Source of the DNA: a virus
Taxonomy: Duplodnaviria > Caudoviricetes
Length of the DNA stretch: 64,000 bases
Virus record (IMG/VR): IMGVR_UViG_2974799246_000001
Span: 64,001 to 128,000 of that record
Direction: 5' to 3' (one strand)
This document shows positions 1 through 64,000 of this stretch, in pieces; positions within the stretch are counted from its first letter, which is position 1; the number at the start of each line of letters is the position of its first letter. The position numbers and the translations under genes are program-made. The notes under the pieces are model-generated. The model did not search any database, was not told where the DNA came from, and was given only the letters and a program-made list of their open reading frames with translations.

Positions 1-447
1 GCCAATAATGAACTCCGCAATCAGCCTGAATGAATCAAACATATCAGGCCTAAATTGTTGTGTGAGAATATGATCAACGTACGGTCTGATCTCGGTACGC
101 ATCTCATACCAACTCTCACAGAACAATGCAGGGAAGTCTTCAGGGTGATGGGCCATAAGGCCCAACACTTCTTTCTCTGTATCTGCAAAGGAACTTAAAA
201 TGTCTGAGGCATCGTCAGACGCCTCGACACCACGACCGGTCGAAATAAAACGACGCTCAATGTCTCTCAACCAAGATTCCGAAGCAGATAGGTATTGGAG
301 CAGTGTTTCTCTCGCGGCAGCCGAGAACTCATGCCTGTCGGAGTCAAGAACCTCACCGAGCATGAAGGCTTTCGCTTTGTAGAAATCAATATAGCGCTCG
401 GCGGTAAATCGTCGAAACCCTATGTTATTCCTCAAATAGCCCATCAT
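1..447 (-). CDS. Hypothetical protein, truncated by the window edge (MMGYLRNNIGFRRFTAERYIDFYKAKAF...)
   Basis: Not in the ORF track. I translated it by hand: the ATG at 447 overlaps the TGA of the upstream gene (ATGA), and the frame stays open for 149 codons to position 1. Confidence 0.8.
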   Translation of the reverse strand, partial: MMGYLRNNIGFRRFTAERYIDFYKAKAFMLGEVLDSDRHEFSAAARETLLQYLSASESWLRDIERRFISTGRGVEASDDASDILSSFADTEKEVLGLMAHHPEDFPALFCESWYEMRTEIRPYVDHILTQQFRPDMFDSFRLIAEFIIG

Positions 448-959
448 CGCAATGCCCTCAGATCATTCAACTCCGTGTTGCCTTGAGCGTTTGGAGTTGT
501 GTAGAGAGAACTGGAGATGCTCTGCAATCTCAGCCCGAGCTTCTCAAGTTCTTGCTGGTTGCCACCTAACTTCTCAAGGACTTCACGCATAAGTTCAACG
601 GAGCCTTGATGGTCACGGGATTGCTGGGAAATGATTCGTTCGAAGCGCTGCATAGCACGGAGAACAGAGTTCAATCCCTCTTTCATATCCAAATTATCGA
701 CTGGCGCAGAATCAGAAATTGACTGAATCATTCGCATCATCTGCGCCAAGTCGGCTTGCAATTCATCGCTATCTGTATTGATAGGACGACCTGCTTCTAG
801 CTCTGCGTTACGCGCTTTCAATTGCTCCAGTTCTTCAAGCTGAGGCAGTAGCTTCAACCAAACGTATGCACCACCTGCGATTAGCAGAACTACAGAGAAG
901 ACAGTCGCGTAGTTGGACGCAAGCAACTTGTCTAAAATTTCCGCCCACATTATATTCAA
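444..959 (-). CDS. Membrane protein, single N-terminal TM helix plus coiled coil (possible lysis protein)
   Basis: 171 aa. Hydrophobic stretch YATVFSVVLLIAGGAYVWLKLL followed by heptad-rich helical sequence; coupled to both neighbours by 4-nt overlaps. Confidence 0.75.
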   Translation of the reverse strand: MNIMWAEILDKLLASNYATVFSVVLLIAGGAYVWLKLLPQLEELEQLKARNAELEAGRPINTDSDELQADLAQMMRMIQSISDSAPVDNLDMKEGLNSVLRAMQRFERIISQQSRDHQGSVELMREVLEKLGGNQQELEKLGLRLQSISSSLYTTPNAQGNTELNDLRALR

Positions 960-1240
960 CCCTTACAGGTGTTATCGTTCAGATCAACAATGACCCTCTC
1001 GGCACCTGGTTCGTTTACGTCAGTGGTTTTGTACGTGTGCGCCATCCTAGGCTTGAACTCTAAGCAGCTCTGACCGTAACGTCCATCGACAACACAGATG
1101 GCGGACAGGCAACTCACATCTTCCTTGAGAATTAAATTTTCAGGAGACTGGTTGACACTCCTAACGGCAGTGATTACAAACCCAACCACAGCGATAGCAA
1201 TGACAACCACAATGGCAATCCTAATTCGCTTGGCTTGCAT
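956..1240 (-). CDS. Small membrane-anchored protein with Cys-containing exported domain
   Basis: 94 aa. Basic N-terminus, TM IAIVVVIAIAVVGFVITAV, four Cys; GAGG SD and GCTAATTT motif upstream. Confidence 0.75.
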   Translation of the reverse strand: MQAKRIRIAIVVVIAIAVVGFVITAVRSVNQSPENLILKEDVSCLSAICVVDGRYGQSCLEFKPRMAHTYKTTDVNEPGAERVIVDLNDNTCKG

Positions 1241-1275
1241 TTTTGGTTCTACCTCACAGTCCTTTTATCTGACTG

Positions 1276-1283
1276 AAATTAGC
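1276..1283 (-). promoter_or_regulatory. Putative late promoter motif GCTAATTT
   Basis: The same 8-mer sits about 24-43 nt upstream of several operon-leading genes. Confidence 0.55.
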
Positions 1284-1305
1284 GAACCACACGCCCTGCG
1301 AGGAT

Positions 1306-2334
1306 TTATTCCTCCAATACGCCACTAATCTCCGCAAACATATTTTTGTACACTAAACTCCCACCAAGTTTGTCCAATCTGTCCACCAGCACATATAGCT
1401 TCGGTGTCGTGCGCATGTTAGCCCACGTCTTCTCGTTCGGGTCGAGTCCGCCTACAGTAGGCACAATCACCAGACTGAGGTTTTTATTGGCTCGAACGAA
1501 ACCGATATCCAGATGCGTCCTGTTTATAGTCCTGATAAGCCTATTGATTGCGTCCAAACCAACAGGCTTGTTGAATTCCGTATCATTGACAGTGTTGACC
1601 AAACTAATGAGAATTCCTTTGTCTTTCGTGTCGATATCAAACAGGTCTGCTTTCAGATCTGCCACAGTCGATGCCGAGAAGTATGACACGTCGTGGTTAA
1701 GATCTTTCAGGCAGGAACCTAAGGCACGCGCCGATTCGATGTGAGCCACGTTGTCATCCCGAAGAATATACACAGGCGCATCTGGCTGGTGGGTGCGTTT
1801 CGATATCAAATCAATAAGCTCGCAAGAGGGTCGACCAACAGTAGCCAGCCCCTTGTTAGCAATATAGAATTTGTCACGATACACGTCATATATGTTAGGA
1901 GGCATATACTTCATGTAGTCATCGTCCAGACTAAGAATCATTCGGGGCTTAGTTAATTGAACGACCAACTGCATACTACGGAGCGAAGCCTTGTACTCTG
2001 TATCGGAAAGCACACGGCTAATCGGCAGATACTGCACAACCACAAAGCGTTCGTCGATTGAGTCAACGACAGACCGTATGAGTGTGCTGCCTAATGTAGG
2101 TCCAGCAGAGAACTGGGTAACGATCATCAAACTGCCTGCGACCAAGCTACGTGTCTTAGCTACCGTCTGACCGCTACCCAGCTCGACTACGGAGGACTCC
2201 CACGTTAAGGCTGGATCGTCTCGTCCGCTATCGGCATGTACATAAGCTGCGCTACACCAGAGACAGGCTCCAAGAATGTAAGCAGCAATACGTTGTCCGG
2301 ATCGGCCTCTGCTGGATTGACCGTTTCGGGCCAT
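1306..2334 (-). CDS. Secreted protein resembling ABC-type/periplasmic substrate-binding proteins
   Basis: 342 aa. GAGGAG SD before ATG 2334; Sec-type signal RIAAYILGACLWCSAAYVHA/D; alternating beta/alpha pattern with KPRMILSLDDD and VYILRDD motifs. Confidence 0.55.
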   Translation of the reverse strand: MARNGQSSRGRSGQRIAAYILGACLWCSAAYVHADSGRDDPALTWESSVVELGSGQTVAKTRSLVAGSLMIVTQFSAGPTLGSTLIRSVVDSIDERFVVVQYLPISRVLSDTEYKASLRSMQLVVQLTKPRMILSLDDDYMKYMPPNIYDVYRDKFYIANKGLATVGRPSCELIDLISKRTHQPDAPVYILRDDNVAHIESARALGSCLKDLNHDVSYFSASTVADLKADLFDIDTKDKGILISLVNTVNDTEFNKPVGLDAINRLIRTINRTHLDIGFVRANKNLSLVIVPTVGGLDPNEKTWANMRTTPKLYVLVDRLDKLGGSLVYKNMFAEISGVLEE

Positions 2335-3032
2335 AGCACTTCTCCTCTCTCGTCAGTGACGTAAGGAATGCCGGCGCCTTTACCCAATCCGTGTCGTAAA
2401 GCCCAAACAGTGTCGGCATTCTCCTGCACGAACACTAACCCTTTGACTTGCACATCGGACGTTGCATTCTCCAGTACCTCAACACGCTTCTCAAGAAGCT
2501 CGGCATCGGATTGCAGCACACGAATAGCAGACAGGTTAGAGTTAACGCGCTGGTTCATGTTGTTGAACATGGTGAAGAACGAGTTGTTCATCGCCGTGCG
2601 AACGCCGTCCGTATAGGACTTTGGAATTAGTTCATCGTTGTCAAACGTTGTTACGCCTGTACGCGCGAGAACTTTACCGGTAAGACGTCCACCACTTGCG
2701 CTGATAATCTGAGGAGCAGGCAAATCAGCCTCATCCCAGATTTGAACAGTGGTCATCACCGTATTGTAGTCGGTCTCTTCCTGCCACGTATTCTTATACG
2801 GTGCAGTAGCCGTTTTGGACTTACGACGCATGACTTTCTTATAGCCAGCGTTCGATCCATCGGCGATGATCCAGAGACCGTTCAGTGGAAATACGTGAGT
2901 AATAGGTTCGGCGAACGAAAGAATAATCGTAACGTCGGCGCCTACCTTGTACGCAATATCGTTCGACGCAGAAAGCCCTTGCTGTTGAGCAAGAGCAATC
3001 AGCGTGTCCACGTAGTTAGTCAACTGGCTCAT
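2205..3032 (-). CDS. Tail-fibre-associated structural protein
   Basis: 275 aa. Coiled coil followed by FVQENADTVWALRHGLG, a motif common in phage fibre proteins; lies in the fibre cluster. Confidence 0.6.
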   Translation of the reverse strand: MSQLTNYVDTLIALAQQQGLSASNDIAYKVGADVTIILSFAEPITHVFPLNGLWIIADGSNAGYKKVMRRKSKTATAPYKNTWQEETDYNTVMTTVQIWDEADLPAPQIISASGGRLTGKVLARTGVTTFDNDELIPKSYTDGVRTAMNNSFFTMFNNMNQRVNSNLSAIRVLQSDAELLEKRVEVLENATSDVQVKGLVFVQENADTVWALRHGLGKGAGIPYVTDERGEVLWPETVNPAEADPDNVLLLTFLEPVSGVAQLMYMPIADETIQP

Positions 3033-3492
3033 CCGAAACTCCTAACGATTTTAAAATTGAAGAACTTGTATCGGAGAAGGCCTTAGCTATTGCTTTAGCG
3101 GCAACCTTATCGACAACGAGAGTGCTGATTCGGCCTTTGGTGTTGCATACAACTGTTTGCGGTGCATACTGTGCAAGCGCCAAAGCGAATAGCAGATGGT
3201 TGCCTAGATCACCAGAGATAGAAACCTCCACGTCAAGTTCAGGCACGTAGATGTTCTGGTTGATTTCGGCAACAAACTGCGCCAGCGCAACGGGGTCGAA
3301 CTCGGGAAGCGCTGTATCATAGTCCTCAACAAGATCAATCTGTCCTGTTTCCGGATAGTAACGAAATGCAGCAGGGTCCGAGATGATGCGACCGAATAGA
3401 TCGTCGCTCACCTCGATGCAATACTCATCCGTCTTTTCACGCACACGACCAACAATGCTGTTGTTCGCTGGGTTGATTCTGATAATAGGCAT
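3016..3492 (-). CDS. Hypothetical protein, possible fibre assembly chaperone
   Basis: 158 aa ORF directly downstream of a fibre gene; function inferred from position only. Confidence 0.6.
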   Translation of the reverse strand: MPIIRINPANNSIVGRVREKTDEYCIEVSDDLFGRIISDPAAFRYYPETGQIDLVEDYDTALPEFDPVALAQFVAEINQNIYVPELDVEVSISGDLGNHLLFALALAQYAPQTVVCNTKGRISTLVVDKVAAKAIAKAFSDTSSSILKSLGVSDEPVD

Positions 3493-3494
3493 AG

Positions 3495-4316
3495 TTAATC
3501 TCCCTTAGCCTCGAACCAGAAGTCCCAGCCTACAGTATTGGTGCCGCTGGACTTAATGGTAAAGCCACCTAACAAGGCGTTCTCGTTCACTGCACTAGTA
3601 CCATCAAGGTTGTAGAGCGTAAACGTCTTAGCCTGGTTCGTTGCCGCATTCAAGAACGTAATCTGAATGCTTAGGCAGCGGTTGATGAATGGGCTGTTGA
3701 AGATAACGTGAATGGTGTCAGTAGTTGATTTGTTCACGATGCGACCCATGTTCTGGGTAAAGCCCGTGTTCATATCGCGGTTGCTACCAATCCATGCGTT
3801 TGGAATCACAGCACCTGTTACAGGGTCAAGTGCTTGCGCTGTTCGATACTCGTCGATAGCAGCATCACGCCCCGGGTTACCAGTAGGACCCGTCGCACCA
3901 GTAGGGCCGACTGCGCCCGTGTTACCAGTAGCGCCGACAGGGCCCGTGTTACCAGTAGGACCGTTACGGCCTCTTGGGCCACGAGGGCCAGGACAACCGT
4001 CTTCACCATCACGTCCGTCACGACCATCAGCACCAGGAAGACCGCGTAAGCCGTCTTTACCCTGCTTGCCTTCACGTCCTGACTTGAGCTGGTCGGCAGT
4101 AGGCAAACCAATAACGTTCGTCTGACTGCCGTCCGGCCAAATGAGTGTTAACGTACCTGTTGTCGTATCGAACTGAGCACCCTGAGCACCTGGAATCTTC
4201 GCAGCTTCTTGCGGACTGATAAACGCGACCGCAGTAGAAGTCTTCTTACCTAGCACTTTACCGACGGGGTCGGTGCCACCGTCGATGAGTGAAGGATTAA
4301 TGCGTGTTAAAGACAT
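3495..4316 (-). CDS. Collagen-like fibre protein with C-terminal beta domain
   Basis: 273 aa. Continuous Gly-X-Y run (GREGKQGKDG...GPTGNPGRD), preceded by the FDTTTGTLTL...GLPT motif. Confidence 0.85.
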   Translation of the reverse strand: MSLTRINPSLIDGGTDPVGKVLGKKTSTAVAFISPQEAAKIPGAQGAQFDTTTGTLTLIWPDGSQTNVIGLPTADQLKSGREGKQGKDGLRGLPGADGRDGRDGEDGCPGPRGPRGRNGPTGNTGPVGATGNTGAVGPTGATGPTGNPGRDAAIDEYRTAQALDPVTGAVIPNAWIGSNRDMNTGFTQNMGRIVNKSTTDTIHVIFNSPFINRCLSIQITFLNAATNQAKTFTLYNLDGTSAVNENALLGGFTIKSSGTNTVGWDFWFEAKGD

Positions 4317-4326
4317 GGGTGAACTC

Positions 4327-4530
4327 CTAACCAGTCAGTGTTGTCCAATCAGGTTGGCCCGATTGCCCGGCTTCTGGGTTTTTGACTTTCGTGTTATTGA
4401 TCGTCATACGAACCCAACGGACAGTACCGTCCGCATCTTGCCACCGAACCTTCGTGCCACCGTATGCTAAATTAGCTACCCATCTGTCTCTGCTTGGGTC
4501 TTTGAATGCTAAACGTGCATATGCAGGCAT
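4327..4530 (-). CDS. Small Trp-rich fibre-associated protein
   Basis: 67 aa. TAAGGAG SD; resembles the N-terminus of the 672-aa protein. Confidence 0.7.
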   Translation of the reverse strand: MPAYARLAFKDPSRDRWVANLAYGGTKVRWQDADGTVRWVRMTINNTKVKNPEAGQSGQPDWTTLTG

Positions 4531-4539
4531 AAGTTCTCC

Positions 4540-7416
4540 TTACTCGATCTCACTCGGTTCCCAGCACAGAATTGGGCGGCGCCATACTTGGAACACACCG
4601 ATAGGCGAAGCACGGCCAGAATCAATGAAGCAGTCCATAGTTGTACCACCAGAGTTACCGCTCTGCATAAGAGTTTGCAGGTTAGCAATCCAAGAAGCAC
4701 GTCCACCAGAGTCTGCCTCAAACAGTCCTTCCCACACCATATCAAAAGCACCGTTCCATGCGTTGAAGTGGTGAGAAGAATACGCACCATCACCGACTGA
4801 ACAAAGAACCATGTACTGGTAATCTTTGACGCAAGGAATAGCGTAGTTATTGCCGCGCGGAACTGCTGTACCGTTGTTATTAAAGATACACTCCCAGCCA
4901 GTACGATCAGCAGCACCAGTAGTTAAGAACAGAGGACGACGAATGATCATCATAATCCCGTTCTCACCGCCATTGTTGCTGGACTTCTCGCAGTACGCAT
5001 TACAACGTAAGGAACGGTCCACAGTGAATGTGGTTGAGTTTGAGAAGTCACGGCAGTAGTAGTTCGATCCCCACTTAGGCAGATATTCTGCTGGTGGTAC
5101 AAAGAAGTGACGCTCCGCAAGTTCGATCTCACCGTAACGGTCGTAAGCAAATACAATGTACTCGTAGCCCGCCTCAATCTGAATGTTGTGGCCTTGACTG
5201 CCGATACCATTCCACTTCCATACAACCTGCCAATCGTTCGTATCACGTTCAGGCATTTCGGTAATCAACTGATAAGGACGCTCATATACGTGCCACACCT
5301 TCCCTTCTTCTGTCGTGTTGATATACAACGAAGAAGGGTCATTGATGTTGCCGTTAGACGTACCACAATAAACTTTATGCGATGCACCAGCAGAGTTGTA
5401 GATAGTGCCTGAGCTTACAGACTGGAACATGTCCCAGTTCATCATCAGGTGCGAGGTACACATTTCATTCTGGCCACTACCATCAGAGGTTGTGAGCAGG
5501 TACTCGTTGAGGTCTTTGAACGCATAGCGCACATAGTTAGAGCCAGCACGGTTAACGCGGTGTACCCAGTCATGCGATTGAACTTTCGGCACAGGGAAGC
5601 AAGGGTTAGTGACAGACACGACGAAGTTTTTAGTTTCGTACATCGGCAGTTTCTTGAAGCGGTTATCACGAATCGTTACCGTGTGCTTCATGCCATATGT
5701 CTGCGCACCATCCATACCGCCCAGCACTTTGTAGTACGACTCATGCGCACTCTTGGTGTTTTCGTACAGACTAGTGATGCCAAGCCCAACGTTGCCGTCA
5801 CGGTCAGTGCCGCAGCAGAAGGGCACGTTACCTGAATCAAAGTCAAAGCCAACAGAGTAATAGCTGTCAGGTGAACTTGATTTAGGGCCCCAGTAGAGTT
5901 CGGTGTAAGCAGAACCTTCACCGATACCCGGCTCACCGAACACGCAGTATGCAGCACGATACACGTACTGACTGCCCTGGAACACACGGCGCGATGCACC
6001 AATGCGATACATAGCAGCAGGAAGGCCACCCTGAACACGGTTAACGTCAGCCGTATCATACGACACAACGAAGACATAACAGTCGGTGCCGATTGAGTTG
6101 AGGAACGCAGCACAGGCAGCAGCGTTAGTTGTACCTGGAGCTGTACCTTCGGCCGATGCGTGAATGTCAAACGAGCGGCGCTCAAGCAACGCAAGGTCAG
6201 ACTTACGAATCTTATAGACGTTCAGGCCACGCGTATCTCGGTACGTCACACCATTATAGACAGTGTAGCCATAGTCACCAGTGTCTAGGTAACGCTGATA
6301 ACCAACTACGTGCGAGAACAGTTTACTACGTGCTTGCAGCGACTGACCATTCTGATTCGACCAACTGACCGACACATCACCAGCAGCCATACGTGCTGCC
6401 CAGTCATCAGGCTTGTATGGGTATGTGGTAACATCGAAGTTCACACCGTACGCGGAGCCTGGCTCTACGCAGCATGGATTGCGATAGATGATTGGTGGAT
6501 CAATCACTATGTCATCAGGAATATCGACTTGACCGCAGTACAGTTGCTTCCACGTACCAGGCTGACCTCCGAGCGAACTAGGTCCCGCAGCAGGTGTTGT
6601 GTTGAACTGATAGATAGCAGACGTGCGATAGTTAATCTGATTGTGAAGCTGAGGAACGTTCGTCCACGCAATGTGATTACCGAACGAGTTAATGCTTTTG
6701 TCGTGTGCTGCAGGAGTCGAGACAACATAAGCCTGACCGTTACTGCGAATGCCGAGTGGGTTGAAGATAGCGTTGAAGTTAACGTTACCCTCGTAGGCAT
6801 TCTTCTGCAATACAATCAGGTGGACTCCGTTGCGGTGAGCTTCACGTAAAGCAGTGAGCATCGCTGTAGGCATACTCTGGTTAGTCGCAGACAACAGCAG
6901 CATGACACAACTGAACTGTTTGAAGTAACGGTAGTCGCCGTTGTACCCGTAAGCGCCTGCGTTAATCTCCTGCCAGCTATGCGCTAACATATCGAGAGGC
7001 ATACGCTGCATGTAACCAACGAGCTGGCCCCATGATTCCATTGCTGTGTCGTCGTTGACAGGAGCAAGGTCGGAGATGACCAACATCGTACTGCCGTTTG
7101 TAATGTTTGCGTTGAAGCCACGCTGGGTCAGCAAATGGCGGAACACACCCATGTTGTTGATAGACTTGTTACGGTAGTTGCCCATCCAGCCGTAGTTTGA
7201 ATCCACAAGAGGGCTACCGTCTCGAACAAATCGACCATTCATATAAACAGAGGCAAAGCCGCAGACGTATGCTTGCGCGTGTCCGTCCACTACGAACGAA
7301 GTAAAGCGGGAAGCATCTACCGCCATCGCATTAACAGCAGCCTCAGAGCCATTGCCGGGACTACCACTAAACACAGGAGTGATGCCTCGTGCGTACAGGC
7401 AACTTTGTTGCAGCAT
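4540..7416 (-). CDS. Multidomain fibre/adhesin protein with ILEI (PANDER/GG-type) domain
   Basis: 958 aa. RGLNVY..RRSFDIH..AFLNSI...VFVVSYD...RIGAS...YRAAYCVFG matches the ILEI pattern; three C-terminal repeats ending V/I-x-E/R-RP. Confidence 0.75.
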   Translation of the reverse strand: MLQQSCLYARGITPVFSGSPGNGSEAAVNAMAVDASRFTSFVVDGHAQAYVCGFASVYMNGRFVRDGSPLVDSNYGWMGNYRNKSINNMGVFRHLLTQRGFNANITNGSTMLVISDLAPVNDDTAMESWGQLVGYMQRMPLDMLAHSWQEINAGAYGYNGDYRYFKQFSCVMLLLSATNQSMPTAMLTALREAHRNGVHLIVLQKNAYEGNVNFNAIFNPLGIRSNGQAYVVSTPAAHDKSINSFGNHIAWTNVPQLHNQINYRTSAIYQFNTTPAAGPSSLGGQPGTWKQLYCGQVDIPDDIVIDPPIIYRNPCCVEPGSAYGVNFDVTTYPYKPDDWAARMAAGDVSVSWSNQNGQSLQARSKLFSHVVGYQRYLDTGDYGYTVYNGVTYRDTRGLNVYKIRKSDLALLERRSFDIHASAEGTAPGTTNAAACAAFLNSIGTDCYVFVVSYDTADVNRVQGGLPAAMYRIGASRRVFQGSQYVYRAAYCVFGEPGIGEGSAYTELYWGPKSSSPDSYYSVGFDFDSGNVPFCCGTDRDGNVGLGITSLYENTKSAHESYYKVLGGMDGAQTYGMKHTVTIRDNRFKKLPMYETKNFVVSVTNPCFPVPKVQSHDWVHRVNRAGSNYVRYAFKDLNEYLLTTSDGSGQNEMCTSHLMMNWDMFQSVSSGTIYNSAGASHKVYCGTSNGNINDPSSLYINTTEEGKVWHVYERPYQLITEMPERDTNDWQVVWKWNGIGSQGHNIQIEAGYEYIVFAYDRYGEIELAERHFFVPPAEYLPKWGSNYYCRDFSNSTTFTVDRSLRCNAYCEKSSNNGGENGIMMIIRRPLFLTTGAADRTGWECIFNNNGTAVPRGNNYAIPCVKDYQYMVLCSVGDGAYSSHHFNAWNGAFDMVWEGLFEADSGGRASWIANLQTLMQSGNSGGTTMDCFIDSGRASPIGVFQVWRRPILCWEPSEIE

Positions 7417-7436
7417 GTTATGTCCTTAAGATCGGC

Positions 7437-7460
7437 AAGAGGGGCCGAAGCCCCTTCTTT
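7437..7460 (-). terminator. UUCG hairpin (weak terminator or stabilising stem)
   Basis: AAGAAGGGGC-TTCG-GCCCCTCTT directly after the stop codon of the 672-aa gene; poor U-tract on the minus strand. Confidence 0.55.
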
Positions 7461-9478
7461 TAGTCGAATACTACGTTTGTGATTGCGATGTAGTCCATGT
7501 TGATACCATCACCCCTATCCCAACCAGACGACACGTACAGCCAAATCTCTTGACCGACAGGTACGTCTACGTTTATCGTGTAGGTCTGGATCGCGGTGTT
7601 GTTCAGTGGATGGAAGACATTGTTCGGCGCACTGCGCTCGTACCAATCAAGGCCGCTATGCCATGAACCCTGTCTACCTGAGTAGCGAATATCAACAGTG
7701 ATTTGAGTAATGCGGCGCGTGAAGAAGTTGTTCCATTTGAACCAACCTTTCGAGCCACCCCAAAGAACACCGTAGTCACCGTCAGGCGAACGTACCTGCG
7801 ACCAGAAGTCACCAAAGCCACGACCACCAGTATGTTCAATCTGATAGCAGTACCAAGGGAAACTATCTGCAACAGGAGGCTGTGCGTTGTCACCTTCAAT
7901 CGTCACACAACGATAAGGAACCGTGAAGTCACTAACGTTGATATGCGGCGGCTGAATAGGACAGTACACATAGTACGACCAATCACATCCGATAGGTGCT
8001 GTCACGCGTACAGTGATGTTAGCGCGAAGCACATGCTCAGGGTATTTCCAAAATTCGAGTGTACCAGTTTTCCCAGCTACAACGATTGACGTATCAAGCA
8101 GGTTCATGTTCTGGTCAAACACTTCAAACTTCGTATCAAACGAATTGGCCACACAAACAATAAGCTGTGCGCGAATGTCCGTTTGAGTTCCTAATGCAAA
8201 ATTATCTTCTGTAGTTGGATGCCCGGCAGAGTACACGCTGTAACTCTGACATGGGTGCATAAACTCACGCGCACCACGTTCACCAGGACAGTACAGGCTG
8301 TAGAAGCAACTGGCAAGCGATGCAGCGTTACCGAAGTCCTTGCTAACCACACGCACCATGATATCACACGCAACACCTTTCGGGTCGAAGTAGAAGTACA
8401 GGTAACCTTCTCCCGTCTGTGCGTCAAGTGTTGTTGCGATACGTCTGCCTGATTGATAGACCTCGATGAAGTCGAAGGTTTCCCATGACGTGTAATCGAG
8501 ATACATCCAGCCAGCTACCCAACCTATGAAGTGATAATACTCAAACGCGTTCGAGTTCTGAATGCGTTCTGTAATCGGCCAGACAGTTGCATGACAAGGT
8601 GCCGGGAAGATAGGGCTACCGATATAATCTGGATGAATGACGTCAGGGAAGTTGATAACGTCATACGCTGCCTGACTATCGAGAGCTAATCCACCACGAT
8701 CCGAAGGTGCTGCAAGACGAGGCGGATAGACTTCTAAGCTCCAGCTATAGCCCTGCGTAGTACGCACACGCACCATGATACGCATATCAGCAGCGTCAGG
8801 GTCAAACTGGAACTTGATACGCGAACGACCAACAACCTTACCGCATGTCGAAGCAACACGCACACCCATGTGGTACACGTCAACGCTTGCACCCGCAGGA
8901 GCATACGATGCAATCATCAGCTCCACGTAGCCTTCAACAGCAGGCATTGCGTAGATTGTTTCAGTGATTGTTGCACCACGACCATGAGTGGACGCATACG
9001 GAACGTTAGGGTTAGCATATGTGCCAAGCCCTGAACGCGAGGCCACGCCGACAGGGTCGTAGGTCTCAATAGTCTTAATACCAGGGCGATTGATAGATCG
9101 TCCAGTAGGTGGAGCAAATGAGTTAACAAGGCCGAAGCCAGTACGCCCAGCATCAGGCAAATCAAAGCCAGCAGGATAGCCTTTAAGAATATCATACTTC
9201 TCACGACCACCTGAGCCGATGCCATTACCAGAGCCTTTAGTTGTCGATGTAGGACCGCCGCCACACGCACCAGTTTCGAGATTCGAACAAGGGTCATCGT
9301 AAGTGGGATCGAACGAGTCATCAATTAGATGCCAGCGTTGACCCCACTGATTTCTGACGCTGAACTTCTCAGGAGTAAGAGGAGTCCAGTCACCTTCTTG
9401 TGTGCGTATGAACATAGGCGTGTCAACACAATCGTGCCAACCGTTATTCGCAGCATTACGAACGCGAAAACGTGCCAC
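7460..9478 (-). CDS. Fibre-associated protein with three tandem beta-sandwich repeats
   Basis: 672 aa. Repeats ending WSLEVYPP, YSLYCP and WSYYVYCP; GGAG SD, GTG start. Confidence 0.75.
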   Translation of the reverse strand: MARFRVRNAANNGWHDCVDTPMFIRTQEGDWTPLTPEKFSVRNQWGQRWHLIDDSFDPTYDDPCSNLETGACGGGPTSTTKGSGNGIGSGGREKYDILKGYPAGFDLPDAGRTGFGLVNSFAPPTGRSINRPGIKTIETYDPVGVASRSGLGTYANPNVPYASTHGRGATITETIYAMPAVEGYVELMIASYAPAGASVDVYHMGVRVASTCGKVVGRSRIKFQFDPDAADMRIMVRVRTTQGYSWSLEVYPPRLAAPSDRGGLALDSQAAYDVINFPDVIHPDYIGSPIFPAPCHATVWPITERIQNSNAFEYYHFIGWVAGWMYLDYTSWETFDFIEVYQSGRRIATTLDAQTGEGYLYFYFDPKGVACDIMVRVVSKDFGNAASLASCFYSLYCPGERGAREFMHPCQSYSVYSAGHPTTEDNFALGTQTDIRAQLIVCVANSFDTKFEVFDQNMNLLDTSIVVAGKTGTLEFWKYPEHVLRANITVRVTAPIGCDWSYYVYCPIQPPHINVSDFTVPYRCVTIEGDNAQPPVADSFPWYCYQIEHTGGRGFGDFWSQVRSPDGDYGVLWGGSKGWFKWNNFFTRRITQITVDIRYSGRQGSWHSGLDWYERSAPNNVFHPLNNTAIQTYTINVDVPVGQEIWLYVSSGWDRGDGINMDYIAITNVVFD

Positions 9479-9487
9479 ATGTTCTCC

Positions 9488-9979
9488 TTATGGGCGAACC
9501 CAGATTGCGCCAGGTGCGATCTCATTATCAATGGCAGGGTCAGTGTCTTGAACAAACACCTGTACTGCACCAGGATTACCGGGAGCACCTGTTGCGCCAG
9601 TAGGACCAGTTGGACCGGCAGGACCACGATTACCCACATAGCCCTGTTTACCCATCTGACCATCAGAGCCACGAGGGCCTGGGCAGCCGTCAGTACCGCG
9701 ACGACCATCGTTACCCATGAGACCGTCGATACCGTCACGACCAGAAGGACCAACACCACCAGCAGGGCCATAGCCTATGCTGTGAATGGTAGGCAGTCCA
9801 GCAATCTGCAACTTACCAATCGACGGGATATTCAGAGCAAGCACACCCGTAAGAGCATCAAACGAACCGTTGAGTGTGCTGTCATCTTCGGCAGTGTCTA
9901 CTGTCAGACCGCCTTGAGTCGCTACGACAGGACCAGATGCGTTGGTCTTGACTAGCGCTATATCAACTTTTTCTACCAT
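9488..9979 (-). CDS. Collagen-like fibre protein
   Basis: 163 aa. Gly-X-Y run containing GCPG; FDALTGVL...GLPT motif. Confidence 0.85.
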   Translation of the reverse strand: MVEKVDIALVKTNASGPVVATQGGLTVDTAEDDSTLNGSFDALTGVLALNIPSIGKLQIAGLPTIHSIGYGPAGGVGPSGRDGIDGLMGNDGRRGTDGCPGPRGSDGQMGKQGYVGNRGPAGPTGPTGATGAPGNPGAVQVFVQDTDPAIDNEIAPGAIWVRP

Positions 9980-9988
9980 GATTACTCC

Positions 9989-10621
9989 TTACGGCCAGGT
10001 AGTGCCTTGATCTTTTGTCGGGTCAACCCAGATTGTTCCAGCGGCAACTGCGCCCGGCTGGGTAGCACTCACGATGATAGACAGACGGCCAGCAGGACCC
10101 GCTGCACCAGTAGGACCAGTAGGACCTGTAGCGCCAGTCTTACCAGTAGGGCCTGTGCCACCACGAGGACCAGTAGGCCCTGTAGGCCCCATAGGACCTG
10201 TGCGACCGTCTGGGCCAGTAGGACCAACAGGTCCAGGCAGACCATCACGGCCATCAGGACCGGGAATACCCTGCTCACCGTCAGGGCCTATCTCACCGTC
10301 ACAGCCCTGTTCACCAGGATTACCGTCACGCCCATCACGACCGTCTTTGCCGTCTGCACCAGTTTCACCACGACCACCCTGACGACCTTCTGGTATGTCA
10401 GCAGCAGTAGGGAAACCATTGACCTTAACAGTCTGTCCGTTAGCAAACTTGAGCGTCAGAATACCGCTGGTGGCATCGAACGACGAGTCGGCAGTAAGCT
10501 CGGACGGCACGTCTGCATCAGAAGGATTGATAGTCAGCGTACCGCGCGAAGCTCTGATTGGAGTGGGCGTAGAAGACGAACCCGCTTGAATGAGGCCCGT
10601 GTTTACTTTAATCAGACCCAT
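9989..10621 (-). CDS. Collagen-like fibre protein
   Basis: 210 aa. Long Gly-X-Y run containing GCDG; FDATSGIL...GFPT motif. Confidence 0.85.
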
Positions 10622-12063
10622 TACGTTTTCTCCGCTTTAGCAACGATATCCGTATTGTGCACCAGCACATCTCCTACGAAGTAACAGTCAAACGGGTCAA
10701 CATCTATATCAACCGTCTGCACTTGCTCATCAACGCGAACAAATTCAGATACAGCGATAGGTCCTTTACGACCTAAGACAGTTTGACCAATACGAACGTC
10801 ACGCGCAGGAACATAGCGCCATACGGACTCATCATAAATCAATACTGGGTGTTCGTGAGTGAACTTTTGACCGTTGATCACATAGTAATGATCTTCTTGG
10901 CCGAGCTTCAACGCTTTCACCGCAGCGTACACGGTGTTGCCTTTGAGACTAGGCGAAGACCAATTACGAAACTCCTTAGGCTGGTTCGAGTAGCCAAGCA
11001 GCGCATCGCCGACACGCAAGTTCTCTACAGCTTTAGGACCAACGATAGTGTTCACGGTACTGCCAAACACGATACAGCCAGATGTTGCAGTGTTGATAGG
11101 GTTACGCGCCACGACAGTCAGAGCAGAACGCACCGTAACAGTCGGACGTGATGGTTGACCCATATCAGTTACGAGACAGCTAATGGTGCCTTTGATCGAA
11201 CGATCAGCACCTAAGCCTAAACGCAGATAGAAGTTGACAATGCAGGTATTTGTCTCGACAGCATCAAGAGTCACACCCTCTGTGGTCGTGATAGTCCATT
11301 TGTACTTATACGGACCAACGCCACCACGCGCATTGACAGGCAGATACGCCAACGAAGTAAACACATCAGAGCCTTGCACTGTACGTTGACCTACCATGTA
11401 CAGATTAGACACTGACGCAGCAAGAGGTGTGATTGTAGGCAGAGGCGGCGCAGGAGTAACGTTGGCTGTAGGGTACAACCAGACGAACACTTTACCGTCT
11501 GTAGGCTGTGTGCTCGATAGCACTGCTGTAGTGATAGGCGCTGGCCCAGTAGCACCCGTAGCACCAGCAATACAGCTAGGACCATCGTTACCACGAGGAC
11601 CGATAGGCCCTGTAGGACCCGTTGCGCCGTCAGGACCAGTAGGACCGTCAGGACCTTGACGCCCAGTGTCTCCTGGAGGACCGTCTTCACCGTCACGTCC
11701 AGGGTCACCTACAGGACCAGTCTTACCTCTATTGCCTACACCGCCCGGACAACCTTGTTTGCCGGTCTCACCATCACGCCCGTCACGTCCATCTCGACCA
11801 GGAGAACCTGGAGCGCCTCGACGCCCAGGTTTACCTTCGCCAAACATCGCAACAGTGGGCAATCCAGGGATGTTCACCACATCCCCGTTCTGCTTGATGA
11901 ATACCAACACACCTGTCTTGCTGTTAAATCTTACGCTGGCGAGCTGTGTTAATGTTGCCACATCGGAGTTTTCAAACTTAGCCACTCCGTCAACACCGAT
12001 CAATGATTTACCTTCATCGTTCGGTGTTGTTTCGACTTGCGAAAGTTTTAACTGTGTTGTCAT
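10621..12063 (-). CDS. Collagen-like fibre protein with Ig-like domain and C-terminal Hint (intein-like) domain
   Basis: 480 aa. Gly-X-Y run, [10 protein letters not shown] Ig-like segment, then [10 protein letters not shown]...FTHEHP...[11 protein letters not shown]. Confidence 0.85.
10654..11076 (-). other. Hint/mini-intein domain (141 aa)
   Basis: Cys1, block B TxxH (THEH), terminal His-Asn and +1 Thr are all present; no endonuclease insert. Confidence 0.8.
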
Positions 12064-14402
12064 TTCGGTTCAACCTTAATGCACAAGTTACCAGTCAGCT
12101 TCGAACCATAGCTAGTGATCTGCGAATCAACGATACGCACCTTAGCGACGATATCAATGAAGCCTTGTGGTTGGTTCTCTTTCAGCACCGTGAACATCTG
12201 CGTCAGGCTCACGTTCGAATACGCAATCACTTCTGTCAGACTCGTATCAGAGGTAACTACGTTGAAGCCTGCGCTACCAGTACCTTTGAGGCCACGGCCA
12301 TATTCAGCTTCGGACACGCCAGGCATCTTAAACGACAGGACGTATTCGATATGCTCTTTGCCACTTGTAGCAGCAAAGCCTGGACCAAGTTGACACTGGA
12401 AGTCAGCGATGCACGTCAGGAACACACCCTTAGAGAAGTCGATACGTTGAACGATGGTCAGTTCTTCGGAGTCTTCGACGTTCTGTTGGATGTTGTACAT
12501 GTTCTTCGGGTCGGCTTCTTCGGCGAGCGCCTGTGTATTGCTGATCGTAATCTCTGGCCATGTGCCTTTGATAACGATACCTTCACCCTGAATGATTGAA
12601 GGAGCAGCGATTGGCACGTCGATTGGAGGCAGACCTTGACGCTTGAACATGTAACCTGTTGGCGTAGGAATAGCGTCGATGATAACACCATCAACTGAGC
12701 TATCTTTTGAACCTACAGCCATGACGTTCTCGAAGATTGTTATCTCAACGAGTGTATCGGCAGGTACCTGCGAAGTTGTTTTCAGTACGTTGCCAGCTAC
12801 CGTGAAGTCAAGCGGATGAACGGTCAGACCGCCCATTGCCATTACGCAGTGCGCTTTATTCAGTGGTGTAGTTGGCAGAACAAATGTATCAGCATCATAA
12901 GGCAGGCGATACTGAGCAACACGAATACGAGTAGACCAGTTGGCGCGTTCTTCATAGCGAGCCACGTAGAATGAATACTTCTGACCAGATGGAATTGCTT
13001 CGGTCAGCGTTACCTTGTTACCAGCATTGAGCTTGTAGACCGTCGTTGGCTGCCAAGTAGAACCGACAACGCAGAAGATCATGTCAACGCTATCAATCGG
13101 CTTGTTGCCGAGAGTGAACGTAGTAGTCTGGCCGTCACCTGTGCCTTCGTATGTATCGAACAACACCACATGGCCCTGCGACGGTTCAATACGGAACTGT
13201 CTTAGGTCAAGCGTCATACGCTGTTCAGGATAGGACGAAAGCAGAAGCTGGTCATCAACAACGCTGTACGCAACACGAGGCTGCAAGACACCTGATGTAC
13301 CTACAAGAAGGTCAGTAGAGCTATCAAGGATCTCGGACAGCGTGTAGCGCATCTTATCAGGAGTTGCTGTAGTCACGACGGAGCTAAACAGCATCTTGCC
13401 TGGAGGTACGAACAACGTCGCCATTGTCTGACGAGAGCTACCACCAACAGGCGCCCAATAAGGCTTCGCGTCTTTACCGCGCATCAATGCCCAGGATTCA
13501 GGCACTTCATTGTTATCAGGCCAAGGTAGACCAGCAGTAGGCGTAGTCGGGTTAGTGATTCGACGCCATACAGCAATCGTCGTCTGGGCAGATACGAATG
13601 GAATCGCACCGTCTTGGTTAACAAGCTGTCCGCCTGTGAACTTGAAGTGACGACACGCACCAGCACCTGTACCTGAGATTGTTTGAATAAGCACAATCTC
13701 ATTCGCTTTCAACACGGTAGACAGCGAAGCAATCTTGAACGTGTTAGCGTTAATGAATCCAGACGAGGTAATCTGACCACTGAACACACGGTCATGCTCG
13801 CTGAATGCCCAGTAGTAGGAGCCTGCTCCATAACGATACGCAGTGCCTGGAGAGCGCGAGCCATCAGAGTTAACGTGCATGTCGAGTACAGACACGGCAT
13901 TGAACACGTTGTCGCTCAAGCTCGGCAGATTTTCAAGCGTGGCCACACTCGGAATAGAAGTGTAGTCGGCCATCTTAACAGCAAGAATCTTTTGAATGTC
14001 CTGCTGAATATGAACGAGTAAGCTCACACGACTGATACTGTTAGGTACAGCGATGATAGGCTCTTGCAGGACAATGTGACCAAACGGTCTATTGTCAGAA
14101 AGCATAATCAGTATTTCACCGACACGCTTCAACTGCTCCCCAGCGGTGTAGCTGAGTTTTATGTCAAAGATAAAGCGAGCGCTGTTCTCGGTAAGAACCT
14201 GAACATATGACAATGCGCCCGACGCAAGCTCGTTGCCAAGTAACTGCTCTGGAACCACTGCTGGGTTAGAGCCTACAAAGTCACCTGCTTTAAACGACAC
14301 TGGCTGGACAGCGAGTCCGCCAGAATTAGCGTTCGCAACGGCCTGTTCTCCCTGAGGCGTTAGACGCAGAACGTCAACGTAGATAGATTCAGTGGCCATC
14401 AA
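12060..14402 (-). CDS. Baseplate-attached tail fibre/collar protein
   Basis: About 780 aa. N-terminal LTPQGEQAVANA..FKAGD resembles the tail-collar fibre N-domain; repeated GDGQTTTFTL-type beta modules. Confidence 0.7.
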   Translation of the reverse strand: MMATESIYVDVLRLTPQGEQAVANANSGGLAVQPVSFKAGDFVGSNPAVVPEQLLGNELASGALSYVQVLTENSARFIFDIKLSYTAGEQLKRVGEILIMLSDNRPFGHIVLQEPIIAVPNSISRVSLLVHIQQDIQKILAVKMADYTSIPSVATLENLPSLSDNVFNAVSVLDMHVNSDGSRSPGTAYRYGAGSYYWAFSEHDRVFSGQITSSGFINANTFKIASLSTVLKANEIVLIQTISGTGAGACRHFKFTGGQLVNQDGAIPFVSAQTTIAVWRRITNPTTPTAGLPWPDNNEVPESWALMRGKDAKPYWAPVGGSSRQTMATLFVPPGKMLFSSVVTTATPDKMRYTLSEILDSSTDLLVGTSGVLQPRVAYSVVDDQLLLSSYPEQRMTLDLRQFRIEPSQGHVVLFDTYEGTGDGQTTTFTLGNKPIDSVDMIFCVVGSTWQPTTVYKLNAGNKVTLTEAIPSGQKYSFYVARYEERANWSTRIRVAQYRLPYDADTFVLPTTPLNKAHCVMAMGGLTVHPLDFTVAGNVLKTTSQVPADTLVEITIFENVMAVGSKDSSVDGVIIDAIPTPTGYMFKRQGLPPIDVPIAAPSIIQGEGIVIKGTWPEITISNTQALAEEADPKNMYNIQQNVEDSEELTIVQRIDFSKGVFLTCIADFQCQLGPGFAATSGKEHIEYVLSFKMPGVSEAEYGRGLKGTGSAGFNVVTSDTSLTEVIAYSNVSLTQMFTVLKENQPQGFIDIVAKVRIVDSQITSYGSKLTGNLCIKVEPK

Positions 14403-14428
14403 AGAACTCCTTGGGTTTTAACTCATCT

Positions 14429-14436
14429 AAATTAGC
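14429..14436 (-). promoter_or_regulatory. Putative late promoter motif GCTAATTT
   Basis: Lies between a terminator and the start of the fibre operon. Confidence 0.6.
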
Positions 14437-14443
14437 GTAAATG

Positions 14444-14480
14444 AAAAAGGGAGCCGGAACATGTGCTCCAGACTCCCTTT
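14444..14480 (-). terminator. Rho-independent terminator
   Basis: AAGGGAGTCTGGAGC-ACAT-GTTCCGGCTCCCTTTTT downstream of the 1511-aa gene. Confidence 0.85.
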
Positions 14481-14483
14481 ATT

Positions 14484-17400
14484 TTACTGATAGCGCACTG
14501 TGATTACTGCGGTTCCGAACGCACGAGCGTTTGTGCGATAGATCAAGACGTTCTCTGTCAAGTTATCATACACAACCTTTCCTACGATTGGTCCCTTCTT
14601 ACCGTTATCTCCAGTGACAGGCCATTGAGCACCATCGAACCCAAGCCACCCTTTGTTTACTGCGCCTGTGCTGTCTGCGGCTGCTGCGAAAACAGCTTGA
14701 CCGTATGACTGCCTAACAACAAAGTAACCGTATTCATCTGTCTTGGTAGACAACACGAACTGACCACCGTTGTTAGAACGCAAGCGCGTAGGCAATTGAG
14801 CGAGCGCAATGCTAACGCCTGTTATACCGAATGGCGCAATGCCGAAGCGTGGATAGGACGACATAGCTTTCATGAAGTGCGTCTGTGTTAAGCGCTGCTG
14901 ACCTTCGGTATACAGTGCTTTCACACCGAAATCAGTATCGTTCAATAACAGGCCGATGGTTAGGCGTCCAGTCTGCGCGTTGATTGATATGCCTTGCACG
15001 TCAACCACGTCACCCTTACTGTTCGTTATCTGCCACAAGCATTTCGCACTAACATCATCTTTGACGAACGTACCAGTGCGGCCTAACAGCGCATTCATCT
15101 GCATAGAGCTATCATCACGAACGTTGGTGTAACCGCCGACTGTAAGGTCTTGCGGGAAACCTACGCCAGGACAAGTAATCTCTTGCACCAGACTGATTTC
15201 AGTACGCTGCTCGGTAATGATACATTCCACCTTCACTGTCTGTGGGTCTTTCGAGGCAGGGAAACGGAACGTGCCGTCTTGAGCCAAGCTGAATCCACTT
15301 ACAGAGTTGATGACGTTCCATTTAAATTTAACCGAGTTCGCATCTGGAATCGCGGACGAACCACCAGCACCAGAACGACGCTGATAGTAAGCGATAAAGC
15401 GATAGTCAGTGTTCGGGTTAATATTGCCTGCAGGATTCTCGATGTAGCCGTTAAGAATCGTGTTCTGCGTCTGCAACTGAATGGTACGAGTACCTGTGAT
15501 TGTCTCGTCTGCTAACGACTGAGGGTTTTGTTTGGTGAATACCGCACGTAGCCCAATCTGACCGTCAGAGAGTTGTGACTGACCGATAAACAGGTGACCA
15601 TTGAGTGGGTCAATAGACACACCGTCCACGTTAGTCTCATCACCAATAGACCAGATAGCATCAGTAGACAGGAACTCATCGTCAGGGTCAATGATGACAC
15701 GCAGCGAGTAAGGGACATACCAGCGACCGTTCTCATAACCAATAGTTGGGTTACGATCAGACACATCCCAAACAACGTCTGGGCCTACGATACCAATCTG
15801 ACGGAGATACGTGTTTGCCTGTACGAGGAATACAAGCAGCGTCTTCTCAATCTGATATTGATCACAGGTGTAACGAGCACGAAGCATCACAGCACCATTG
15901 ACGTTCTGGCTTGGCGTGAGAGTACCTTCCGCATCAATCTCCGCAACCACGTCAGTCGTAGGAATCAGGACTTGCGTGTTGTTCGGACCATCTTGCGTGT
16001 AGTAGTTCTGCACAACAGACCATTCAGAATCAACTTCGAGGTCAAACGTTCGAGGAGTTTCTTCTGCATACGAACCATCGAGAGTACGCATTACACCACC
16101 GGTCTTATATGTGTTAACCAGAGTGTAGGACTCGTTCAACACACCAGCAGAGATTTGCGTGGCACCTTCGATGCGGCTGTTAATGATGTTGTTTATGCTT
16201 TGCTTAGGTGCAGGCGAAACAATCAGGTCGATCTTATTGCTCACACGGAAGAATGAAGCAATGACCTGCGTGTACGTGTCGTAATCAGTCAGGCTCTTAC
16301 CTGTTTGGAGAATCGCACCATCGTAATACGCTTTATCCAGATCTGCCAGACTACCGATAGCGTTGAACATAGGCAGTTTGCTTACGTCCATACTACGGAA
16401 GTCTTTGTAATCAACAGGCGCACGTCCTTCGATGATCTCAACCACAGCAGAACCAGAGTAACGACCAGGCGAGAACTGCAAGAACTTGTACTCGTCTTCG
16501 TTTTTCTCAGGCCAGTTGCCTGTCCACTCTGCGGCTGTCACGTATTCCTGTGAGCCATCAACATAAGTTGCGAGCAAACGGACGAACGTGCGAGACTTCT
16601 CATACATCGTGTCTGGGCATTCAATCGTGATACTATCTACCAGCGAACGCACAGGGATAAGCTGTAGGTCACGATAGTTGGTGAGCGTTGTACCTTCGAA
16701 CTCGTAGGTCAGGTGCACACGCGCAGAACCATGCAGGTCACCCTGATAGTAAAGCACATACTCTTTGACGCTACGTTTCATCACAGGGTCATAAACATCA
16801 ATCGTGGAGAAACTGATATTCAACGTCACCCAGCGAGCGTAGTCAGGATTGTCTGGGTCAAATTGACTTGGGTCCTGTCCTTGTTCGACTGCCTGTTGTT
16901 GTAGCCTGATAGTACGAGCGCGAGCTTCTTCACGCGCACTATCTGACGGAAGATACTCAACCGTCGCAGCAGCCGCAGCAGCGTAGGACAGGCCGTTATT
17001 CCACAGGCACATAATCGGCAGCATGAGCGTAGAGCCGCTACTGATTGTTGGTGAGCTACGCAGGTCAACCGATTTAGGAATCATGATCGTATCGTTAATC
17101 ATGATGATGCGATTGAACGTCTGCACACCAGAACCTTCGATGTACGAGAAGTTAAGCGCATACGGCAGAGCGTTCCCATCAACCAATGGAGCTTCGAACT
17201 CACCTGTCTGCTGGTCAACACGAGGCAGAGCGTTAACGCCAGTAGCAGAGTCTTCGCTACTAAACCAGATGCCAAACACTTCGGTGTATGCAACCACAAT
17301 TGTAGGGTCACGCGCAGCAATCTGTTCAGCAGTAGCAGAAGCCAGCACATACAACGCCATTGCTTTTGGGCGAATGATATCACGTTCAACCACAGTATCA

Positions 17401-19019
17401 AGAACAACAATGTCGATTGTCGCAAGATTAATCTCTGGCGCTTTCAACACAACCTGCTTAACTGCTTCGACAGGCACAACGTTACCGAATGCTGCATAGA
17501 TGGACGTCATGTAGTCTTGGCGCATCACCTTAGATTTGAGAACGTTCTCCACAATCTCGGTGTGCTCGCTGGTGGTACGTGCTTGAGCCACGCCCAGCTT
17601 AGACGTTCCATCGTTGTACGTAACGGCGTAACGCAGACTGAACTCCTCGCCTTGAGGAATCTCATCATCAACAATGATACGCAGCTCGGTCGGCACCAAA
17701 TCTTTCACGCTACGATTAACGTCAAACTCTTTGGTCTGGGACATATCAAACTGTCCCTGATACTTGACGTTGATATCAATCTTCGTATCGGCGTCCACGC
17801 TAGGCAAATTGAGAGTTGTACCATTGAATGTGCCGAGGGAAGAGGACAGAGCGATCATGCCACTATCGGTCAGTTCTTTGGTCGAGCCTGTTGCAAGGTA
17901 CTTACCATACACCCGCACCTTAGCGCTGGCGTTACCGTACAGCGTTGGGCATTCGATTGTCAGTTCATCAGGGTCAGGCTCAACACCCATAGGATAGATG
18001 CGAGACTCAAGAGGCTGACTGGTTCCGTTGTACGTTAGAGTCAGATTGATAACAGAGATGGCCAGAGGCTCATTGAAGCGCACTGCATTACCGTCGCGTT
18101 CTGCAATCCAATCAGAGTCTTCTACCCACACCTCTACCGTTTCTTCCGTACTGTCACTGTAGCTGATAACAGCGCCAAACGTAGTCCACTCGCCACCGCG
18201 AATGAACTCAGGCTGGATGAATGCGATTGAGGACTGGATAGGTCTACCAACGTTGAAACGACGTATTGGTTCGACAACGACGTGAGCACCGAGATACAAC
18301 TTCGCACCGATATTAATCGCGGCATAGACACCCTCCAATACTTCTTCGATAGGCGCCCACTGATAGAACAGGTCTGCAATACGGCGCTGGAACATTGCGC
18401 TTCGTGCCGTGTACTGTTCAACATCGTTATTCACAGGTTCAAAGCCGATATGGTTGTTGAACCAATCTTCCGCTTCTTGCTGCGTCATGCCCACTTCTTG
18501 CAGAGCGTTAACAACATCCTGTTCTGCATCTTTCGTGATCGTCAGGTCAAGGCCACCGTCAATTAGATGTGCATCGACTTCGAGATTCACCTTGTTCGTT
18601 TTGTACCACGTACCTCCGTCTTGAATGAGAGTACCAAGAGGTGTGGGCACGAATGTCTGATAGTCCGCCGTATATAAGCGCGTAGAATCAAACTGACCAC
18701 CGAGAAGCATACCAACGAACTTAGGCCATTGAGTAGTACCAGACACCTGCTGCCAATCAGGCAAACAGTCAATGACGCGTTTCAGCGAAGGCAAACGATA
18801 CTGCATCAGGTCGCGTGTGATGTTGATGCCAAGCTGGCGAATAGCAGCTTCGGCCAGCTCGTCGTTTGTGTCTGCGGTGATACGACGAAGGTCCAACAGT
18901 TGTTGAATGACTGTCAGGTTCTGTTCGTCGTTGTGCGCGTCAAGCATCTCGAACAACTCTGCCCATGCTGGATTGCTTTCAATGAAGTCAATGTTGAAGG
19001 CTAGAGTGTTTGTCTTCAC
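14484..19019 (-). CDS. Large baseplate wedge protein with Ig-like repeats
   Basis: 1511 aa. Follows the gp6-like gene, in the position expected for gp7/P2 gpI-like wedge proteins; many Ig-like repeats (e.g. ATYVDGSQEYVTAAEW). Confidence 0.7.
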   Translation of the reverse strand: MKTNTLAFNIDFIESNPAWAELFEMLDAHNDEQNLTVIQQLLDLRRITADTNDELAEAAIRQLGINITRDLMQYRLPSLKRVIDCLPDWQQVSGTTQWPKFVGMLLGGQFDSTRLYTADYQTFVPTPLGTLIQDGGTWYKTNKVNLEVDAHLIDGGLDLTITKDAEQDVVNALQEVGMTQQEAEDWFNNHIGFEPVNNDVEQYTARSAMFQRRIADLFYQWAPIEEVLEGVYAAINIGAKLYLGAHVVVEPIRRFNVGRPIQSSIAFIQPEFIRGGEWTTFGAVISYSDSTEETVEVWVEDSDWIAERDGNAVRFNEPLAISVINLTLTYNGTSQPLESRIYPMGVEPDPDELTIECPTLYGNASAKVRVYGKYLATGSTKELTDSGMIALSSSLGTFNGTTLNLPSVDADTKIDINVKYQGQFDMSQTKEFDVNRSVKDLVPTELRIIVDDEIPQGEEFSLRYAVTYNDGTSKLGVAQARTTSEHTEIVENVLKSKVMRQDYMTSIYAAFGNVVPVEAVKQVVLKAPEINLATIDIVVLDTVVERDIIRPKAMALYVLASATAEQIAARDPTIVVAYTEVFGIWFSSEDSATGVNALPRVDQQTGEFEAPLVDGNALPYALNFSYIEGSGVQTFNRIIMINDTIMIPKSVDLRSSPTISSGSTLMLPIMCLWNNGLSYAAAAAATVEYLPSDSAREEARARTIRLQQQAVEQGQDPSQFDPDNPDYARWVTLNISFSTIDVYDPVMKRSVKEYVLYYQGDLHGSARVHLTYEFEGTTLTNYRDLQLIPVRSLVDSITIECPDTMYEKSRTFVRLLATYVDGSQEYVTAAEWTGNWPEKNEDEYKFLQFSPGRYSGSAVVEIIEGRAPVDYKDFRSMDVSKLPMFNAIGSLADLDKAYYDGAILQTGKSLTDYDTYTQVIASFFRVSNKIDLIVSPAPKQSINNIINSRIEGATQISAGVLNESYTLVNTYKTGGVMRTLDGSYAEETPRTFDLEVDSEWSVVQNYYTQDGPNNTQVLIPTTDVVAEIDAEGTLTPSQNVNGAVMLRARYTCDQYQIEKTLLVFLVQANTYLRQIGIVGPDVVWDVSDRNPTIGYENGRWYVPYSLRVIIDPDDEFLSTDAIWSIGDETNVDGVSIDPLNGHLFIGQSQLSDGQIGLRAVFTKQNPQSLADETITGTRTIQLQTQNTILNGYIENPAGNINPNTDYRFIAYYQRRSGAGGSSAIPDANSVKFKWNVINSVSGFSLAQDGTFRFPASKDPQTVKVECIITEQRTEISLVQEITCPGVGFPQDLTVGGYTNVRDDSSMQMNALLGRTGTFVKDDVSAKCLWQITNSKGDVVDVQGISINAQTGRLTIGLLLNDTDFGVKALYTEGQQRLTQTHFMKAMSSYPRFGIAPFGITGVSIALAQLPTRLRSNNGGQFVLSTKTDEYGYFVVRQSYGQAVFAAAADSTGAVNKGWLGFDGAQWPVTGDNGKKGPIVGKVVYDNLTENVLIYRTNARAFGTAVITVRYQ

Positions 19020-20479
19020 TGGTTCATCTTCCTTTCGCTGTAGGTGATGTTAATGCGAAGGTTACGCAGCGCCACATACTCAAGCATCGTGTTAGGAATG
19101 ATATCCTGGACAGGGCTTTCGATGTTGCAGTAGTCCACTACAGGTCTACGCTTAGGCTGGTCTACATCAGTCCAGTCATACAACACACGGTCTGTAATGT
19201 CAGACAGAGCAAGGCGTTTACCCAGCATACCAGGACGGCGCTCAAACAGTTTAAGCACGGACGCTTCGAGTGTAGCCTGATTTGATTCACGCGTACCAGG
19301 TGCGTCAGCGTACAGAGCCACATTCAAGATGCAGTCAATCTGGAGTTTATCAGGGTTCCACGATTGCACATCGAGAGGACTGTGGTACTGTGCAAGCCAG
19401 TTCAAGAACTTCGTCCATTGCGCAGAAGTAGGATTAGGATTAATGCCTCCCCACGTGCTGGTGTTACGAGGCAGAATGCAGCAGCGCACAACGCCTTGCC
19501 ACTCACGATCATTTGGTGCAATCTCCGCCTGACCTTGAACGACAACATCAGCAACGTCTGGATAGAGTGCGATGGCCGCTTTCCATTCGTCTCGGCGAAT
19601 CAGCTTCTTACGACTGCGACCGACGATGGGGCTGTAGTTGCGGTAGTAGTCCACAGGTGTTTCATCAGAACCACCGAGACACGCACTAACAGTCTTGCCT
19701 TGCAGTTGTGAGTTAGACAGGCACTGCACTTTCAGACCGATACTGTCTGTGTTGCTCGACGCACCGAGTGCTTTGATGCCCTGCACTTTCATCGTATAAC
19801 CAACAGGAGGTTGTGCTCCCCACTGCTCACCGCCGAATTGAATCTCAACGTCGCCCTCATCGGTTGTCACGTCGAGGAAGATTTGCTGGTCAGCATATGC
19901 TTCAAACAAACACTTGTCGAAACGCTGGAACTCAATCTTCGTGCCAGTGGGATGTTCGAACCACACACGCAGTTCATCGGTCAACTGGAAGTTCTCGGTG
20001 CCGAGTCGAATCGACATGTAATCGACAGCGTTAGGCACTACCTGACTGAACGTGAATGTTTCGGCAATGATGAAGTCCACGTTTTTAACTTCGCCTGGTT
20101 CCCACTGCGTAACTTCCGCCAACAGGGCGTTGAAGGTACCGATAGTGAACGGCGTGTACTTATCGTATGACTGTTTGATAGACGACAGGTTAGCAACCGA
20201 CGCTGTTACTGTAGATACGGATTTGCGTCCAATATCAACGCCGAGATAGCGGGCGTTAGCGAGGATTGAAGTGTTACGTCTGGCCAGACGACTGAACGCT
20301 TCACGCGCTGCAATCAGGTTAGCATATGAGTTCGTTACACCGATATCGCCGAGCGCATCCGCAAGCAATGACGTCAGGGAACTTACCTGCGCATCCGTCC
20401 AGTAACTCGATTTGTTGATACGCGAAAGGAAGTCTTGTGCAAACTCCTCGTGCGTGGTGTAGGTGTTAAGCATGGACAT
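19016..20479 (-). CDS. Baseplate wedge subunit (T4 gp6/baseplate J-like)
   Basis: 487 aa. AREAFSRLARRNTSILANARYLG, IQFGG..G..P and GGSDET..YR motifs. Confidence 0.85.
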   Translation of the reverse strand: MSMLNTYTTHEEFAQDFLSRINKSSYWTDAQVSSLTSLLADALGDIGVTNSYANLIAAREAFSRLARRNTSILANARYLGVDIGRKSVSTVTASVANLSSIKQSYDKYTPFTIGTFNALLAEVTQWEPGEVKNVDFIIAETFTFSQVVPNAVDYMSIRLGTENFQLTDELRVWFEHPTGTKIEFQRFDKCLFEAYADQQIFLDVTTDEGDVEIQFGGEQWGAQPPVGYTMKVQGIKALGASSNTDSIGLKVQCLSNSQLQGKTVSACLGGSDETPVDYYRNYSPIVGRSRKKLIRRDEWKAAIALYPDVADVVVQGQAEIAPNDREWQGVVRCCILPRNTSTWGGINPNPTSAQWTKFLNWLAQYHSPLDVQSWNPDKLQIDCILNVALYADAPGTRESNQATLEASVLKLFERRPGMLGKRLALSDITDRVLYDWTDVDQPKRRPVVDYCNIESPVQDIIPNTMLEYVALRNLRINITYSERKMNQ

Positions 20480-20481
20480 GG

Positions 20482-20904
20482 TTACTGGGACCTCATGGCA
20501 AACGTAACGGATTCTTTCGATTCGAGCTTAGGACAGCGCCACGTAACGATACACACGTAGGTCTGTTCGTATTGCTCGCTCATTGTACACGCTGTCTGCA
20601 CGTTGGTCACATCATTCGTAAGACCATTAGCTGGGTCTTCGAGCGCAAGGCGCATGTACGTTGCAATCCAGTCGGCTGTAGTCTGGTCGAAAGGTTCAAA
20701 TAGGTATTGATACACGTCAGCACCAAACGACTCACGCCATTTGCGAGACTTTTTGCGAGTACCAATGACCATTAAAATCTTCTGGACAATGCTGTCCATG
20801 TTCTGCACGTTATCGCGCGGTTCAAGTTGAATCCACGCATTGATATCACAATAGACTCGCTCGCTGATAGGAACGTCTATTAGTCTGACTCCGATTCCTG
20901 CCAT
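20482..20904 (-). CDS. Baseplate wedge protein, gp25/gpW-like
   Basis: 140 aa. SIVQKILMVIGTRKKSRKWRESFGADVYQYLFEP is a gp25-type signature. Confidence 0.85.
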   Translation of the reverse strand: MAGIGVRLIDVPISERVYCDINAWIQLEPRDNVQNMDSIVQKILMVIGTRKKSRKWRESFGADVYQYLFEPFDQTTADWIATYMRLALEDPANGLTNDVTNVQTACTMSEQYEQTYVCIVTWRCPKLESKESVTFAMRSQ

Positions 20905-21194
20905 TAGCCAAATCTCACGTTAGAGCTACCGTTAGAAGCTGTGTCACCACAACTGTTTCCATCACCAGCACGTTGAGCGGGCTTGCCGTTAACACGCACA
21001 CTGGAGCTTGATGTTGCTTTACCAACATGCGGAGGTTTCTTAGGCTTCCAGTGTGGTTTATAGGCGTCACCGCTGCGAACGCTTCCCTTGCCGTTGACAA
21101 GCACATTCGTTGATGCCTGTGCTGGGACGACAGGGAAATAACCGCTGTGACCTGTAGACAGATCTGCGCCAAGTCGAATAGCTTTCTGACCCAT
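20904..21194 (-). CDS. PAAR-domain spike tip protein (gp5.4-like)
   Basis: 96 aa. AIRLGAD..GH, STNVLVNGKGSVRSGD, VRVNGKPAQRAGD..SCG. Confidence 0.9.
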   Translation of the reverse strand: MGQKAIRLGADLSTGHSGYFPVVPAQASTNVLVNGKGSVRSGDAYKPHWKPKKPPHVGKATSSSSVRVNGKPAQRAGDGNSCGDTASNGSSNVRFG

Positions 21195-21217
21195 GATTAT
21201 TCTCCTCTGTTAGACAC

Positions 21218-21225
21218 AAATTAGC
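21218..21225 (-). promoter_or_regulatory. Putative late promoter motif GCTAATTT
   Basis: About 24 nt upstream of the PAAR start, just downstream of a terminator. Confidence 0.6.
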
Positions 21226-21240
21226 TTGTTAGGCCGCAGA

Positions 21241-21270
21241 AACAAAAACGGGCAGCCTCATGGCCACCCA
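21241..21270 (-). terminator. Rho-independent terminator closing the 1.25-kb non-coding unit
   Basis: GGGTGGCC-ATGA-GGCTGCCC-GTTTTTGTT. Confidence 0.85.
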
Positions 21271-21521
21271 GTTTCTGTGCTTGGATTTGTGTCGCCCATT
21301 CCCTCACACCCGAAGCGAGTGCCCGACGGCTTTAGCCGATGAGCCGGAATGAATGTCCGAGAGTGACGATACACCTGGTATCGACAGCATGTGACTCTCG
21401 GGCCATGATAGCAATAGACCAAGCATCGCTATTGCCACCAGCGACACTAAGAACAAAAGCATGTTTCGCTCCTCGTGTCTTACTTTAAATAACTACGTTT
21501 GATCAACTGGTACTTTGTTCT

Positions 21522-21549
21522 GCTCGTCGCCCAACATCACTTGAGTATC
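21522..21549 (-). repeat. 28-nt exact direct repeat, copy A (GATACTCAAGTGATGTTGGGCGACGAGC on the minus strand)
   Basis: Identical to 21911-21938. Confidence 0.95.
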
Positions 21550-21910
21550 AGAACGTTTCTCTGTCTTTACCGCCTACGTTGCGGTTATACCGCGCACGAC
21601 ACTCACATATCAAGGGCACTCGGCGGAAAAGGTAAGTTCCGAATGTCCTAACAACATGAGTGAAGCGAAGGAGGTCCCGTATCGGTGATCTGCAGGGGTT
21701 CACGCACTTTTAACATTCGCTTCTTTGTGCATTAAATCTTTCGTGGACTCGAATGCCCTGCTAATCATTCCACTAAGATATTTCACACCCTATTGTGAAC
21801 GGGTCAAGCTATGGCAGCACGTCAGCACGGCAGGCAGCGGACACACTCCATTAAGCATTGTTAAGGGCAATGCTCAACAGGCTGTGAACAGCTTGGTCGG
21901 AATAGGTTTC

Positions 21911-21938
21911 GCTCGTCGCCCAACATCACTTGAGTATC
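21911..21938 (-). repeat. 28-nt exact direct repeat, copy B
   Basis: Identical to 21522-21549; offset 389 nt. Confidence 0.95.
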
Positions 21939-22507
21939 TCGACCTAAACTTTTACTCTCCACACGACTACAAGGAAGAATCGCGTTTCTGTGACCTGCGG
22001 ATGTTTATCACTCTCAGACTCTTGAGCCACTATCTGGAAGCTAACACGTTGAGTCGTCCGCTGGATGACGTGTTAGCTCTCCTCTCCTCGTCGTGCGAAG
22101 GCCAGAGTGGTAGCTGATGGATTGTCATGAAGTCCTGACAGGAGTCATCGCTTCCCAATGCACACAGGGTGAAAGCCTATGCACATCAGGCAGCGTCTGC
22201 TGCGATACTGCTATCCCCTTGAGAGTGGCCATAGCGTTGAGTTTGCGCTTCGCCAGTCTACGTGCCTGGAAGGTATCTGCCGTGCCTATGTCTGCATTCA
22301 GCATGGTTCCTTTGCTGGGCCTTTTGGGCGTCAGCGACAGAGCAGATATTCATCACGTGGGTGCCGGGGTTGTCCTCACGATTACAGAGCGAACTCAAAC
22401 CGGCTGGAGGCCCGTATGCTCAGGAATGCACATACGAGTTTACCAGAAGAACGGCCCCGCTATGGTAGCGTTCTTCCGAGACATACTGATATTACTATCT
22501 GCAATTT

Positions 22508-22517
22508 TTATTTACAG
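22508..22517 (-). promoter_or_regulatory. Putative promoter motif CTGTAAATAA
   Basis: AT-rich site upstream of the candidate ncRNA; the same 10-mer occurs at 53671-53680 upstream of the ligase and at 22787-22796. Confidence 0.5.
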
Positions 22518-22596
22518 ATTTTTCTTAACCTTCGCCCCAACCACAAGAAGCAGGTTTACCGTCACCGTAACCGATTTTAAACAGCATAGTTAGTCC

Positions 22597-24357
22597 TTAG
22601 AACGCTTTACGTTCGATGTTGGAGTAGTACGTGTCATATGGTTCGCTATACAGCTCAGGGCCGCGCTGCGCACGAATGGTCACGTAACCAGTGTGTCGGT
22701 TGAACGCGATGATTTCGACTGTAGGCTGTTTCGGCTTGATGGTCGAATAAATCGGAGCGTTCATGGTTGGTTCGTCTGTCTGAATCTTATTTACAGATTG
22801 CAGAGCAGCACCAGACAGCGTAGGCAGATTGAATCTGATTTCCGCACGTTTCTGGCCGAACGCGATTTTGATTACACCAGCAGGAAGCTCAACGCCGTTC
22901 TGTTTCAGATACGCACCAATGCGACGAGCGATACCAGTCAACTGATCGCGTGTGCGAGGGTCGAATGTACCTTCGAAGCTGATTGCTTCTGCTGGCTGGC
23001 GCACGGACAGATGCAGACCTGTGTTGAAATAGCCTTCGGTCAGCAGGCGCAGCACTTCCTTCACGACTTCTTTCGTGTTGGATTTGATAGCAGCGATTTT
23101 GAGTTCAGGCACGTCAACCTTAATCGGGTCACGCAGTTCGGTCTGGTTGTCCATGTAGCCGAGTGATACGTGTTTCGCTTTGGTGTACGTGTGCTGCAAC
23201 ACACCAGTAGCGCGAATCAATACAGAGCCAGACTTCGATTGATCATACAGTTCGTCGCTGGTGGTTGTGCTAAACAGGTAATAGTCTGTAGGCACTGCCA
23301 TACGATTAACCGCTTCAACTGCTTTCGTCTGTACTTCTTTTACAGTTTTACCGAAGACAACACGACTACGGTTAGGCTGTGCTGCCGAGACAGGGAAGAA
23401 GGCGCCGTATACAACCTGCACGTTCTTCTGAATAGGCTTGGAAGAGTTTACCTTGATACCGCCTTGCAGCGGAGGTAGCTTCACGCCCACCAGCTTACCG
23501 TTAACGATAGCTTTGTTTGCTACAACAGGCTTGAGGCCAGACAGCAGTTTCTGCAACTCAGCGCCATCAAGAATCTTCTCAAGCGGAACAGCAAGGTTCT
23601 GCGGCAGATAGTGTTTCTTGCGGAACGAGTAGATAACTGTGTCTTTCTTGATCTGCAAAGGCGTAGCCATGTTGCGACCAATCTGACCTACAGGCTGGAA
23701 CGTGTTCTTCTTGTCATCCGCAATGGTACCGAATGCTTTCGTGAACTCAGACTGTCCGATGATGTTAGCCACACGCTGGTGACCACGAACGATAAACACG
23801 ATCTTCGGTTCGTCTTTCAGGCGCAGTTCGTAACGGTCACGGTTCAGATAAACCATGCTGTACTTATCGCCTTTCTCCAGCTCAAGGTCATACTCATCGT
23901 TGGCGTCATCAACCACGACTTTCTTACCTTGATACGTTGCGTACTGACGAGCAGCAGACTCGGAGGCAATCTCCATAGCCTTACCAGTATTCGACAGCGC
24001 AACAGCAAAGTCAGTTACAGCAGGCATCAGATCAACAGACGATGCAACCGCGTAGCTGTTACGGCGTTCACCGAGATGCAGATGCACGGCACTTGAAGCA
24101 GACATGAATACAGTGTTACCTGTGTCTTCATGCTTACCTGCAAAGTTCATACCGCTAATGCGTTCGATGATGTTGGCGCTTAACGCAGGAAACGCGATAT
24201 CGCTACCAGCAGTGAAGTCAAAAATCTCACCGTGACGCCATGCGTATGCCACGTTGTTCGAGCTAAGACCGACAAACGCATCGCCGATCTGCTTAACAGT
24301 CATCGGCATGATACTCAAGTCACGAATGACCGAGTTTTGCTTTTGAATAAGATTCAT
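22597..24357 (-). CDS. Hypothetical protein, probable internal head protein
   Basis: 586 aa. Several S-x-S/A-x-S motifs in the N-terminal part, followed by a domain shared with three other genes in the window. Confidence 0.7.
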   Translation of the reverse strand: MNLIQKQNSVIRDLSIMPMTVKQIGDAFVGLSSNNVAYAWRHGEIFDFTAGSDIAFPALSANIIERISGMNFAGKHEDTGNTVFMSASSAVHLHLGERRNSYAVASSVDLMPAVTDFAVALSNTGKAMEIASESAARQYATYQGKKVVVDDANDEYDLELEKGDKYSMVYLNRDRYELRLKDEPKIVFIVRGHQRVANIIGQSEFTKAFGTIADDKKNTFQPVGQIGRNMATPLQIKKDTVIYSFRKKHYLPQNLAVPLEKILDGAELQKLLSGLKPVVANKAIVNGKLVGVKLPPLQGGIKVNSSKPIQKNVQVVYGAFFPVSAAQPNRSRVVFGKTVKEVQTKAVEAVNRMAVPTDYYLFSTTTSDELYDQSKSGSVLIRATGVLQHTYTKAKHVSLGYMDNQTELRDPIKVDVPELKIAAIKSNTKEVVKEVLRLLTEGYFNTGLHLSVRQPAEAISFEGTFDPRTRDQLTGIARRIGAYLKQNGVELPAGVIKIAFGQKRAEIRFNLPTLSGAALQSVNKIQTDEPTMNAPIYSTIKPKQPTVEIIAFNRHTGYVTIRAQRGPELYSEPYDTYYSNIERKAF

Positions 24358-24365
24358 ATAAATCC

Positions 24366-24800
24366 CTAATACGAAACAAGGCGGAAGGCGTTCTGCTTGA
24401 GCAGATTGAGATTGCCCAGCATCAGGCTGTAGGCCAGAGTGCCGTGCTGCGCGATCAGACTATCAGGAACGATAGACCCGAAGTAAATCGAGTTGTCTGG
24501 TCGCGTGTTAATCTCCTCACCAATAGACTTCATTGCGTCAGGGACAACGAAGCACCACGGTTCAGCAACGTACTTACCGCGCACGTACTGAACTCTATAG
24601 CCAACAGCCATGTGCTGGCCTTTGGTAGGGCGGCACGAAAAAACATCCGCGTTCTGGTTGCGTGACTTACGAACCGCAAACAGAGCCATAGTCAGAAAGC
24701 GCTGTTCGAACTGCGGCATGAATGCGTTATCTTCGCAAATCTTTTTCAGAACCGCCTCTTGTCGAGCTTTAGGCATCGACGAGAACAAGTTTAAGTTCAT
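24366..24800 (-). CDS. Hypothetical protein
   Basis: 144 aa ORF with a 4-nt overlap to tmk. Confidence 0.7.
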   Translation of the reverse strand: MNLNLFSSMPKARQEAVLKKICEDNAFMPQFEQRFLTMALFAVRKSRNQNADVFSCRPTKGQHMAVGYRVQYVRGKYVAEPWCFVVPDAMKSIGEEINTRPDNSIYFGSIVPDSLIAQHGTLAYSLMLGNLNLLKQNAFRLVSY

Positions 24801-25411
24801 GACAGTTGCGCGAGAATCTGGCGTACAACGTCAGACACCGAATTGACCTCAGTATCAATAACTAAATCAAAGCCGCCCGGCACTTCAAGGTAGCGCTGAT
24901 TGTATTGCTCGAACACTTCTTTGGTCTGACGCTTTTCAATGCGGTCTTCACCACCGATGCGAATCTTACGACGCTCAACGGAAGTTTCATAACCACAGGT
25001 CAGCAGCACGGTCAGTCGGTTCTCAGGAGCAAGCGCTTCCCAAGTGTGCTGATAGATGTGTGCGTTAACATCTGACTCACCCGCCTGATAGACGTATGTT
25101 GATGGGTACCCACGGTCAGCAATGATAACGGTATCTGGTTCGTTTTCCAGAATACGTTCATAGGCTGTCATCGTGGAGGAACGTGCAGCAAGGAAAAGCA
25201 GCAGTTCCGTACGCGGGTCCATACCTTCGTTAAGAGGGTTTGAATTGGACAGCAGAACATCACGAATGTGTTCGGCCAGAGGCGTACCACCAGGCTCGCG
25301 CAAACGCAAAGTCTTTGCGCCGCGTTGTGTGAGAATCTCAGACAGAGCAGTACATACAGTAGACTTACCGCTACCCTCTGGGCCTTCGACTAAGAGATAG
25401 ATTGAGTTCAT
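24797..25411 (-). CDS. tmk: Thymidylate (dTMP) kinase
   Basis: P-loop EGPEGSGKST, REPGGT, ELLLFLAAR, IIADR motifs. Confidence 0.95.
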   Translation of the reverse strand: MNSIYLLVEGPEGSGKSTVCTALSEILTQRGAKTLRLREPGGTPLAEHIRDVLLSNSNPLNEGMDPRTELLLFLAARSSTMTAYERILENEPDTVIIADRGYPSTYVYQAGESDVNAHIYQHTWEALAPENRLTVLLTCGYETSVERRKIRIGGEDRIEKRQTKEVFEQYNQRYLEVPGGFDLVIDTEVNSVSDVVRQILAQLS

Positions 25412-25420
25412 AATGAGTCC

Positions 25421-25909
25421 TTAGGCAAATCGCCCACCTCGCCATGCGGCCTTGATGAGCAATTTCGCCACGATTTCGTTCTTCATTGTCTTTCGCTTGG
25501 CGTTGCTTCTGACAAATGCAGAGCCGAACTTATTCACGACGATTAGGCCGCAGCCTAACTCTTTTATGCGACCAATTATTTTGTCGCCGTGAGTTTCAAA
25601 CAGTTGTTCGTCAATGATGAAGTACATGCGCATACAGAAAGGCAAATACTTGTGCCACTTCTTATCGGTATTGAAGTCAGCCCAGCAACTCTTAACCTCA
25701 GTGATAATCATATCACACTTGGTATTCAGGCAGAACACGTCGGCCCTTAAGTTACCGTGCTTTATCAATCCGAGTTCAACGTGACAGGAATAGCGTTTGT
25801 CAATCCAGTAGCGCTGCGCGGCTTCGGTGAGAAAGGCCGTCTTATCAGGACGGCTCATTGATTTGAATACTGCTTGAATGGGTTCAGCCTTGCGCCGCTT
25901 ATAGGCCAT
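25421..25909 (-). CDS. MmcB-like PD-(D/E)xK nuclease-fold protein
   Basis: LRADVFCL...ITEVKSCWADFNTDKKWHKYLPFCMRMYF matches the MmcB family pattern. Confidence 0.8.
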   Translation of the reverse strand: MAYKRRKAEPIQAVFKSMSRPDKTAFLTEAAQRYWIDKRYSCHVELGLIKHGNLRADVFCLNTKCDMIITEVKSCWADFNTDKKWHKYLPFCMRMYFIIDEQLFETHGDKIIGRIKELGCGLIVVNKFGSAFVRSNAKRKTMKNEIVAKLLIKAAWRGGRFA

Positions 25910-26357
25910 ACGATTCGATAATGTCCAGGGCTTGCTCTACAATTGGACGGAGTTTCCTGTCCAGTTTACGCAGAGCCTTATCCGCTTTGAACCATTTGCG
26001 TTCACGCGTCAGGGCTTCATCATACTCGGTCAGCATAGTCTTGACCTTCATGACGTACCATTCAACGTGTTGCTCACGGCCGGTTTTGCCTTTGACGTAA
26101 CGCATGATATCTACGAAGTCTTTCGGCTTACCGAGAACACCAGCTTCTTCCATAGCTTCTTTAAGCGCACTGTCGAGTGCAGTCATTCCCTTCTCCACGC
26201 CGCCTTTTGGGAGACCCCAATTGCCTGCATGGGTTGTACGAATGAGCAAGAGTTCAATCGTACCATCCTTTTTCTTGCGATATGGGATAACGCCAGACTG
26301 CTTACGAGGTTTCTTCTCGCTTGGCAGCTTGGCTGACAATGACACGTTGATCATCAT
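25899..26357 (-). CDS. Nudix hydrolase
   Basis: Nudix box GGVEKGMTALDSALKEAMEEAGV, preceded by QSGVIPYR..LLI..WGLPKG (ApnA/DIPP-like subfamily pattern). Confidence 0.9.
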   Translation of the reverse strand: MMINVSLSAKLPSEKKPRKQSGVIPYRKKKDGTIELLLIRTTHAGNWGLPKGGVEKGMTALDSALKEAMEEAGVLGKPKDFVDIMRYVKGKTGREQHVEWYVMKVKTMLTEYDEALTRERKWFKADKALRKLDRKLRPIVEQALDIIESYGL

Positions 26358-26857
26358 AATGAATCAAGTCCTCTCGGGAGGTCAACATCCCACGAGCCAG
26401 CGTTGTCTTTCCACAGACCTTGGTTCTGTAACTCTTTATAAGCGTCATAAAGAGAAACACGAGCCTGTACCGAGACTTCGTTGGTACCCGCAGCACCTAA
26501 GCTGTAGCAATACGTGCAGCCTGGGAAGTATTGTGTACGGGTCGCCTCATATGTGTCAAACACAATTTGGCCTTCGCTATTAGAGATAACAGCGTGTGAC
26601 GCCATACCACCTTGACCGAGAATGACGATATCATAATCGGGATGCTGTTTATAGCAGCGTTGAATGAACTCGGCGCAGTCTGCAAATGGTCGAGCTACGG
26701 CAGCAGCGCGATTGCAGTTAAACTGGGCGGCAGACTCAGAAAGAGAACGCGCACCAGTAAGATTCATAGCCGAGGCAAAGATAAGAGTTGCGAGCGATTC
26801 AGGCTCAACGGCAGTGGGGAAAAACTTTGTGCCCCACGCTTGTGATAGCGAAAGCAT
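26354..26857 (-). CDS. Hypothetical protein with possible Cys-His-Asp triad
   Basis: 167 aa. FNCNRAA...SHAVI....IVFD; GGAG SD and ACTAATTT motif upstream. Confidence 0.65.
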   Translation of the reverse strand: MLSLSQAWGTKFFPTAVEPESLATLIFASAMNLTGARSLSESAAQFNCNRAAAVARPFADCAEFIQRCYKQHPDYDIVILGQGGMASHAVISNSEGQIVFDTYEATRTQYFPGCTYCYSLGAAGTNEVSVQARVSLYDAYKELQNQGLWKDNAGSWDVDLPRGLDSL

Positions 26858-26886
26858 GGACGTCTCCTTATACGATAGTCTCAGCT

Positions 26887-26894
26887 AAATTAGT
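26887..26894 (-). promoter_or_regulatory. Variant late promoter motif ACTAATTT
   Basis: Intergenic, about 30 nt upstream of 26857; one mismatch to GCTAATTT. Confidence 0.45.
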
Positions 26895-26898
26895 GTGC

Positions 26899-27186
26899 TT
26901 AGTCTTCTGGGCAGATAAGCACCTGACGACCCTGTTGATAATAAGAGTCTGGTGCTCGCCCTATTACGATAGCGCGTTTGCACATAAATGCAGGCTTGCG
27001 CAGAGCAACGTTACAACCGCCGTGCGAGAGTACAGCCATAGCTTCTGCTTTAGCTGGCCCAGTCAGGCACAACGTATGCGAGTAAAACGGCTTTTGTGCT
27101 TTCTTCATCGTGCGTGACATTAAAGCGCGGATGCGTTCGGCCTGGCCTGATGTAGGTACATGATCGCAGTACACGGCGATATTCAT
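26899..27186 (-). CDS. Hypothetical protein
   Basis: 95 aa. ATGA overlap with the upstream gene; GGAG SD. Confidence 0.65.
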   Translation of the reverse strand: MNIAVYCDHVPTSGQAERIRALMSRTMKKAQKPFYSHTLCLTGPAKAEAMAVLSHGGCNVALRKPAFMCKRAIVIGRAPDSYYQQGRQVLICPED

Positions 27187-27908
27187 TTGCCAGCTCCTTT
27201 GATGTTCAGAATGCCGTTGAAAACAGTGAACTTATCAGAGAAATGGCCGACCACGTTACCGAGACTATGCACATCGCCATGGCCACCGTAAGGATTAAAA
27301 TCTGCGAGGTCGATTTGCAGATGCGATGCACTGATGGGATTGAATCCTGTTTCTTTAATGAAGATGGTATGGCCATCATAACGAGGCTTATCAGTAAAGA
27401 GCACACCCATGTTAGACCACGTATTGGAGCTGGACTCCAGCACGAAGACAGACGCCTGGTAAAACTTCGCTCCCAGGTCTGGTGCCGTGTCTTGGACGTA
27501 GTGGTAATCTTCATGATCAGCAACGATAACGTCCACAGTAATGAGTTCCGCTTCATTTCTACGGTTGCGCAACCAGCTCTGCATACAGCGCGTAAAGTAG
27601 TCCGCCATTGCGCAACAAATGCAGCTACGGTTCGTCGGGTCTTTTTCGGCGCGAGGGATTGCAGTGACATTGCGGTCGGAGAATTTCCATGTGACATGAT
27701 CGGTTACCAGATTACCAGATTGAAACTCAAACTCCTCGTCATTGATAACGAAGATGTTTTTACGCTGCATTACGATGTTCGACAATACATGGGCCGCGCT
27801 GTTTTGCAGGCCCAGAGGATATTGAAGCAATACGCGAGCAGTGACGACACGAGGAACCCCGTTTTCGAGATAAGCGAAGTTCATTGTGCGATGCGCTACA
27901 GAAAGCAT
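27183..27908 (-). CDS. Hypothetical protein
   Basis: 241 aa. AAGGA SD; no motif recognised. Confidence 0.7.
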   Translation of the reverse strand: MLSVAHRTMNFAYLENGVPRVVTARVLLQYPLGLQNSAAHVLSNIVMQRKNIFVINDEEFEFQSGNLVTDHVTWKFSDRNVTAIPRAEKDPTNRSCICCAMADYFTRCMQSWLRNRRNEAELITVDVIVADHEDYHYVQDTAPDLGAKFYQASVFVLESSSNTWSNMGVLFTDKPRYDGHTIFIKETGFNPISASHLQIDLADFNPYGGHGDVHSLGNVVGHFSDKFTVFNGILNIKGAGK

Positions 27909-27918
27909 GGTACGTCCT

Positions 27919-28707
27919 TTAGTTCAGGTTGATTGTCTGTCCATTTACAGTTACATCCTGACCTGCCTCGATATTAACAGCGCCCCTTACATCCAACACG
28001 TCATCGCCCTTAACAGTAACTTTACGACTCCCACCAATCTCAACAGTCTGGTTGCCTGTGATCTTAGTGTACTGGTTGCCTGCATCGTTCTTCTGCGTAC
28101 CTTTGAACTTGATACGCTTCTTCGGGTCAGGCTTCAAGGACTTAGGCGTCATCACAGGGTCATTCAAGATATAGTCTGGAATGTCGTTCTTACTGCCTGT
28201 GATAATCAGTTGCTGATTGCCTACGATAGTCTGGTTAACGTCACCCATGATTGTCATGTTGAAGTCCCCCGACGTCACAAGGAAGTGCTCGTTGGTCAGG
28301 CGGTCAATGATGAGCTGGGTGCCAGTAGACAGACGCACACCCACGCGATGCGGATAGTTCACGAGGAACTCAGGCAGTTGGTCAGCCTCTGTCATGCGCA
28401 CGTTGGTGCTATACATACCTTCGTGCAATTGACCAGTAGGGAACTTCACATTGACCTTAGCACCACGCGTAGGAATGAATGACGCGCCAAACGTCACACC
28501 CTGTGAGCCGCCTTTAAGCCCTTCGAGATGACCAACAGCAGGGCGAATCCAGGGTATCATGTCGTCGGCAATGTCGTCAGTCAGACCCATGATACGTGCT
28601 CGAATCTGACCGATGCGTCGAGGGTCGTTGTTGTCGATTACGATTGCCTCATAATCCATTTGAGGGTCGATGCCTTTCTTGGCGTTCACACTATTCAGAG
28701 GAATCAT
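27919..28707 (-). CDS. Baseplate central spike (gp5/gpV-like; OB-fold plus beta-helix, no lysozyme domain)
   Basis: VIDNNDPRRIGQIRARI...IPW, IPTRGAKVNVKF, and C-terminal VxGxxxxxVxG repeats ending GQTINLN. Confidence 0.85.
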   Translation of the reverse strand: MIPLNSVNAKKGIDPQMDYEAIVIDNNDPRRIGQIRARIMGLTDDIADDMIPWIRPAVGHLEGLKGGSQGVTFGASFIPTRGAKVNVKFPTGQLHEGMYSTNVRMTEADQLPEFLVNYPHRVGVRLSTGTQLIIDRLTNEHFLVTSGDFNMTIMGDVNQTIVGNQQLIITGSKNDIPDYILNDPVMTPKSLKPDPKKRIKFKGTQKNDAGNQYTKITGNQTVEIGGSRKVTVKGDDVLDVRGAVNIEAGQDVTVNGQTINLN

Positions 28708-30599
28708 TTATTCACCCGTGGCATATACATTTCAAGACGCTCACCGTCAGGCGTGCCGTGCGTACTTGAACCATCAACAGTACCGTCACCAAGAGAGCAC
28801 AGGAAGTTACGCAGGTTCTCTTCCTGCTGGCGAATGAGCTGGCTCAGGTTCGTACTTGGACCAAGCAGCTTGCTGATAGACAGAGCATCGAGACACTTAT
28901 CAGGCAGAGCATCGCTCATCATACGGTTCATATCGTCCAGCTTGTTGCTTACGCAGCGCTGGTTGATTTGAGGACCGTCGAGATACTCAGCAGGGATATC
29001 GCCGTTAGCAATCAGACCGTTCACGTCATTGGTGAAGCCACCAAGCATGTTCTCCATGCTATCAAGACGTGAGGCGAGGCCGTCGAGTATGCCACCCTTG
29101 TAATTGATCGCAAGGTTGACACTCAACTTCTCCAGACTGTTCAGTGCGCTACAAATACCAGTCAGATACTTCGCCATATTGAACTCTTGCATCAGAGCAT
29201 TCAGGTAGTCAACACCTTCACCATACTTAGCAGCCAGCTCAGGGAATTTGAACGCTTCTGATTCTGTCTGGAACTGGTCAAGCATAACGTCCAGCTGGAG
29301 ATTGTGTTGCTGCGAAAGCCAGTCGATAGGATTTGAGCCATCAAGCGCCTGTTTGATGTTCGCGTTAATCTGGAACGGACGCAGAACGTTAGCAACCGTA
29401 GACAGCGGAGTCTGGATGATGTTCGAGCCACCACCAATGTTCGACGTACCCTCAACAGGAGTGAAGTTACGCGACAGCAAGAACGCTTCGCTATACATGC
29501 CACCAGAGAAGACGCGAGTACGGCCGATGACCAGCCACTTGCCTGATACCTTGATATCAGTTTCGACTTCACGATGACCGTTAATCACACCAGCAGATAC
29601 ATCGACAATATCAAAGATATCGACTTCTGGACAGCCGCCTAAGATGAGAGCGCGAGCAGTCTCGGTGTAAGCCATAGACTGGCGTTTGTTGTTGTAGTAC
29701 GCCTGCATGTACTTATCGTGAATGTTGATATCGTTCGTTGGTCGAGCGTAGGCCTTACGAGCACCAGCAATATCACCACGCGTGTCGCTGTTAATGTTCA
29801 GCGGGTCACGACCTTTGACAGTCACTGAGGACAGTTCGTTCGTCTTGCCCTTGCTATCGGCCCACAGCAGCTTCTCGCCATAGTTCGACATGCCGTTGAA
29901 GATACCACTCATGGACTTCGGCCGGAACTCATGCAGGTTATAGAGCGGCGTGTCGCCTGTAGGCTTATGGTTGAATAACCAGTACGCCTTAGGGTCTTCG
30001 TCAAACAGTTTGTTGATATCGCGCACTACCATACGCTTGTCGGCAGTGATGAACATCTTAGGCAGCGCTTCTTCACTTACCCACATGTGCTGTTCGATTT
30101 CGTGAGCGAACTTCTTAGGCGAACACGTTGCAGATACCCAGCTCATGATATCTGACGTTTGAATGTCACCGAAGTCAGGCGTCAAGCCGCCGAAAGAGGC
30201 AACTTGTTTTAAAGCATCAATGGAGGTTCCGCGAATGGAGAAGCTACGCGTATCAAAGAGAAAAGCAGGTGCGTCGAGAGCACACAGCACATTAAGCATT
30301 GGTGCGCCACCCTCACCGTATTCGCGCACAGCAAACACAGAGAACGTGAACGTAGACGCCGATTCCTGATCAGGCCCCATCATCAATGTTATTTTCGTAC
30401 CGTCCACAATCGCGTGGGTAGAGCGTAGTACGTTCGTCTGGTCAGAGAATTTGATCAGAGCGCAGGGCACAGCGAAGGTGTTTTCAAACACTTGGACGGA
30501 ATTGATTAGGTTCGGCATAGACGGCGGTGCTTTGCCGTCTAACAAAAGACCAAAGAAGCCTTGGTCTTTTACGCCGCCAGATGTTGCTTGGTCAGCCAT
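28704..30599 (-). CDS. Baseplate hub protein (gp27/VgrG-like) with C-terminal helical extension
   Basis: 631 aa, upstream of the spike; SGKWLVIGRTRVF motif typical of the end of hub domains. Confidence 0.65.
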   Translation of the reverse strand: MADQATSGGVKDQGFFGLLLDGKAPPSMPNLINSVQVFENTFAVPCALIKFSDQTNVLRSTHAIVDGTKITLMMGPDQESASTFTFSVFAVREYGEGGAPMLNVLCALDAPAFLFDTRSFSIRGTSIDALKQVASFGGLTPDFGDIQTSDIMSWVSATCSPKKFAHEIEQHMWVSEEALPKMFITADKRMVVRDINKLFDEDPKAYWLFNHKPTGDTPLYNLHEFRPKSMSGIFNGMSNYGEKLLWADSKGKTNELSSVTVKGRDPLNINSDTRGDIAGARKAYARPTNDINIHDKYMQAYYNNKRQSMAYTETARALILGGCPEVDIFDIVDVSAGVINGHREVETDIKVSGKWLVIGRTRVFSGGMYSEAFLLSRNFTPVEGTSNIGGGSNIIQTPLSTVANVLRPFQINANIKQALDGSNPIDWLSQQHNLQLDVMLDQFQTESEAFKFPELAAKYGEGVDYLNALMQEFNMAKYLTGICSALNSLEKLSVNLAINYKGGILDGLASRLDSMENMLGGFTNDVNGLIANGDIPAEYLDGPQINQRCVSNKLDDMNRMMSDALPDKCLDALSISKLLGPSTNLSQLIRQQEENLRNFLCSLGDGTVDGSSTHGTPDGERLEMYMPRVNK

Positions 30600-30601
30600 G
30601 A

Positions 30602-31045
30602 TTAGCCCTCAGCGTCAAGCTCAATCGCAATGGCTTTCAACTTCGCTGCAAGTAACTTTATCTCGGAAGACTTGGGTTGAATGTTGAAGCCACCGCGACC
30701 TGGCTTGATCTCAGAATCGTTTTTGGTGTTGTACCACTTACGCACTGCAACGACACGGTTACCGGCATCATCGCCTACGAGGTCAACAGACAGGAAGCTA
30801 TGTTCACCAATCTGAATACGGAAGACTTCAGGCTCAGAAGTCTCTTTGCGAGTCTCCTTTACCTTCTTCTGCTTGGGACGCTTGAGTTCAGTGTTCTTTC
30901 CAGCAGGCTTCTCAGACTTCTTGGCTTTCTTAGCCTTGACGCGCTTGAGTTCTTCTGCCTGTTCGGCAAGAGGCTTATCACGCTTCAATGTCCGCTTGAT
31001 CTTCTTCGCTTTCTCGCCTACGATTTTGCCGTTAACCATTGCCAT
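30602..31045 (-). CDS. PC4-like ssDNA-binding protein with Lys-rich N-terminal arm
   Basis: VVAVRKWYNTKNDSEIKPGRGGFNI resembles the PC4 motif (VDIRxxY...KPxxKGI). Confidence 0.7.
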   Translation of the reverse strand: MAMVNGKIVGEKAKKIKRTLKRDKPLAEQAEELKRVKAKKAKKSEKPAGKNTELKRPKQKKVKETRKETSEPEVFRIQIGEHSFLSVDLVGDDAGNRVVAVRKWYNTKNDSEIKPGRGGFNIQPKSSEIKLLAAKLKAIAIELDAEG

Positions 31046-31338
31046 TAGATTTGCGTCCTCTTAACTTTCTTAATAGCAGCACTAGGCCGCTTTTGTGGGA
31101 ACACGACTAGCATCCCCGCTTTAAGTTCAGAGGGATGCAGCAGTGCGTTTGCGATCAGTATGAAATTCCAGTAACCGTTAGAGCCGTATTTGTTCACGGA
31201 CAACAGCTGCGGGTTACCCTCAAGTGCGGCATCAATACGCTCGGACGTTCCCGTCTGGGCAGCATCAACATCATCAAAGATCTTCATGGTCAGAGGATCA
31301 ATGCCCCACTTGTCGATTACGCCGATTGTTTCAGCCAT
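31045..31338 (-). CDS. Small baseplate protein (gp53/LysM-like)
   Basis: PQLLSVNKYGSNGYWNFILIANALLHPSELKAGMLVVFP. Confidence 0.75.
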   Translation of the reverse strand: MAETIGVIDKWGIDPLTMKIFDDVDAAQTGTSERIDAALEGNPQLLSVNKYGSNGYWNFILIANALLHPSELKAGMLVVFPQKRPSAAIKKVKRTQI

Positions 31339-32129
31339 TTACGAAGGTCCTCACGCGTCACAGCGAAGTAGCTACTCACCTGCAGGATGAAGTCAACGCT
31401 GATAGGGTTACCTGTCCCGTCTTCCCACACGTTGTCGAAGTTCGCGCTAACGTTATCGACTACGCAAGGACTCATCGAGAAGAAATTACCAATATCAACA
31501 AAGAACGCTTCACTGTCTTCCAGAATACCGCCCATTGCAGCATTCGCCGCGTCAGCAGTACCGCCACTGGCTGCAAGTGTCATCGCTTCCATACTAACGG
31601 ACTTCAATGGACTTGGGCCAGGTGGAAGCAGCAAGCCTCCATTCTCAGAAGGAGCACAGAGCGACAACAGGTTGATTGTTGTATCTACCACTTCGCTTTT
31701 CGTATCAGAGTAAGCATCGACAAAGATAGGCAGGTCGACCTGCATATAGCTAGGACCGCCCCACACGCGAGCACTCGCCAGCTTGTGCATAGAACTTGCA
31801 CCAGCGAACTTGAGCGCCTTATCCATCATGCCTGCGCTATTCCCAATGAAACCACCAAGAGCACCAGTTCTACCACCTACGCCAGCTAACGCATTACCTG
31901 CGTTACCAACAACGTCTGCAACTGATGTATTCATGAACGGTGATTCCCAGGAAGAACCTAAGCTGAACGTGAAGTCAGGAGGAATGAACCCCGTGAACTT
32001 AATCGTGCCACTCTTGTTATAGATCTTTACTCGGTACATGTTATCGACAGAGATGATATCGTCACGCGACCGAGCAGTACCTATAGCAGTGGCTTGCCCA
32101 CCATCGGCGGGCATTAAGTAGTTAGCCAC
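31317..32129 (-). CDS. Baseplate/tail-tube junction protein (gp48/54-like)
   Basis: 270 aa. IGNFF..SPCVVDNVSANFD...GNPISVDFILQ, characteristic of tube-initiator proteins; position after the tape measure. Confidence 0.65.
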   Translation of the reverse strand: MANYLMPADGGQATAIGTARSRDDIISVDNMYRVKIYNKSGTIKFTGFIPPDFTFSLGSSWESPFMNTSVADVVGNAGNALAGVGGRTGALGGFIGNSAGMMDKALKFAGASSMHKLASARVWGGPSYMQVDLPIFVDAYSDTKSEVVDTTINLLSLCAPSENGGLLLPPGPSPLKSVSMEAMTLAASGGTADAANAAMGGILEDSEAFFVDIGNFFSMSPCVVDNVSANFDNVWEDGTGNPISVDFILQVSSYFAVTREDLRKWLKQSA

Positions 32130-32141
32130 ACAAACTCCTTA

Positions 32142-34808
32142 TCACATATAGCCCATAGTAATCATGTTCAACATCGGATCGTCCATAAAGATTGGAATCG
32201 AATCGAGTGAATGACCAGCAGCAGGACTAGAACCACTATTGCCCGAAGCAGCGGGACGAGATACAGCGCCACCTTTAGGCTGATTAGCAACAGGTGCTGG
32301 TGGTGCAGAAGGAGCTGGAGCAGCAGGTGCTTCCGTTCGAGCGATATCGCCCTCTGTTACGAGAGGCTGACGATCAACAGGAGCTTCTGGCTGAACTACA
32401 GGCTCGATGCGATTGACCTCAGGAGCTTTCATTAATGCTGTAGGCTCCTGACCACCAAACTGTTCGTTACGCACATTGCGCCGAGCATCGGCCAATGCTT
32501 CTGGCGTTGCTGCACGTTGGGTGTCAGTTTCAGGCGGTCGATAGTCAGAAGGTTTATGGCCATCTGCTACCTGTTGAGGCTTCGCAACGTCTGACGGTAG
32601 TTGCTCGTTATTTACAGCTTTCTTCTTGCGATCTGCCTCTGCAACCTTAAGCAATACGTCCTTCTCATTCTGCGCTCGTGTCGCCACAGATTGTTGTGTC
32701 TGCGCCGAGCTTGATTTGAAGTAACGGTCAGTCGTTGCTGCCTTGTAGTCCTGAATAGTCTTAATCAACTCTTCATCGGACATGCCGTTAACGTCTTTGC
32801 CTTGAAGCGCATTGGCGATGACGCTTGTACCTGCACCATACTGCACAGCCGTACTGTACATCAGTTCTTTGACACCAGCACCACGCTTCGTCAAGTCCAC
32901 ACCAACTTCGTTCTGCATCTTAGCCACGAGCGGTGCGTAATGAGTACGCGTGATATAGTCGGACTGCGCTTTATCGAAGTCGGCACCTTGAGTATTCGCA
33001 ACATCCTTATAGACGGAGTTGAACTGAGCAGTACCTGGAGCGAGTCCACCGAAACGTTGCAGGAACGGTTTGCCTTCAGGACTGTTCAGGAAGTTCATCA
33101 TGCTGCCGTTGTTCGTAGCGAGCTGGTGCTTACCGTACGACACACCACCAGCATCACCCTGACCAGTAGACACAGTGCCTACACCACGACCACCCGACTC
33201 GAACTGTTCCGACACTGAACCGAGACCGCCTTCTGCAATTGCGCGATTAGCGATATCGGTTACTTGCTTGCTGTCCATACGACGTGCAGGTTGAGCGCGA
33301 GCAAGTCCTGGGAATGTACCGCCACCAGAGCCAGGCATCCCGCCCATACCACCAAAGCCAAAAGGCATAATGACAGGCTGAGGGAATTTAGCTTTGTTCT
33401 GATTCTCTGCGGTAGTGTCGTTATACTCGTCCATCTTCTCTTTGCGGTCTTTCTCACCGTCAGCGAGCATCTTGTCCGATTCGTCAGTAATCTTTTCAGC
33501 GACATATTCGCCTACAGAACTACCGAAGTAGTCACCCAGTATGTTACCAAGCAGACCACCCAACGCAGCACCAGCAGCAGTACCAACAACAGGAACAACT
33601 GAACCGAGTGTACCGCCTATCCATGCACCAGCAATAGCACCAGTAGTACCGCCAGCAGCACCACCGATAGCAGAGCCGCCCGCTTTCTTCTTCTCTTTGG
33701 CCTTCTCTGCATCAGTCAGCGTTTCGTCTGCGTCGATGTGTTGCGTTTCGTTCGCATAAGACAGGCCGTTACCTAATGCAGGACCGATGATAGGAATCTT
33801 CTTCGATGCACCCGCCAGTAGTAGACTCGCGCCCGCTACAGCAGCATCCTGTGTTGCAGATGGAGGCGTTGGTACATCGCCCTTAGCAGCTTCTTCCGCA
33901 CGTTGAACCTCTGGTGCAGTAGGCATCGGTGTGGGCTTTGCCTCAGAGTCAGGAGCAGCCTCGGTCTTCTGGTAATCAGGAGCACCAACACCTCCATTCT
34001 CCGCGTTCTGCTCCTCAAACTTCTCTTGTGATCTGTGCTTCAACCACAAGCCACCAGCCACAGTAGCGCCTAGAGCTAGAGCAAGTCCCAGCTTACCTTT
34101 GAGCTTAGGCAAGCGGCTACGACGAGGTAGATTACGGCCTGGGCCTCTGCGTTCACCGCGATTGCGGCCGTAGCGTCTGCCACGTTTACGACGAGGGCGA
34201 TTATCTTCTGGGCCAAAGTCTGGACCAGCACCGTTGTCAGGCCCGTTATCGTCATTAGCAGAATCATCAGGACCGTTGTTACCGCCTCCACCCGCGCCAG
34301 GCTGATTGCCGTGTGGGTCTGACTTAGCGCGGTTCTTCTCTTTGAATGCTTCGCGCTTCTCCCACTCCAACCAATCTTCAAGGGCTTTCTGCGTCTTCGC
34401 AGATACTGCGTTACCCTCTTTGATTGCGTGAACGATATCTTCACCAGACTTCTCGCCTGCAATAAACAGGTCTTCCAGAGCGGATTCTACTTCACGTGGA
34501 TTAGGCTGTTGTGGTACGGCGCGCGGTGCAGCAGGAGCAGCATCATTGTTCTCCTGCACATAGCGCACACGCGTGTTGGCCATCTTCTCACGCGCAGCTT
34601 TAGCCGCACGGTTCTTAGCCCTTGAGCCTGGACCAACATAAACAATTTCGTCATCAAGCAGTTCGGGATCGTAATCATCCTCAATGTCATTGGCAGCACG
34701 CCGTCTGCGTTTCGGCTTAGGCATACCAGCGACTGAACCACTAATGCTGTCCGCATGTTCGATCATTAGTTCGAGTGCGGTTAGCTCTTTCTCTTTTGGC
34801 TTAGCCAT
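32142..34808 (-). CDS. Tape-measure-like tail protein with lysozyme-like (VgrG3 C-terminal type) domain
   Basis: 888 aa. Gly/Ala-rich hydrophobic helices (GAIAGAWIGGTLGSVVPVVGTAAGAALGG); LGSVSEQFESGGRG.GTVSTG.GD.GGVSYGKHQL muramidase motif. Confidence 0.75.
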   Translation of the reverse strand: MAKPKEKELTALELMIEHADSISGSVAGMPKPKRRRRAANDIEDDYDPELLDDEIVYVGPGSRAKNRAAKAAREKMANTRVRYVQENNDAAPAAPRAVPQQPNPREVESALEDLFIAGEKSGEDIVHAIKEGNAVSAKTQKALEDWLEWEKREAFKEKNRAKSDPHGNQPGAGGGGNNGPDDSANDDNGPDNGAGPDFGPEDNRPRRKRGRRYGRNRGERRGPGRNLPRRSRLPKLKGKLGLALALGATVAGGLWLKHRSQEKFEEQNAENGGVGAPDYQKTEAAPDSEAKPTPMPTAPEVQRAEEAAKGDVPTPPSATQDAAVAGASLLLAGASKKIPIIGPALGNGLSYANETQHIDADETLTDAEKAKEKKKAGGSAIGGAAGGTTGAIAGAWIGGTLGSVVPVVGTAAGAALGGLLGNILGDYFGSSVGEYVAEKITDESDKMLADGEKDRKEKMDEYNDTTAENQNKAKFPQPVIMPFGFGGMGGMPGSGGGTFPGLARAQPARRMDSKQVTDIANRAIAEGGLGSVSEQFESGGRGVGTVSTGQGDAGGVSYGKHQLATNNGSMMNFLNSPEGKPFLQRFGGLAPGTAQFNSVYKDVANTQGADFDKAQSDYITRTHYAPLVAKMQNEVGVDLTKRGAGVKELMYSTAVQYGAGTSVIANALQGKDVNGMSDEELIKTIQDYKAATTDRYFKSSSAQTQQSVATRAQNEKDVLLKVAEADRKKKAVNNEQLPSDVAKPQQVADGHKPSDYRPPETDTQRAATPEALADARRNVRNEQFGGQEPTALMKAPEVNRIEPVVQPEAPVDRQPLVTEGDIARTEAPAAPAPSAPPAPVANQPKGGAVSRPAASGNSGSSPAAGHSLDSIPIFMDDPMLNMITMGYM

Positions 34809-35653
34809 TATCCACCTCTACGACCTCGCTTCGCTGCTAATGCAAGCGCTCGCTGTTCTTCGGCTTTGTTCTTATCGTGAACATAAGCACTATGCCAGTA
34901 CAGCAATTTGTTGATCGTTATATCATCTGGCACGTAGATGTTCTTGGCACTGGCTAGGTCCAGCGTCATGTTCATCATTGATGTGTCAGAAAACACACGG
35001 AAGTAGCCTAAGATATCAATCGGACTTTTATACGTGTAGGAGCGGAAGCACTTGTTGCATTTGTGCGTTGTCTCCAGCTCACAACTAACGTACACGTAAT
35101 TGCCTGCGTTCATTATCTCAATGGGGTCAGCGTATTCGAGCGTCTGCTCCAGTGGCAGGTCGCTGTCGATGTACATGGCATTCATCACCTGTGTAGCATC
35201 GCGCTCCTCACTAAGTAACACGGCTTCAATCCAGCGCTGAACGGTAGGATGGCGCAAGCCTTTTGGAAGGTCGCGCCATTTGTGTTCTACGATTCGTTGT
35301 CGCATGACTTCTTCGGTGTTAAGCAGGTTGCAGTCTACTTCTACGAATTTGCAACCACGCGGCCTGTCATAGTACCGCTCTCCGCGCATATCAACGAAGA
35401 ACGGTTGTGTGCATCGCCATTCGTATAGACGGTGCGACTGCGGCCAACTATTTCTATCGAACATCGCAAGCATATAACGGAAGTCTTCGAGGTACATGTC
35501 TCTGATCTTCACATTGGTGAAATGCTGCAACGTATCGACAAAGAGTTCAGGCAGTTTATACTTCTGGGCGTTGAACAAACTGGACATAGCGTTCGCAGTG
35601 ATTTGCTCAATACGCGCATCGGACCTGCCTGATGGGAGATATATCTCTAACAT
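34808..35653 (-). CDS. Baseplate hub/tail assembly chaperone (gp26/gp51-like)
   Basis: Start revised to ATG 35653 (TAATG overlap), 281 aa. LPSG N-terminal motif and CNKC; paralogue of the upstream gene. Confidence 0.6.
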   Translation of the reverse strand: MLEIYLPSGRSDARIEQITANAMSSLFNAQKYKLPELFVDTLQHFTNVKIRDMYLEDFRYMLAMFDRNSWPQSHRLYEWRCTQPFFVDMRGERYYDRPRGCKFVEVDCNLLNTEEVMRQRIVEHKWRDLPKGLRHPTVQRWIEAVLLSEERDATQVMNAMYIDSDLPLEQTLEYADPIEIMNAGNYVYVSCELETTHKCNKCFRSYTYKSPIDILGYFRVFSDTSMMNMTLDLASAKNIYVPDDITINKLLYWHSAYVHDKNKAEEQRALALAAKRGRRGG

Positions 35654-36336
35654 TAGCGCACGAACATCGCAGGGTTCATATCCCACGCACGGACGCTTTT
35701 GCGTTTACATGCAGGGCATTCGAGGCTGATATCAGTCAACACACCGTGACGAGAAGCAAGCACCCACTCGGATAATTGCAGCCACAATTTCAGGTCTTCC
35801 TGTTCTTCCAGTAGCGCAACGTTCGCATCGAAGTTACGACCCATGTGCGCTACATGCCAGCTAAACATATCCTCCGAAGCGCGTTCGAAGTGACGCATAC
35901 GAGGCAGGTCAAACGTTTCATGCTCTGCCGCCAATACAGCCACAGTCATGGAAGTCTCATCGACAATGCCGACGTTGTTTGCTGCACAAGGGAACGTATT
36001 GATAGCACCACCTTCAGGGCGCATCTCGTTAACGATGCCATCGGAATATTCAAACAGCGGTTTGTTGCAACGCCAGTGTGTCATCAGAGGCATTACGGAG
36101 TTCATCCACATACGCTGCTGGAAGACGAGCGCATAGGCATCAGGCACAGTCAGTTCATCGAGGGGAATAGACAGGCACGGAGCCAGTGCATCGAGAAGGA
36201 TATACTTCATGTCCTTCTTATCAATCGCTTTCGCAATCGCACGGTTCTCTTTACCGCCAAAACGACGCATCGTAAAGGCTGGTGGGAGTTGTGCTTTGTA
36301 ACCATGCGACGGTAAACTCGCTGTTTGAATTTCCAT
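35653..36336 (-). CDS. Baseplate hub assembly protein (gp26-like)
   Basis: 227 aa. SLPSHG N-terminal motif; C-terminal CPAC. Confidence 0.65.
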   Translation of the reverse strand: MEIQTASLPSHGYKAQLPPAFTMRRFGGKENRAIAKAIDKKDMKYILLDALAPCLSIPLDELTVPDAYALVFQQRMWMNSVMPLMTHWRCNKPLFEYSDGIVNEMRPEGGAINTFPCAANNVGIVDETSMTVAVLAAEHETFDLPRMRHFERASEDMFSWHVAHMGRNFDANVALLEEQEDLKLWLQLSEWVLASRHGVLTDISLECPACKRKSVRAWDMNPAMFVR

Positions 36337-36347
36337 TTATTCTTATC

Positions 36348-36860
36348 TCATATCAAAGGACGGGAAACATCAAGAGCCATTTGAACACTCCACATACCAC
36401 GACCTCCTGTGCCATTAAGCGTAATGCTTTGACCGCCAATAGGCCAACAGTTGCGGAGTTGTTGTTCGCCAACCATTTGCCCCTGGTTGTCGTATAGCTC
36501 AATGATAAGATTTTTCTTGTACACAGACGGCAATCTAAAGCCGCCAGTATACGGGTTCTGAATCAAGTTCTGCCACGCGTTCATATACTTCATGACAGCG
36601 AGCTTTTGGTCGAGGCCAAACAGCAAACTGAATCCATCAACACTTGAACCGTGTGGCCAGTTGATTTGCACAGTGGCCACTTCTTTCGATTTAGATTGAT
36701 AGACAGAGAACGGTAAGTCTACCTCTTCACATGCGAACGGGCTTAACGATATATTACCAATAACAGGAAATTCTCGCACACGCCACTTGTCCTGCATGAA
36801 AGGATCATCAAGGCCAGGAGCAGAAGAATCATTCAGATCGTCAAGTGTTGGCAGCGGCAT
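36348..36860 (-). CDS. Tail-tube-like protein (minor tube paralogue)
   Basis: 170 aa, collinear with the tube protein (LDD..DP..D, YKK.LIIELYD..G, NCWP). Confidence 0.7.
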   Translation of the reverse strand: MPLPTLDDLNDSSAPGLDDPFMQDKWRVREFPVIGNISLSPFACEEVDLPFSVYQSKSKEVATVQINWPHGSSVDGFSLLFGLDQKLAVMKYMNAWQNLIQNPYTGGFRLPSVYKKNLIIELYDNQGQMVGEQQLRNCWPIGGQSITLNGTGGRGMWSVQMALDVSRPLI

Positions 36861-36862
36861 GA

Positions 36863-37537
36863 TTATTCCTCTACTATGATAAGCACAGGTCGAACATCGC
36901 TATCGAGCTTGAGGAACGTAGCACCAACCAGATAGCCGTCATTCTCAATTTGCTTGACTACGGCTTTCTCGTAGTCCGTTTCCCATTTCTCACGCTGCGA
37001 GGCTTTGTAGCCTTCAAACGTTTCAGTTGCATCGTAGTAGTTATAGATACCACCAGTCGGCATAGGGATACGCGCAAGGAACTGAATACGACCAGCGTTC
37101 TTAAACTTGGTCTTATGCAGCGCTTGAGTCAGCTTGGTGTTCTCAGCTTTAGAGCCAGGAACAGCTTTAAACGGTTTCTTCGGTTGAGGCTCTTTAGGTG
37201 CAGCAGGAAGTTTCTCACGCGCAGGAGTATTCTTGTCTGTAGCTTTCTTAACGCGAATGCCAGAGACAGTTCCTGTGAATGGACGACTACGGCTTAACAG
37301 TGAACGTGCGGTCGCAGCGTCTACCGTGAATACCACAGACGGGTCATCCTTATGCAGCACATAGAACAGGTTGCGCTTTGCAGCCTTGATACCGAATACG
37401 TCTTTCTCCTCGATATCAGCCTCGTGCTCTTTGTTCTCAATGCTGACCTTGCGCTTACCTTCGAAGCGATACCAATCACAATCCATAATGGACGCGACAG
37501 GCAGTTTACGTGCGCTTTCGCTCAGTAAAATAAGCAT
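36863..37537 (-). CDS. Hypothetical protein, probable internal head protein
   Basis: 224 aa. N-terminal MLILLSESA followed by the shared W/Y-x-x-Y/F-x-G domain. Confidence 0.7.
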   Translation of the reverse strand: MLILLSESARKLPVASIMDCDWYRFEGKRKVSIENKEHEADIEEKDVFGIKAAKRNLFYVLHKDDPSVVFTVDAATARSLLSRSRPFTGTVSGIRVKKATDKNTPAREKLPAAPKEPQPKKPFKAVPGSKAENTKLTQALHKTKFKNAGRIQFLARIPMPTGGIYNYYDATETFEGYKASQREKWETDYEKAVVKQIENDGYLVGATFLKLDSDVRPVLIIVEE

Positions 37538-37552
37538 AGAGTCTCCAAAACG

Positions 37553-37581
37553 AAAAAGGGCCAGAACGAATCTTGGCCCTT
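37553..37581 (-). terminator. Rho-independent terminator after the tube gene
   Basis: AGGGCCAAGA-TTCG-TTCTGGCCCTTTTT. Confidence 0.85.
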
Positions 37582-37588
37582 GTGTTTC

Positions 37589-38101
37589 TTACGATACGAG
37601 TTCGGCGTAGTCGAAGGACCATTCGATTGAGACCGGAACAGCCTGTGCGGCACCAGAGAAGTTCAGATCTGGTACCTGCTTCGGCCACACGCCGTAGATG
37701 TTGTACTCAGCAACTACAGAACCATCCATATCGAAGATACGGAAGATTGCTTTGGTCGCGTAGTCTGCTTTACGTGCGCCCAGCTGGGTTTGAGTAGCAC
37801 GAACAAACTCATGCCATTCTTCCAGTTGTTTATACACAGCCATCTCGGAGTTTTCGTTGTACTCGGTAGAGAGCGCGTGAGAGAAGATCTTACGACCAGC
37901 GTAGTTGAGCTGGTGGCCGAACGCTTCTTTCAGAACTTCTTCCAGAGTAGAACCTGGCTTGATACCAGTCTTACAGAACAGACGCAGAGTACGCGCGTAG
38001 TCCGCACCACCGACAGGCGGGTTAGGAATCAGGAACTCGAAGTTGTCATCGAGTAACGGATCTTTAGTAGACGAAAATTCGTCAAGAGTTACCTTTGGCA
38101 T
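37589..38101 (-). CDS. Tail tube protein (gp19-like)
   Basis: 170 aa directly after the sheath gene; LNYAGRKIF, YNIYGVWP, IEWSFDY. Confidence 0.85.
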   Translation of the reverse strand: MPKVTLDEFSSTKDPLLDDNFEFLIPNPPVGGADYARTLRLFCKTGIKPGSTLEEVLKEAFGHQLNYAGRKIFSHALSTEYNENSEMAVYKQLEEWHEFVRATQTQLGARKADYATKAIFRIFDMDGSVVAEYNIYGVWPKQVPDLNFSGAAQAVPVSIEWSFDYAELVS

Positions 38102-38112
38102 CTAAAAGCTCC

Positions 38113-39798
38113 TTAGAGTGCACCAGAGTTGATCAGTTGCAGCGCGTACTGGATATCACCAACAGGTGGTACGATAGCCGTTACGTGGATGCGTTTGGTG
38201 TAGCGAGTCGGGTCAAGGAACACGTCGATGATCAGATCGCCACGCGCTTCGTCTTCTGCGGTGTTGTTGGTGTAGTCACAAGTAACTGCATACCAACGTA
38301 ACCCACGACCTGTCTTAATCGGTTCGAGGATTGCTTCCATCGCAGACTTCTGGCGCTGTTTCAGAATGTCGTCGTTCGGTTCGAAGACAGCACTCAGGTT
38401 GTTAGCGCGGGCAGAGGCATGAAGCATTGCAAGCAGACGACGCACACCGATATCTTGCAGCGGAGACTTCGTAGTGTAGGTGGTATCAGCACCCCACATG
38501 AAGATACCTTCGCCTTCGAAGATAGCAATCGGGTTAATCTGGTTATCCACCAGAATATCGCGGTCACCCTGCTTGAAGCGATAGCGCACGTCAGTTGCGA
38601 AGTCCAGCTTACCGCGTTGCATACCGCCAGGCGCAAGCCATGAAGCGACTTGGTCCGCAGTCAACATGCAGTATGCCATACACACAGACGCTGGTACGTA
38701 GAAGTCACGAGCGTTGGTGTTGTCACGCGCTTTAACGTCGGCATTCGACAGCGCAGACCAAGAGCCGATGATAGAGAACTCAGCTTCTTTGTACGGCTTG
38801 TTACCGCGACGATACGCCACAGCGTTGTCACGCGCTTGATACAGCACGGGCACACCATGCGTTGCGATACAGTCCATGCGGCTCTCAGCCAAGTCATCGA
38901 TCTTGTTCGCAATAACAGGATGTTCCAGACCGCCAGAGCACAGAATGCCCGCCTGAATGTCTTCCCAGTCGCGGTAGTTATCCCACGCAGTCAGAACAGC
39001 AGACAGAGAACGGTTAGCAATCAGTGCATCGTTGTGGTCAATGTCAATCACATCGCCGTCGCTACCACCAGTGAACTGACCGTTAGGTGCAGTAGGTGCT
39101 GTTGGGTCAGCAGGGCCACCACCGATGGAGTTGATGACCACGAAGTTCGGGTCTTCCACCAGCTTGTAGTGATTTTCATTCAGCTTCACGCGAATGTATT
39201 TCGAGTTCACATTGATAACGTCTTCAATGTAGAACTGGTTGCCTGCTTCGTCTTTGTAGTAACGAGTAGTCACCACATGCGTTTCCAGCGGCGTCAGATA
39301 ACCAACGCGGTACACTTTGATGATGGACTTAATGCCCAGCGCATCAGTCACGTCAGGTTCAAACGTGATGTACATGTTGTTCGCATCAGCGTACTGTGAC
39401 ATGGCGTAGATCAGGCAGATATCACGATCAGAGAAAGCAATCTGCTCAGGGTCCACCAGACCAGCGTCACCGAGAGGACGGCAGGTAGCGAAGTTGTTAT
39501 ACGTTGTGAGATACACACCTGCATACTTCACGGAGAGAGCGACACGCGTGATGTTCAGCTTGGTCGCTTTCGTCATCAGAATCTTGGCGTTCTGGACGTT
39601 GTTAGCGTACTTCCCAGTTGCTGGACCAAAGATTGCGTCGATCTCATCTTTAGAGGTAACAGTTGTGTTCACACCCACAGGACCACGAGGGAACGGCAGA
39701 ACCAGAGTACACATGCCATACTGGACAAGTGACGCCTGATTCGAGCGGTCGTTCTCCTGCGTGTAGACCCCAGGAGAGGGGTGATTTGGTTGTAGCAT
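38113..39798 (-). CDS. Tail sheath protein (gp18-like)
   Basis: 561 aa. SPGVYTQEND, WLAPGG..RG, NQINPI, WG..T, IGVRRL, FEPND, CDYTNNT. Confidence 0.95.
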   Translation of the reverse strand: MLQPNHPSPGVYTQENDRSNQASLVQYGMCTLVLPFPRGPVGVNTTVTSKDEIDAIFGPATGKYANNVQNAKILMTKATKLNITRVALSVKYAGVYLTTYNNFATCRPLGDAGLVDPEQIAFSDRDICLIYAMSQYADANNMYITFEPDVTDALGIKSIIKVYRVGYLTPLETHVVTTRYYKDEAGNQFYIEDVINVNSKYIRVKLNENHYKLVEDPNFVVINSIGGGPADPTAPTAPNGQFTGGSDGDVIDIDHNDALIANRSLSAVLTAWDNYRDWEDIQAGILCSGGLEHPVIANKIDDLAESRMDCIATHGVPVLYQARDNAVAYRRGNKPYKEAEFSIIGSWSALSNADVKARDNTNARDFYVPASVCMAYCMLTADQVASWLAPGGMQRGKLDFATDVRYRFKQGDRDILVDNQINPIAIFEGEGIFMWGADTTYTTKSPLQDIGVRRLLAMLHASARANNLSAVFEPNDDILKQRQKSAMEAILEPIKTGRGLRWYAVTCDYTNNTAEDEARGDLIIDVFLDPTRYTKRIHVTAIVPPVGDIQYALQLINSGAL

Positions 39799-39840
39799 CG
39801 TGAATCTCCATGAGAATGGGCATCGTGAAACGACTATAAC

Positions 39841-39848
39841 AAATTAGC
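39841..39848 (-). promoter_or_regulatory. Putative late promoter motif GCTAATTT
   Basis: Intergenic, about 43 nt upstream of the sheath start. Confidence 0.6.
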
Positions 39849-39854
39849 GTATTG

Positions 39855-40199
39855 TCAGTAGCAAATCACATTAACACGCTGATCAACGTCACTTACGAGA
39901 ACCGATTGCGCCATCTTACCAGTGAGAGTGAATTGGCCTTCGATGATCATCTGGCCACCAGCGAACTGCAAGATGATTGGCTCAGCCGTATCAATGTACA
40001 GCAGCCCTTTAATCTCAGGCAGTTGGTAGCCTTTAGGACCAACGATGATCGATTGCTCCATGAACAGTCCATCGAGAGGGATACCTACAGGATGTGACTG
40101 TCGCTTGAGCACAGAGTTTTGGTTGGAGGTGACTGAACGCACACGGCTATCAATCACAAGAGTGCGGTCGAGCTTACGATACTTCTCGCGTGTGTACAT
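39855..40199 (-). CDS. Hypothetical structural protein
   Basis: 114 aa; TAATG overlap with the upstream gene. Confidence 0.7.
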   Translation of the reverse strand: MYTREKYRKLDRTLVIDSRVRSVTSNQNSVLKRQSHPVGIPLDGLFMEQSIIVGPKGYQLPEIKGLLYIDTAEPIILQFAGGQMIIEGQFTLTGKMAQSVLVSDVDQRVNVICY

Positions 40200-40906
40200 T
40201 AGTCATCGTCCTCTTCTTCTTCTTCTTCCTCTTCTTCGGTCTCCTGAGCCTTAGTTGCACGAGGCCCTAAGTCCATGTCGATTTCAACGTTCTCGGTGAT
40301 CTCACCGTAGTTGTTAATCTTGGCCTGCTCCATGTTGAAACCAATCTTGGTCATGATAGTGATTGGAATCTCCAGTTCGAAACTGCCTGGCGTACTACCT
40401 TCATCGAGGTCATCAATGTTAGGCAGAGGGATAGAGTCATCTATCTTAACGCGCACAGTCCATTTAGCTGTAGGCATTTCAATAGAGAAGCTCATCAGGT
40501 CAGTTAGGCCAGCAACCATTAGCTGTTGTACACACAGCAGCGCCTGATCGATGTTCATGAACTTGAGGTACAGGGAACCTGTAAGAGTGATAGGGAAGTA
40601 GTAGTTCGTTACCACAACGGCATTCGTACCATCGCTGCCTATAGCCCAACCAGAACCGTGACGTGCAATGTTCTTAATGTTCACGGATTCTTCGCGGTTG
40701 AAAGCCATAGTAGGTAGTTTGAACCAGCCGTACGGATAGTCAGTGCTTTGATTGTTCGTTGCACGAATACCCTGCTTCGGGTTGTTATGCACAGACCAAA
40801 CAAAACGCTTTAGGCCGAAGCCTTGTCGGAATTGGCGTTGAAAGCCAAAGATGGTTGCTCGTAACGATGTGCTGTTCTTGAGCAAGCCTGCAACGTTTGC
40901 GCTCAT
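40199..40906 (-). CDS. Probable neck/tail-terminator protein with acidic C-terminus
   Basis: Start revised to ATG 40906 (GGAG SD; the longer ORF begins inside a terminator), 235 aa. Function inferred from position between head and sheath genes. Confidence 0.55.
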   Translation of the reverse strand: MSANVAGLLKNSTSLRATIFGFQRQFRQGFGLKRFVWSVHNNPKQGIRATNNQSTDYPYGWFKLPTMAFNREESVNIKNIARHGSGWAIGSDGTNAVVVTNYYFPITLTGSLYLKFMNIDQALLCVQQLMVAGLTDLMSFSIEMPTAKWTVRVKIDDSIPLPNIDDLDEGSTPGSFELEIPITIMTKIGFNMEQAKINNYGEITENVEIDMDLGPRATKAQETEEEEEEEEEDDD

Positions 40907-40923
40907 GTGGAGCTCCAGAGACG

Positions 40924-40950
40924 AAAAAAGGGCGGCCGAAGCCACCCTTT
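40924..40950 (-). terminator. Rho-independent terminator ending the head operon
   Basis: AAAGGGTGGC-TTCG-GCCGCCCTTTTTT. Confidence 0.9.
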
Positions 40951-40970
40951 TGGTTACCCGTAGTCGGGTG

Positions 40971-41390
40971 CTAGTCGTCGAGTCGTAAGCGAATCAGAGA
41001 AGACGTGGCGGCAGAGTCGGATTCAACGGTAGCGTCGTCCTCCTCTTCCAGGTCTTCTTCATCGTCAAGGTCTTCATCTTCTTCCTCATCGGAATCGGAG
41101 TTCAGACTGATGATTTCGTCATCGCCATACAATGCAGCGACTTGTTCTTCCTCGGCATTAAGCGCTAAAGCAGCAGATAACGCAGCAACGGATTCGTTCA
41201 TACCTGATGCACTACTCACGGAGTTAACGAGGCATGACGCTTCGAAGTTATCCGTGAGTTCGCAACAAAGAAAGTCCTCAGTGTCTGGCGCTACAGCAGC
41301 TTGAGCAAGCAAGCGGGAAGCATCCATCCACTGTCCGTCACGCGCTGCGACGATTGCCAGTGCAGCTAAGGAACCAGATAAAGTCTTCAT
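40971..41390 (-). CDS. Small acidic protein, possible prohead core component
   Basis: 139 aa. D/E tract flanked by S-x-S motifs (NSVS, NSDS, ESDS); GAGG SD. Confidence 0.7.
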   Translation of the reverse strand: MKTLSGSLAALAIVAARDGQWMDASRLLAQAAVAPDTEDFLCCELTDNFEASCLVNSVSSASGMNESVAALSAALALNAEEEQVAALYGDDEIISLNSDSDEEEDEDLDDEEDLEEEDDATVESDSAATSSLIRLRLDD

Positions 41391-41415
41391 GCTTGGTCCT
41401 CAGTTAGTAGAACAC

Positions 41416-42264
41416 CTATGCGGCAGCCAGATGCGGGTGAAGCATCTCGTCCATCATCGCATAAATCTTATCTTTCGTTCTCAGGCGAGTAGATGAAAGC
41501 GCAGAGTAAATCTGTTCCTTCACCTTAACGCGCTTACGCTCAGGCACCTGCTTAATCAAATGGCCAAGCCGCTTTTGAGCCGCCCATATTGCCCTTTGCT
41601 TAGGAGTAGCATTTGCGTGTCGCGCGTTTGCTTTAGCAGCAATCTTTCCCTTGAACTCAGCAAGATACAAGGGATCACTCTTTATGGTCTGCCACGCAGC
41701 CTTACCTGCTTCCGAGTAAACACGAGAACGATGTTCAGCGAATTTCTTATCGCGTTTGCATCGCTTGCGTGTTTCTTCAAAGCGTACCTTCTTAGTAGCT
41801 TTCATCTTCTCGATAGCAAGCCGTCCGTCCTCAGTAGCGTACTTAGCTAACAGGGCTGCGGACATTTCACGTTTGCGTTTGTCTGTGTACTTTTCGCGTG
41901 GAGCATCAAGTGCCCCCTTACCGCCCGCAGAAAGATTCAATAAAGGACCTCCGTACCGTATGCGTTTAATCTTCGCAATCAGTTCGAACTCTTTATCGTA
42001 GGCTTCTTCCTGCGTATCATAACGATACTTGATTTGGGCGATAGGCTCATAACCTTCATCGAGTAAGTGTCGGAATCTTGCGAGCTTCGGAGTATTGTCT
42101 CTCGTCTGCGCTTGATTCTTCAAGAACTTCGCCCAATGAACGTTGACCCTATCGCCTACACCCTTTCCCACGTAGAACGGCTCATGAGAAAATGTGTTGC
42201 GGCCGTAACGGAATGACCCAGGTCGTCTTGGGTCCATTAGTACATAAACATAATGACGTTTCAT
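41416..42264 (-). CDS. Free-standing GIY-YIG family (homing) endonuclease
   Basis: HYVYVLMDPR...PFYVGKG..DR...H...EAYDKEFELI...LLNLSAGG, plus a basic helical C-terminal region. Confidence 0.85.
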   Translation of the reverse strand: MKRHYVYVLMDPRRPGSFRYGRNTFSHEPFYVGKGVGDRVNVHWAKFLKNQAQTRDNTPKLARFRHLLDEGYEPIAQIKYRYDTQEEAYDKEFELIAKIKRIRYGGPLLNLSAGGKGALDAPREKYTDKRKREMSAALLAKYATEDGRLAIEKMKATKKVRFEETRKRCKRDKKFAEHRSRVYSEAGKAAWQTIKSDPLYLAEFKGKIAAKANARHANATPKQRAIWAAQKRLGHLIKQVPERKRVKVKEQIYSALSSTRLRTKDKIYAMMDEMLHPHLAAA

Positions 42265-42276
42265 AAAGAGTGATCC

Positions 42277-42364
42277 CTCGTATGGATAATGAAGAACAAC
42301 TCAAGTGGTAGCGAGTGATACGAGCACTCGCAGAGCTGGCCGGCCTTTTCCCACAAGAGTTGTT
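42277..42364 (-). promoter_or_regulatory. Structured RNA leader of the endonuclease gene (branched stem with anti-SD loop)
   Basis: Stem AACAACTC/GAGTTGTT, GTGG/CCAC, and hairpin GCGAGTG-CTCGTAT-CACTCGC whose loop is complementary to ATACGAG overlapping the SD. Confidence 0.65.
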
Positions 42365-42398
42365 TATTGCTTTACATCAGTGTTCTAGGCAATCAATC

Positions 42399-43499
42399 CT
42401 AGCCTCGAACAGCTTTTGCGACTGAACGCACGTTCGCCAGAGTGAAGGAGAAGGTGCTAGACAGCAACCAGCCGCGGTCGGTGTTACCCTGGTTAGCGCC
42501 AGAGGTCGGAGTAGACTGGGTGCCGCCACGAGTGGTGTACACTGCGTGGTAGTCCTGGTCAGCCAGAACGTACAGTTCGCCGTCCTGCAGAACGCGGTGC
42601 TCTGGAGCACGGAAGCCGTCAGTTACCAGTTCCATACCCAGCAGGGTACCCAGACGACCGGTGGTGATCAGGTCATACTTAGACACTGGGTCCAGAGCAG
42701 AGCTGAACTGATCGTTACCAACGATATCGTTCCAGTAGTCCTGCGCCATCACGGCAGTGCTTACAGGCAGCGGCCAGCTAGACACAGAATTTTTCAGGGT
42801 AGACAGCAGACGCGGAGTCAGGTCACCGTGAACGAAGGTCATCGGGTTAGCAACGCCGACTGCCTGGTCACAAGCACGTTTCCACAGACGGTCTTCTGCA
42901 ACCATGATAGAAGACAGGCCGTCTTGCTGCGCACGGTCCAGCAGGTCGCCGTTGATCTGGTCCAGGTCCATTTTGCTGACGCGGATGTTGGATTTCAGTT
43001 CGAACTCAGCAGGCGTGTATACACGACCGCGGAACTGGTAGTAACCCATGTCAGAAGGACCGGTCGCGATGATTGCTTCCGCCTGGTGAATTTTCAGTTC
43101 GATACGAGCGATATCGCCCTGACGAACGGTAGCGCCTTTACAAACTTTGCGCAGCAGGCCAGCACGTTCAGCACGGTCTTCGATAGATGCAACGATAGAA
43201 GCACCCAGAGAAGCCCACTTCTCACCAGAGCTGTCAGCCACAGCTTCCTGGAACAGTTCGATCTTCTCTTGCTCTGACAGGCCGCCAGCGTTTGCAGAAG
43301 TAGAGTGAACCAGTTCGCCGTTCTGGAATGCGCCCATCAGCTTAGTGATTTGGCCCAGCAGGTCTTTTTGGCTCGATGCGTTGATCTCACCAGTGGAAGA
43401 GGAAAGCGCCAGCTCACCTTTACCACCAAAACGCAGGTCTTCGATAGGCGCGCCATTACGCAGGGTTACTTTAGCGCCGCGCATTAAAGAGTTGTTCAT
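42399..43499 (-). CDS. Major capsid protein (HK97 fold)
   Basis: 366 aa. Strongly biased codons, AGGAG SD, position downstream of protease and scaffold; PAEFEL...DLLDRA..IMVAEDR, GRLGTLLGMELVTD. Confidence 0.85.
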   Translation of the reverse strand: MNNSLMRGAKVTLRNGAPIEDLRFGGKGELALSSSTGEINASSQKDLLGQITKLMGAFQNGELVHSTSANAGGLSEQEKIELFQEAVADSSGEKWASLGASIVASIEDRAERAGLLRKVCKGATVRQGDIARIELKIHQAEAIIATGPSDMGYYQFRGRVYTPAEFELKSNIRVSKMDLDQINGDLLDRAQQDGLSSIMVAEDRLWKRACDQAVGVANPMTFVHGDLTPRLLSTLKNSVSSWPLPVSTAVMAQDYWNDIVGNDQFSSALDPVSKYDLITTGRLGTLLGMELVTDGFRAPEHRVLQDGELYVLADQDYHAVYTTRGGTQSTPTSGANQGNTDRGWLLSSTFSFTLANVRSVAKAVRG

Positions 43500-43561
43500 T
43501 AGTTGCTCCTGAGATTAATCTCGTAAGTTTTCAGATACTAAACAGTCACGGTGCGCGACGA

Positions 43562-44269
43562 TTAAGCGCCGTAAGAGGAAGTGGTTTCGATGATCAGGTA
43601 GCCGCGCTCAGTAGTTGGCGCTTGCTTGATGATCAGACCTTTCAGCTCGGTGCCGTTACCACCGATGGTCAGCAGGCCGTTTGGACCCAGGCTTGGGTGC
43701 AGCACGTTGTCAGCAGACCAGTCAGCAGTCGGGTCAAACATAGAGGTAGCAACGTTACCCAGTTTGATGTACGCGATGCGGCCTTCAACGTTAGACGGCA
43801 GACCACCGATAGGAGCATCAGCAGTGTAAGAACGCGCTTCGGTCACGGTCAGTTCGTAAGCATACTGGATGCGAACTTTCTTACCAATGTCGTCAGCGTG
43901 GAAGTACAGGTCAGCACCCTGAACACCGACTTTACCTTCGGCAGTAGGAGCAGCGTTAGCTTCCTGATCTGCTTTAGTACCGTCGATTTTAACCAGCAGT
44001 GCGCCAGCGTTAGGAACGCGGGATGCAGTGAACTTTTTGGTAGCGTCGATAACGAACTCTTCCACACGGTTCATGTTCGCAGGCGGCATAGAGCGAGCCA
44101 GAGCGAAACCGGCGAATACTTCGTCAGCAGCACCAGTAGACAGACGCAGGAAGGAGTGACCGCCTTCGCGAGTCCAAACCAGTGCGACGCCTTCTTCGTG
44201 GATTACTTCACCCGGCAGCAGATCAGCTTCCTGGGTCTGTACGATTGCGGTAGCGTTTTGAAACAACAT
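43562..44269 (-). CDS. Abundant capsid-associated (decoration-type) protein
   Basis: Start revised to ATG 44269 (GGAG SD), 235 aa. Lies between scaffold and capsid genes with the same high-expression codon bias. Confidence 0.6.
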   Translation of the reverse strand: MLFQNATAIVQTQEADLLPGEVIHEEGVALVWTREGGHSFLRLSTGAADEVFAGFALARSMPPANMNRVEEFVIDATKKFTASRVPNAGALLVKIDGTKADQEANAAPTAEGKVGVQGADLYFHADDIGKKVRIQYAYELTVTEARSYTADAPIGGLPSNVEGRIAYIKLGNVATSMFDPTADWSADNVLHPSLGPNGLLTIGGNGTELKGLIIKQAPTTERGYLIIETTSSYGA

Positions 44270-44320
44270 AATCAAATTCTCCAATAAGAGATTGCGAGAT
44301 TAAACTACTGTCTGCCCGTA

Positions 44321-46369
44321 TTAGCGCAGACGAGCAAGTTTATCAGCGAAGGATGAGCCAGTGGAAGCTGAACTCTGGGAAGAAACAGACTCGAGGTCCT
44401 GATTCAACAGGTCAGCAGCAGTCTGTTGTTTGACTGGTGCAGTGGTAACCTGCTGTTGAACAACTGCCTGGCGGTCGGCACTAACAGTACCAGCAGCGGC
44501 GTCGATCGATTCAGAAATTTCGTTCTGGGCTACTTCTGACTTGCTCATCAGGTCCATCGCTTTTGACAGCGAAGCCGCGAGGAAGTCTTTACCGTGAGCG
44601 ATAAACGCACGTTCAATCAGAGCGCGTGGCTCTTTGAGACCGGCAGCAGTCAGAGAACTCGCCAGAGACTCAACGATTGGGTTACGCACATCACCCCAGA
44701 AGTTTTTGGTAACACCCAGCTGTGCAGCAGACAGCGCAGCGACCAGACGATCAGCGTGAGCTGAGGTAGCTTCTTCGATAGTCGCAGTGACGTTCGAGGT
44801 TGCTTCGTTGATACGCGCGTCGGATTCAGCCACCAGCAGTTTGTCTACCGGCATTTCGAACTGATACGGCATAAAGCCGAACGATTCACAAGTACCAGCA
44901 ACACCAGTCTGATTCAGAGAGTGTGATACGGCACGGATGAAATTATCAGTATCGAAAGATTTAACCGCATTTTCTTCGCCGACTGCATTAGATACAGAAG
45001 CGAGAGTAGCGCGGGCCAGAGGTTCGCCATCGTAGTACATGTGAACAGTGTTCACTTTACCAGCAGCGCGGCTCAGGCTAACGAGTGACGGGTCCAGCGT
45101 GCCGTGGTTGGCTTGCGCAGTGGACAGACTGTCGAAGGTGCGGCTGACGGCCTTACTTTCAGAATCGAAATCGTCTTCGTCATCGAGGTCGAGATCATCT
45201 TCTTCCAGTTCTTCGTCGTCGAGGTCTTCATCTTCGTCGTCATCGCTAGATGATTCGGAATCGAAGTCTTCATCGTCGAGGTCTTCGTCATCCAGATCTT
45301 CGTCGTCGAGGTCTTCCTCATCGAGGTCGTCTTCGTCGAAATCTTCGTCGTCTTCCTCGTCGTCGTCAGAGCTGGATTCAGAATCGAAGTCGTCTTCGTC
45401 TTCTTCCAGGTCTTCGTCATCCAGATCATCTTCATCCAGATCTTCGTCGTCGAGGTCGTCTTCGTCGTCGATATCATCTTCATCATCGTTAGAAGATTCG
45501 GAGTCGATATCGTCTTCGTCCAGATCGTCATCTTCATCGTCAAGGTCATCTTCCTCAACAATGTCGATATCGCTGTCGTCGCCAGATTGAGATTCAATCG
45601 GCTCATCAACCAGCGCGGCAGAACAGTGGGCGCAGAACACTGGCTCTTCATCGGAAGATACAGTGAATGGCTGGTCGCAGTTAGCAGAGCAGCTATAGAT
45701 ATGCGCTTCAACTTCATCGCCAGCAGAAGACAGAGCAGCGATTGCTTCTGGAGCTTCTTGCGGGTCACAGGAAGTAACTTCCTGGCCGGTGTACGGGTCG
45801 AAGTTTGCGGCAGTAGCAGCGTTAAAGCTACCAGTACCAGACACAGCGGTAAACGTGTGTGCGTTGCTCAGTGCCAGTGCGAAGTTGCGTTGTGCAGCTT
45901 CGGCAGTCTCGCCGGTAGCAACCAGACCAACGTGTTCAACCTGTTCGTCAGCAGAAGCTGATTCGGCCAGGAATTGAGTAACGCGTTCGTCAGTGATTTC
46001 GGACAGGTCAGCAGAGCACGATGGGCAGCAGCCCTGAACCAGAGCAGAGCTATCAGAGATAACGTGGCTACCACAACCATCAAGACAGATGGTGTAATGC
46101 GCTTTCACGTCACCAGCAGAAGACTGCGACTGGACTTCGGCTTTCTCAACCAAATCAGGATGCTCTACCAGCAGTTCTTCACCGCCGTTAGGATTGTAAA
46201 GGTCCGCGCCGCTCTGCGAAGCAAAGCCCACACCGGCAGAGTTCCCGAAAATCATCAGGTTCTGACCGAGTGCAGTACGGCGAAAGTTCTCTACTGCCTG
46301 ATTATGGTTTTGACCGACACACAGGATACCCGCGAGTTGGGTAATCTTTGGCATGGTTAAAACCCTCAT
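44321..46369 (-). CDS. Prohead scaffold/core protein with long acidic linker
   Basis: 682 aa (start may be 46354). Two Cys4 clusters, ~145-aa D/E tract and helical C-terminus; lies between protease and capsid genes. Confidence 0.75.
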   Translation of the reverse strand: MRVLTMPKITQLAGILCVGQNHNQAVENFRRTALGQNLMIFGNSAGVGFASQSGADLYNPNGGEELLVEHPDLVEKAEVQSQSSAGDVKAHYTICLDGCGSHVISDSSALVQGCCPSCSADLSEITDERVTQFLAESASADEQVEHVGLVATGETAEAAQRNFALALSNAHTFTAVSGTGSFNAATAANFDPYTGQEVTSCDPQEAPEAIAALSSAGDEVEAHIYSCSANCDQPFTVSSDEEPVFCAHCSAALVDEPIESQSGDDSDIDIVEEDDLDDEDDDLDEDDIDSESSNDDEDDIDDEDDLDDEDLDEDDLDDEDLEEDEDDFDSESSSDDDEEDDEDFDEDDLDEEDLDDEDLDDEDLDDEDFDSESSSDDDEDEDLDDEELEEDDLDLDDEDDFDSESKAVSRTFDSLSTAQANHGTLDPSLVSLSRAAGKVNTVHMYYDGEPLARATLASVSNAVGEENAVKSFDTDNFIRAVSHSLNQTGVAGTCESFGFMPYQFEMPVDKLLVAESDARINEATSNVTATIEEATSAHADRLVAALSAAQLGVTKNFWGDVRNPIVESLASSLTAAGLKEPRALIERAFIAHGKDFLAASLSKAMDLMSKSEVAQNEISESIDAAAGTVSADRQAVVQQQVTTAPVKQQTAADLLNQDLESVSSQSSASTGSSFADKLARLR
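45155..45600 (-). repeat. Degenerate tandem coding repeat (DLDDE units punctuated by four [FI]DSES motifs)
   Basis: Visible in the protein and in the DNA (recurring tcgtcgaggtc and gaatcgaa). Confidence 0.85.
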
Positions 46370-46398
46370 AAATTTTTAGTCGTTGAATCGACAGGTTA

Positions 46399-46406
46399 AA
46401 ATTAAC
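46399..46406 (-). promoter_or_regulatory. Variant late promoter motif GTTAATTT
   Basis: Intergenic, about 30 nt upstream of the scaffold gene; one mismatch to GCTAATTT. Confidence 0.45.
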
Positions 46407-46431
46407 GATTGCAGAAAAAATTCAGGTATTT

Positions 46432-47565
46432 TTAAACTTTTCTGCTATCAATGTCAGCTTGCGGAATATAGCGATTTTCGAAGTATTTATTGACCACTTC
46501 TACTCCGTTTAACGTATAAACGTTACGCATACTATCACCCCAAACCATTAGCTCTGCGAGGGTCGCAAAGTGTTCTGCGGGCACTGTATTTATGGTACGT
46601 GCGTTCAAGCTATCTGGATGGATTTTCTTTCCTCGGATAGCCTGATCGAACTTCATACGGTCAACATTTCGTATCATCGTATGGTCAACAAAGTGCGCCA
46701 ATTCGTGGGTCATTGCATGGCCGAATGAACGGCTATTATAACCCCCGAACAAGTCCACCAACTGCTTTGGACTCATTGAAATTACACCATACAGGAATCC
46801 TGACACGGTATAAGTAGCAATATGTGACCCACCAACATCGTTACCATGTTTAACGATACCCACATATAGGCGTTTAAACGGCAGAGGCACATTAAGACCT
46901 ATGCCAGGCATGACGTTATCCTGAATGTCTTTGAGTACATAGTCAGGAGGACTCACACCTTCCAGCAGGATTTTCTTGCCACCTATACGCAGTTCGTCAG
47001 CACCCAATACTTCAAGATGCACATTGCCACAACGTGGTATCTTCTGGACTGCGTAGTTATTTGGCGTACCACCAGGATAGTTGGCATTTGCATACACCAA
47101 GGCTTTCATATCACCGAACTGCGGCATGTCCATTAGACGACGCTGTTTGGCTTTGAGCGACTCTGGCGTATCTACACCGAACTGATCAAGAGGACCATCG
47201 GCTGGTGTATTTTGTTCGGGCGCTGGAGCTTCTACTTGCTGGGGTTTCGCTTTGACAGGCACGGGCTTCGGCTTGGGTGCAGCAGCTTTCTGCTTTTCCT
47301 CGTAAGGAACGAAGTCGAATCCAGGCTTGAAGAGGGCGTCAGGCTTAGCCGTGAATGGGCGACTCTGCGATACTACGCGGTCACCGTCTTCTCCACTGAT
47401 TGCATAAGCCATGTCGTATTTAGGGTGGGCTATGTAGTACAGGTCGTCACTCACTTTGACCAGACCTACAACCTCACGTGTATGCAGATGCACACCGTTT
47501 GAGATCATAGCGTCTGGTCCAAGATAACGATAGTACGAATAGTCTGCTATGGACATATCGGACAT
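46432..47565 (-). CDS. Protein with shared N-terminal domain and C-terminal HExxH metallopeptidase-like domain
   Basis: Start revised to 47565 (TAATG overlap), 377 aa. THELAHFVDH followed by PAEHFA. Confidence 0.7.
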   Translation of the reverse strand: MSDMSIADYSYYRYLGPDAMISNGVHLHTREVVGLVKVSDDLYYIAHPKYDMAYAISGEDGDRVVSQSRPFTAKPDALFKPGFDFVPYEEKQKAAAPKPKPVPVKAKPQQVEAPAPEQNTPADGPLDQFGVDTPESLKAKQRRLMDMPQFGDMKALVYANANYPGGTPNNYAVQKIPRCGNVHLEVLGADELRIGGKKILLEGVSPPDYVLKDIQDNVMPGIGLNVPLPFKRLYVGIVKHGNDVGGSHIATYTVSGFLYGVISMSPKQLVDLFGGYNSRSFGHAMTHELAHFVDHTMIRNVDRMKFDQAIRGKKIHPDSLNARTINTVPAEHFATLAELMVWGDSMRNVYTLNGVEVVNKYFENRYIPQADIDSRKV

Positions 47566-48344
47566 TAAGCCATCCGCAGCAGATGTTCTTTGTACGTTGC
47601 AGCACACGCAAATGCTGGATCATCGACCGAGCTACATTCGAAGCCAGTCAACATCTTGCAATCACGATACACCAGACGGCCTGTACGACCATCGAGGTAT
47701 GTAGGCTTATTGAATGCCGTGTGCGAACAGAAGTTACGATGACGCGGTGTAACCAACTGACCACAGATACTGCACTTATATGCCTTGTACGTTGTGCCTT
47801 TAGAGTACGTGTTAAGCTCGCCACTCAGAATACGGTCACAACGCTCCTTGCAGCGTGTACGGTCAAACGCCAGCAGCAGAGTAAGACGCGCATGGTTGCC
47901 ACGGAAGTTTTGCAGCTTCGACAGGTTCGAGTCAAAGATCATGCCCATTGCCTGGCGGTAATCTTTATTGTTGTGCTCGATGAACGTCGGCTTACCAATG
48001 AACGTCTGATATGCAAGACGGCCTTGGTCTGGATTGAATGTCAGCCATTCTTGAAGTGAGAACGCATCACCGTTAGTGTTCGGCAGTTCAGTGATATTCA
48101 CAGGAACAGGCACGATGATATAGTCACGAATATCTCGCGAGGTGTTGTACTGCTCGGCCGCTTTAGGCAGCCACACGTTCACGTCAAGATTAAACGAGCC
48201 TGATTGAATGCCGAAACGCGACGCATCTACACGAATGGATTTAGCATCACGGCTAACATCTTCTTTGTGCATATCAATCGCGTTTAGACCAACAAGGCCC
48301 ATATCCGAGGTATCAAAAGACTCGGAGCGAATGGACTGGTCCAT
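47565..48344 (-). CDS. Prohead (head maturation) protease
   Basis: 259 aa. NTNGDAF, FIGKP.FIEHN, TYSKG, CSICG...CSH, FECSSVDDPAF match HK97/assemblin-type prohead proteases. Confidence 0.85.
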   Translation of the reverse strand: MDQSIRSESFDTSDMGLVGLNAIDMHKEDVSRDAKSIRVDASRFGIQSGSFNLDVNVWLPKAAEQYNTSRDIRDYIIVPVPVNITELPNTNGDAFSLQEWLTFNPDQGRLAYQTFIGKPTFIEHNNKDYRQAMGMIFDSNLSKLQNFRGNHARLTLLLAFDRTRCKERCDRILSGELNTYSKGTTYKAYKCSICGQLVTPRHRNFCSHTAFNKPTYLDGRTGRLVYRDCKMLTGFECSSVDDPAFACAATYKEHLLRMA

Positions 48345-48354
48345 CGTGTTCTCC

Positions 48355-48777
48355 CTATTGGAAATTGTTGATGTTATCGGCGCTTGCGTTAGCCAAACGA
48401 ACGCAACCCTCTTCGACTTGGAAGCCGTTGAGTCCGTCCATAGTGCTTAGCCAGTAGCGCAGCCGTCCATCTGAAATTACTGCGTTTTCAACATACGCAG
48501 GAACTTCTTTGCCTGAATCTTTGAACGTGGCAATGACTTCAACGCCAGGGTAGAACACGTCGAATGACTTCGTACTGAATATCGGTTTAACGATATCGGC
48601 CTCGGTCACTGGGTGCATTGCGTAGCGACTCTGAATCATGTACAGAGCCTCAGTTGCTCCGATAAGAATCGAGTTGATTGTGCCACGCAACTGACAACGT
48701 TCAGTGCCATCTAAATTGCGCCCGTGATAGAACGTCACGATATCGCCGATGTTATAATCAAAAGAGAACTGGGCCAT
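48355..48777 (-). CDS. Hypothetical protein with two small SH3-like beta repeats
   Basis: Start revised to ATG 48777 (GAGG SD), 140 aa. FDYNIGDIVTF and FYPGVEVIATF repeats. Confidence 0.6.
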   Translation of the reverse strand: MAQFSFDYNIGDIVTFYHGRNLDGTERCQLRGTINSILIGATEALYMIQSRYAMHPVTEADIVKPIFSTKSFDVFYPGVEVIATFKDSGKEVPAYVENAVISDGRLRYWLSTMDGLNGFQVEEGCVRLANASADNINNFQ

Positions 48778-48778
48778 G

Positions 48779-49654
48779 TTAACCTCGCAGCGCACCACGT
48801 GCCCAAGACTTGGCAAGAGCCAGAGTCATACGGCTTGGGTTTTGCAGTTTGACTTCACCTTTATGTACGGCAGTGAATGGCTCATGAGCGTTCTCACCAC
48901 GGCCTGAACGATATGCAGCTTCATTGAAACCGTCGAATAGCGTTACAACCCAGCCCGTGGACTTATCAGAACATTCACCACACGCTTTGTCCCAGCTAAT
49001 CTTACCGCAAGTACGGCCACCAGCATTCACGGCATAACTTACTTGCTCGGTACCTTTATACAGGTCCTGAGATTTCAGCGCCTTGAATGTCACACGAGTA
49101 GAAGATTCGGAGCGTGGCATCATCTTCTCTTTCAGCGCCTCAATGTCCAGAGAACTCCAGAACGATTCAAACAGCGCAGCGAACTTCTGCTCAATAGGCA
49201 GGTCGATTGTGTTGATCTGTGCGATAGTGCTGGAGCTGTCGTTCAGCACACGGTTAAGGAAATAGCCGCCAAGAATTACAGGCATCTGGGTGCCTTGTGT
49301 GCCAGCCGTAAGGCCAGCACGTTTGGCGTACATATCACACATGCCGATAGCAAGACGCGCCAACGTCATGAACGTCTGCTTCTCGGTACTGTTAGCGATC
49401 TCCGTGTAGATACGCGCAGCGATTGCAGGCACTACAGTGCGTTTCGCCACGCTTAGGATATCTTCTGGAGAGATGGCCTGACCGAGTTTCTTCTTGGCAG
49501 CCAGCTCGAAAGCATTAATCAGGCTTGCTTTGTTCGCTGGTGTCAGAGACTCGCTCAACTTGATAGTCGTCTGCTCGGAGCTGTTCACCAGACTCGGCTG
49601 CGGTGCTACCTTCAGTCTGCGGACTCCCGTCGTGTTCAATCGAGCTACTGTCAT
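48779..49654 (-). CDS. Hypothetical protein, possible head protein
   Basis: 291 aa; contains LSES and RSES motifs. Confidence 0.7.
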   Translation of the reverse strand: MTVARLNTTGVRRLKVAPQPSLVNSSEQTTIKLSESLTPANKASLINAFELAAKKKLGQAISPEDILSVAKRTVVPAIAARIYTEIANSTEKQTFMTLARLAIGMCDMYAKRAGLTAGTQGTQMPVILGGYFLNRVLNDSSSTIAQINTIDLPIEQKFAALFESFWSSLDIEALKEKMMPRSESSTRVTFKALKSQDLYKGTEQVSYAVNAGGRTCGKISWDKACGECSDKSTGWVVTLFDGFNEAAYRSGRGENAHEPFTAVHKGEVKLQNPSRMTLALAKSWARGALRG

Positions 49655-50759
49655 TTGTTTCTTCCTGAGTAGGAGCCTGTAGATATTGCAGCAGGCCAGA
49701 GTTCATGATCTCCTCATTCACATCCTGACCACGAAGCGTAGCGAGATGTGCGAGGTAATTGAGTGCGGGTTCGACCATACCCAGATTGCGACAGCCCCAA
49801 TAGGCTATGTCATAACACAGGTCTAAATTAATAGCGGTCTGATCGAACAGGAAACCTTTTGGATTCTGCTTGGTTGCTTCGATACCTTGAACAGCCATAC
49901 CGATAGCATTGATGTTATCGCCGTGTCGGTAGAAGATATCGGCCAGCATCGAATACGCTTCAATGCGGTCAGGACGGAATGCTATGGCGCGATAACACGC
50001 ACACACCGCTTCCTGAGTGAAGCCCTGTTTGTACGTGGCTTTCGCTAGTTCGATGTTGGCGATTGTAACGTAATCCGCCCACTTAGCAATGCCAGCAAGA
50101 CGATCTACTTCACGCCGTGCATCTTCGAGCAAATCAGGACGTTCGTAATACGCAACGGCATAGCAGAGTTCACGCGCATAGTAGAAACTGCAACGGTCAT
50201 CATGCGGATAGTCACCAACATCAAGTCCAAGCTCTAGCAGATAGTTACGGCCTTTGCTGTGGTCTGGATAGTGATCGGTGGCGAACGGAGCTTCAACCGT
50301 TCTGAGTTGCTGTCCAGGCTTGCGCGAGGTCAGCACTTCATGCGCACGATATTTCCAGAAGTAAGAACGACGGCGGTAGGCCTTCATCTGACTGTAGTGG
50401 CTGTCACCATTGCGCATCAGAATCCAAACAGCTTCTGCCTTCTTAATGCCTTGCATTGTGCGCAGCTTCTCAACCCAATCAGGGTCATCAAAACGCTCAT
50501 CAATATCAAGCCACACTACAAGGTCATCTTCGGAGAATGGCGTAGCGGCCAGTTCACGACTTGCACCAAGGTTACGCTCTTGACTAACATCAAACGTGTG
50601 GTAGATGTTAGGGTGCGTGAACGCCGAGATGATGTTTGTGGTTTGGTCTTCGCTGCCTGTATCGACAATGCTAATCGCATCAGCCTTGGCTACGTGCTTC
50701 AACCACTCACTCATATTCTTTTCTTCATTGCGACAGATAGCCGCTACGCAAATTCTCAT
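49515..50759 (-). CDS. Family 2 glycosyltransferase with TPR repeats
   Basis: ICRNEEKN, IVDTGSEDQT, SRE, WLDIDE (DxD), HEVL, then TPR-like helices (DRCSFYYAREL, PDRIEAYSMLADIFY). Confidence 0.9.
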   Translation of the reverse strand: MRICVAAICRNEEKNMSEWLKHVAKADAISIVDTGSEDQTTNIISAFTHPNIYHTFDVSQERNLGASRELAATPFSEDDLVVWLDIDERFDDPDWVEKLRTMQGIKKAEAVWILMRNGDSHYSQMKAYRRRSYFWKYRAHEVLTSRKPGQQLRTVEAPFATDHYPDHSKGRNYLLELGLDVGDYPHDDRCSFYYARELCYAVAYYERPDLLEDARREVDRLAGIAKWADYVTIANIELAKATYKQGFTQEAVCACYRAIAFRPDRIEAYSMLADIFYRHGDNINAIGMAVQGIEATKQNPKGFLFDQTAINLDLCYDIAYWGCRNLGMVEPALNYLAHLATLRGQDVNEEIMNSGLLQYLQAPTQEETNDSSSIEHDGSPQTEGSTAAESGEQLRADDYQVERVSDTSEQSKPD

Positions 50760-50774
50760 ACATGCCTCATTGGG

Positions 50775-51692
50775 TTATACTAAAACGTTACCACTATCCC
50801 ACCAGCGCTTACCGTAGATATCAGACACACGGTATTCGAGGATGAGAGGTTGGTCCAGGTCGACTTGTGTTATGTATCGCTGTAGAGAAGGACTCCACAC
50901 TGTTTTCTCCTCAGTGTAAAGCCGTATCTCCAGCTCAACGTCGCCTTGAGAGTTCTTCGGTACGAACGGATGAGAATAGTCCCCATCGAAACCCGCACCA
51001 AGAGAGTCGTCGAAGTAAGTGAATGCGCGAACTTCTTCACCAGTGTTGATGATCGTGGGTGCATACACTTGACGGTTATAATACGCAGTATAGTCGGCAA
51101 CAGTTGTCTGCCAAACTGTACGGCGCTTATAGATACGCGTCACGCCTTTGCTGTCTGTCTCCGCACGATATTGGTTGTAGTACCAAGTTATCTGTGCGAA
51201 CTTAACAGGCTTCAACGGTGTTTGACCAGACGCATATTTCATGAACGGCTTCGCAGTGAAACGGTGATATGTCTTCTGCGTGTTCAAGCGATAAAGCAGA
51301 ACCTGATACGTGTACCACTGATAAACATCGAGGGTAATCGTACCTGAGTCTGATTGCTGCGTACCGTTAGTCAGGATGTATGCGAAACAGTCCGTACCAA
51401 CGTAGCCGCTGCGTGGGTTATAGAGGAACGCATCGCTAAAGTTGTTCAGTTGCACCGTGCCTACCATCGGGTCATTGACCTTGATCGCAGAAAGGCGCCA
51501 ACCCCTTTGAGCTGGCACCTTATCAAGCACACCCTCAGTCGGGCTATGCAACGTCACTTCATCACGAGCGCCTTGTAAGATCTTTTCGAGCGGTAACTCG
51601 GTCTTACCCGAGTTACGCACTCGCACCGTAAGGTTCGGAGCTAATGGTTTGTAATTGCGCCAATAGTCGAACGTACAAGGCAAAGAGAGCAT
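50775..51692 (-). CDS. Virion protein with Ig/cadherin-like domain
   Basis: 305 aa. FLYNPRSGYVGTDCFAYILTNG...SGTITLDV. Confidence 0.7.
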   Translation of the reverse strand: MLSLPCTFDYWRNYKPLAPNLTVRVRNSGKTELPLEKILQGARDEVTLHSPTEGVLDKVPAQRGWRLSAIKVNDPMVGTVQLNNFSDAFLYNPRSGYVGTDCFAYILTNGTQQSDSGTITLDVYQWYTYQVLLYRLNTQKTYHRFTAKPFMKYASGQTPLKPVKFAQITWYYNQYRAETDSKGVTRIYKRRTVWQTTVADYTAYYNRQVYAPTIINTGEEVRAFTYFDDSLGAGFDGDYSHPFVPKNSQGDVELEIRLYTEEKTVWSPSLQRYITQVDLDQPLILEYRVSDIYGKRWWDSGNVLV

Positions 51693-51694
51693 AG

Positions 51695-53641
51695 TTACTC
51701 CAGTTTGTACTTGCTCTTAAACTCTGCGAGTCCCATAACAGGGATGCCTTTGTCCATCGCTTTCTGGAGTTTCGCAGAACCAGAGCCAGGGTCTTTTGCG
51801 ATCAGTATCGTCGTATCGGCTTTCATGCTATCAGAAGCAGTACCACCAAGTTCAACGATACGCTTCATCAGGTCGCGATCACGAATGCCTGTGAATGCTA
51901 CGTTAACGCCTTTTAGCTTGGAGCTAACCACTTTCACTTTCTTCGGAGCAACGAGAGTCACGCCCATATTCGCGGCCATCATGTATGACTTAACAGCAGC
52001 TTCTGCGATGGCAGGACCGAGCTTGTCGATGCCGTGCATACCACTAATCTTGAGAACAAGGTCTGCGGTATATCCACGCTTGAGGTAATACTCAAGGTTA
52101 GGAATGGCGTCAACAACTTTGTCGAACGTAGTGTTAGCCCCGCGCATGAAGAATGACGCTGTAGCTTTTAGCCACGTATTCATCGGCACACCAGCTTTCA
52201 ACGCTTTGAGATCTTTAGCCAGTTGACGACCGCGAGAGTCGCCTACGATTTCACGCAGCGCACTCATTGAAGCACTAAACAACTGCTCAGGAGTTTTGAT
52301 GCCTGACTCAACAAGCATCTTACAAGTACCAGGTCCCGTGTTCGCAACGTCCAGTCCTTTCAAGAACGAGCCAAGCATACGAGCATCAGCAGCAGACGAC
52401 TTCGTTTTGACGACGAACTCTACACCACTGATCTTGTACGGCACGCCAGGCAACTTAGGCTTCTTAGCGGGCTTGAGAATCTCCATGATGTATGGGATTA
52501 CCTTACCGCTTCGAATCAACTTAACCTTAGCACCAGGGCCCAGCGGGCGTTTAGGGCCAAGCACTGCACCTTTCTTCTTCGGCTTGAGATAGCCGTGCTC
52601 AACGTAGAAACCGTTGTGCGCAGAAGCACGTTCGACAGTTACACCACCAGGCATAACAGTAGGTGGGAACAGTGCGACAGGAGCCAGTACGCCGTACTTG
52701 GACTCTTGATAGATAACGTCTTTGACAGTCACGATCACCGTGTCCGCTTCAACGTTCATCTTGAACTTAAAGGCATGTCGTGGGTTGCTTGCCGTAGCTT
52801 TCGGCGTGGCCACATCACGAGTCATCACGATGCCGTCGAGTTCATACTTCGCTTTGGCTATACGCTTGTCTAACCAAGGAATGAGTTCTTCCTGATTGTC
52901 GAAACGCAATGGACCAAAGTGACGCACTACCTCGAATCCCCACTTGTCTAACAGTTTGAACTGTTTCGACTGCGAGAGCGTGGCACCTTTACCACCGATG
53001 ATACCGAAGCATACCATGTGGACGTACTTGAACTCTTTAGAAGTTTCAAAGTTACGGATGAGTCCTGACGCAGCGTTACGTGCGGCCTTGAAGCGACCAC
53101 CAGCAGATTCGTGCAGCTTCGCCATAAAGGTCTTGTAGGGAATCAGCGCTTCACAGCGTATAACCACCTGACCCTTTTCTGGGATTTTCTGAGGAATGCG
53201 CATGGCCGGAAGGTGCTGAGACACATCCTTACCGTGAGTAGCATCGCCGCGAGTAAGAGCACGAACAGGCACACCCTTCTCGTAAACGATTTCAATACTC
53301 AAGCCATCGAGCTTATCTGTCAGAATCCAGTCAACGTCTTCGGCCAGAGCCTTAGACAGTTGCTTACCACCGAGCGTATACTGATCGAGACTCGCCATAG
53401 GAACAGGCAGCTTAACATCGGAATCATCACGAGCACCGATCTTACGAGCCAGCTTGGACTTAGGCCAGCGCGTGTCGATATAGCGACGAATATGGTCATA
53501 GACCGCATCCGATATCAAGCCTTCCGAATCAGTGTGGAACGCATCATCAAGATGCGCCACAAGTTTCGTTGTCTGCGTCAGATTGAGCGTGTCCAGAATC
53601 TTATCAGGATTCCTTTCGAGCCGCTTCAATGAGATTTGCAT
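51695..53641 (-). CDS. ligA: NAD-dependent DNA ligase
   Basis: Start revised to ATG 53641 (GGAG SD), 648 aa. ISDAVYD, MASL, KLDG, TRGD, RNAASG, ELDGIV, AFKFK and a C-terminal BRCT domain. Confidence 0.95.
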   Translation of the reverse strand: MQISLKRLERNPDKILDTLNLTQTTKLVAHLDDAFHTDSEGLISDAVYDHIRRYIDTRWPKSKLARKIGARDDSDVKLPVPMASLDQYTLGGKQLSKALAEDVDWILTDKLDGLSIEIVYEKGVPVRALTRGDATHGKDVSQHLPAMRIPQKIPEKGQVVIRCEALIPYKTFMAKLHESAGGRFKAARNAASGLIRNFETSKEFKYVHMVCFGIIGGKGATLSQSKQFKLLDKWGFEVVRHFGPLRFDNQEELIPWLDKRIAKAKYELDGIVMTRDVATPKATASNPRHAFKFKMNVEADTVIVTVKDVIYQESKYGVLAPVALFPPTVMPGGVTVERASAHNGFYVEHGYLKPKKKGAVLGPKRPLGPGAKVKLIRSGKVIPYIMEILKPAKKPKLPGVPYKISGVEFVVKTKSSAADARMLGSFLKGLDVANTGPGTCKMLVESGIKTPEQLFSASMSALREIVGDSRGRQLAKDLKALKAGVPMNTWLKATASFFMRGANTTFDKVVDAIPNLEYYLKRGYTADLVLKISGMHGIDKLGPAIAEAAVKSYMMAANMGVTLVAPKKVKVVSSKLKGVNVAFTGIRDRDLMKRIVELGGTASDSMKADTTILIAKDPGSGSAKLQKAMDKGIPVMGLAEFKSKYKLE

Positions 53642-53670
53642 GTTGTTTTCTCCGATCGTCATCAACACTG

Positions 53671-53680
53671 TTATTTACAG
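53671..53680 (-). promoter_or_regulatory. Putative promoter motif CTGTAAATAA
   Basis: Intergenic, about 30 nt upstream of the ligase ATG; identical to the motif upstream of the candidate ncRNA. Confidence 0.5.
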
Positions 53681-53681
53681 T

Positions 53682-55550
53682 CTAGCTGGCGATTGGGTCT
53701 TTGTTGACAGGATAATCTTCCACCATATCGATCACGCGATTGAACAGCTTAGGCGTCATATCTTTCACATGTTCGGCATAGTCAAAGAGGTTTTGTTTAC
53801 GCGCACGGTTCACACGGACCTGACGCACTTCATCAGGGCTGTTGGTGATATCGTACAGCGTATAGACCACGATATTATCAGAGGCGTTGTGCGTACTAAC
53901 ACGGACGATAACCCAATCACGATTGAGTTTGGCATCTGCTCTGAATCGCAGCACGTCACCTTCTTCCGCTTCTTCTGCGCGAGCATTAGGAGTGGATTTG
54001 TTGGCGGCAGCAATCTTCTTCGCAGTCTCTTTAGCTTCGGCTTCTGCGGCAGCAACGTCAGAGTCTTGGTCTTCCTCTGCGTCATTCTCATCTACCGCGT
54101 CAGTAGCGTCGGCTTCTGGGTCATCATCGGAGGCTTCGTCGTCTTCTGCTCCAGAATCTTCTGAGTCAGCTCCTTCGTCGTCAGCACCTTCATCATCCAC
54201 GGATTCGGAATCATCGTCGGCAGTGTCGTCCTCATTTGATTCATCATCAACATCTGGATCGCTATCGTCAACGTCTTCTTCTGCATCTGGGTCTTCCTCT
54301 TCCTCTTCCTCTTCACCGTCAGTAGAGTCTTCTTCCTCTTCTTCTGGCGCAGGTTTAGCAGGCTTGGCCCCTTTCTTAGGACGCACTTTAGGTGGCGGAG
54401 TATCTTCTTCGTCGTCTTCTGGTTCGTCAATATCAGAAAGGTCGAGCGCAGGTTCTTCGTGGTCTTCTGAATCATCACCACCAAACAGCGAACCTACAGA
54501 ATCTTCGATGTTGAACATGTCGCCTGCAAACGGGCTGCGAGATAACACGTCTTCGAGTTTCTGCTCATCGAAGTCCAGATCGATTTCGACTTCTTCAATC
54601 GCATCGTCCAGTTCTTCGTGCTCGATGACACGCACACGCTTACCACGTTTGTCGATACCATCTTCGTAGACAGTGCGCACTTCTGCTTTAGGCGCTTCGA
54701 TCTCACCGGACTTAACCTTGCTACGCAGGTCTTTCATCTCGGCAGCACGGGCCTGTTGCTTTTTGCGTGTCTCTTTCGCCAGCTCTTTACGCTGCTGCTT
54801 TTGCTCAAGAATTTTCGCGTTGTTGGCGAGGCGTACAGCTTCTTCCTCTTCCAGTTGCGAGCGCTTACGATGACGACGCACCTGCTTGCGATATGCTTTC
54901 AGTGTATCAATGTCCACATCACCTTTCGGCCAATCATTGAAAGGCAGAATGTTGGTGTCGTGAACAAGCAGATCGTATTGTGCGTCATCAATCTTAACGA
55001 ACAGGCCTTCGGTGTTAATGACCACACCACCTTTACCTTGTCGCAAGAAGCGTACACCGATCATGTCGTTTTTGTACAGCTTGAGCATACCCTTAGAAGT
55101 CTTAATAGGATATTCCATGCTCGGAACCATACGCCACTGATAGTTATCGAAGTTAACACCGTACACAGCCTCAGACTTCACAGACTTAGGCGAAAAGCGG
55201 GCAGCATCGAACTGCACACGATTGATTTGACGCTGCATGGTTTTAGCGCCAGCAGTCTTCGTGCGCGTTTCACGTTGAACAACATCGGGGACCTTGCGCA
55301 GTTTGGAGCTACGCTCAATCAGGAACAGGCCTGTTGTTTTATCGAGAGGGAAGTCAACGTGAGGCATGTCGGCAAAGATTAATGTGTAGCGACCGCCATT
55401 GCGCAGCGGGAGAATGCCGAAAGTATCTCCATCACGAATCATACGCTTATGAGTTCGTTGGGATACTTCCTTGCCGCGTGAACCTTTATACTTCATCCAC
55501 GCGTACTTCGTTACTGCATCTTCATGAGATGCGGACACGGAAAGTATCAT
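53682..55550 (-). CDS. Hypothetical protein with two copies of the shared domain, coiled coil and long acidic region; probable head protein
   Basis: Start revised to ATG 55550 (MILSVSAS), about 33 nt below a GCTAATTT motif; 622 aa. Confidence 0.7.
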   Translation of the reverse strand: MILSVSASHEDAVTKYAWMKYKGSRGKEVSQRTHKRMIRDGDTFGILPLRNGGRYTLIFADMPHVDFPLDKTTGLFLIERSSKLRKVPDVVQRETRTKTAGAKTMQRQINRVQFDAARFSPKSVKSEAVYGVNFDNYQWRMVPSMEYPIKTSKGMLKLYKNDMIGVRFLRQGKGGVVINTEGLFVKIDDAQYDLLVHDTNILPFNDWPKGDVDIDTLKAYRKQVRRHRKRSQLEEEEAVRLANNAKILEQKQQRKELAKETRKKQQARAAEMKDLRSKVKSGEIEAPKAEVRTVYEDGIDKRGKRVRVIEHEELDDAIEEVEIDLDFDEQKLEDVLSRSPFAGDMFNIEDSVGSLFGGDDSEDHEEPALDLSDIDEPEDDEEDTPPPKVRPKKGAKPAKPAPEEEEEDSTDGEEEEEEEDPDAEEDVDDSDPDVDDESNEDDTADDDSESVDDEGADDEGADSEDSGAEDDEASDDDPEADATDAVDENDAEEDQDSDVAAAEAEAKETAKKIAAANKSTPNARAEEAEEGDVLRFRADAKLNRDWVIVRVSTHNASDNIVVYTLYDITNSPDEVRQVRVNRARKQNLFDYAEHVKDMTPKLFNRVIDMVEDYPVNKDPIAS

Positions 55551-55582
55551 GTTCTTGTCTCTATGTTGTCTGTCACTCATTG

Positions 55583-55590
55583 AAATTAGC
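55583..55590 (-). promoter_or_regulatory. Putative late promoter motif GCTAATTT
   Basis: Lies between the stop at 55612 and the ATG at 55550. Confidence 0.55.
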
Positions 55591-55611
55591 TTACGCAAGG
55601 TAAAGCGGGGA

Positions 55612-58600
55612 TTAACCCCCGCTTAAATACCCTCTTGCAGCACATGACATAGAGCCACAAGATTCTTCGCACACGGTGATTTGTGCCCACGTCCAGTAAC
55701 CGTTAGGCTGCTGAATCGCATACACCACAGACGGATCAAAGCCCCAGACCTGCGTAGCATTTTGAAGTGCCAGCAATTCTGTTTCGAAATAACCTTCTTC
55801 GAGTGGCTTATCAATTGAACCGTGGTTAGGCTCAACAGTCCATGCCTCAACTACAGGCGCAACAACAGCATACGACTTGTTGTTGTCTGCTTTACGTGAC
55901 GTCCTAATCTCGACTGAAATAGGAGGACGTGTTGCAGGTGCGCCTGGAGTACGAGCAACAGGAATGATTCTCGGCGCCTTGATAAGATCAGGCTCAAGTA
56001 CATCCGTGTCGATTTGAGGCGCACTTTGAATGAACTTACCTTCTATCAGATGCAGATAGACAGTCGGCGCATCCTTAGAAGACGGCTTCGCAACGTCAAC
56101 AGGCGCAGCAATCAGCTTGAGTTGTTCGAACTCACCAGCAGCAGGACTCACAGGGTACTTAACAATATGCTCCATACGCACAGGCGTAGCTGGGCCATAG
56201 TGATAGATCTGTGAAGGCTGCAACCAACGAGTGAACGGGATCTCAGGCATGAACAGCACGGCCGGATGGTAGTCAGGATCGACATACTTCGCGGTCATCG
56301 TCTTGGCTTTATATGTCACATAAGCAGGGCGCCACAGAGGACGTGCCCAACCCACATGATAAATAGCAGACGGCTCAACGTACTGCGGACCGAATGCTTC
56401 TGGATGGAACAGTCCACCGAGATTAGCCTGACGCGGCTCTGTCATACCCTGCTGGAACAAGCCACCAGCATTTACCTTCTTGACCTCAAGCGCGTCTACT
56501 GGATAGTTGCCTTTCGTATCAGCAAATCGAGGCAGAATTTGGTCAGACTTCGTTTTAACACCAGTACGATACACAGGGTCTCGAAGATCGAAATACTGTG
56601 GCGCATCGTCCATGTGCTCAACAAAATTGTTGATGAACGTGTCATTGACCGTAGCAACATCGGTGGCGAAGGTCGGCCAGAACCAATCAGAAACAACATC
56701 ATCACCTACAGTCGCTTCAAACAACGGGAAATCCGTTGCAGTATCGACCTGTCCTTGCGTCAGTTCAAACAGAGGGAATGTAGCAGTCGATGCACCTTCG
56801 TTCGTGCCAATGAAAGCAGGAAGAGGCGTAGTGACGACAACATCCTTCTGACCCTCAGTGAGTTCAAATAGAGGGAAGTTATCAGACGCAAGTGCTGGCG
56901 CTTCTGTCAGTTCAAACAGAGGGAATCGGTCGTAGATGATATCCGAACGGTCAATCAAATCGGCCATGCGGAAGTTATCCACAAAGTCCTTATGACCAGT
57001 ATCGAAGGGAATGACTTCGATAACCTGCACAACGTCACGATCTCCAGTAGCGATCACACGGTCAGCAGCACCCACAGCGTGAGTAGCAGCGTCTTCGAAG
57101 TCAAGCCACTGTAGTTGAACATCCAGCTCAGGGTCGTACACAGGCGTGAGGACAATGTTCTGGTCAGACGCAGCAACATAGGTCTTAGCGTCCAACACAG
57201 ACACTGCATCGGTGGTAGCGTCCAGATAGGACACGTCAAACAACTGAACAGAGTCAGTGCCATAAGCTGTGTACGTCGGGTCGACCGTCATGTTGTACAG
57301 CCAGCCAACTGACGCATCACCGAACTTCAACGAGTGAGGTTGATTCTGCGAAGGCAAGCCGTAGATCTTGAGCATCGTGTCCGCACATTCGAACGGACCT
57401 ACTACAAGGCCTTGCTCTTTGTACACACCACGACTATCAAGCTCTTGCTCAACACGCACACCATCAATGTCCAGCAGCATACCCGCAGGAACCGTGAAGT
57501 ACGTCCAGAAGTTATCTGGAATGTTGTCGATGAAGAACGTACCGCTGTTGTCCATGACATAACGTTCAGCACGTTTAGCAGCAGGCACCGTGCCTAGCCA
57601 TTGCTTGTCAGCCCACACATACCATTCATAAGTGAACTGGTCTGAATGGAACTTAACGGCATACTGCTTGTTCTCTTTGGGCGCGAACTTAATGCTGGTA
57701 CTTGCGCCAACGGCCAGAGTAATCGTCTGCGTACCGTTCGGGAATACAGCATCGGTATCAGTGATTGTCAAGACCAAAGGGATGGTGCCTGTGTTCTTCA
57801 TCGCATCAGACTGGACTTCTTTGCCAACAGGCACGTATGCCCAGTGACGTCCAACATCCAATTGCGCTTCGACGATAGTGAACACGCTGAAACGAGAAGT
57901 GCCTTGTCCTACATCAACATCAATGCGGGAGGTATCGTTCTCATGCAGAATCTCAAAGCCGAGTGTCTGATTGTTACGGATAAGCACAGGCATTGCTGTC
58001 TCTACACCGTTAACGAAGATCTTCACACGACTGTAATCTTCCACACCATCGACAAACACTTTCACAGGAACGGACACGTTGATGCCAGTGATGGCCACGT
58101 CTTCCGTACGGTTCCATGTGTCGTTATCAACACCAACGATGTTCTGCCACGAGAAAGCATTAGGCGTATCGTCAGCTTTCATCTCAAACTGGTAGACAGT
58201 ATGACCGATTGTAATCGGGAACGATGAGCTGGTGATGTACTCATGGCTTAACGTGATAGTGACTTCCTGCCCATCATACACTTTGGTCACAGGCACGGTC
58301 GTAACCGTAGTAACCTCTTTACCGTCTACGATATCAGTCGTGGTGACGTCAATAGTTGCAGCAACAGTAACGCCAGCAGGCGCAGTGATAGGCAGAGGAA
58401 TATCAGGGTCGCCAGCATCGACGAGAACCTTGAACTTGACAGTCGGACCAAGCTGGACAGAAGACAAGTCAGGCCACACGATATCGTAATTGCGAATCGC
58501 CAAATGCTTCAAGCCAGTAGTCGGCCGCGCAACGTAATAGAACAGGCGATCATACGTGTCGGCTTGAGTGTACGACGGAGTGATGAGTTCTATGTATGGC

Positions 58601-59799
58601 CAACCAGAACGAGTCTGCGTAGGTGTTTCAGCAGATGCGAAGTTGAACAGTGCGTTACTACCGTTCGTGTCCATACCTGAAACGAGCTTACCACCCTTAT
58701 CAGTCCATGCAGCAGTCGTGTTAAACACAACGAGGTCGTTAGCGACAAGTGGACGAGCCGCTACGTTCTGAACGTTGTCTCGCAGGTTGAACTGATAAAT
58801 GTTTGTACCGTCATGACCGAGCACCAACAATGAACTCGGAACGAACTGGTACCAGAAGACAGACGCAGGAGCAGCGGCAGTGTTACCGCCCACCAGCTTG
58901 CCGTCTAATGTTGACAGCACATCGTAGCTGTCTGAGCCGTTAACGTAGAACTGGTCTGACTTAACAGAAGTCTCTACGAAAGATGCGTTAAGGTAATGCG
59001 CACGGCCATCTTTATCGAAAGCCACATAGCTATCGACTGTGTTTGTACCGACGCCAGCACGACGACAGATAACGCGATTGACTTCGTAGCCTAACTGCTT
59101 AGGTTCACCGAACTGCGTCATCGCTTCATCGAGAACATCAACCTGACCAGACGTGTGGAAGACTACCGCGCTGCGTTTGTTGTTCGTGTCGTAACTGACT
59201 TTATAGCCAGCGATATCAACGTCATCCATGCTGCCGAACACTTTCGTATTCGAAGCATCACCGTCAGTGTGCAGATAGTACAGTCGGCGGCCTTGACGGT
59301 CATGTACGATAGATATTGGTTTGGTTAAATCAAAGAACGTACCTTCAAAGTCCGAGAACTTCGCTACGCTACTTTGCTGCATGTCCTGTGTGGTAGGGAT
59401 GCGCACACCGCCACCGAGAACAAGACCACCATAGGTAGGATTGAGTGCGCCGCCAAGTGGCATAGCATCCATACCCTGTGTGACTAAACGATAGTCCAGC
59501 TCTTTCGTCTGCGGTCTGACAAAGATGCGAGACAGTGAATGCACAAGCACCCACGTATCACCGTCAAGATAATACAGCACAACAGGTTGCGTAGCAGCGG
59601 CAGAGACCGTTACGTTAGCACTAAGACTAACATCATAGTCAGAGCCTGAACTCGGCGTGATATCTTTCTCTGTGGAAGCATCAGCAAATGTTCCGCCAAC
59701 AACACGGAACTTGAGTGCGTCAGTATGGCCGTTAACTGAAACAGTACCAGACCAAGACTGCGCACCCGTCGCTGATACGACAGGAATCATTTCAGCCAT
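55612..59799 (-). CDS. Large virion structural/fibre protein
   Basis: 1395 aa, beta-rich. DDTPNAFSW..VAITGINV module, FPLFELT repeats, Cys-containing C-terminus. Confidence 0.7.
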   Translation of the reverse strand: MAEMIPVVSATGAQSWSGTVSVNGHTDALKFRVVGGTFADASTEKDITPSSGSDYDVSLSANVTVSAAATQPVVLYYLDGDTWVLVHSLSRIFVRPQTKELDYRLVTQGMDAMPLGGALNPTYGGLVLGGGVRIPTTQDMQQSSVAKFSDFEGTFFDLTKPISIVHDRQGRRLYYLHTDGDASNTKVFGSMDDVDIAGYKVSYDTNNKRSAVVFHTSGQVDVLDEAMTQFGEPKQLGYEVNRVICRRAGVGTNTVDSYVAFDKDGRAHYLNASFVETSVKSDQFYVNGSDSYDVLSTLDGKLVGGNTAAAPASVFWYQFVPSSLLVLGHDGTNIYQFNLRDNVQNVAARPLVANDLVVFNTTAAWTDKGGKLVSGMDTNGSNALFNFASAETPTQTRSGWPYIELITPSYTQADTYDRLFYYVARPTTGLKHLAIRNYDIVWPDLSSVQLGPTVKFKVLVDAGDPDIPLPITAPAGVTVAATIDVTTTDIVDGKEVTTVTTVPVTKVYDGQEVTITLSHEYITSSSFPITIGHTVYQFEMKADDTPNAFSWQNIVGVDNDTWNRTEDVAITGINVSVPVKVFVDGVEDYSRVKIFVNGVETAMPVLIRNNQTLGFEILHENDTSRIDVDVGQGTSRFSVFTIVEAQLDVGRHWAYVPVGKEVQSDAMKNTGTIPLVLTITDTDAVFPNGTQTITLAVGASTSIKFAPKENKQYAVKFHSDQFTYEWYVWADKQWLGTVPAAKRAERYVMDNSGTFFIDNIPDNFWTYFTVPAGMLLDIDGVRVEQELDSRGVYKEQGLVVGPFECADTMLKIYGLPSQNQPHSLKFGDASVGWLYNMTVDPTYTAYGTDSVQLFDVSYLDATTDAVSVLDAKTYVAASDQNIVLTPVYDPELDVQLQWLDFEDAATHAVGAADRVIATGDRDVVQVIEVIPFDTGHKDFVDNFRMADLIDRSDIIYDRFPLFELTEAPALASDNFPLFELTEGQKDVVVTTPLPAFIGTNEGASTATFPLFELTQGQVDTATDFPLFEATVGDDVVSDWFWPTFATDVATVNDTFINNFVEHMDDAPQYFDLRDPVYRTGVKTKSDQILPRFADTKGNYPVDALEVKKVNAGGLFQQGMTEPRQANLGGLFHPEAFGPQYVEPSAIYHVGWARPLWRPAYVTYKAKTMTAKYVDPDYHPAVLFMPEIPFTRWLQPSQIYHYGPATPVRMEHIVKYPVSPAAGEFEQLKLIAAPVDVAKPSSKDAPTVYLHLIEGKFIQSAPQIDTDVLEPDLIKAPRIIPVARTPGAPATRPPISVEIRTSRKADNNKSYAVVAPVVEAWTVEPNHGSIDKPLEEGYFETELLALQNATQVWGFDPSVVYAIQQPNGYWTWAQITVCEESCGSMSCAARGYLSGG

Positions 59800-59823
59800 T
59801 GTTCACCTCACGATGTAGAAACG

Positions 59824-59847
59824 AAAAAGGGCGGCCGAAGCCACCCT
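59824..59847 (-). terminator. Rho-independent terminator
   Basis: AGGGTGGC-TTCG-GCCGCCCTTTTT, identical stem-loop to 40924-40950. Confidence 0.9.
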
Positions 59848-59860
59848 GTGAGGAATAGGC

Positions 59861-61042
59861 TTAGCCGCCTGTTACTTCTGGTTCTTTGTAACCCTGCAGG
59901 AAGAAGATACGCATACCGGTGTTGTTCGGACTGTTAGCAGTCAGAGCTTTGTAGGTACGTTTCTTCGGCGTGCTGCCGTCATCTTCCATTTCGTTGTACA
60001 CCTGCACGTCGATCAGGGTACCGTTGGAGATAACGTCAGAAGACGCGTAACCCACGATATCCATTTCGTACGGATAGCTGTAGCGCTGGGTGTTGAAGCC
60101 AGCAGGCAGACGGAAATCGAAGTGGTTATCTTCGGAGAACGGAACCATCTGGTACGGGTTGATAACCGCGTAGCTATCAGCACTGTGTACGTGCGCTGGT
60201 ACTGGCAGAGTCGGCGCGTTCACATCAGACTCACGCACGGTGTAGCGCATGATCTGGAACGAGCCTGGGCTGTTAGTCGCAGGACGAACTTCCAGATCGT
60301 TGTTGATAGAGCCGCCGCCGTTAACAGAGAACATGCAGAACAGAGGCGCTTTACCATCGACGACAACAGATCCATCAGAGTTGATAGCACGTTGAACTAC
60401 CAGCCATGCACCACGGCAACCATCAGAGTCACGACCTTCAACTGCGAGATGCAGAGCGAAGCCATGCTCAGTCAGAGAGATGTGGTAGGTGAACGGTGAT
60501 GCTTCTGGGTCTGCCCAAATCAGGCTGTCTGGGTTCTGCTGGCCAGCAGTGGCGTTGGTGGCGTTGGTTGGGTACGCCATGGTGCCGCCATAGTAAACAG
60601 CGCCGTTACTGTTTGCAATGCCACGGTGCCAGAAACACACATCGTAGTCGCCAGTAGTACCACCAGTGTTACCATTAAAGCGAGCACCGACCTGACCAGC
60701 ATACTCAGGGAAAGAAGTACCGCCAACAGTAACAGTACCCGTCTTAGCGATGGTGCCTGTGTCAGAGATCTGCTCCGGGGCAGCAACGTACAAGTTGGTA
60801 CGCTTATCAGTGACTTTACAAGCTACACGCCAGCGCTGTTTGCCTGCACCAGTACCAGCCAACGGATCGATAGTCGAAGTAGCTTCAATAACGAATGAAG
60901 CCAGGTCAGTGGACGGAATCGTCGAGGCGACGGTACCGTTAACGCTCACCAGCTGGAAACCATTATCCACCAAATCCTGAAGGATAGATTTCCACATCTT
61001 GATGTTGCTGGTGAAGCCAGATTTCACAATCAGTTTGTTCAT
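59861..61042 (-). CDS. Abundant virion structural protein, paralogue 2
   Basis: 393 aa; high-expression codon bias; collinear motifs with the neighbouring gene. Confidence 0.75.
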   Translation of the reverse strand: MNKLIVKSGFTSNIKMWKSILQDLVDNGFQLVSVNGTVASTIPSTDLASFVIEATSTIDPLAGTGAGKQRWRVACKVTDKRTNLYVAAPEQISDTGTIAKTGTVTVGGTSFPEYAGQVGARFNGNTGGTTGDYDVCFWHRGIANSNGAVYYGGTMAYPTNATNATAGQQNPDSLIWADPEASPFTYHISLTEHGFALHLAVEGRDSDGCRGAWLVVQRAINSDGSVVVDGKAPLFCMFSVNGGGSINNDLEVRPATNSPGSFQIMRYTVRESDVNAPTLPVPAHVHSADSYAVINPYQMVPFSEDNHFDFRLPAGFNTQRYSYPYEMDIVGYASSDVISNGTLIDVQVYNEMEDDGSTPKKRTYKALTANSPNNTGMRIFFLQGYKEPEVTGG

Positions 61043-61061
61043 GAGTCGTTATCCCCTAATA

Positions 61062-62048
61062 TTAAGCCGCGTCGCCAGTACCGATAGGAAGCATCAGACG
61101 CATACCACGGTTGTCTTTACCGTTTGCGTTCATGCCCAGGTACTTGGTTTTGTTAGTCGCTTTCAGCGGGTTCAACTGTACTTCGGAACCAGCAGAGAGA
61201 ACGTCAGCAGAGGTGTAACCCAGCATGTCCAGTGTAGCGAAGTACACATATCGTTGGGTGTTAATCATCTGCGGGAACAGCACGATGGCGCGGTTACCTT
61301 CTGCAATCATAACCTGTTGGAGCGGGTTGATGATTGGTGCGGAGTCAGGAGTCGGCTGTACGGCAGACAGAGGAACTGTCGCGCTGTAGATACCTGCTTC
61401 GATAACAGTGAAGCGCTGAATTGCTTCAGGCTTGATTGTATCAGGGTCGCCAGCCAGACCGCCGCCACACGAGAAGATGCAGAACAGTGGGCTATGATCA
61501 CCCGGCTTAGTATCGCCAGTCTGTACGCCACGCTGTGCAACGAACCAACTGAACGCGGTGCCAGTGTTGTCGAAACCTTCTGCGTTGATGTGCAGAGCGA
61601 TACCGTGGTCGGTGGTGATGAAGTCATAGGTCAGCGGGTATGCTGCCATGTCAGCGGTCGCATCCATCTTCCAGTCAGCAACCAGATCGATGAAGCTGTT
61701 AGCAATCAGACCAGACTTGGACAGACGGCCGATTTCTACGGTAGCAGAACGCTTCGCCGCAGTGTAGTCGTTCTCACTCACCTGAAGGTCAGGCAGAACG
61801 TTGATTGACAGAGTTTTAGCCGCGTTGTCAGCTTTGAGGATGATGCCCCATTGCTGCGTATCAAACAGCGGATCAACTGCGTCAGAGGCCATCAGGTAGA
61901 ATGCTTTACCATCTGGTTTGATCTGAGTACCAGCAGTACCATCGACTGCAACGAGTTCAAAACCCGCAGCAACCATTTTAGCCACCAGGTCACGGGTCAG
62001 AGCTTCCAGACCAATGATCTTAGTGGCAGTTACACGTTGAATAGCCAT
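61062..62048 (-). CDS. Abundant virion structural protein, paralogue 1
   Basis: 328 aa; shares W.V.QR, PLFC.FS..GG, INP.Q.V, NTQRY.Y, GY.S.DV.S.G and AN...N.GMR with 59861-61042. Confidence 0.75.
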   Translation of the reverse strand: MAIQRVTATKIIGLEALTRDLVAKMVAAGFELVAVDGTAGTQIKPDGKAFYLMASDAVDPLFDTQQWGIILKADNAAKTLSINVLPDLQVSENDYTAAKRSATVEIGRLSKSGLIANSFIDLVADWKMDATADMAAYPLTYDFITTDHGIALHINAEGFDNTGTAFSWFVAQRGVQTGDTKPGDHSPLFCIFSCGGGLAGDPDTIKPEAIQRFTVIEAGIYSATVPLSAVQPTPDSAPIINPLQQVMIAEGNRAIVLFPQMINTQRYVYFATLDMLGYTSADVLSAGSEVQLNPLKATNKTKYLGMNANGKDNRGMRLMLPIGTGDAA

Positions 62049-62055
62049 AAGTTAA

Positions 62056-62841
62056 TCACTCCATTACCAGATAGGTTACAGTGAGTTTCGGTTTCGACGG
62101 CGAGGTGCCGATATTCTTCATACGCCACGAAATTGTAGGCGTGTTGTCCTTGTTGGACAAGAAGCTGTATCGGCGCAGCTTACGAATGACAGGATTGCCT
62201 TCGCTATCCACATCAGAGAACACGCCGTCATCTTCAAGAAAATTAGCAGTGGAGCGGAATAAATACGGATTTCTGTCGTCGCGTTGCGCTGTAGGGAATG
62301 CGGAGAGTTCCACATCAAACGCATTGAGTTGAACAGAAAGCAGCATCACGGTGCGGTTCATCTGCAAATCAAAATCAATCTGCTGACCAGGAGTAATGTA
62401 CGAAGGTGATTCGTACTCCACAGTCTTACGCACACCAGCACTCTCATTGCCGCTCAAGTCGGCCCAGAACATTGTACCATTAGCGCCAGACACGAGGGTC
62501 ATCCCTGCGTATTCAGGCTCAGGCACTTGTTTACTTGGGTCGAGGCCTACAACAGTCAGACCTGTCTCATCCACAGCAGTAACGAAAGGCGACTCGAACT
62601 TATACTCCGAGCCACCAAATTTCGCTTCTTCCCATGTCACGTTGTCGGCACCAAGCTGATACATCTTCTTGGTCTCGGTCACGTAACACAACATCCCAGG
62701 CTTTTTATTACCTACGGACATTGTGTCACGCAACGCGAGTGTAGCAAGACAACGCATACCCCCACGAAGATAAACATCCTCGAGGAGGTATGGGAGAGCT
62801 GCGGATGCTGGTAACAGGAACGAAGTCATCATTACCGGCAT
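62056..62841 (-). CDS. Fibre-associated structural protein
   Basis: Start revised to ATG 62841 (TAAGGAG SD), 261 aa. RGG......RD......KPGMLCYVTETKKMYQL....W fibre N-terminal motif. Confidence 0.7.
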   Translation of the reverse strand: MPVMMTSFLLPASAALPYLLEDVYLRGGMRCLATLALRDTMSVGNKKPGMLCYVTETKKMYQLGADNVTWEEAKFGGSEYKFESPFVTAVDETGLTVVGLDPSKQVPEPEYAGMTLVSGANGTMFWADLSGNESAGVRKTVEYESPSYITPGQQIDFDLQMNRTVMLLSVQLNAFDVELSAFPTAQRDDRNPYLFRSTANFLEDDGVFSDVDSEGNPVIRKLRRYSFLSNKDNTPTISWRMKNIGTSPSKPKLTVTYLVME

Positions 62842-62851
62842 CTTATTCTCC

Positions 62852-64000
62852 TTACGCGGTACCTGAACCTGGGGTCGAAGAACCATAGGTCAGTTTAAAC
62901 GTATACGCCAGATTATCAAACGGGAAGTCGTTACGATAGACAACGTAATCAACACCATTGATAGTCACTTCGGCAGGACCAGCAAAGTTGAAGTCATCGA
63001 ACTCCAACGCACCATCCCATGAACCAGCGAAGCCTTGAGCAGACTCGACGAAGTAACCATAGCCCAGAGACTTCGGCCACGCAACGTAGAAGAACACGTT
63101 GTTCGTAGAGGTACTCGTTCCACCAGGACAGTTCAAGAGTTGCTGACCAGTCAGAGTCAACGCAGTTTGCAAACCCTGCACGAACGCTGCGTCATAACCA
63201 GAGACAGACTTGATCTTAGAGTGCCAGCCGAAGCGAGCGCCCAGGTCAGAAGACTGTTGTGGTTTGAGCGTAACGTCTTTCGTTGCAGTAACAGTCTTAC
63301 CGTTCTTGACATACGACACAGTGATAGTTACCACGGCATCAGCAGTCACAGCGTTAGACTTCAACGAACCGCCTACAACACTCAGGCCAGTCACCGTACC
63401 GGACTTCACAGCCACAGACCACGTTGTACCGCTATCCGCAGTAACGTCAGGTGTGGTGCCATCAGACAGAGTTGCCGTTGCAGTGTATGCAGTGGTCACG
63501 CCGCCAATGATAGAAGCAGGTCCAGTGATAACCACTGAGTCAGGCGTCGGTGGAGCTGGCGTGTTCGTTACAGTCAGGTTCGCAGTTTGCGCTTGGCTGT
63601 TATACGAAGCAGTACCAGTGATCACCGCAGTCTGAGTCGTGCTCACAGTGTTACCTGTGATGGTGTTGTTGCCATTGAACGTGAAGCCCGTAGTGGAGCC
63701 AGAGCTACGCGTTACAACAGGTGTCAGATCAACCGTCGTGCTATCAGAGAACGTCAGGCGCAGGATATAGGTACCTGTCTCACCTTTGTTCACAGCAGTA
63801 GGACCAATCAGCTCGCGCTTAGTGATCGTTGCTGCCTGATTGATAATCTGGATGGTCTTCTCTGGTGCATACGTTTTGCCGTCAACGACGACGTTAGCAG
63901 CACGGAGGATTACCGTCTGGTTCTGCGTGATGGAGTTTGGCGGTGAAGTCAACTTCGCACGAGTCGAAGTAGTACCAACACCAAGCGTCACATATGCAGC
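62852..64000 (-). CDS. Ig-like repeat tail protein, 5' end outside the window
   Basis: Frame is open to the window edge; ITGPASI..YTATATLSDGTT.DVT....W Ig-like repeats. Confidence 0.8.
   Translation of the reverse strand, partial: AAYVTLGVGTTSTRAKLTSPPNSITQNQTVILRAANVVVDGKTYAPEKTIQIINQAATITKRELIGPTAVNKGETGTYILRLTFSDSTTVDLTPVVTRSSGSTTGFTFNGNNTITGNTVSTTQTAVITGTASYNSQAQTANLTVTNTPAPPTPDSVVITGPASIIGGVTTAYTATATLSDGTTPDVTADSGTTWSVAVKSGTVTGLSVVGGSLKSNAVTADAVVTITVSYVKNGKTVTATKDVTLKPQQSSDLGARFGWHSKIKSVSGYDAAFVQGLQTALTLTGQQLLNCPGGTSTSTNNVFFYVAWPKSLGYGYFVESAQGFAGSWDGALEFDDFNFAGPAEVTINGVDYVVYRNDFPFDNLAYTFKLTYGSSTPGSGTA

Follow-up and report, generated by a model that had tools for sequence, protein, structure and literature searches.

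Very large structured non-coding RNAs are rare in bacteria and phages; to our knowledge, only a few have been described, and a settled function has been assigned to none of them. Smaller RNAs of phages and bacteria offer further points of comparison. The pRNA of phage phi29, ~170 nt in length, is transcribed from an early promoter, contains loop-loop pseudoknots and oligomerises via intermolecular loops. ToxI-type units, which are known in Pectobacterium and its phages, are repeats of ~34–36 nt in tandem, and the peptide encoded by RNAIII is small and hydrophobic. tRNA genes are frequent near GOLLD and ROOL. Both of these RNAs are associated with phages and assemble into homo-oligomers (bioRxiv 10.1101/2024.12.08.627333).

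Here, we focus on a locus in an Alexandravirus, an Erwinia jumbo phage with a genome of 265 kb which is ~99% identical to pEa_SNUABM_16/28; the window is the whole stretch of 64,000 nucleotides of this genome that was analysed. A preliminary description had proposed that the minus strand encodes a large structured RNA equipped with a promoter and a terminator of its own, and this proposal is supported by both covariation and sequence signals. On comparative sequence evidence, the interval 21240–22502 (minus strand) is shown to be a genuine, evolutionarily maintained RNA gene of the Erwinia/Dickeya jumbo-phage clade. The predicted RNA is ~1.25 kb long, heavily base-paired and previously undescribed. 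At ~1.26 kb for the whole predicted transcript, it would be longer than GOLLD, ROOL and OLE, as had been suggested, and would exceed the other very large bacterial and phage RNAs known to us.

Locus, covariation and transcription unit

The interval 21195–22596 is the sole gap among the minus-strand genes of the 64 kb, as had been noticed at the outset, where a gap means 250 nt or more free of minus-strand ORFs of 80 aa or longer. On one side lies a PAAR tail-tip gene, which is complete (96 aa, full PAAR and PHROG match), and on the other a gene for a 586-aa protein, likewise complete, with a full-length PHROG match and KMPT-N as the sole domain recognised. A Foldseek search of the PDB with the AlphaFold model of this protein (mean pLDDT 81) gave no match at E <= 0.001; weak YajQ-like rows were observed. 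The gap is found at the same position in all 32 Alexandravirus records, in Sasquatchvirus Y3 and Snuvirus, and in five uncultured lineages, and is syntenic across 18 phage lineages of 46–93% nucleotide identity; the clade which keeps the RNA is that of the Erwinia/Dickeya jumbo phages. Searching IMG/VR and JGI metagenomes with the promoter block for additional diversity returned near-duplicates of known phages only.

The evidence for a structured RNA is covariation, not folding energy. In 150-nt windows compared with dinucleotide shuffles, the folding-energy excess has a mean z of -0.84 inside the interval versus -0.63 in the flanking genes (p = 0.27), and the initial impression of more folding than expected by chance finds no support in energy. 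Compensatory change among homologues, which had been suggested as a check, gives a clear answer: 310 consensus pairs are predicted, 137 with compensatory double changes, and a second alignment fold yields 297 pairs, 128 of them compensatory, versus 14–26 compensatory pairs in the flanking coding alignments from the same phages, which served as controls. When the fold was derived from four phages and tested on nine, 73% of the pairs formed where both sides were new, as against 20–52% in slid controls and 26–30% in coding controls. In five lineages unseen during fold derivation, 85.7% of cells are paired versus 51–58% in slid controls. The minus strand, on which the RNA had been placed originally, is favoured both by the RNAalifold consensus energy (-289 vs -175 on the plus strand) and by the one-sided changes, 35% of which still pair on the minus strand vs 20% on the plus strand, as G-U pairs predict. 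Ten helices had been named beforehand; seven are kept with compensatory changes among 18 sequences, to which the percentages given for these helices below refer, and two are without support. For so small a clade, the covariation support is unusually strong.

The unit is probably transcribed as one RNA from a phage promoter and would end at a single intrinsic terminator. The predicted transcript (21240..22502, minus strand, ~1.26 kb) has a promoter motif at its 5' end and one terminator, with none internal. A block of 33 nt at 22488..22520 (minus strand), which is nearly invariant across three genera, combines the promoter block AATCTGTAAATA with the invariant transcript start AAAAUUGCAGAUAGUAAUAUC; within it, the motif TCTGTAAATA is present at 22509–22518 on the minus strand, in agreement with the claim that the RNA has a promoter of its own, and transcription would start near 22502. 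The 265-kb genome has 28 occurrences of CTGTAAATA, most of them 17–60 nt before a start codon, and the motif precedes the genes for DNA ligase, DNA polymerase, sliding clamp, clamp loader and primase, as well as those for SbcD, a methyltransferase and the phage sigma factor; no occurrence in the genome precedes a virion gene. By these neighbours, the putative phage promoter CTGTAAATA of the RNA is of the replication-gene class, not of the virion-gene class. A promoter of this class points to early or middle infection, and the RNA would thus be made before the products of the adjacent baseplate genes. The intrinsic terminator (21239..21275, minus strand) consists of a GC-rich stem followed by UUUUUGUUUC; the scan match at 21270–21249 plus U-tract is the only intrinsic terminator on the minus strand in the region, again as proposed, and its 13-bp stem is kept in 13 of 13 sequences, with two double and five one-sided changes. 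Just downstream of it and outside the RNA, a second-class promoter motif, GCTAATTT (21218..21225, minus strand), lies 20 nt before the PAAR start. It has 11 minus-strand sites in the genome vs ~4 expected, five of those in the window lying 20–35 nt before start codons, and is invariant in all relatives; the PAAR gene carries this motif of its own, unlike the RNA with its CTGTAAATA.

A search of Rfam had been proposed as a check on novelty, and none of the 4227 families of Rfam 15 matches anywhere in the 64-kb window at gathering thresholds by cmscan; at E up to 10 on 21000–22800, a single chance-level C/D-box row is returned. The GOLLD, ROOL and OLE models match neither at gathering nor at E up to 10 on 21000–22800, and neither Rfam nor ARAGORN gives a match to RNase P, tmRNA, 6S or other housekeeping RNAs, ARAGORN finding no tRNA or tmRNA within the window. 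This agrees with the original reading, in which no hallmarks of tRNA, tmRNA, RNase P or group I/II introns were recognised. A literature search found no paper on this RNA. Several specific candidates were rejected. For a group I/II intron, there is no Rfam core match at E up to 10, and the PAAR and 586-aa genes are both complete. For an archaeal C/D-box sRNA, a conserved box C' (UGAUGA) and box D' (CUGA) and a score above gathering were asked for; sR17 scores 15.7 bits on copy B of the 28-nt element described below, versus a gathering score of 36 (E = 1.2), and CUGA stands in copy B of the window, but copy A reads GAGA at this place and the relatives read UUGA or UCGA. For a ToxI-like array, Tandem Repeats Finder gives only a trivial 8-nt repeat, and the genes beside the RNA encode the PAAR and KMPT-N proteins, with no toxin gene adjacent. 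For a CsrA-type sponge, 18 GGA were observed vs 22.9 +/- 4.2 in shuffles, and GGA stands in two of 30 loops.

Domains, modules and the 3' tail

Covariation shows the predicted RNA to be built from a 5' domain, two homologous pseudoknotted modules (~200–280 nt), a few further hairpins that flank or separate the modules, and a 3' tail that is itself structured; the body of ~1.0 kb contains ~45 predicted helices. The earlier reading was right that the large RNA is structured and had missed the two modules, each of which holds a 28-nt element. All features below are on the minus strand.

At the 5' end, hairpin H1 (22444..22478) has a variable stem and a conserved loop, UAGCGGG. Its stem, named originally as 22444–53/22469–78, forms in each of 11 Alexandravirus sequences folded singly, although the stem sequences differ. 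Hairpin H2 (22411..22438) has 8 bp (22411–18/22431–38; 80% of cells paired), seven of which carry compensatory changes on both sides. The 5' domain D1 (22220..22411) is a conserved core of seven helices, including one of 20 bp (22358–22337/22285–22260); within it, the previously named helix 22274–80/22342–48 is paired in 92% of cells with seven double-changed pairs. In the D1 covariance model R1 on alignment A4, 97.8% of cells are paired and 23 of 48 pairs have changed on both sides, a covariation that none of 500 shuffles reaches and for which slid controls give 0–6. R1 scores 105–160 bits in five lineages outside its training set and has no match in Yoloswag, pEa_SNUABM_5, JA11, JA29, fHe-Yen9-02 or L062. 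Since D1 is undetectable in these more distant genera, the conserved unit may be the module instead of the whole 1.25 kb. D1 was also considered as a third module copy and rejected; it has the UAGCGGG loop and an AACCCCGGCAC motif in common with the modules, but profile searches with modules 2 and 3 find nothing there. Downstream of D1 are two hairpins (22129..22189), the first of which (stem CUGAUG.../...CAUUGG, apical loop GGCUUUCACCC) has 12 bp with four double changes and a counterpart resembling it in Yoloswag (nhmmer, E = 0.002). A long-range helix of 7 bp (22216–22210/21892–21886), with one double change, three one-sided changes and three of 91 cells unpaired, is predicted with moderate confidence to enclose the central domain. 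It is followed by a hairpin with the invariant loop CCCUUAA (21843..21885), of 16 bp with eight double changes; in it, the helix 21851–60/21868–77 recognised earlier is paired in 96% of cells, with eight double-changed pairs.

Modules 2 (21900..22092) and 3 (21515..21792) match in the order of their parts and in their motifs, with significant sequence similarity at the 28-nt element only. Module 2 comprises a long hairpin (22079–22038, AGCGGA loop), a small hairpin, the strand ACAUCCGCAGGUC, another hairpin and the hairpin of element copy A. All 10 pairs of the stem 22079–22070/22047–22038 have changed on both sides, and the helix 22039–49/22068–78 of the preliminary description is paired in 91% of cells with 10 double-changed pairs. 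The loop pairs downstream to form pseudoknot PK2, 22061–22057 (GCGGA) with 22001–21997 (UCCGC), which was found blind by the covariation scan; its five pairs are 100% paired in 17 sequences, and two of them are double-changed (AU:14/GC:3 and GC:16/AU:1). A local 3-bp pairing, UCC/GGA, may be an alternative in this region. Module 3 has the corresponding hairpins 21779–21736 (AGCAGGG loop) and 21730–21704, the strand ACCCCUGCAGAUC, a large hairpin (21667–21595) and the hairpin of element copy B; in alignment A5, 91% of cells are paired and 12 of 25 pairs are double-changed, which 0 of 500 shuffles reach. The long hairpin seen before at 21600–21662 is kept with compensatory changes; the proposed helix 21662–69/21716–23 is not supported, with 71% pairing and one double change, the alignment fold preferring 21667–54/21608–595. 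Here, the loop pairing forms pseudoknot PK3, 21761–21756 (GCAGGG) with 21697–21692 (CCCUGC), which covaries through four sequence versions (GCAGGG/CCCUGC, GCGGU/ACCGC, GCGGG/CCCGC and GCUGGUG/CACCAGC), with pair counts of GC:9 AU:4 UA:1 and GC:10 UA:4.

Copy A of the 28-nt element (GAUACUCAAGUGAUGUUGGGCGACGAGC, 21911..21938) lies in the hairpin 21947–21902, whose closing stem has 9 bp with eight double changes, and is nearly invariant in Alexandravirus. Copy B (21522..21549), its exact repeat at a distance of 389 nt, lies in the hairpin 21554–21517, with a closing stem of 6 bp and five double changes, and is more variable between phages than copy A. The signature YWAGCNNN ... ACnNNNGCAG with the element hairpin at conserved spacing is found in Yoloswag, pEa_SNUABM_5, fHe-Yen9-02 and an uncultured relative, among which the pseudoknot sequences differ; in JA11 and JA29, both signature and element are present at a less regular spacing. 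In IMG/VR, both element variants are confined to the jumbo-phage clade, with one or two per genome, and module copy number differs between genera. The covariation scan for loop-loop contacts found none beyond the two local pseudoknots. A candidate receptor for the element loop, 22313–22330, varies from C to U only, with no compensation from the invariant loop, and a local hairpin explains this pattern equally well.

The 3' tail contains a small ORF of 52 aa (MLLFLVSLVAIAMLG..., 21304..21462), predicted to encode a single-pass membrane peptide. It is open in every sequence covering the region (47–57 aa), its indels (+3, -3, -15) keep the frame, and it has homologues in Yoloswag gp109 and pEa_SNUABM_5 gp115; the peptide matches no Pfam or PHROG family. 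In the membrane segment, 11, 5 and 9 variable columns fall at codon positions 1, 2 and 3, a signal only suggestive of coding. A Shine-Dalgarno hairpin (21443..21479; 11 bp, one double and five one-sided changes) buries AGGAG and holds the AUG in its loop, AGGAGC standing 5–6 nt before the ATG in 11 of 13 original sequences. The C-terminal half of the ORF overlaps covarying hairpins of the 3' domain (21279..21440), which consists of the hairpins 21440–21406 and 21401–21357 and a three-way junction (21350–21298) whose helices have three, four and three double-changed pairs. Two helices named here at first, 21406–17/21429–40 (89% of cells paired, five double-changed pairs) and 21357–64/21394–401 (98%, six), hold up; a third, 21289–95/21441–47, which was to close a multibranch domain, is weak at 78% paired. 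An invariant helix, GCUUGG/CCAAGC (21424–19/21284–79), may enclose part of the domain; it overlaps the 21440–21406 hairpin, and hence the two are alternatives. The stop codon of the ORF itself lies within a compensatory change, from CUCGC/GUGAG to CUUGC/GUAAG. Thus, with this conserved ORF in its last ~160 nt, the unit is not wholly non-coding, and it would be either an RNA of dual function or a structured RNA with a small gene attached. As expected of a dual-function RNA, the conserved ORF lies within a conserved, predicted structured transcript and overlaps its covarying hairpins. The peptide genes of Yoloswag and pEa_SNUABM_5 are each preceded, at ~25 nt, by a separate copy of the promoter, and three or more small genes lie between them and the module RNA.

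Proposed function and alternative explanations

In the reading we prefer, with chances we would put at even at best, the RNA body would be a trans-acting scaffold or decoy, rigid and multivalent, in the replication phase of infection, and the tail would also serve as the mRNA of the membrane peptide, with its translation gated. Each pseudoknotted module would position one copy of the invariant 28-nt element as a putative binding site; with one copy per module, a single partner, most likely a phage or host protein, would be bound in two copies or as a dimer while replication is under way. The element could instead serve RNA-RNA tertiary contacts or self-assembly.

A broader possibility, which we regard as doubtful, is that of a kilobase RNA machine, a new class in this jumbo-phage lineage, in which the chain of pseudoknotted modules would itself perform a biochemical task in genome replication; it might, for instance, organise or sequester a factor of replication, transcription or defence, or be catalytic. 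If this is true, no larger functional RNA, ribosomal RNAs and introns aside, would be known from a bacterial virus, and the module copy number (1–3) would be tuned between genera. The replication-class promoter places a large RNA where jumbo-phage host takeover and defence evasion are decided. The modular layout, a pseudoknot plus a displayed element, gives clear handles for mutation, and because the phages are cultivable on a laboratory-tractable host, transcript mapping, pull-downs, cryo-EM and deletion phenotypes are feasible.

A scaffold or decoy acting in trans has to be weighed against a cis-acting leader, in which the structured kilobase controls only the translation of the small membrane peptide, sensing a signal or setting the timing and then opening the ribosome-binding-site hairpin; the peptide might then serve superinfection exclusion or lysis timing. 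The conservation of the ORF in every relative covering the region, its position in one predicted unit with the structured part, no terminator separating them, and the pairing of the Shine-Dalgarno sequence in a conserved hairpin are all in keeping with a leader. Nevertheless, the separate promoter and the intervening genes in Yoloswag and pEa_SNUABM_5 indicate that the RNA and peptide parts work apart, and a leader of ~1 kb with duplicated modules would far exceed any leader known to us, so that we consider this explanation unlikely. Also quite unlikely is an RNA-only architecture like that of GOLLD and ROOL, in which modules and invariant loops would contact one another, within or between molecules, and so form a large, defined particle (a cage, ring or lattice) that needs no protein. 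Such a particle would fit the RNA's size, its pseudoknots, its repeated units and its wealth of conserved loops, as well as the precedent of these phage-associated RNAs, which form homo-oligomers (bioRxiv 10.1101/2024.12.08.627333). Against it are the lack of similarity to the GOLLD or ROOL Rfam model, the lack of tRNA genes in the window and of any covarying loop-loop contact besides the two local pseudoknots, and the uncompensated C-to-U variation of the proposed element-loop receptor.

The highly conserved pseudoknotted cores with invariant unpaired nucleotides, together with a module copy number that varies between genera, might also suggest a catalytic RNA, or a precursor cut into smaller stable RNAs, one per module. 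We find this improbable: searches at E up to 10 match no family of ribozymes or introns, a conserved motif for a cleavage site was not recognised, and both flanking genes are intact, which leaves no exons to join. Very improbable is the view that there is no functional RNA and that the interval acts as DNA, whether as an origin of replication, a packaging site or a regulatory region, or is what is left of decayed genes. In its favour, the promoter belongs to the replication class, the kind used by T4 origins, and more distant relatives carry small ORFs in the interval; yet pairing-preserving compensatory changes, including G-U pairs on one strand only, are the signature of selection at the RNA level, and no long ORF is conserved in any frame. 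A replication origin in particular was rejected, as the cumulative GC skew has its extremes at 56 and 190 kb (strand-switch points), away from the locus, and no GC-skew feature at the locus itself. Finally, we give next to no credence to the plus-strand or other annotated ORFs (e.g., gp118 and gp119 of pEa_SNUABM_16) as real protein genes. Plus-strand ORFs of 130–158 aa do exist in the window and are annotated in one record, but most relatives are without such annotation, gene callers find nothing in the uncultured contigs, and every long frame is interrupted by numerous indels whose lengths are not divisible by three. Across the sequences, the smallest frame free of stops is <=165 nt, and no long conserved ORF was found on either strand. 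The hypothetical proteins annotated inside the RNA in several GenBank records are very probably spurious.

Comparison with known systems

The preferred reading, a multivalent scaffold or decoy with a gated peptide message, has features in common with several known RNAs. As in the CsrB/RsmB sponges, binding sites would be repeated and displayed on hairpins along one long molecule, although there are only two copies of the 28-nt element here instead of many GGA loops, and GGA is not enriched. Like ToxI and phage pseudo-ToxI, the RNA has repeated pseudoknotted units; unlike them, its modules measure 200–280 nt, form no tandem array and have no adjacent toxin gene. With the pRNA of phi29 it shares the nature of a phage-encoded structural RNA, but its pseudoknots are intramolecular and nothing ties it to packaging. 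In carrying a short peptide within a structured RNA of regulatory type, it is similar to RNAIII of Staphylococcus, which encodes delta-haemolysin, and to SgrS/SgrT; however, there is no relation in sequence or structure, the jumbo-phage RNA is 2–5 times longer and has no known antisense target, and Yoloswag-type phages are predicted to transcribe the peptide gene separately. GOLLD and ROOL are likewise very large, intricately folded phage-carried RNAs with many covarying helices and pseudoknots, and the jumbo-phage RNA resembles them also in having its own predicted transcription unit. It differs from them in being without nearby tRNA genes or a match to their Rfam models, in carrying a small ORF, in its confinement to one clade of Enterobacterales jumbo phages, and in joining tandem homologous modules in one chain.

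The gene-free interval and its surroundings

The source genome, 265 kb long, is that of an Erwinia jumbo phage in the genus Alexandravirus, and pEa_SNUABM_16, 18 and 28 share 98.7–98.9% identity with the window across the RNA region. Measured against minus-strand ORFs of at least 80 aa, the interval 21195–22596 is indeed, as the preliminary description had claimed, the only gap of at least 250 nt in the 64 kb. It is flanked on the minus strand by a PAAR tail-tip gene (20904–21194) and, on the other side, by a 586-aa gene with a KMPT-N domain (22597–24357). The impression that no known RNA is present also held, since an Rfam search returned no match at gathering thresholds (a single chance-level row at E up to 10), and no tRNA or tmRNA was found.

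The 586-aa neighbour (window 22600–24357; KMPT-N domain at residues 138–200) is conserved wherever the RNA is present. AlphaFold gives a confident model (mean pLDDT 81); compared with PDB folds, it has no match at E ≤ 0.001 and weak YajQ-like rows only, and domain and fold searches of this protein yielded no clue to function. The promoter motif occurs a second time, as AATCTGTAAATAA, within the 3' end of the neighbour's gene (22788–22797, minus strand), and 23 nt past it lies an in-frame ATG from which the C-terminal 55 aa would be made on their own. The gene's stop is separated from the RNA promoter by an insertion of ~70 nt (22523–22596), which holds a 20-aa mini-ORF with a GEG-stop end and is restricted to the window's own subclade; two other relatives, L057 and L060, carry a short insert resembling it. 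An extra ORF of ~41 aa, which the window lacks, occurs between the RNA terminator and PAAR in AD1, vB_Ea_2910A, pEa_SNUABM_3 and Yoloswag (relatives' sequences L003 1372–1496, L006 1387–1507, L011 1387–1509 and L015 6787–6916).

Comparative evidence for a minus-strand RNA

A gap of ~1.3 kb between the same two genes is found in all 32 of 32 Alexandravirus records, with identities of 74–99% by BLAST and 68–93% between lineages in the alignment. The same gap occurs in Sasquatchvirus Y3 and Snuvirus pEa_SNUABM_7 (53–60% identity), as well as in five uncultured lineages (46–78%) found via homologues of the 586-aa protein. Conservation is a mosaic, in which variable, indel-rich stems alternate with nearly invariant blocks.

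More folding than expected by chance had been proposed, and this was not borne out: the mean z-score of 150-nt windows was -0.84 inside and -0.63 in flanking genes (p = 0.27). The case for an RNA therefore rests on comparative evidence, which is strong. RNAalifold predicted 310 pairs from 13 sequences on the minus strand, 137 of them with pair-keeping changes on both sides, as against 86 in the antisense alignment and 14–26 in alignments of two flanking coding regions of these phages; the consensus energies were -289, -175 and, for controls, -98 to -141. A second alignment fold gave 297 pairs, 128 of them compensatory. As a guard against circularity, a fold derived from four phages was scored on the other nine, and where both bases were new 73% still paired, compared with 20–52% in slid controls and 26–30% in coding controls. 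When the 13-sequence fold was applied to the five later-fetched lineages, 85.7% of cells paired (slid controls, 51–58%), and pairing was kept in 41 of 59 doubly novel cells. The argument from G-U pairs for the strand proved sound: one-sided changes remain paired in 35% of cases on the minus strand and 20% on the plus strand, which fixes the RNA as minus-strand.

For the 5' domain (22220–22411), a covariance model gave 97.8% pairing, with both partners changed in 23 of 48 pairs, a degree of covariation reached by none of 500 shuffles, and it matched the five new lineages at 105–160 bits. Seven of the ten helices originally listed are backed by covariation, while 21662–69/21716–23 is unsupported and 21289–95/21441–47 weak; helix 22444–53/22469–78 forms in 11 of 11 Alexandravirus sequences, each folded alone.

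Pseudoknotted modules, the repeated element and the limits of the family

A blind search for non-nested pairs that stack and covary brought out two equivalent pseudoknots. In module 3 (21515–21792), GCAGGG in the long-hairpin loop (21761–21756) pairs with CCCUGC (21697–21692), and the covarying versions in relatives are GCGGU/ACCGC, GCGGG/CCCGC and GCUGGUG/CACCAGC. In module 2 (21900–22092), GCGGA (22061–22057) pairs with UCCGC (22001–21997), and pairing reaches 100% across 17 sequences; other versions are GCGGG/CCCGC and GCAGG/CCUGC, and a 3-bp local pairing is a possible alternative here. Both modules follow one order of parts: a long hairpin with the loop YWAGCNNN, a small hairpin, AGUGnnnAAC followed by ACnNNNGCAG(A/G)YC, at least one further hairpin, and a 28-nt element displayed by a hairpin with a covarying stem. 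This element is an exact repeat (21911–21938 and 21522–21549). Profile searches link the modules significantly at the element only (E about 1e-8) and gave no link from them to the 5' domain or tail, so two clear module copies are counted.

The Snuvirus-type RNAs L013 and L059 have an inserted hairpin, GAGGCUUUCACCCUC, aligned between window 22015 and 22011, which repeats the loop motif GGCUUUCACCC of window hairpin 22189–22155, a loop also present in Yoloswag. In the 3' domain, GCAAU (21416–21412) is the complement of the invariant 5' end AUUGC (22500–22496), and G-U pairs would preserve the match in every variant of the relatives (GCGAU, GUAAU, GCAGU, 5' AUUGU); the two ends could be in contact, or the match may be chance, given 5 bp and no double change.

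The family extends to phages in which the RNA itself can no longer be aligned. The neighbouring protein is 42–51% identical in Yoloswag, pEa_SNUABM_5, Dickeya JA11 and JA29, Yersinia fHe-Yen9-02 and one uncultured relative, and in each of them the same promoter past the 586-aa gene opens a gene-free stretch of 600–1300 nt with the same pseudoknot signature, yet other pairing sequences. All of these except JA11 and JA29 carry a variant of the element, AGACCUAUCUCAGUGGGGAGACGGG, whose closing stems covary and which stands at conserved spacing past the signature (one or two per phage); JA11 and JA29 have both signature and element, with less regular spacing. Y3 has the variant AGACCUAUCUCAGUGGGGAGACGGG at the copy A position (that of 21911–21938), which ties the two element variants together, and among 2.9 million IMG/VR contigs both are confined to the clade. 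The gap is absent in L061, the most distant 586-aa homologue (31% protein identity), where the RNA family may reach its outer limit; the gene order of L061 differs, with an Rrf2-family regulator next, on the other strand.

Predicted transcription, the embedded peptide gene and possible function

The promoter and terminator proposed to flank the RNA are both present, as TCTGTAAATA at 22509–22518 and as the sole minus-strand terminator (21270–21249) with its U-tract. The motif CTGTAAATA is found 28 times across the genome, where by our estimate about 2 would be expected. Recognisable genes past it encode DNA ligase, DNA polymerase subunits, sliding clamp, clamp loader, primase, SbcD, an HNH endonuclease, a methyltransferase, a phosphatase and the phage sigma factor, and never, among sites with a recognisable downstream gene, a virion protein. 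Start codons as near as 17 nt past the motif place the start of transcription a few bases after TAAATA, presumably near 22502, and the 21 nt that follow are nearly invariant across three genera. One promoter and a sole terminator predict a single RNA of about 1.26 kb that is produced together with the replication genes, and we infer its expression in the replication phase. Right after the terminator and before PAAR lies GCTAATTT (21218–21225, minus strand), a motif also present at 1276, 14429, 26887 and 55583, each time 20–35 nt upstream of a minus-strand start codon (11 minus-strand genome sites, about 4 expected). This resembles another promoter class, distinct from the replication-gene class, and probably a late one.

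The RNA had been called non-coding. This stands insofar as no conserved long ORF exists in the gap on either strand, but not for a conserved small ORF of 52 aa (MLLFLVSLVAIAMLG..., 21304–21462, minus strand). Its frame is open in every relative covering the region (47–57 aa), AGGAGC precedes the ATG by 5–6 nt in 11 of the 13 original sequences, and all indels seen keep the frame (+3, -3, -15). Its homologues are annotated small genes, Yoloswag gp109 and pEa_SNUABM_5 gp115, whose peptides are still hydrophobic despite nucleotide differences. In the membrane segment, variable columns are fewest at codon position 2 (5, vs 11 and 9), a pattern that is suggestive only. The C-terminal half changes by RNA-compensatory substitutions, as in HSLRV-stop to HLHRA-stop, where the stop codon itself is a pairing partner, and the Shine-Dalgarno sequence is paired within a conserved hairpin.

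On comparative grounds, we regard it as established that this is a conserved RNA, modular and pseudoknotted, which displays an invariant element and has a peptide gene at the same locus. Our preferred reading of its function is held tentatively, at a little under even chances: the body would act in trans as a scaffold or decoy, each rigid module offering a protein partner a single copy of the element, and the tail would be a gated message for the membrane peptide. The likeliest rival is a cis-acting leader; however, Yoloswag-type phages have a separate promoter copy for the peptide gene, and other small genes lie between that gene and the module RNA, an arrangement that speaks against the RNA body serving solely as a leader for the peptide. 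An assembly built of RNA alone, as in GOLLD or ROOL, comes second, a ribozyme or processed precursor third, and an element acting at the DNA level fourth. Real plus-strand genes come last: taken across relatives, the smallest stop-free frame is at most 165 nt in every case, indels are frequent and of any length, and the hypothetical proteins annotated within the RNA body in GenBank/RefSeq records of relatives (L001, NC_061441.1, 2381–2656 and 2478–2945; L004 2190–2351; L008 2362–2511; L009 2757–2900), which differ by record, on either strand and in non-homologous places, are very probably spurious gene calls. Sponge-type and antitoxin-type models were rejected, as their defining features failed.

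No published description of this RNA was found in the literature, and Rfam is without a matching family. We rate it as a class of its own, new within a kind already known, the large ornate RNAs of phages, among which it is distinguished by its length above 1 kb, its tandem homologous modules and its embedded peptide gene.

What the first reader, a model, noticed from the sequence alone, without database searches (positions are those of the whole stretch)
21517..21946. Exact 28-nt module presented twice on different closing stems inside the candidate RNA
Seen: GAUA-CUC-AAGUGAUGUUGGGCGAC-GAG-C occurs twice, 389 nt apart. Copy A is closed by GUUCUG/CAGAAC and copy B by UAGGU/ACCUA. The flanks differ in sequence but both pair, while the bulge, the CUC/GAG stem and the 17-nt loop are invariant. 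Inference: a sequence-specific functional unit, such as a bivalent protein-binding site, an antitoxin or guide mimic, or an RNA-RNA contact for oligomerisation, rather than a neutral duplication.
Basis: partly seen in the sequence, partly recalled or inferred. Interest (0 to 1): 0.75.

Follow-up and report, generated by a model that had tools for sequence, protein, structure and literature searches.

The report
Twin conserved hairpin in phage RNA
A 28-base hairpin tip that occurs twice inside a roughly 1.2-kb folded RNA of giant Erwinia/Dickeya phages, which matches no known RNA family, is real, strongly conserved and backed by compensatory base changes, so it is a functional part of that RNA, probably a docking arm, but its partner is unknown.

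Summary
The 28-mer occurs exactly twice, on the minus strand, 389 nt apart, and nowhere else in the 265-kb phage genome. The pattern gave no hit in 185,579 prokaryote species genomes. In IMG/VR it occurs only in this phage clade.

It lies in a 1.3-kb gap with no conserved ORF, between a 586-aa gene and the PAAR spike gene. The gap is conserved in 44 phage records (Alexandravirus, Sasquatchvirus, Snuvirus, one metagenomic lineage). The gap folds into many covarying helices and ends in a 52-aa membrane-peptide gene and a terminator. Rfam has no match.

Both hairpins are supported by compensatory changes, and G-U pairs fix the RNA strand. Loops are about 89% conserved, against 56-65% for the stems.

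Exact identity of the two copies is specific to this lineage. The 3' copy is present in every lineage. The 5' copy is diverged in Y3 and missing in the metagenomic relative.

The loop reads like a kink-turn (3-nt bulge, tandem G.A) capped by a UUGGG pentaloop. Y3 replaces the kink with a plain helix and keeps the loop.

Best reading: a docking arm for an unidentified RNA or protein partner. No receptor could be shown.

This scan found the same RNA and twin loop before in related phages (e1-5707328, e1-5390511, e1-5707338).

The parts
21517..21554 (-). It consists of a 6-bp closing stem, a 3-nt AUA bulge, a CUC/GAG stem plus an A.C position, and a 15-nt loop. It is present in all lineages.
   Evidence: Alignment A1: 94.5% of cells paired, 8 of 10 pairs changed on both sides, slid controls at most 42%. 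CM R1 scores it 57 bits.
21903..21946 (-). It has an outer stem UAGGU/ACCUA, an internal loop CGA/GAA, and then the same 28-nt module. It is present in Alexandravirus and Snuvirus, diverged in Y3, and absent in the metagenomic relative.
   Evidence: In alignment A2 the outer stem covaries at 6 pairs. In Snuvirus two of the three CGA/GAA positions are Watson-Crick pairs in both phages and the third in one. CM R1 scores it 51.4 bits. Y3 and META show no M1-type hit.
21241..22520 (-). The host transcript: about 1.28 kb, from a conserved 33-nt 5' element to an intrinsic terminator. It is a heavily structured RNA without a conserved long ORF.
   Evidence: Conserved in 44 phage records. No Rfam hit. 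Alifold consensus of 339 pairs: 93.5% canonical in 14 sequences, 133 pairs with double changes against 39-50 when slid. The long ORFs are not conserved among relatives.
22488..22520 (-). Nearly invariant 33-nt element at the 5' edge, directly after the 586-aa gene in most relatives. It may be a promoter or a 5' hairpin.
   Evidence: Alignment. It is unique in the window. Its function was not tested.
21249..21270 (-). Intrinsic terminator: a 9-bp GC-rich stem followed by a U run. It closes the unit upstream of the PAAR gene.
   Evidence: It is conserved, with covarying loop and stem.
21304..21462 (-). A 52-aa small ORF with a hydrophobic N-terminus in the 3' part of the transcript, about 55 nt downstream of M2.
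   Evidence: It is conserved in frame across lineages, including in-frame indels. It has no Pfam or PHROG family.
22314..22335 (-). Hairpin whose 14-nt loop contains CGCCCAA, complementary to the module loop UUGGGCG.
   Evidence: The stem covaries (GCUG/CAGC; Y3 GUUG/CAAC; Snuvirus ACCG/CGGU; META CCCGA/UCGGG). Loop complementarity is kept only in part of Alexandravirus and lost in Y3 and META.

Best explanation
The two 28-mers are two copies of one conserved hairpin arm of a previously undescribed, roughly 1.2-kb structured RNA. The RNA is transcribed from the minus strand of giant Erwinia/Dickeya phages.

Each arm consists of the following parts, in order:
- a covarying closing helix;
- a 3-nt A-N-A bulge;
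- a 3-4 bp helix;
- an asymmetric internal motif with the sequence signature of a kink-turn (3-nt bulge AGU, then G-A facing G-A);
- one G-C pair;
- a G-rich pentaloop (UUGGG).

Shown here: the arm is an RNA-level structure under purifying selection, and its loop is the best-kept part.

Inferred: the arm is a docking element that holds the UUGGG loop out for a partner. The partner is most likely a C-rich RNA segment, either of the same RNA (tertiary contact) or of another copy (quaternary contact). A protein is less likely. The kink sets the angle in most lineages.

The 3' copy (M2) is the core element of the family. The 5' copy (M1) is a second, dispensable copy. M1 shares about 50 nt with M2, including an upstream GUAAA(A)G segment.
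For: The exact repeat is not expected by chance.

The module is restricted to the RNA:
- It occurs only twice in the own 265-kb genome, by pattern search and by covariance model (57 and 51 bits; next best 10.8 bits).
- It has 0 hits in 185,579 prokaryote species genomes.
- In IMG/VR it occurs only in the same phage clade.

Both arms are supported by covariation:
- M2: 94.5% paired, 8 of 10 pairs changed on both sides, slid controls at most 42%.
- M1: the outer stem covaries.
- Both copies together: 7 of 9 pairs changed on both sides.
- G-U pairs in both helices of M2 would be A.C mismatches on the other strand.

The loop is under stronger constraint than the stems. Loop identity is 89%, against 56-65% for the stems. 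The metagenomic relative has RNA 56% identical overall but keeps 27 of 28 module positions.

The loop reads C helix, AGU, GA ... GA, C helix. This fits the k-turn definition in PMC4316175. A weak box C/D hit falls on exactly this stretch.

The position flanking the bulge switches between A.C, U-A and A-U, as expected for a closing pair.

Y3 turns the bulge and the G.A pairs into a continuous 8-bp helix but keeps the AGUUGG loop. This points to the loop as the functional tip.

Profile cross-hits between the M1 and M2 regions extend about 50 nt.

Conserved hairpin loops on variable stems mediate intermolecular bridges in OLE, ROOL and GOLLD (PMC12286853). K-turns commonly position terminal loops for tertiary contacts (PMC4316175).
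Against: No receptor could be shown. The complementary loop at 22314-22335 pairs with 6-7 bp in about half of the Alexandraviruses. It pairs with only 3-5 bp in Alexandra, AD1, Y3 and the metagenomic relative, without compensatory change.

Other complementary sites (22185-22191, inside the small ORF, and the PAAR leader) are about as frequent as chance allows for a G/U-rich loop.

Single-column covariation is uninformative with only about 14 divergent sequences.

The k-turn reading rests on sequence alone:
- The pair next to the bulge is an A.C mismatch in this phage.
- The 2n G is A in two lineages.
- Y3 lacks the motif.
- No L7Ae-family protein is encoded by the phage.

Near-invariance of 15 loop nucleotides is at least as typical of a protein site as of a short RNA-RNA contact.

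Transcription of the region has not been shown. Metatranscriptome contigs were uninformative.
Confidence: 0.4

Rival explanations
1. The module is a sequence-specific protein-binding hairpin, for a phage or host protein. Two copies would allow a dimer to bind or raise avidity. The RNA would then be a scaffold, decoy or regulated leader.
For: Fifteen loop nucleotides are nearly invariant over RNAs that are only 56% identical. No covarying RNA receptor was found. K-turn and K-loop motifs are classic protein sites, and OLE RNA has a protein-associated kink-turn.
Against: No L7Ae-family protein is found in the phage genome. Y3 abolishes the kink-turn signature yet keeps the loop. One copy suffices in two lineages. 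No candidate protein was identified.
Confidence: 0.3
2. Double intramolecular pseudoknot. Both loops pair with the two adjacent complementary sites (CGCCCAA and GCCCAGCA) at 22313-22330 in the 5' part of the same RNA.
For: In this phage the loop finds 7 Watson-Crick pairs with CGCCCAA; only 2% of windows score as well. That site sits in the loop of a hairpin whose stem covaries. Most substitutions in the site within Alexandravirus are C-to-U changes opposite G.
Against: The second site (CAGC) is the 3' strand of the local stem, which covaries with its 5' strand (GUUG/CAAC in Y3), so it is not free. Complementarity falls to 3-5 bp in Alexandra, AD1, S3, Y3 and the metagenomic relative. The loop U-to-C change is not compensated. 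Snuvirus and the metagenomic relative share a different loop at that hairpin although one has M1 and the other does not.
Confidence: 0.12
3. M2 is a cis-regulatory element of the 52-aa membrane-peptide gene about 55 nt downstream. It would be part of a giant leader that controls the hairpin occluding the ribosome-binding site. M1 would be an accessory copy.
For: M2 is the copy kept in all lineages and lies next to the small ORF. The ORF's Shine-Dalgarno sequence and start codon sit in a hairpin with a covarying stem.
Against: No complementarity between the loop and the RBS hairpin was found beyond chance. A leader of about 1 kb with more than 20 covarying helices far exceeds known translational control elements. 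M1 is 450 nt away from the ORF.
Confidence: 0.1
4. Neutral recent duplication or gene conversion, or a DNA-level repeat (operator or origin-type site) with no RNA function.
For: The two copies are 28/28 identical only in this phage's immediate lineage, which could reflect conversion.
Against: Both positions hold the motif in phages down to 60% RNA identity. Stems covary and G-U pairs are meaningless in duplex DNA. The few free positions (bulge middle base and three stem pairs) make identity easy to reach under constraint without conversion.
Confidence: 0.03

Closest known systems
Kink-turn / K-loop motif (Kt-7 type; box C/D and C'/D' of archaeal sRNAs)
   Same: Both have a canonical helix, a 3-nt bulge, then G-A on the bulged strand facing G-A on the other strand next to the helix. 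In the module the non-canonical side is capped almost at once by a loop, as in K-loops. K-turns often aim a terminal loop at a receptor (PMC4316175).
   Different: The pair next to the bulge is A.C in this phage. Only one Watson-Crick pair follows the G.A pairs. The motif is lost in Y3. No L7Ae-type protein is found in the phage. The geometry is untested. There are no guide regions or paired C/D boxes, so it is not a C/D sRNA (15.7 bits against a cut-off of 36).
GOLLD, ROOL and OLE large ornate RNAs (PMC12286853)
   Same: All are large RNAs of about 0.6-1 kb or more with many covarying helices, often phage-borne. [quoted passage not shown]
   Different: There is no sequence or structure match in Rfam 15, even at E up to 10. 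The host group differs (jumbo phages of Enterobacterales). The RNA is linked to a small membrane-peptide gene. Multimerisation was not tested.
phi29 pRNA interlocking loops
   Same: It is a phage-encoded structural RNA in which two specific hairpin loops pair between molecules to build a ring. It is encoded among virion and packaging functions.
   Different: pRNA is about 120-174 nt, and its two loops are complementary to each other. Here the two loops are identical and not self-complementary, so a third element would be needed.
SAM-I / lysine / c-di-GMP-II riboswitch k-turn arms
   Same: A k-turn in a hairpin arm lets the terminal loop reach a distant receptor or loop (PMC4316175).
   Different: Those are aptamers of 100-200 nt with known ligands and covarying loop-receptor pairs. 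Here no receptor covaries and no ligand is implied.

Membership tests
Kink-turn (k-turn / K-loop) | [quoted passage not shown] | tested here: met
   The CUC/GAG helix covaries (CCC/GGG, CCA/UGG, CCU/AGG); 3 of 4 pairs change on both sides. The pair adjacent to the bulge is A.C in this phage and U-A or A-U in most M2 copies.
Kink-turn (k-turn / K-loop) | Three-nucleotide bulge followed on its 3' side by tandem G.A and A.G pairs | tested here: inconclusive
   The sequence pattern AGU-GA ... GA is present in 16 of 20 distinct module sequences. 2n is A in two. Alexandra M2 has an insertion. Y3 has Watson-Crick pairs instead. The non-canonical pairing itself cannot be tested with these tools.
Kink-turn (k-turn / K-loop) | Tightly kinked geometry with A-minor contacts; folding induced by metal ions, protein or tertiary contact | not testable with these tools
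   This needs FRET, gel or crystal data. By the 3b.3n rule of PMC4382518 (abstract seen), U.C, A.C or a G-C pair would not fold in metal ions alone. This is inference only.
Kink-turn (k-turn / K-loop) | L7Ae-family binding protein available (not defining, but usual for K-loops) | tested here: not met
   PF01248 has no match in the 265-kb phage genome at E up to 1, while the controls were positive.
Box C/D sRNA (Rfam RF01144 and relatives) | Score at or above the family gathering threshold; C, D', C', D boxes with guide segments | tested here: not met
   The best hit is sR17 at 15.7 bits against a cut-off of 36, E=1.3. There is no second box pair.
GOLLD / ROOL / OLE / any Rfam 15 family | Covariance-model match | tested here: not met
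   No match at gathering scores in the 64-kb window. None at E up to 10 in 20800-22900 apart from the sR17 noise hit.
CRISPR-repeat mimic (RNA anti-CRISPR) or type III antitoxin repeats | Similarity to a CRISPR direct repeat family, or tandem 30-40-nt repeats next to a toxin gene | tested here: not met
   No CRISPR-DR family hit in Rfam. The copies are 389 nt apart, not tandem. The module is absent from 185,579 prokaryote genomes.
Loop-receptor / kissing-loop tertiary contact | Complementary partner that covaries with the loop | tested here: inconclusive
   The candidate at 22314-22335 is complementary in this phage but not maintained across lineages. Other sites are at chance level. There are too few divergent sequences.

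The most novel reading that the evidence does not exclude
The RNA is an RNA-only or RNA-protein assembly unit, like ROOL and GOLLD cages or the phi29 pRNA ring. The identical M1 and M2 loops would be intermolecular bridges docking onto a C-rich site of neighbouring copies. This would build a multimer that acts during virion or baseplate assembly, or as a container or decoy in jumbo-phage infection.
Probability: 0.1. Interest if true: 0.85.

Novelty: new member of a known kind. Interest (0 to 1): 0.6.

Why it matters
Large structured non-coding RNAs are rare, and the function of most (GOLLD, ROOL, OLE, raiA) is still unknown. Here a new one sits in cultivable, genetically tractable phages of a laboratory-friendly host (Erwinia amylovora, Dickeya).

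Its best-conserved element is a small, separable hairpin that can be mutated, used as bait, or tested for kink-turn folding. That makes the question of what such phage RNAs do directly testable.

The natural variants give ready-made controls: one copy or two copies, and a kink or a plain helix.

For annotation, the hypothetical proteins called inside this region in some deposited genomes are probably spurious. A conserved 52-aa gene is missed in most records.

Tried and rejected
1. Expression evidence. Public runs holding the stretch were almost all DNA. Four wastewater RNA or probable-DNA libraries gave only short contigs of relatives, spread equally over the genes and the gap. This is no evidence either way.

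2. Wider homologues. One metagenome scan with a conserved core motif returned only known phages plus chance matches. An IMG/VR scan added one divergent lineage split over two contigs.

3. L7Ae-type protein in the phage: none found.

4. Receptor hunting:
- An all-against-all complementarity scan was too noisy with G-U pairs allowed.
- Column-by-column covariation was swamped by phylogenetic signal.
- The hairpin loop at 22314-22335 is not maintained across lineages.
- 22185-22191 is invariant and compatible with most loop variants. However, it is already the 5' strand of a local, well-supported hairpin, and its frequency is as expected by chance.
- The PAAR leader site and a site inside the small ORF are at chance level.

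5. The minimum-free-energy fold pairs CUCAA with UUGGG. It is rejected because no pair covaries.

6. Reading the metagenomic relative's GAAA-capped hairpin as a replacement of M1: the alignment is ambiguous, so only 'M1 absent' is claimed.

7. Coding potential: the long ORFs on either strand are not conserved.

8. Literature: no paper holds the loop sequence or describes an RNA here.

9. Resemblances to a tRNA D-loop, to the 23S GTPase-centre helix and to CsrA GGA hairpins were recalled from memory only and not tested. They are not claimed.

Full report
**The observation**

The 28-mer is present exactly twice in the 64-kb window, on the minus strand, at 21522-21549 and 21911-21938. No match was found in 100 dinucleotide-preserving shuffles, even with three mismatches allowed.

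All real genes of the window are on the minus strand. The two copies lie in a 1.4-kb stretch without a long minus-strand ORF. The stretch sits between a 586-aa gene (22597-24357) and a PAAR spike-tip gene (20904-21194) that opens a baseplate cluster.

The 5' copy has an extra internal loop (CGA/GAA) between its outer stem and the module.

**What surrounds it**

The window is an Erwinia jumbo phage of the genus Alexandravirus. It is 98.8% identical to pEa_SNUABM_16, 28 and 18 across this region.

The gap is conserved in 44 phage records: Alexandravirus, including Dickeya phage AD1; Sasquatchvirus Y3; and Snuvirus SNUABM_7. It is also conserved in a metagenomic lineage whose 586-aa protein is only 62% identical.

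Rfam 15 has no family here, and there are no tRNAs. Long ORFs in the gap differ from phage to phage on both strands, so the hypothetical proteins annotated there in some records are not conserved.

An alifold consensus over 14 divergent sequences has 339 pairs. Of these cells, 93.5% are canonical, and 133 pairs change on both sides, against 39-50 when the partners are slid. At least 24 helices carry two or more compensated pairs.

The unit starts with a nearly invariant 33-nt element (22520-22488). It ends with an intrinsic terminator (21270-21249).

Its last 200 nt hold a 52-aa ORF (21462-21304) with a Shine-Dalgarno sequence and a hydrophobic N-terminus. The ORF is conserved in frame in every lineage, including a 3-nt and a 15-nt in-frame indel.

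So the 'candidate RNA' is real as a conserved structured RNA. It is either a stand-alone RNA co-transcribed with a tiny membrane-peptide gene or an enormous leader of that gene.

**The module in relatives**

Both positions carry the motif in all Alexandraviruses and in Snuvirus.

- 3' copy (M2): 94.5% of cells pair, and 8 of 10 pairs change on both sides. Outer stem variants include GUUCUG/CAGAAC, GAAUUG/CAAUUC, GAGUUG/CAACUC and GUACG/CGUAC. Inner stem variants are CUC/GAG, CCC/GGG, CCA/UGG and CCU/AGG. Slid controls reach at most 42%.
- 5' copy (M1): the outer stem covaries. In Snuvirus, two of the three CGA/GAA internal-loop positions are Watson-Crick pairs in both phages and the third in one of them.
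- Both copies pooled: 7 of 9 pairs change on both sides.

G-U pairs occur in both helices of M2, so the structure is read on the minus-strand RNA, not in DNA.

The thermodynamic alternative that buries UUGGG has no compensated pair.

Loops are 89% identical to this phage on average, against 56-65% for the stem columns. The metagenomic relative has RNA only 56% identical overall, yet its M2 differs at one of 28 positions, and that change turns A.C into A-U.

**What is not constant**

The two copies are identical only in this phage's immediate lineage. Elsewhere they differ at 1 to 6 or more of the 28 positions, mostly at the bulge's middle base and in the covarying pairs. Because few positions are free, identity needs no gene conversion.

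A covariance model of the module finds exactly two hits in the own 265-kb genome: 57 and 51 bits, with the next best at 10.8 bits. It finds only the 3' copy in Y3 and in the metagenomic lineage.

In Y3 the 5' arm persists with a diverged loop. In the metagenomic RNA the arm is missing, and the homology of a short GAAA-capped hairpin near that place is ambiguous.

The degenerate 28-nt pattern is absent from 185,579 prokaryote species genomes. In IMG/VR it occurs only in this clade.

Profile searches show that the similarity between the two arms extends over about 50 nt. This includes an upstream GUAAA(A)G segment, consistent with an old internal duplication.

**Anatomy of the loop**

Across copies the consensus reads as follows:
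- helix;
- a closing position (A.C, U-A or A-U);
- AGU;
- GA;
- one variable base;
- G;
- U(U/C)GG(G/A);
- C;
- (G/A)A;
- the closing position;
- helix.

This is the sequence pattern that defines a kink-turn: a canonical helix, a three-nucleotide bulge, then G.A and A.G pairs (PMC4316175). Here it is capped after one G-C pair by a pentaloop, as in K-loops. The only Rfam signal, a sub-threshold box C/D hit, lies on this stretch.

This remains a reading of sequence. The neighbouring pair is a mismatch in this phage, and the 2n G is A in two lineages. The phage encodes no L7Ae-family protein.

Y3 is the informative case. It lacks two bases of the bulged strand and has changed the opposite strand, so that bulge and G.A pairs become a continuous 8-bp helix (-15.2 kcal/mol, z -2.7). 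The AGUUGG loop is kept. The tip is therefore the constant feature, and the kink is one way to present it.

**Partner**

I could not identify one.

- The loop of the hairpin at 22314-22335 holds CGCCCAA, which gives seven Watson-Crick pairs with UUGGGCG in this phage. Only 2% of windows score as well.
- The adjacent second 'site' is the 3' strand of that hairpin's own covarying stem, so it is not free.
- The complementarity decays to 3-5 pairs in Alexandra, AD1, S3, Y3 and the metagenomic relative without compensation.
- Two invariant sites complementary to nearly all loop variants exist, at 22185-22191 and inside the small ORF. A G/U-rich heptamer is expected to find about that many by chance, and the first is already paired locally.
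- With about 14 informative sequences, column covariation has no power.

**Conclusion**

The finding is a genuine, selected structural element of a new large phage RNA. The most economical mechanism is a docking arm that presents a G-rich loop to an RNA partner (intra- or intermolecular) or to a protein. The RNA option is slightly favoured by analogy with k-turn arms of riboswitches and with the conserved bridge loops of OLE, ROOL and GOLLD. The protein option is kept alive by the extreme loop conservation.

The 3' copy is the core element, and bivalency is optional.

The same RNA and the same twin loop were reported earlier in this scan from related phage genomes. I reached the same core reading and add several points:
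- the covariation statistics;
- the kink-turn-like parsing;
- the Y3 helix variant;
- the one-copy lineages;
- the rejection of the alternative fold;
- the negative tests of the proposed receptor.

Noticed in passing
window 21304-21462 (-): A conserved 52-aa ORF with a hydrophobic N-terminal helix and an AGGAG Shine-Dalgarno sequence, inside the 3' part of the structured RNA. It is kept in frame in all lineages (3-nt insertion in Y3; 15-nt deletion in SNUABM_35 and SNUABM_2). The metagenomic relative keeps both its length and its C-terminal residues. It has no Pfam or PHROG family. It is unannotated in most deposited genomes. Its size and shape recall type I toxin or holin-like peptides.
   Followed up: partly
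window 21443-21479 (-): The Shine-Dalgarno sequence and start codon of the small ORF sit in a hairpin (GACAC ... GUGUC). Its outer stem covaries (GACAU/AUGUC in the metagenomic relative, GGCAU/AUGUC in Y3, GACGAU/AUUGUC in Snuvirus). This suggests structure-controlled translation.
   Followed up: partly
window 21725-22117 (+), 22117-22593 (+); L001 2558-3122: The ORFs of 130-158 aa on the opposite strand, and the two hypothetical proteins annotated in pEa_SNUABM_16 within the RNA region, are not conserved in relatives. They are probably spurious gene calls.
   Followed up: yes
L003 about 3850-3958; L006 1928-2056; L011 1925-2047: AD1, SNUABM_33 and SNUABM_3 carry an extra stretch of about 110 nt, with a roughly 40-aa annotated ORF, inserted between the RNA's terminator and the PAAR gene. 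It is absent from this window.
   Followed up: no
window 22597-24357 (-): The 586-aa gene upstream of the RNA has a KMPT-N domain (PF20294, 70.6 bits) and otherwise belongs only to a PHROG of unknown function.
   Followed up: no
window 22154-22191 (-): The invariant strands GCCUGAUG and CAUUGGG form the base of a well-supported hairpin. The 3' strand and its continuation resemble the module loop (GUG..UUGGG..CGA). This is either a remnant of a third copy or a competing pairing partner. It is unexplained.
   Followed up: partly
window about 22380, 21950 and 21563 (-): Each of three successive segments of the RNA has a conserved C-C/U-A/G-G-C element and a GUAAU or GUAAA(A)G element, followed by a long arm. 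The tips of the arms are the hairpin at 22314-22335, then M1, then M2. Profile similarity is weak (E 0.0025-0.04).
   Followed up: partly
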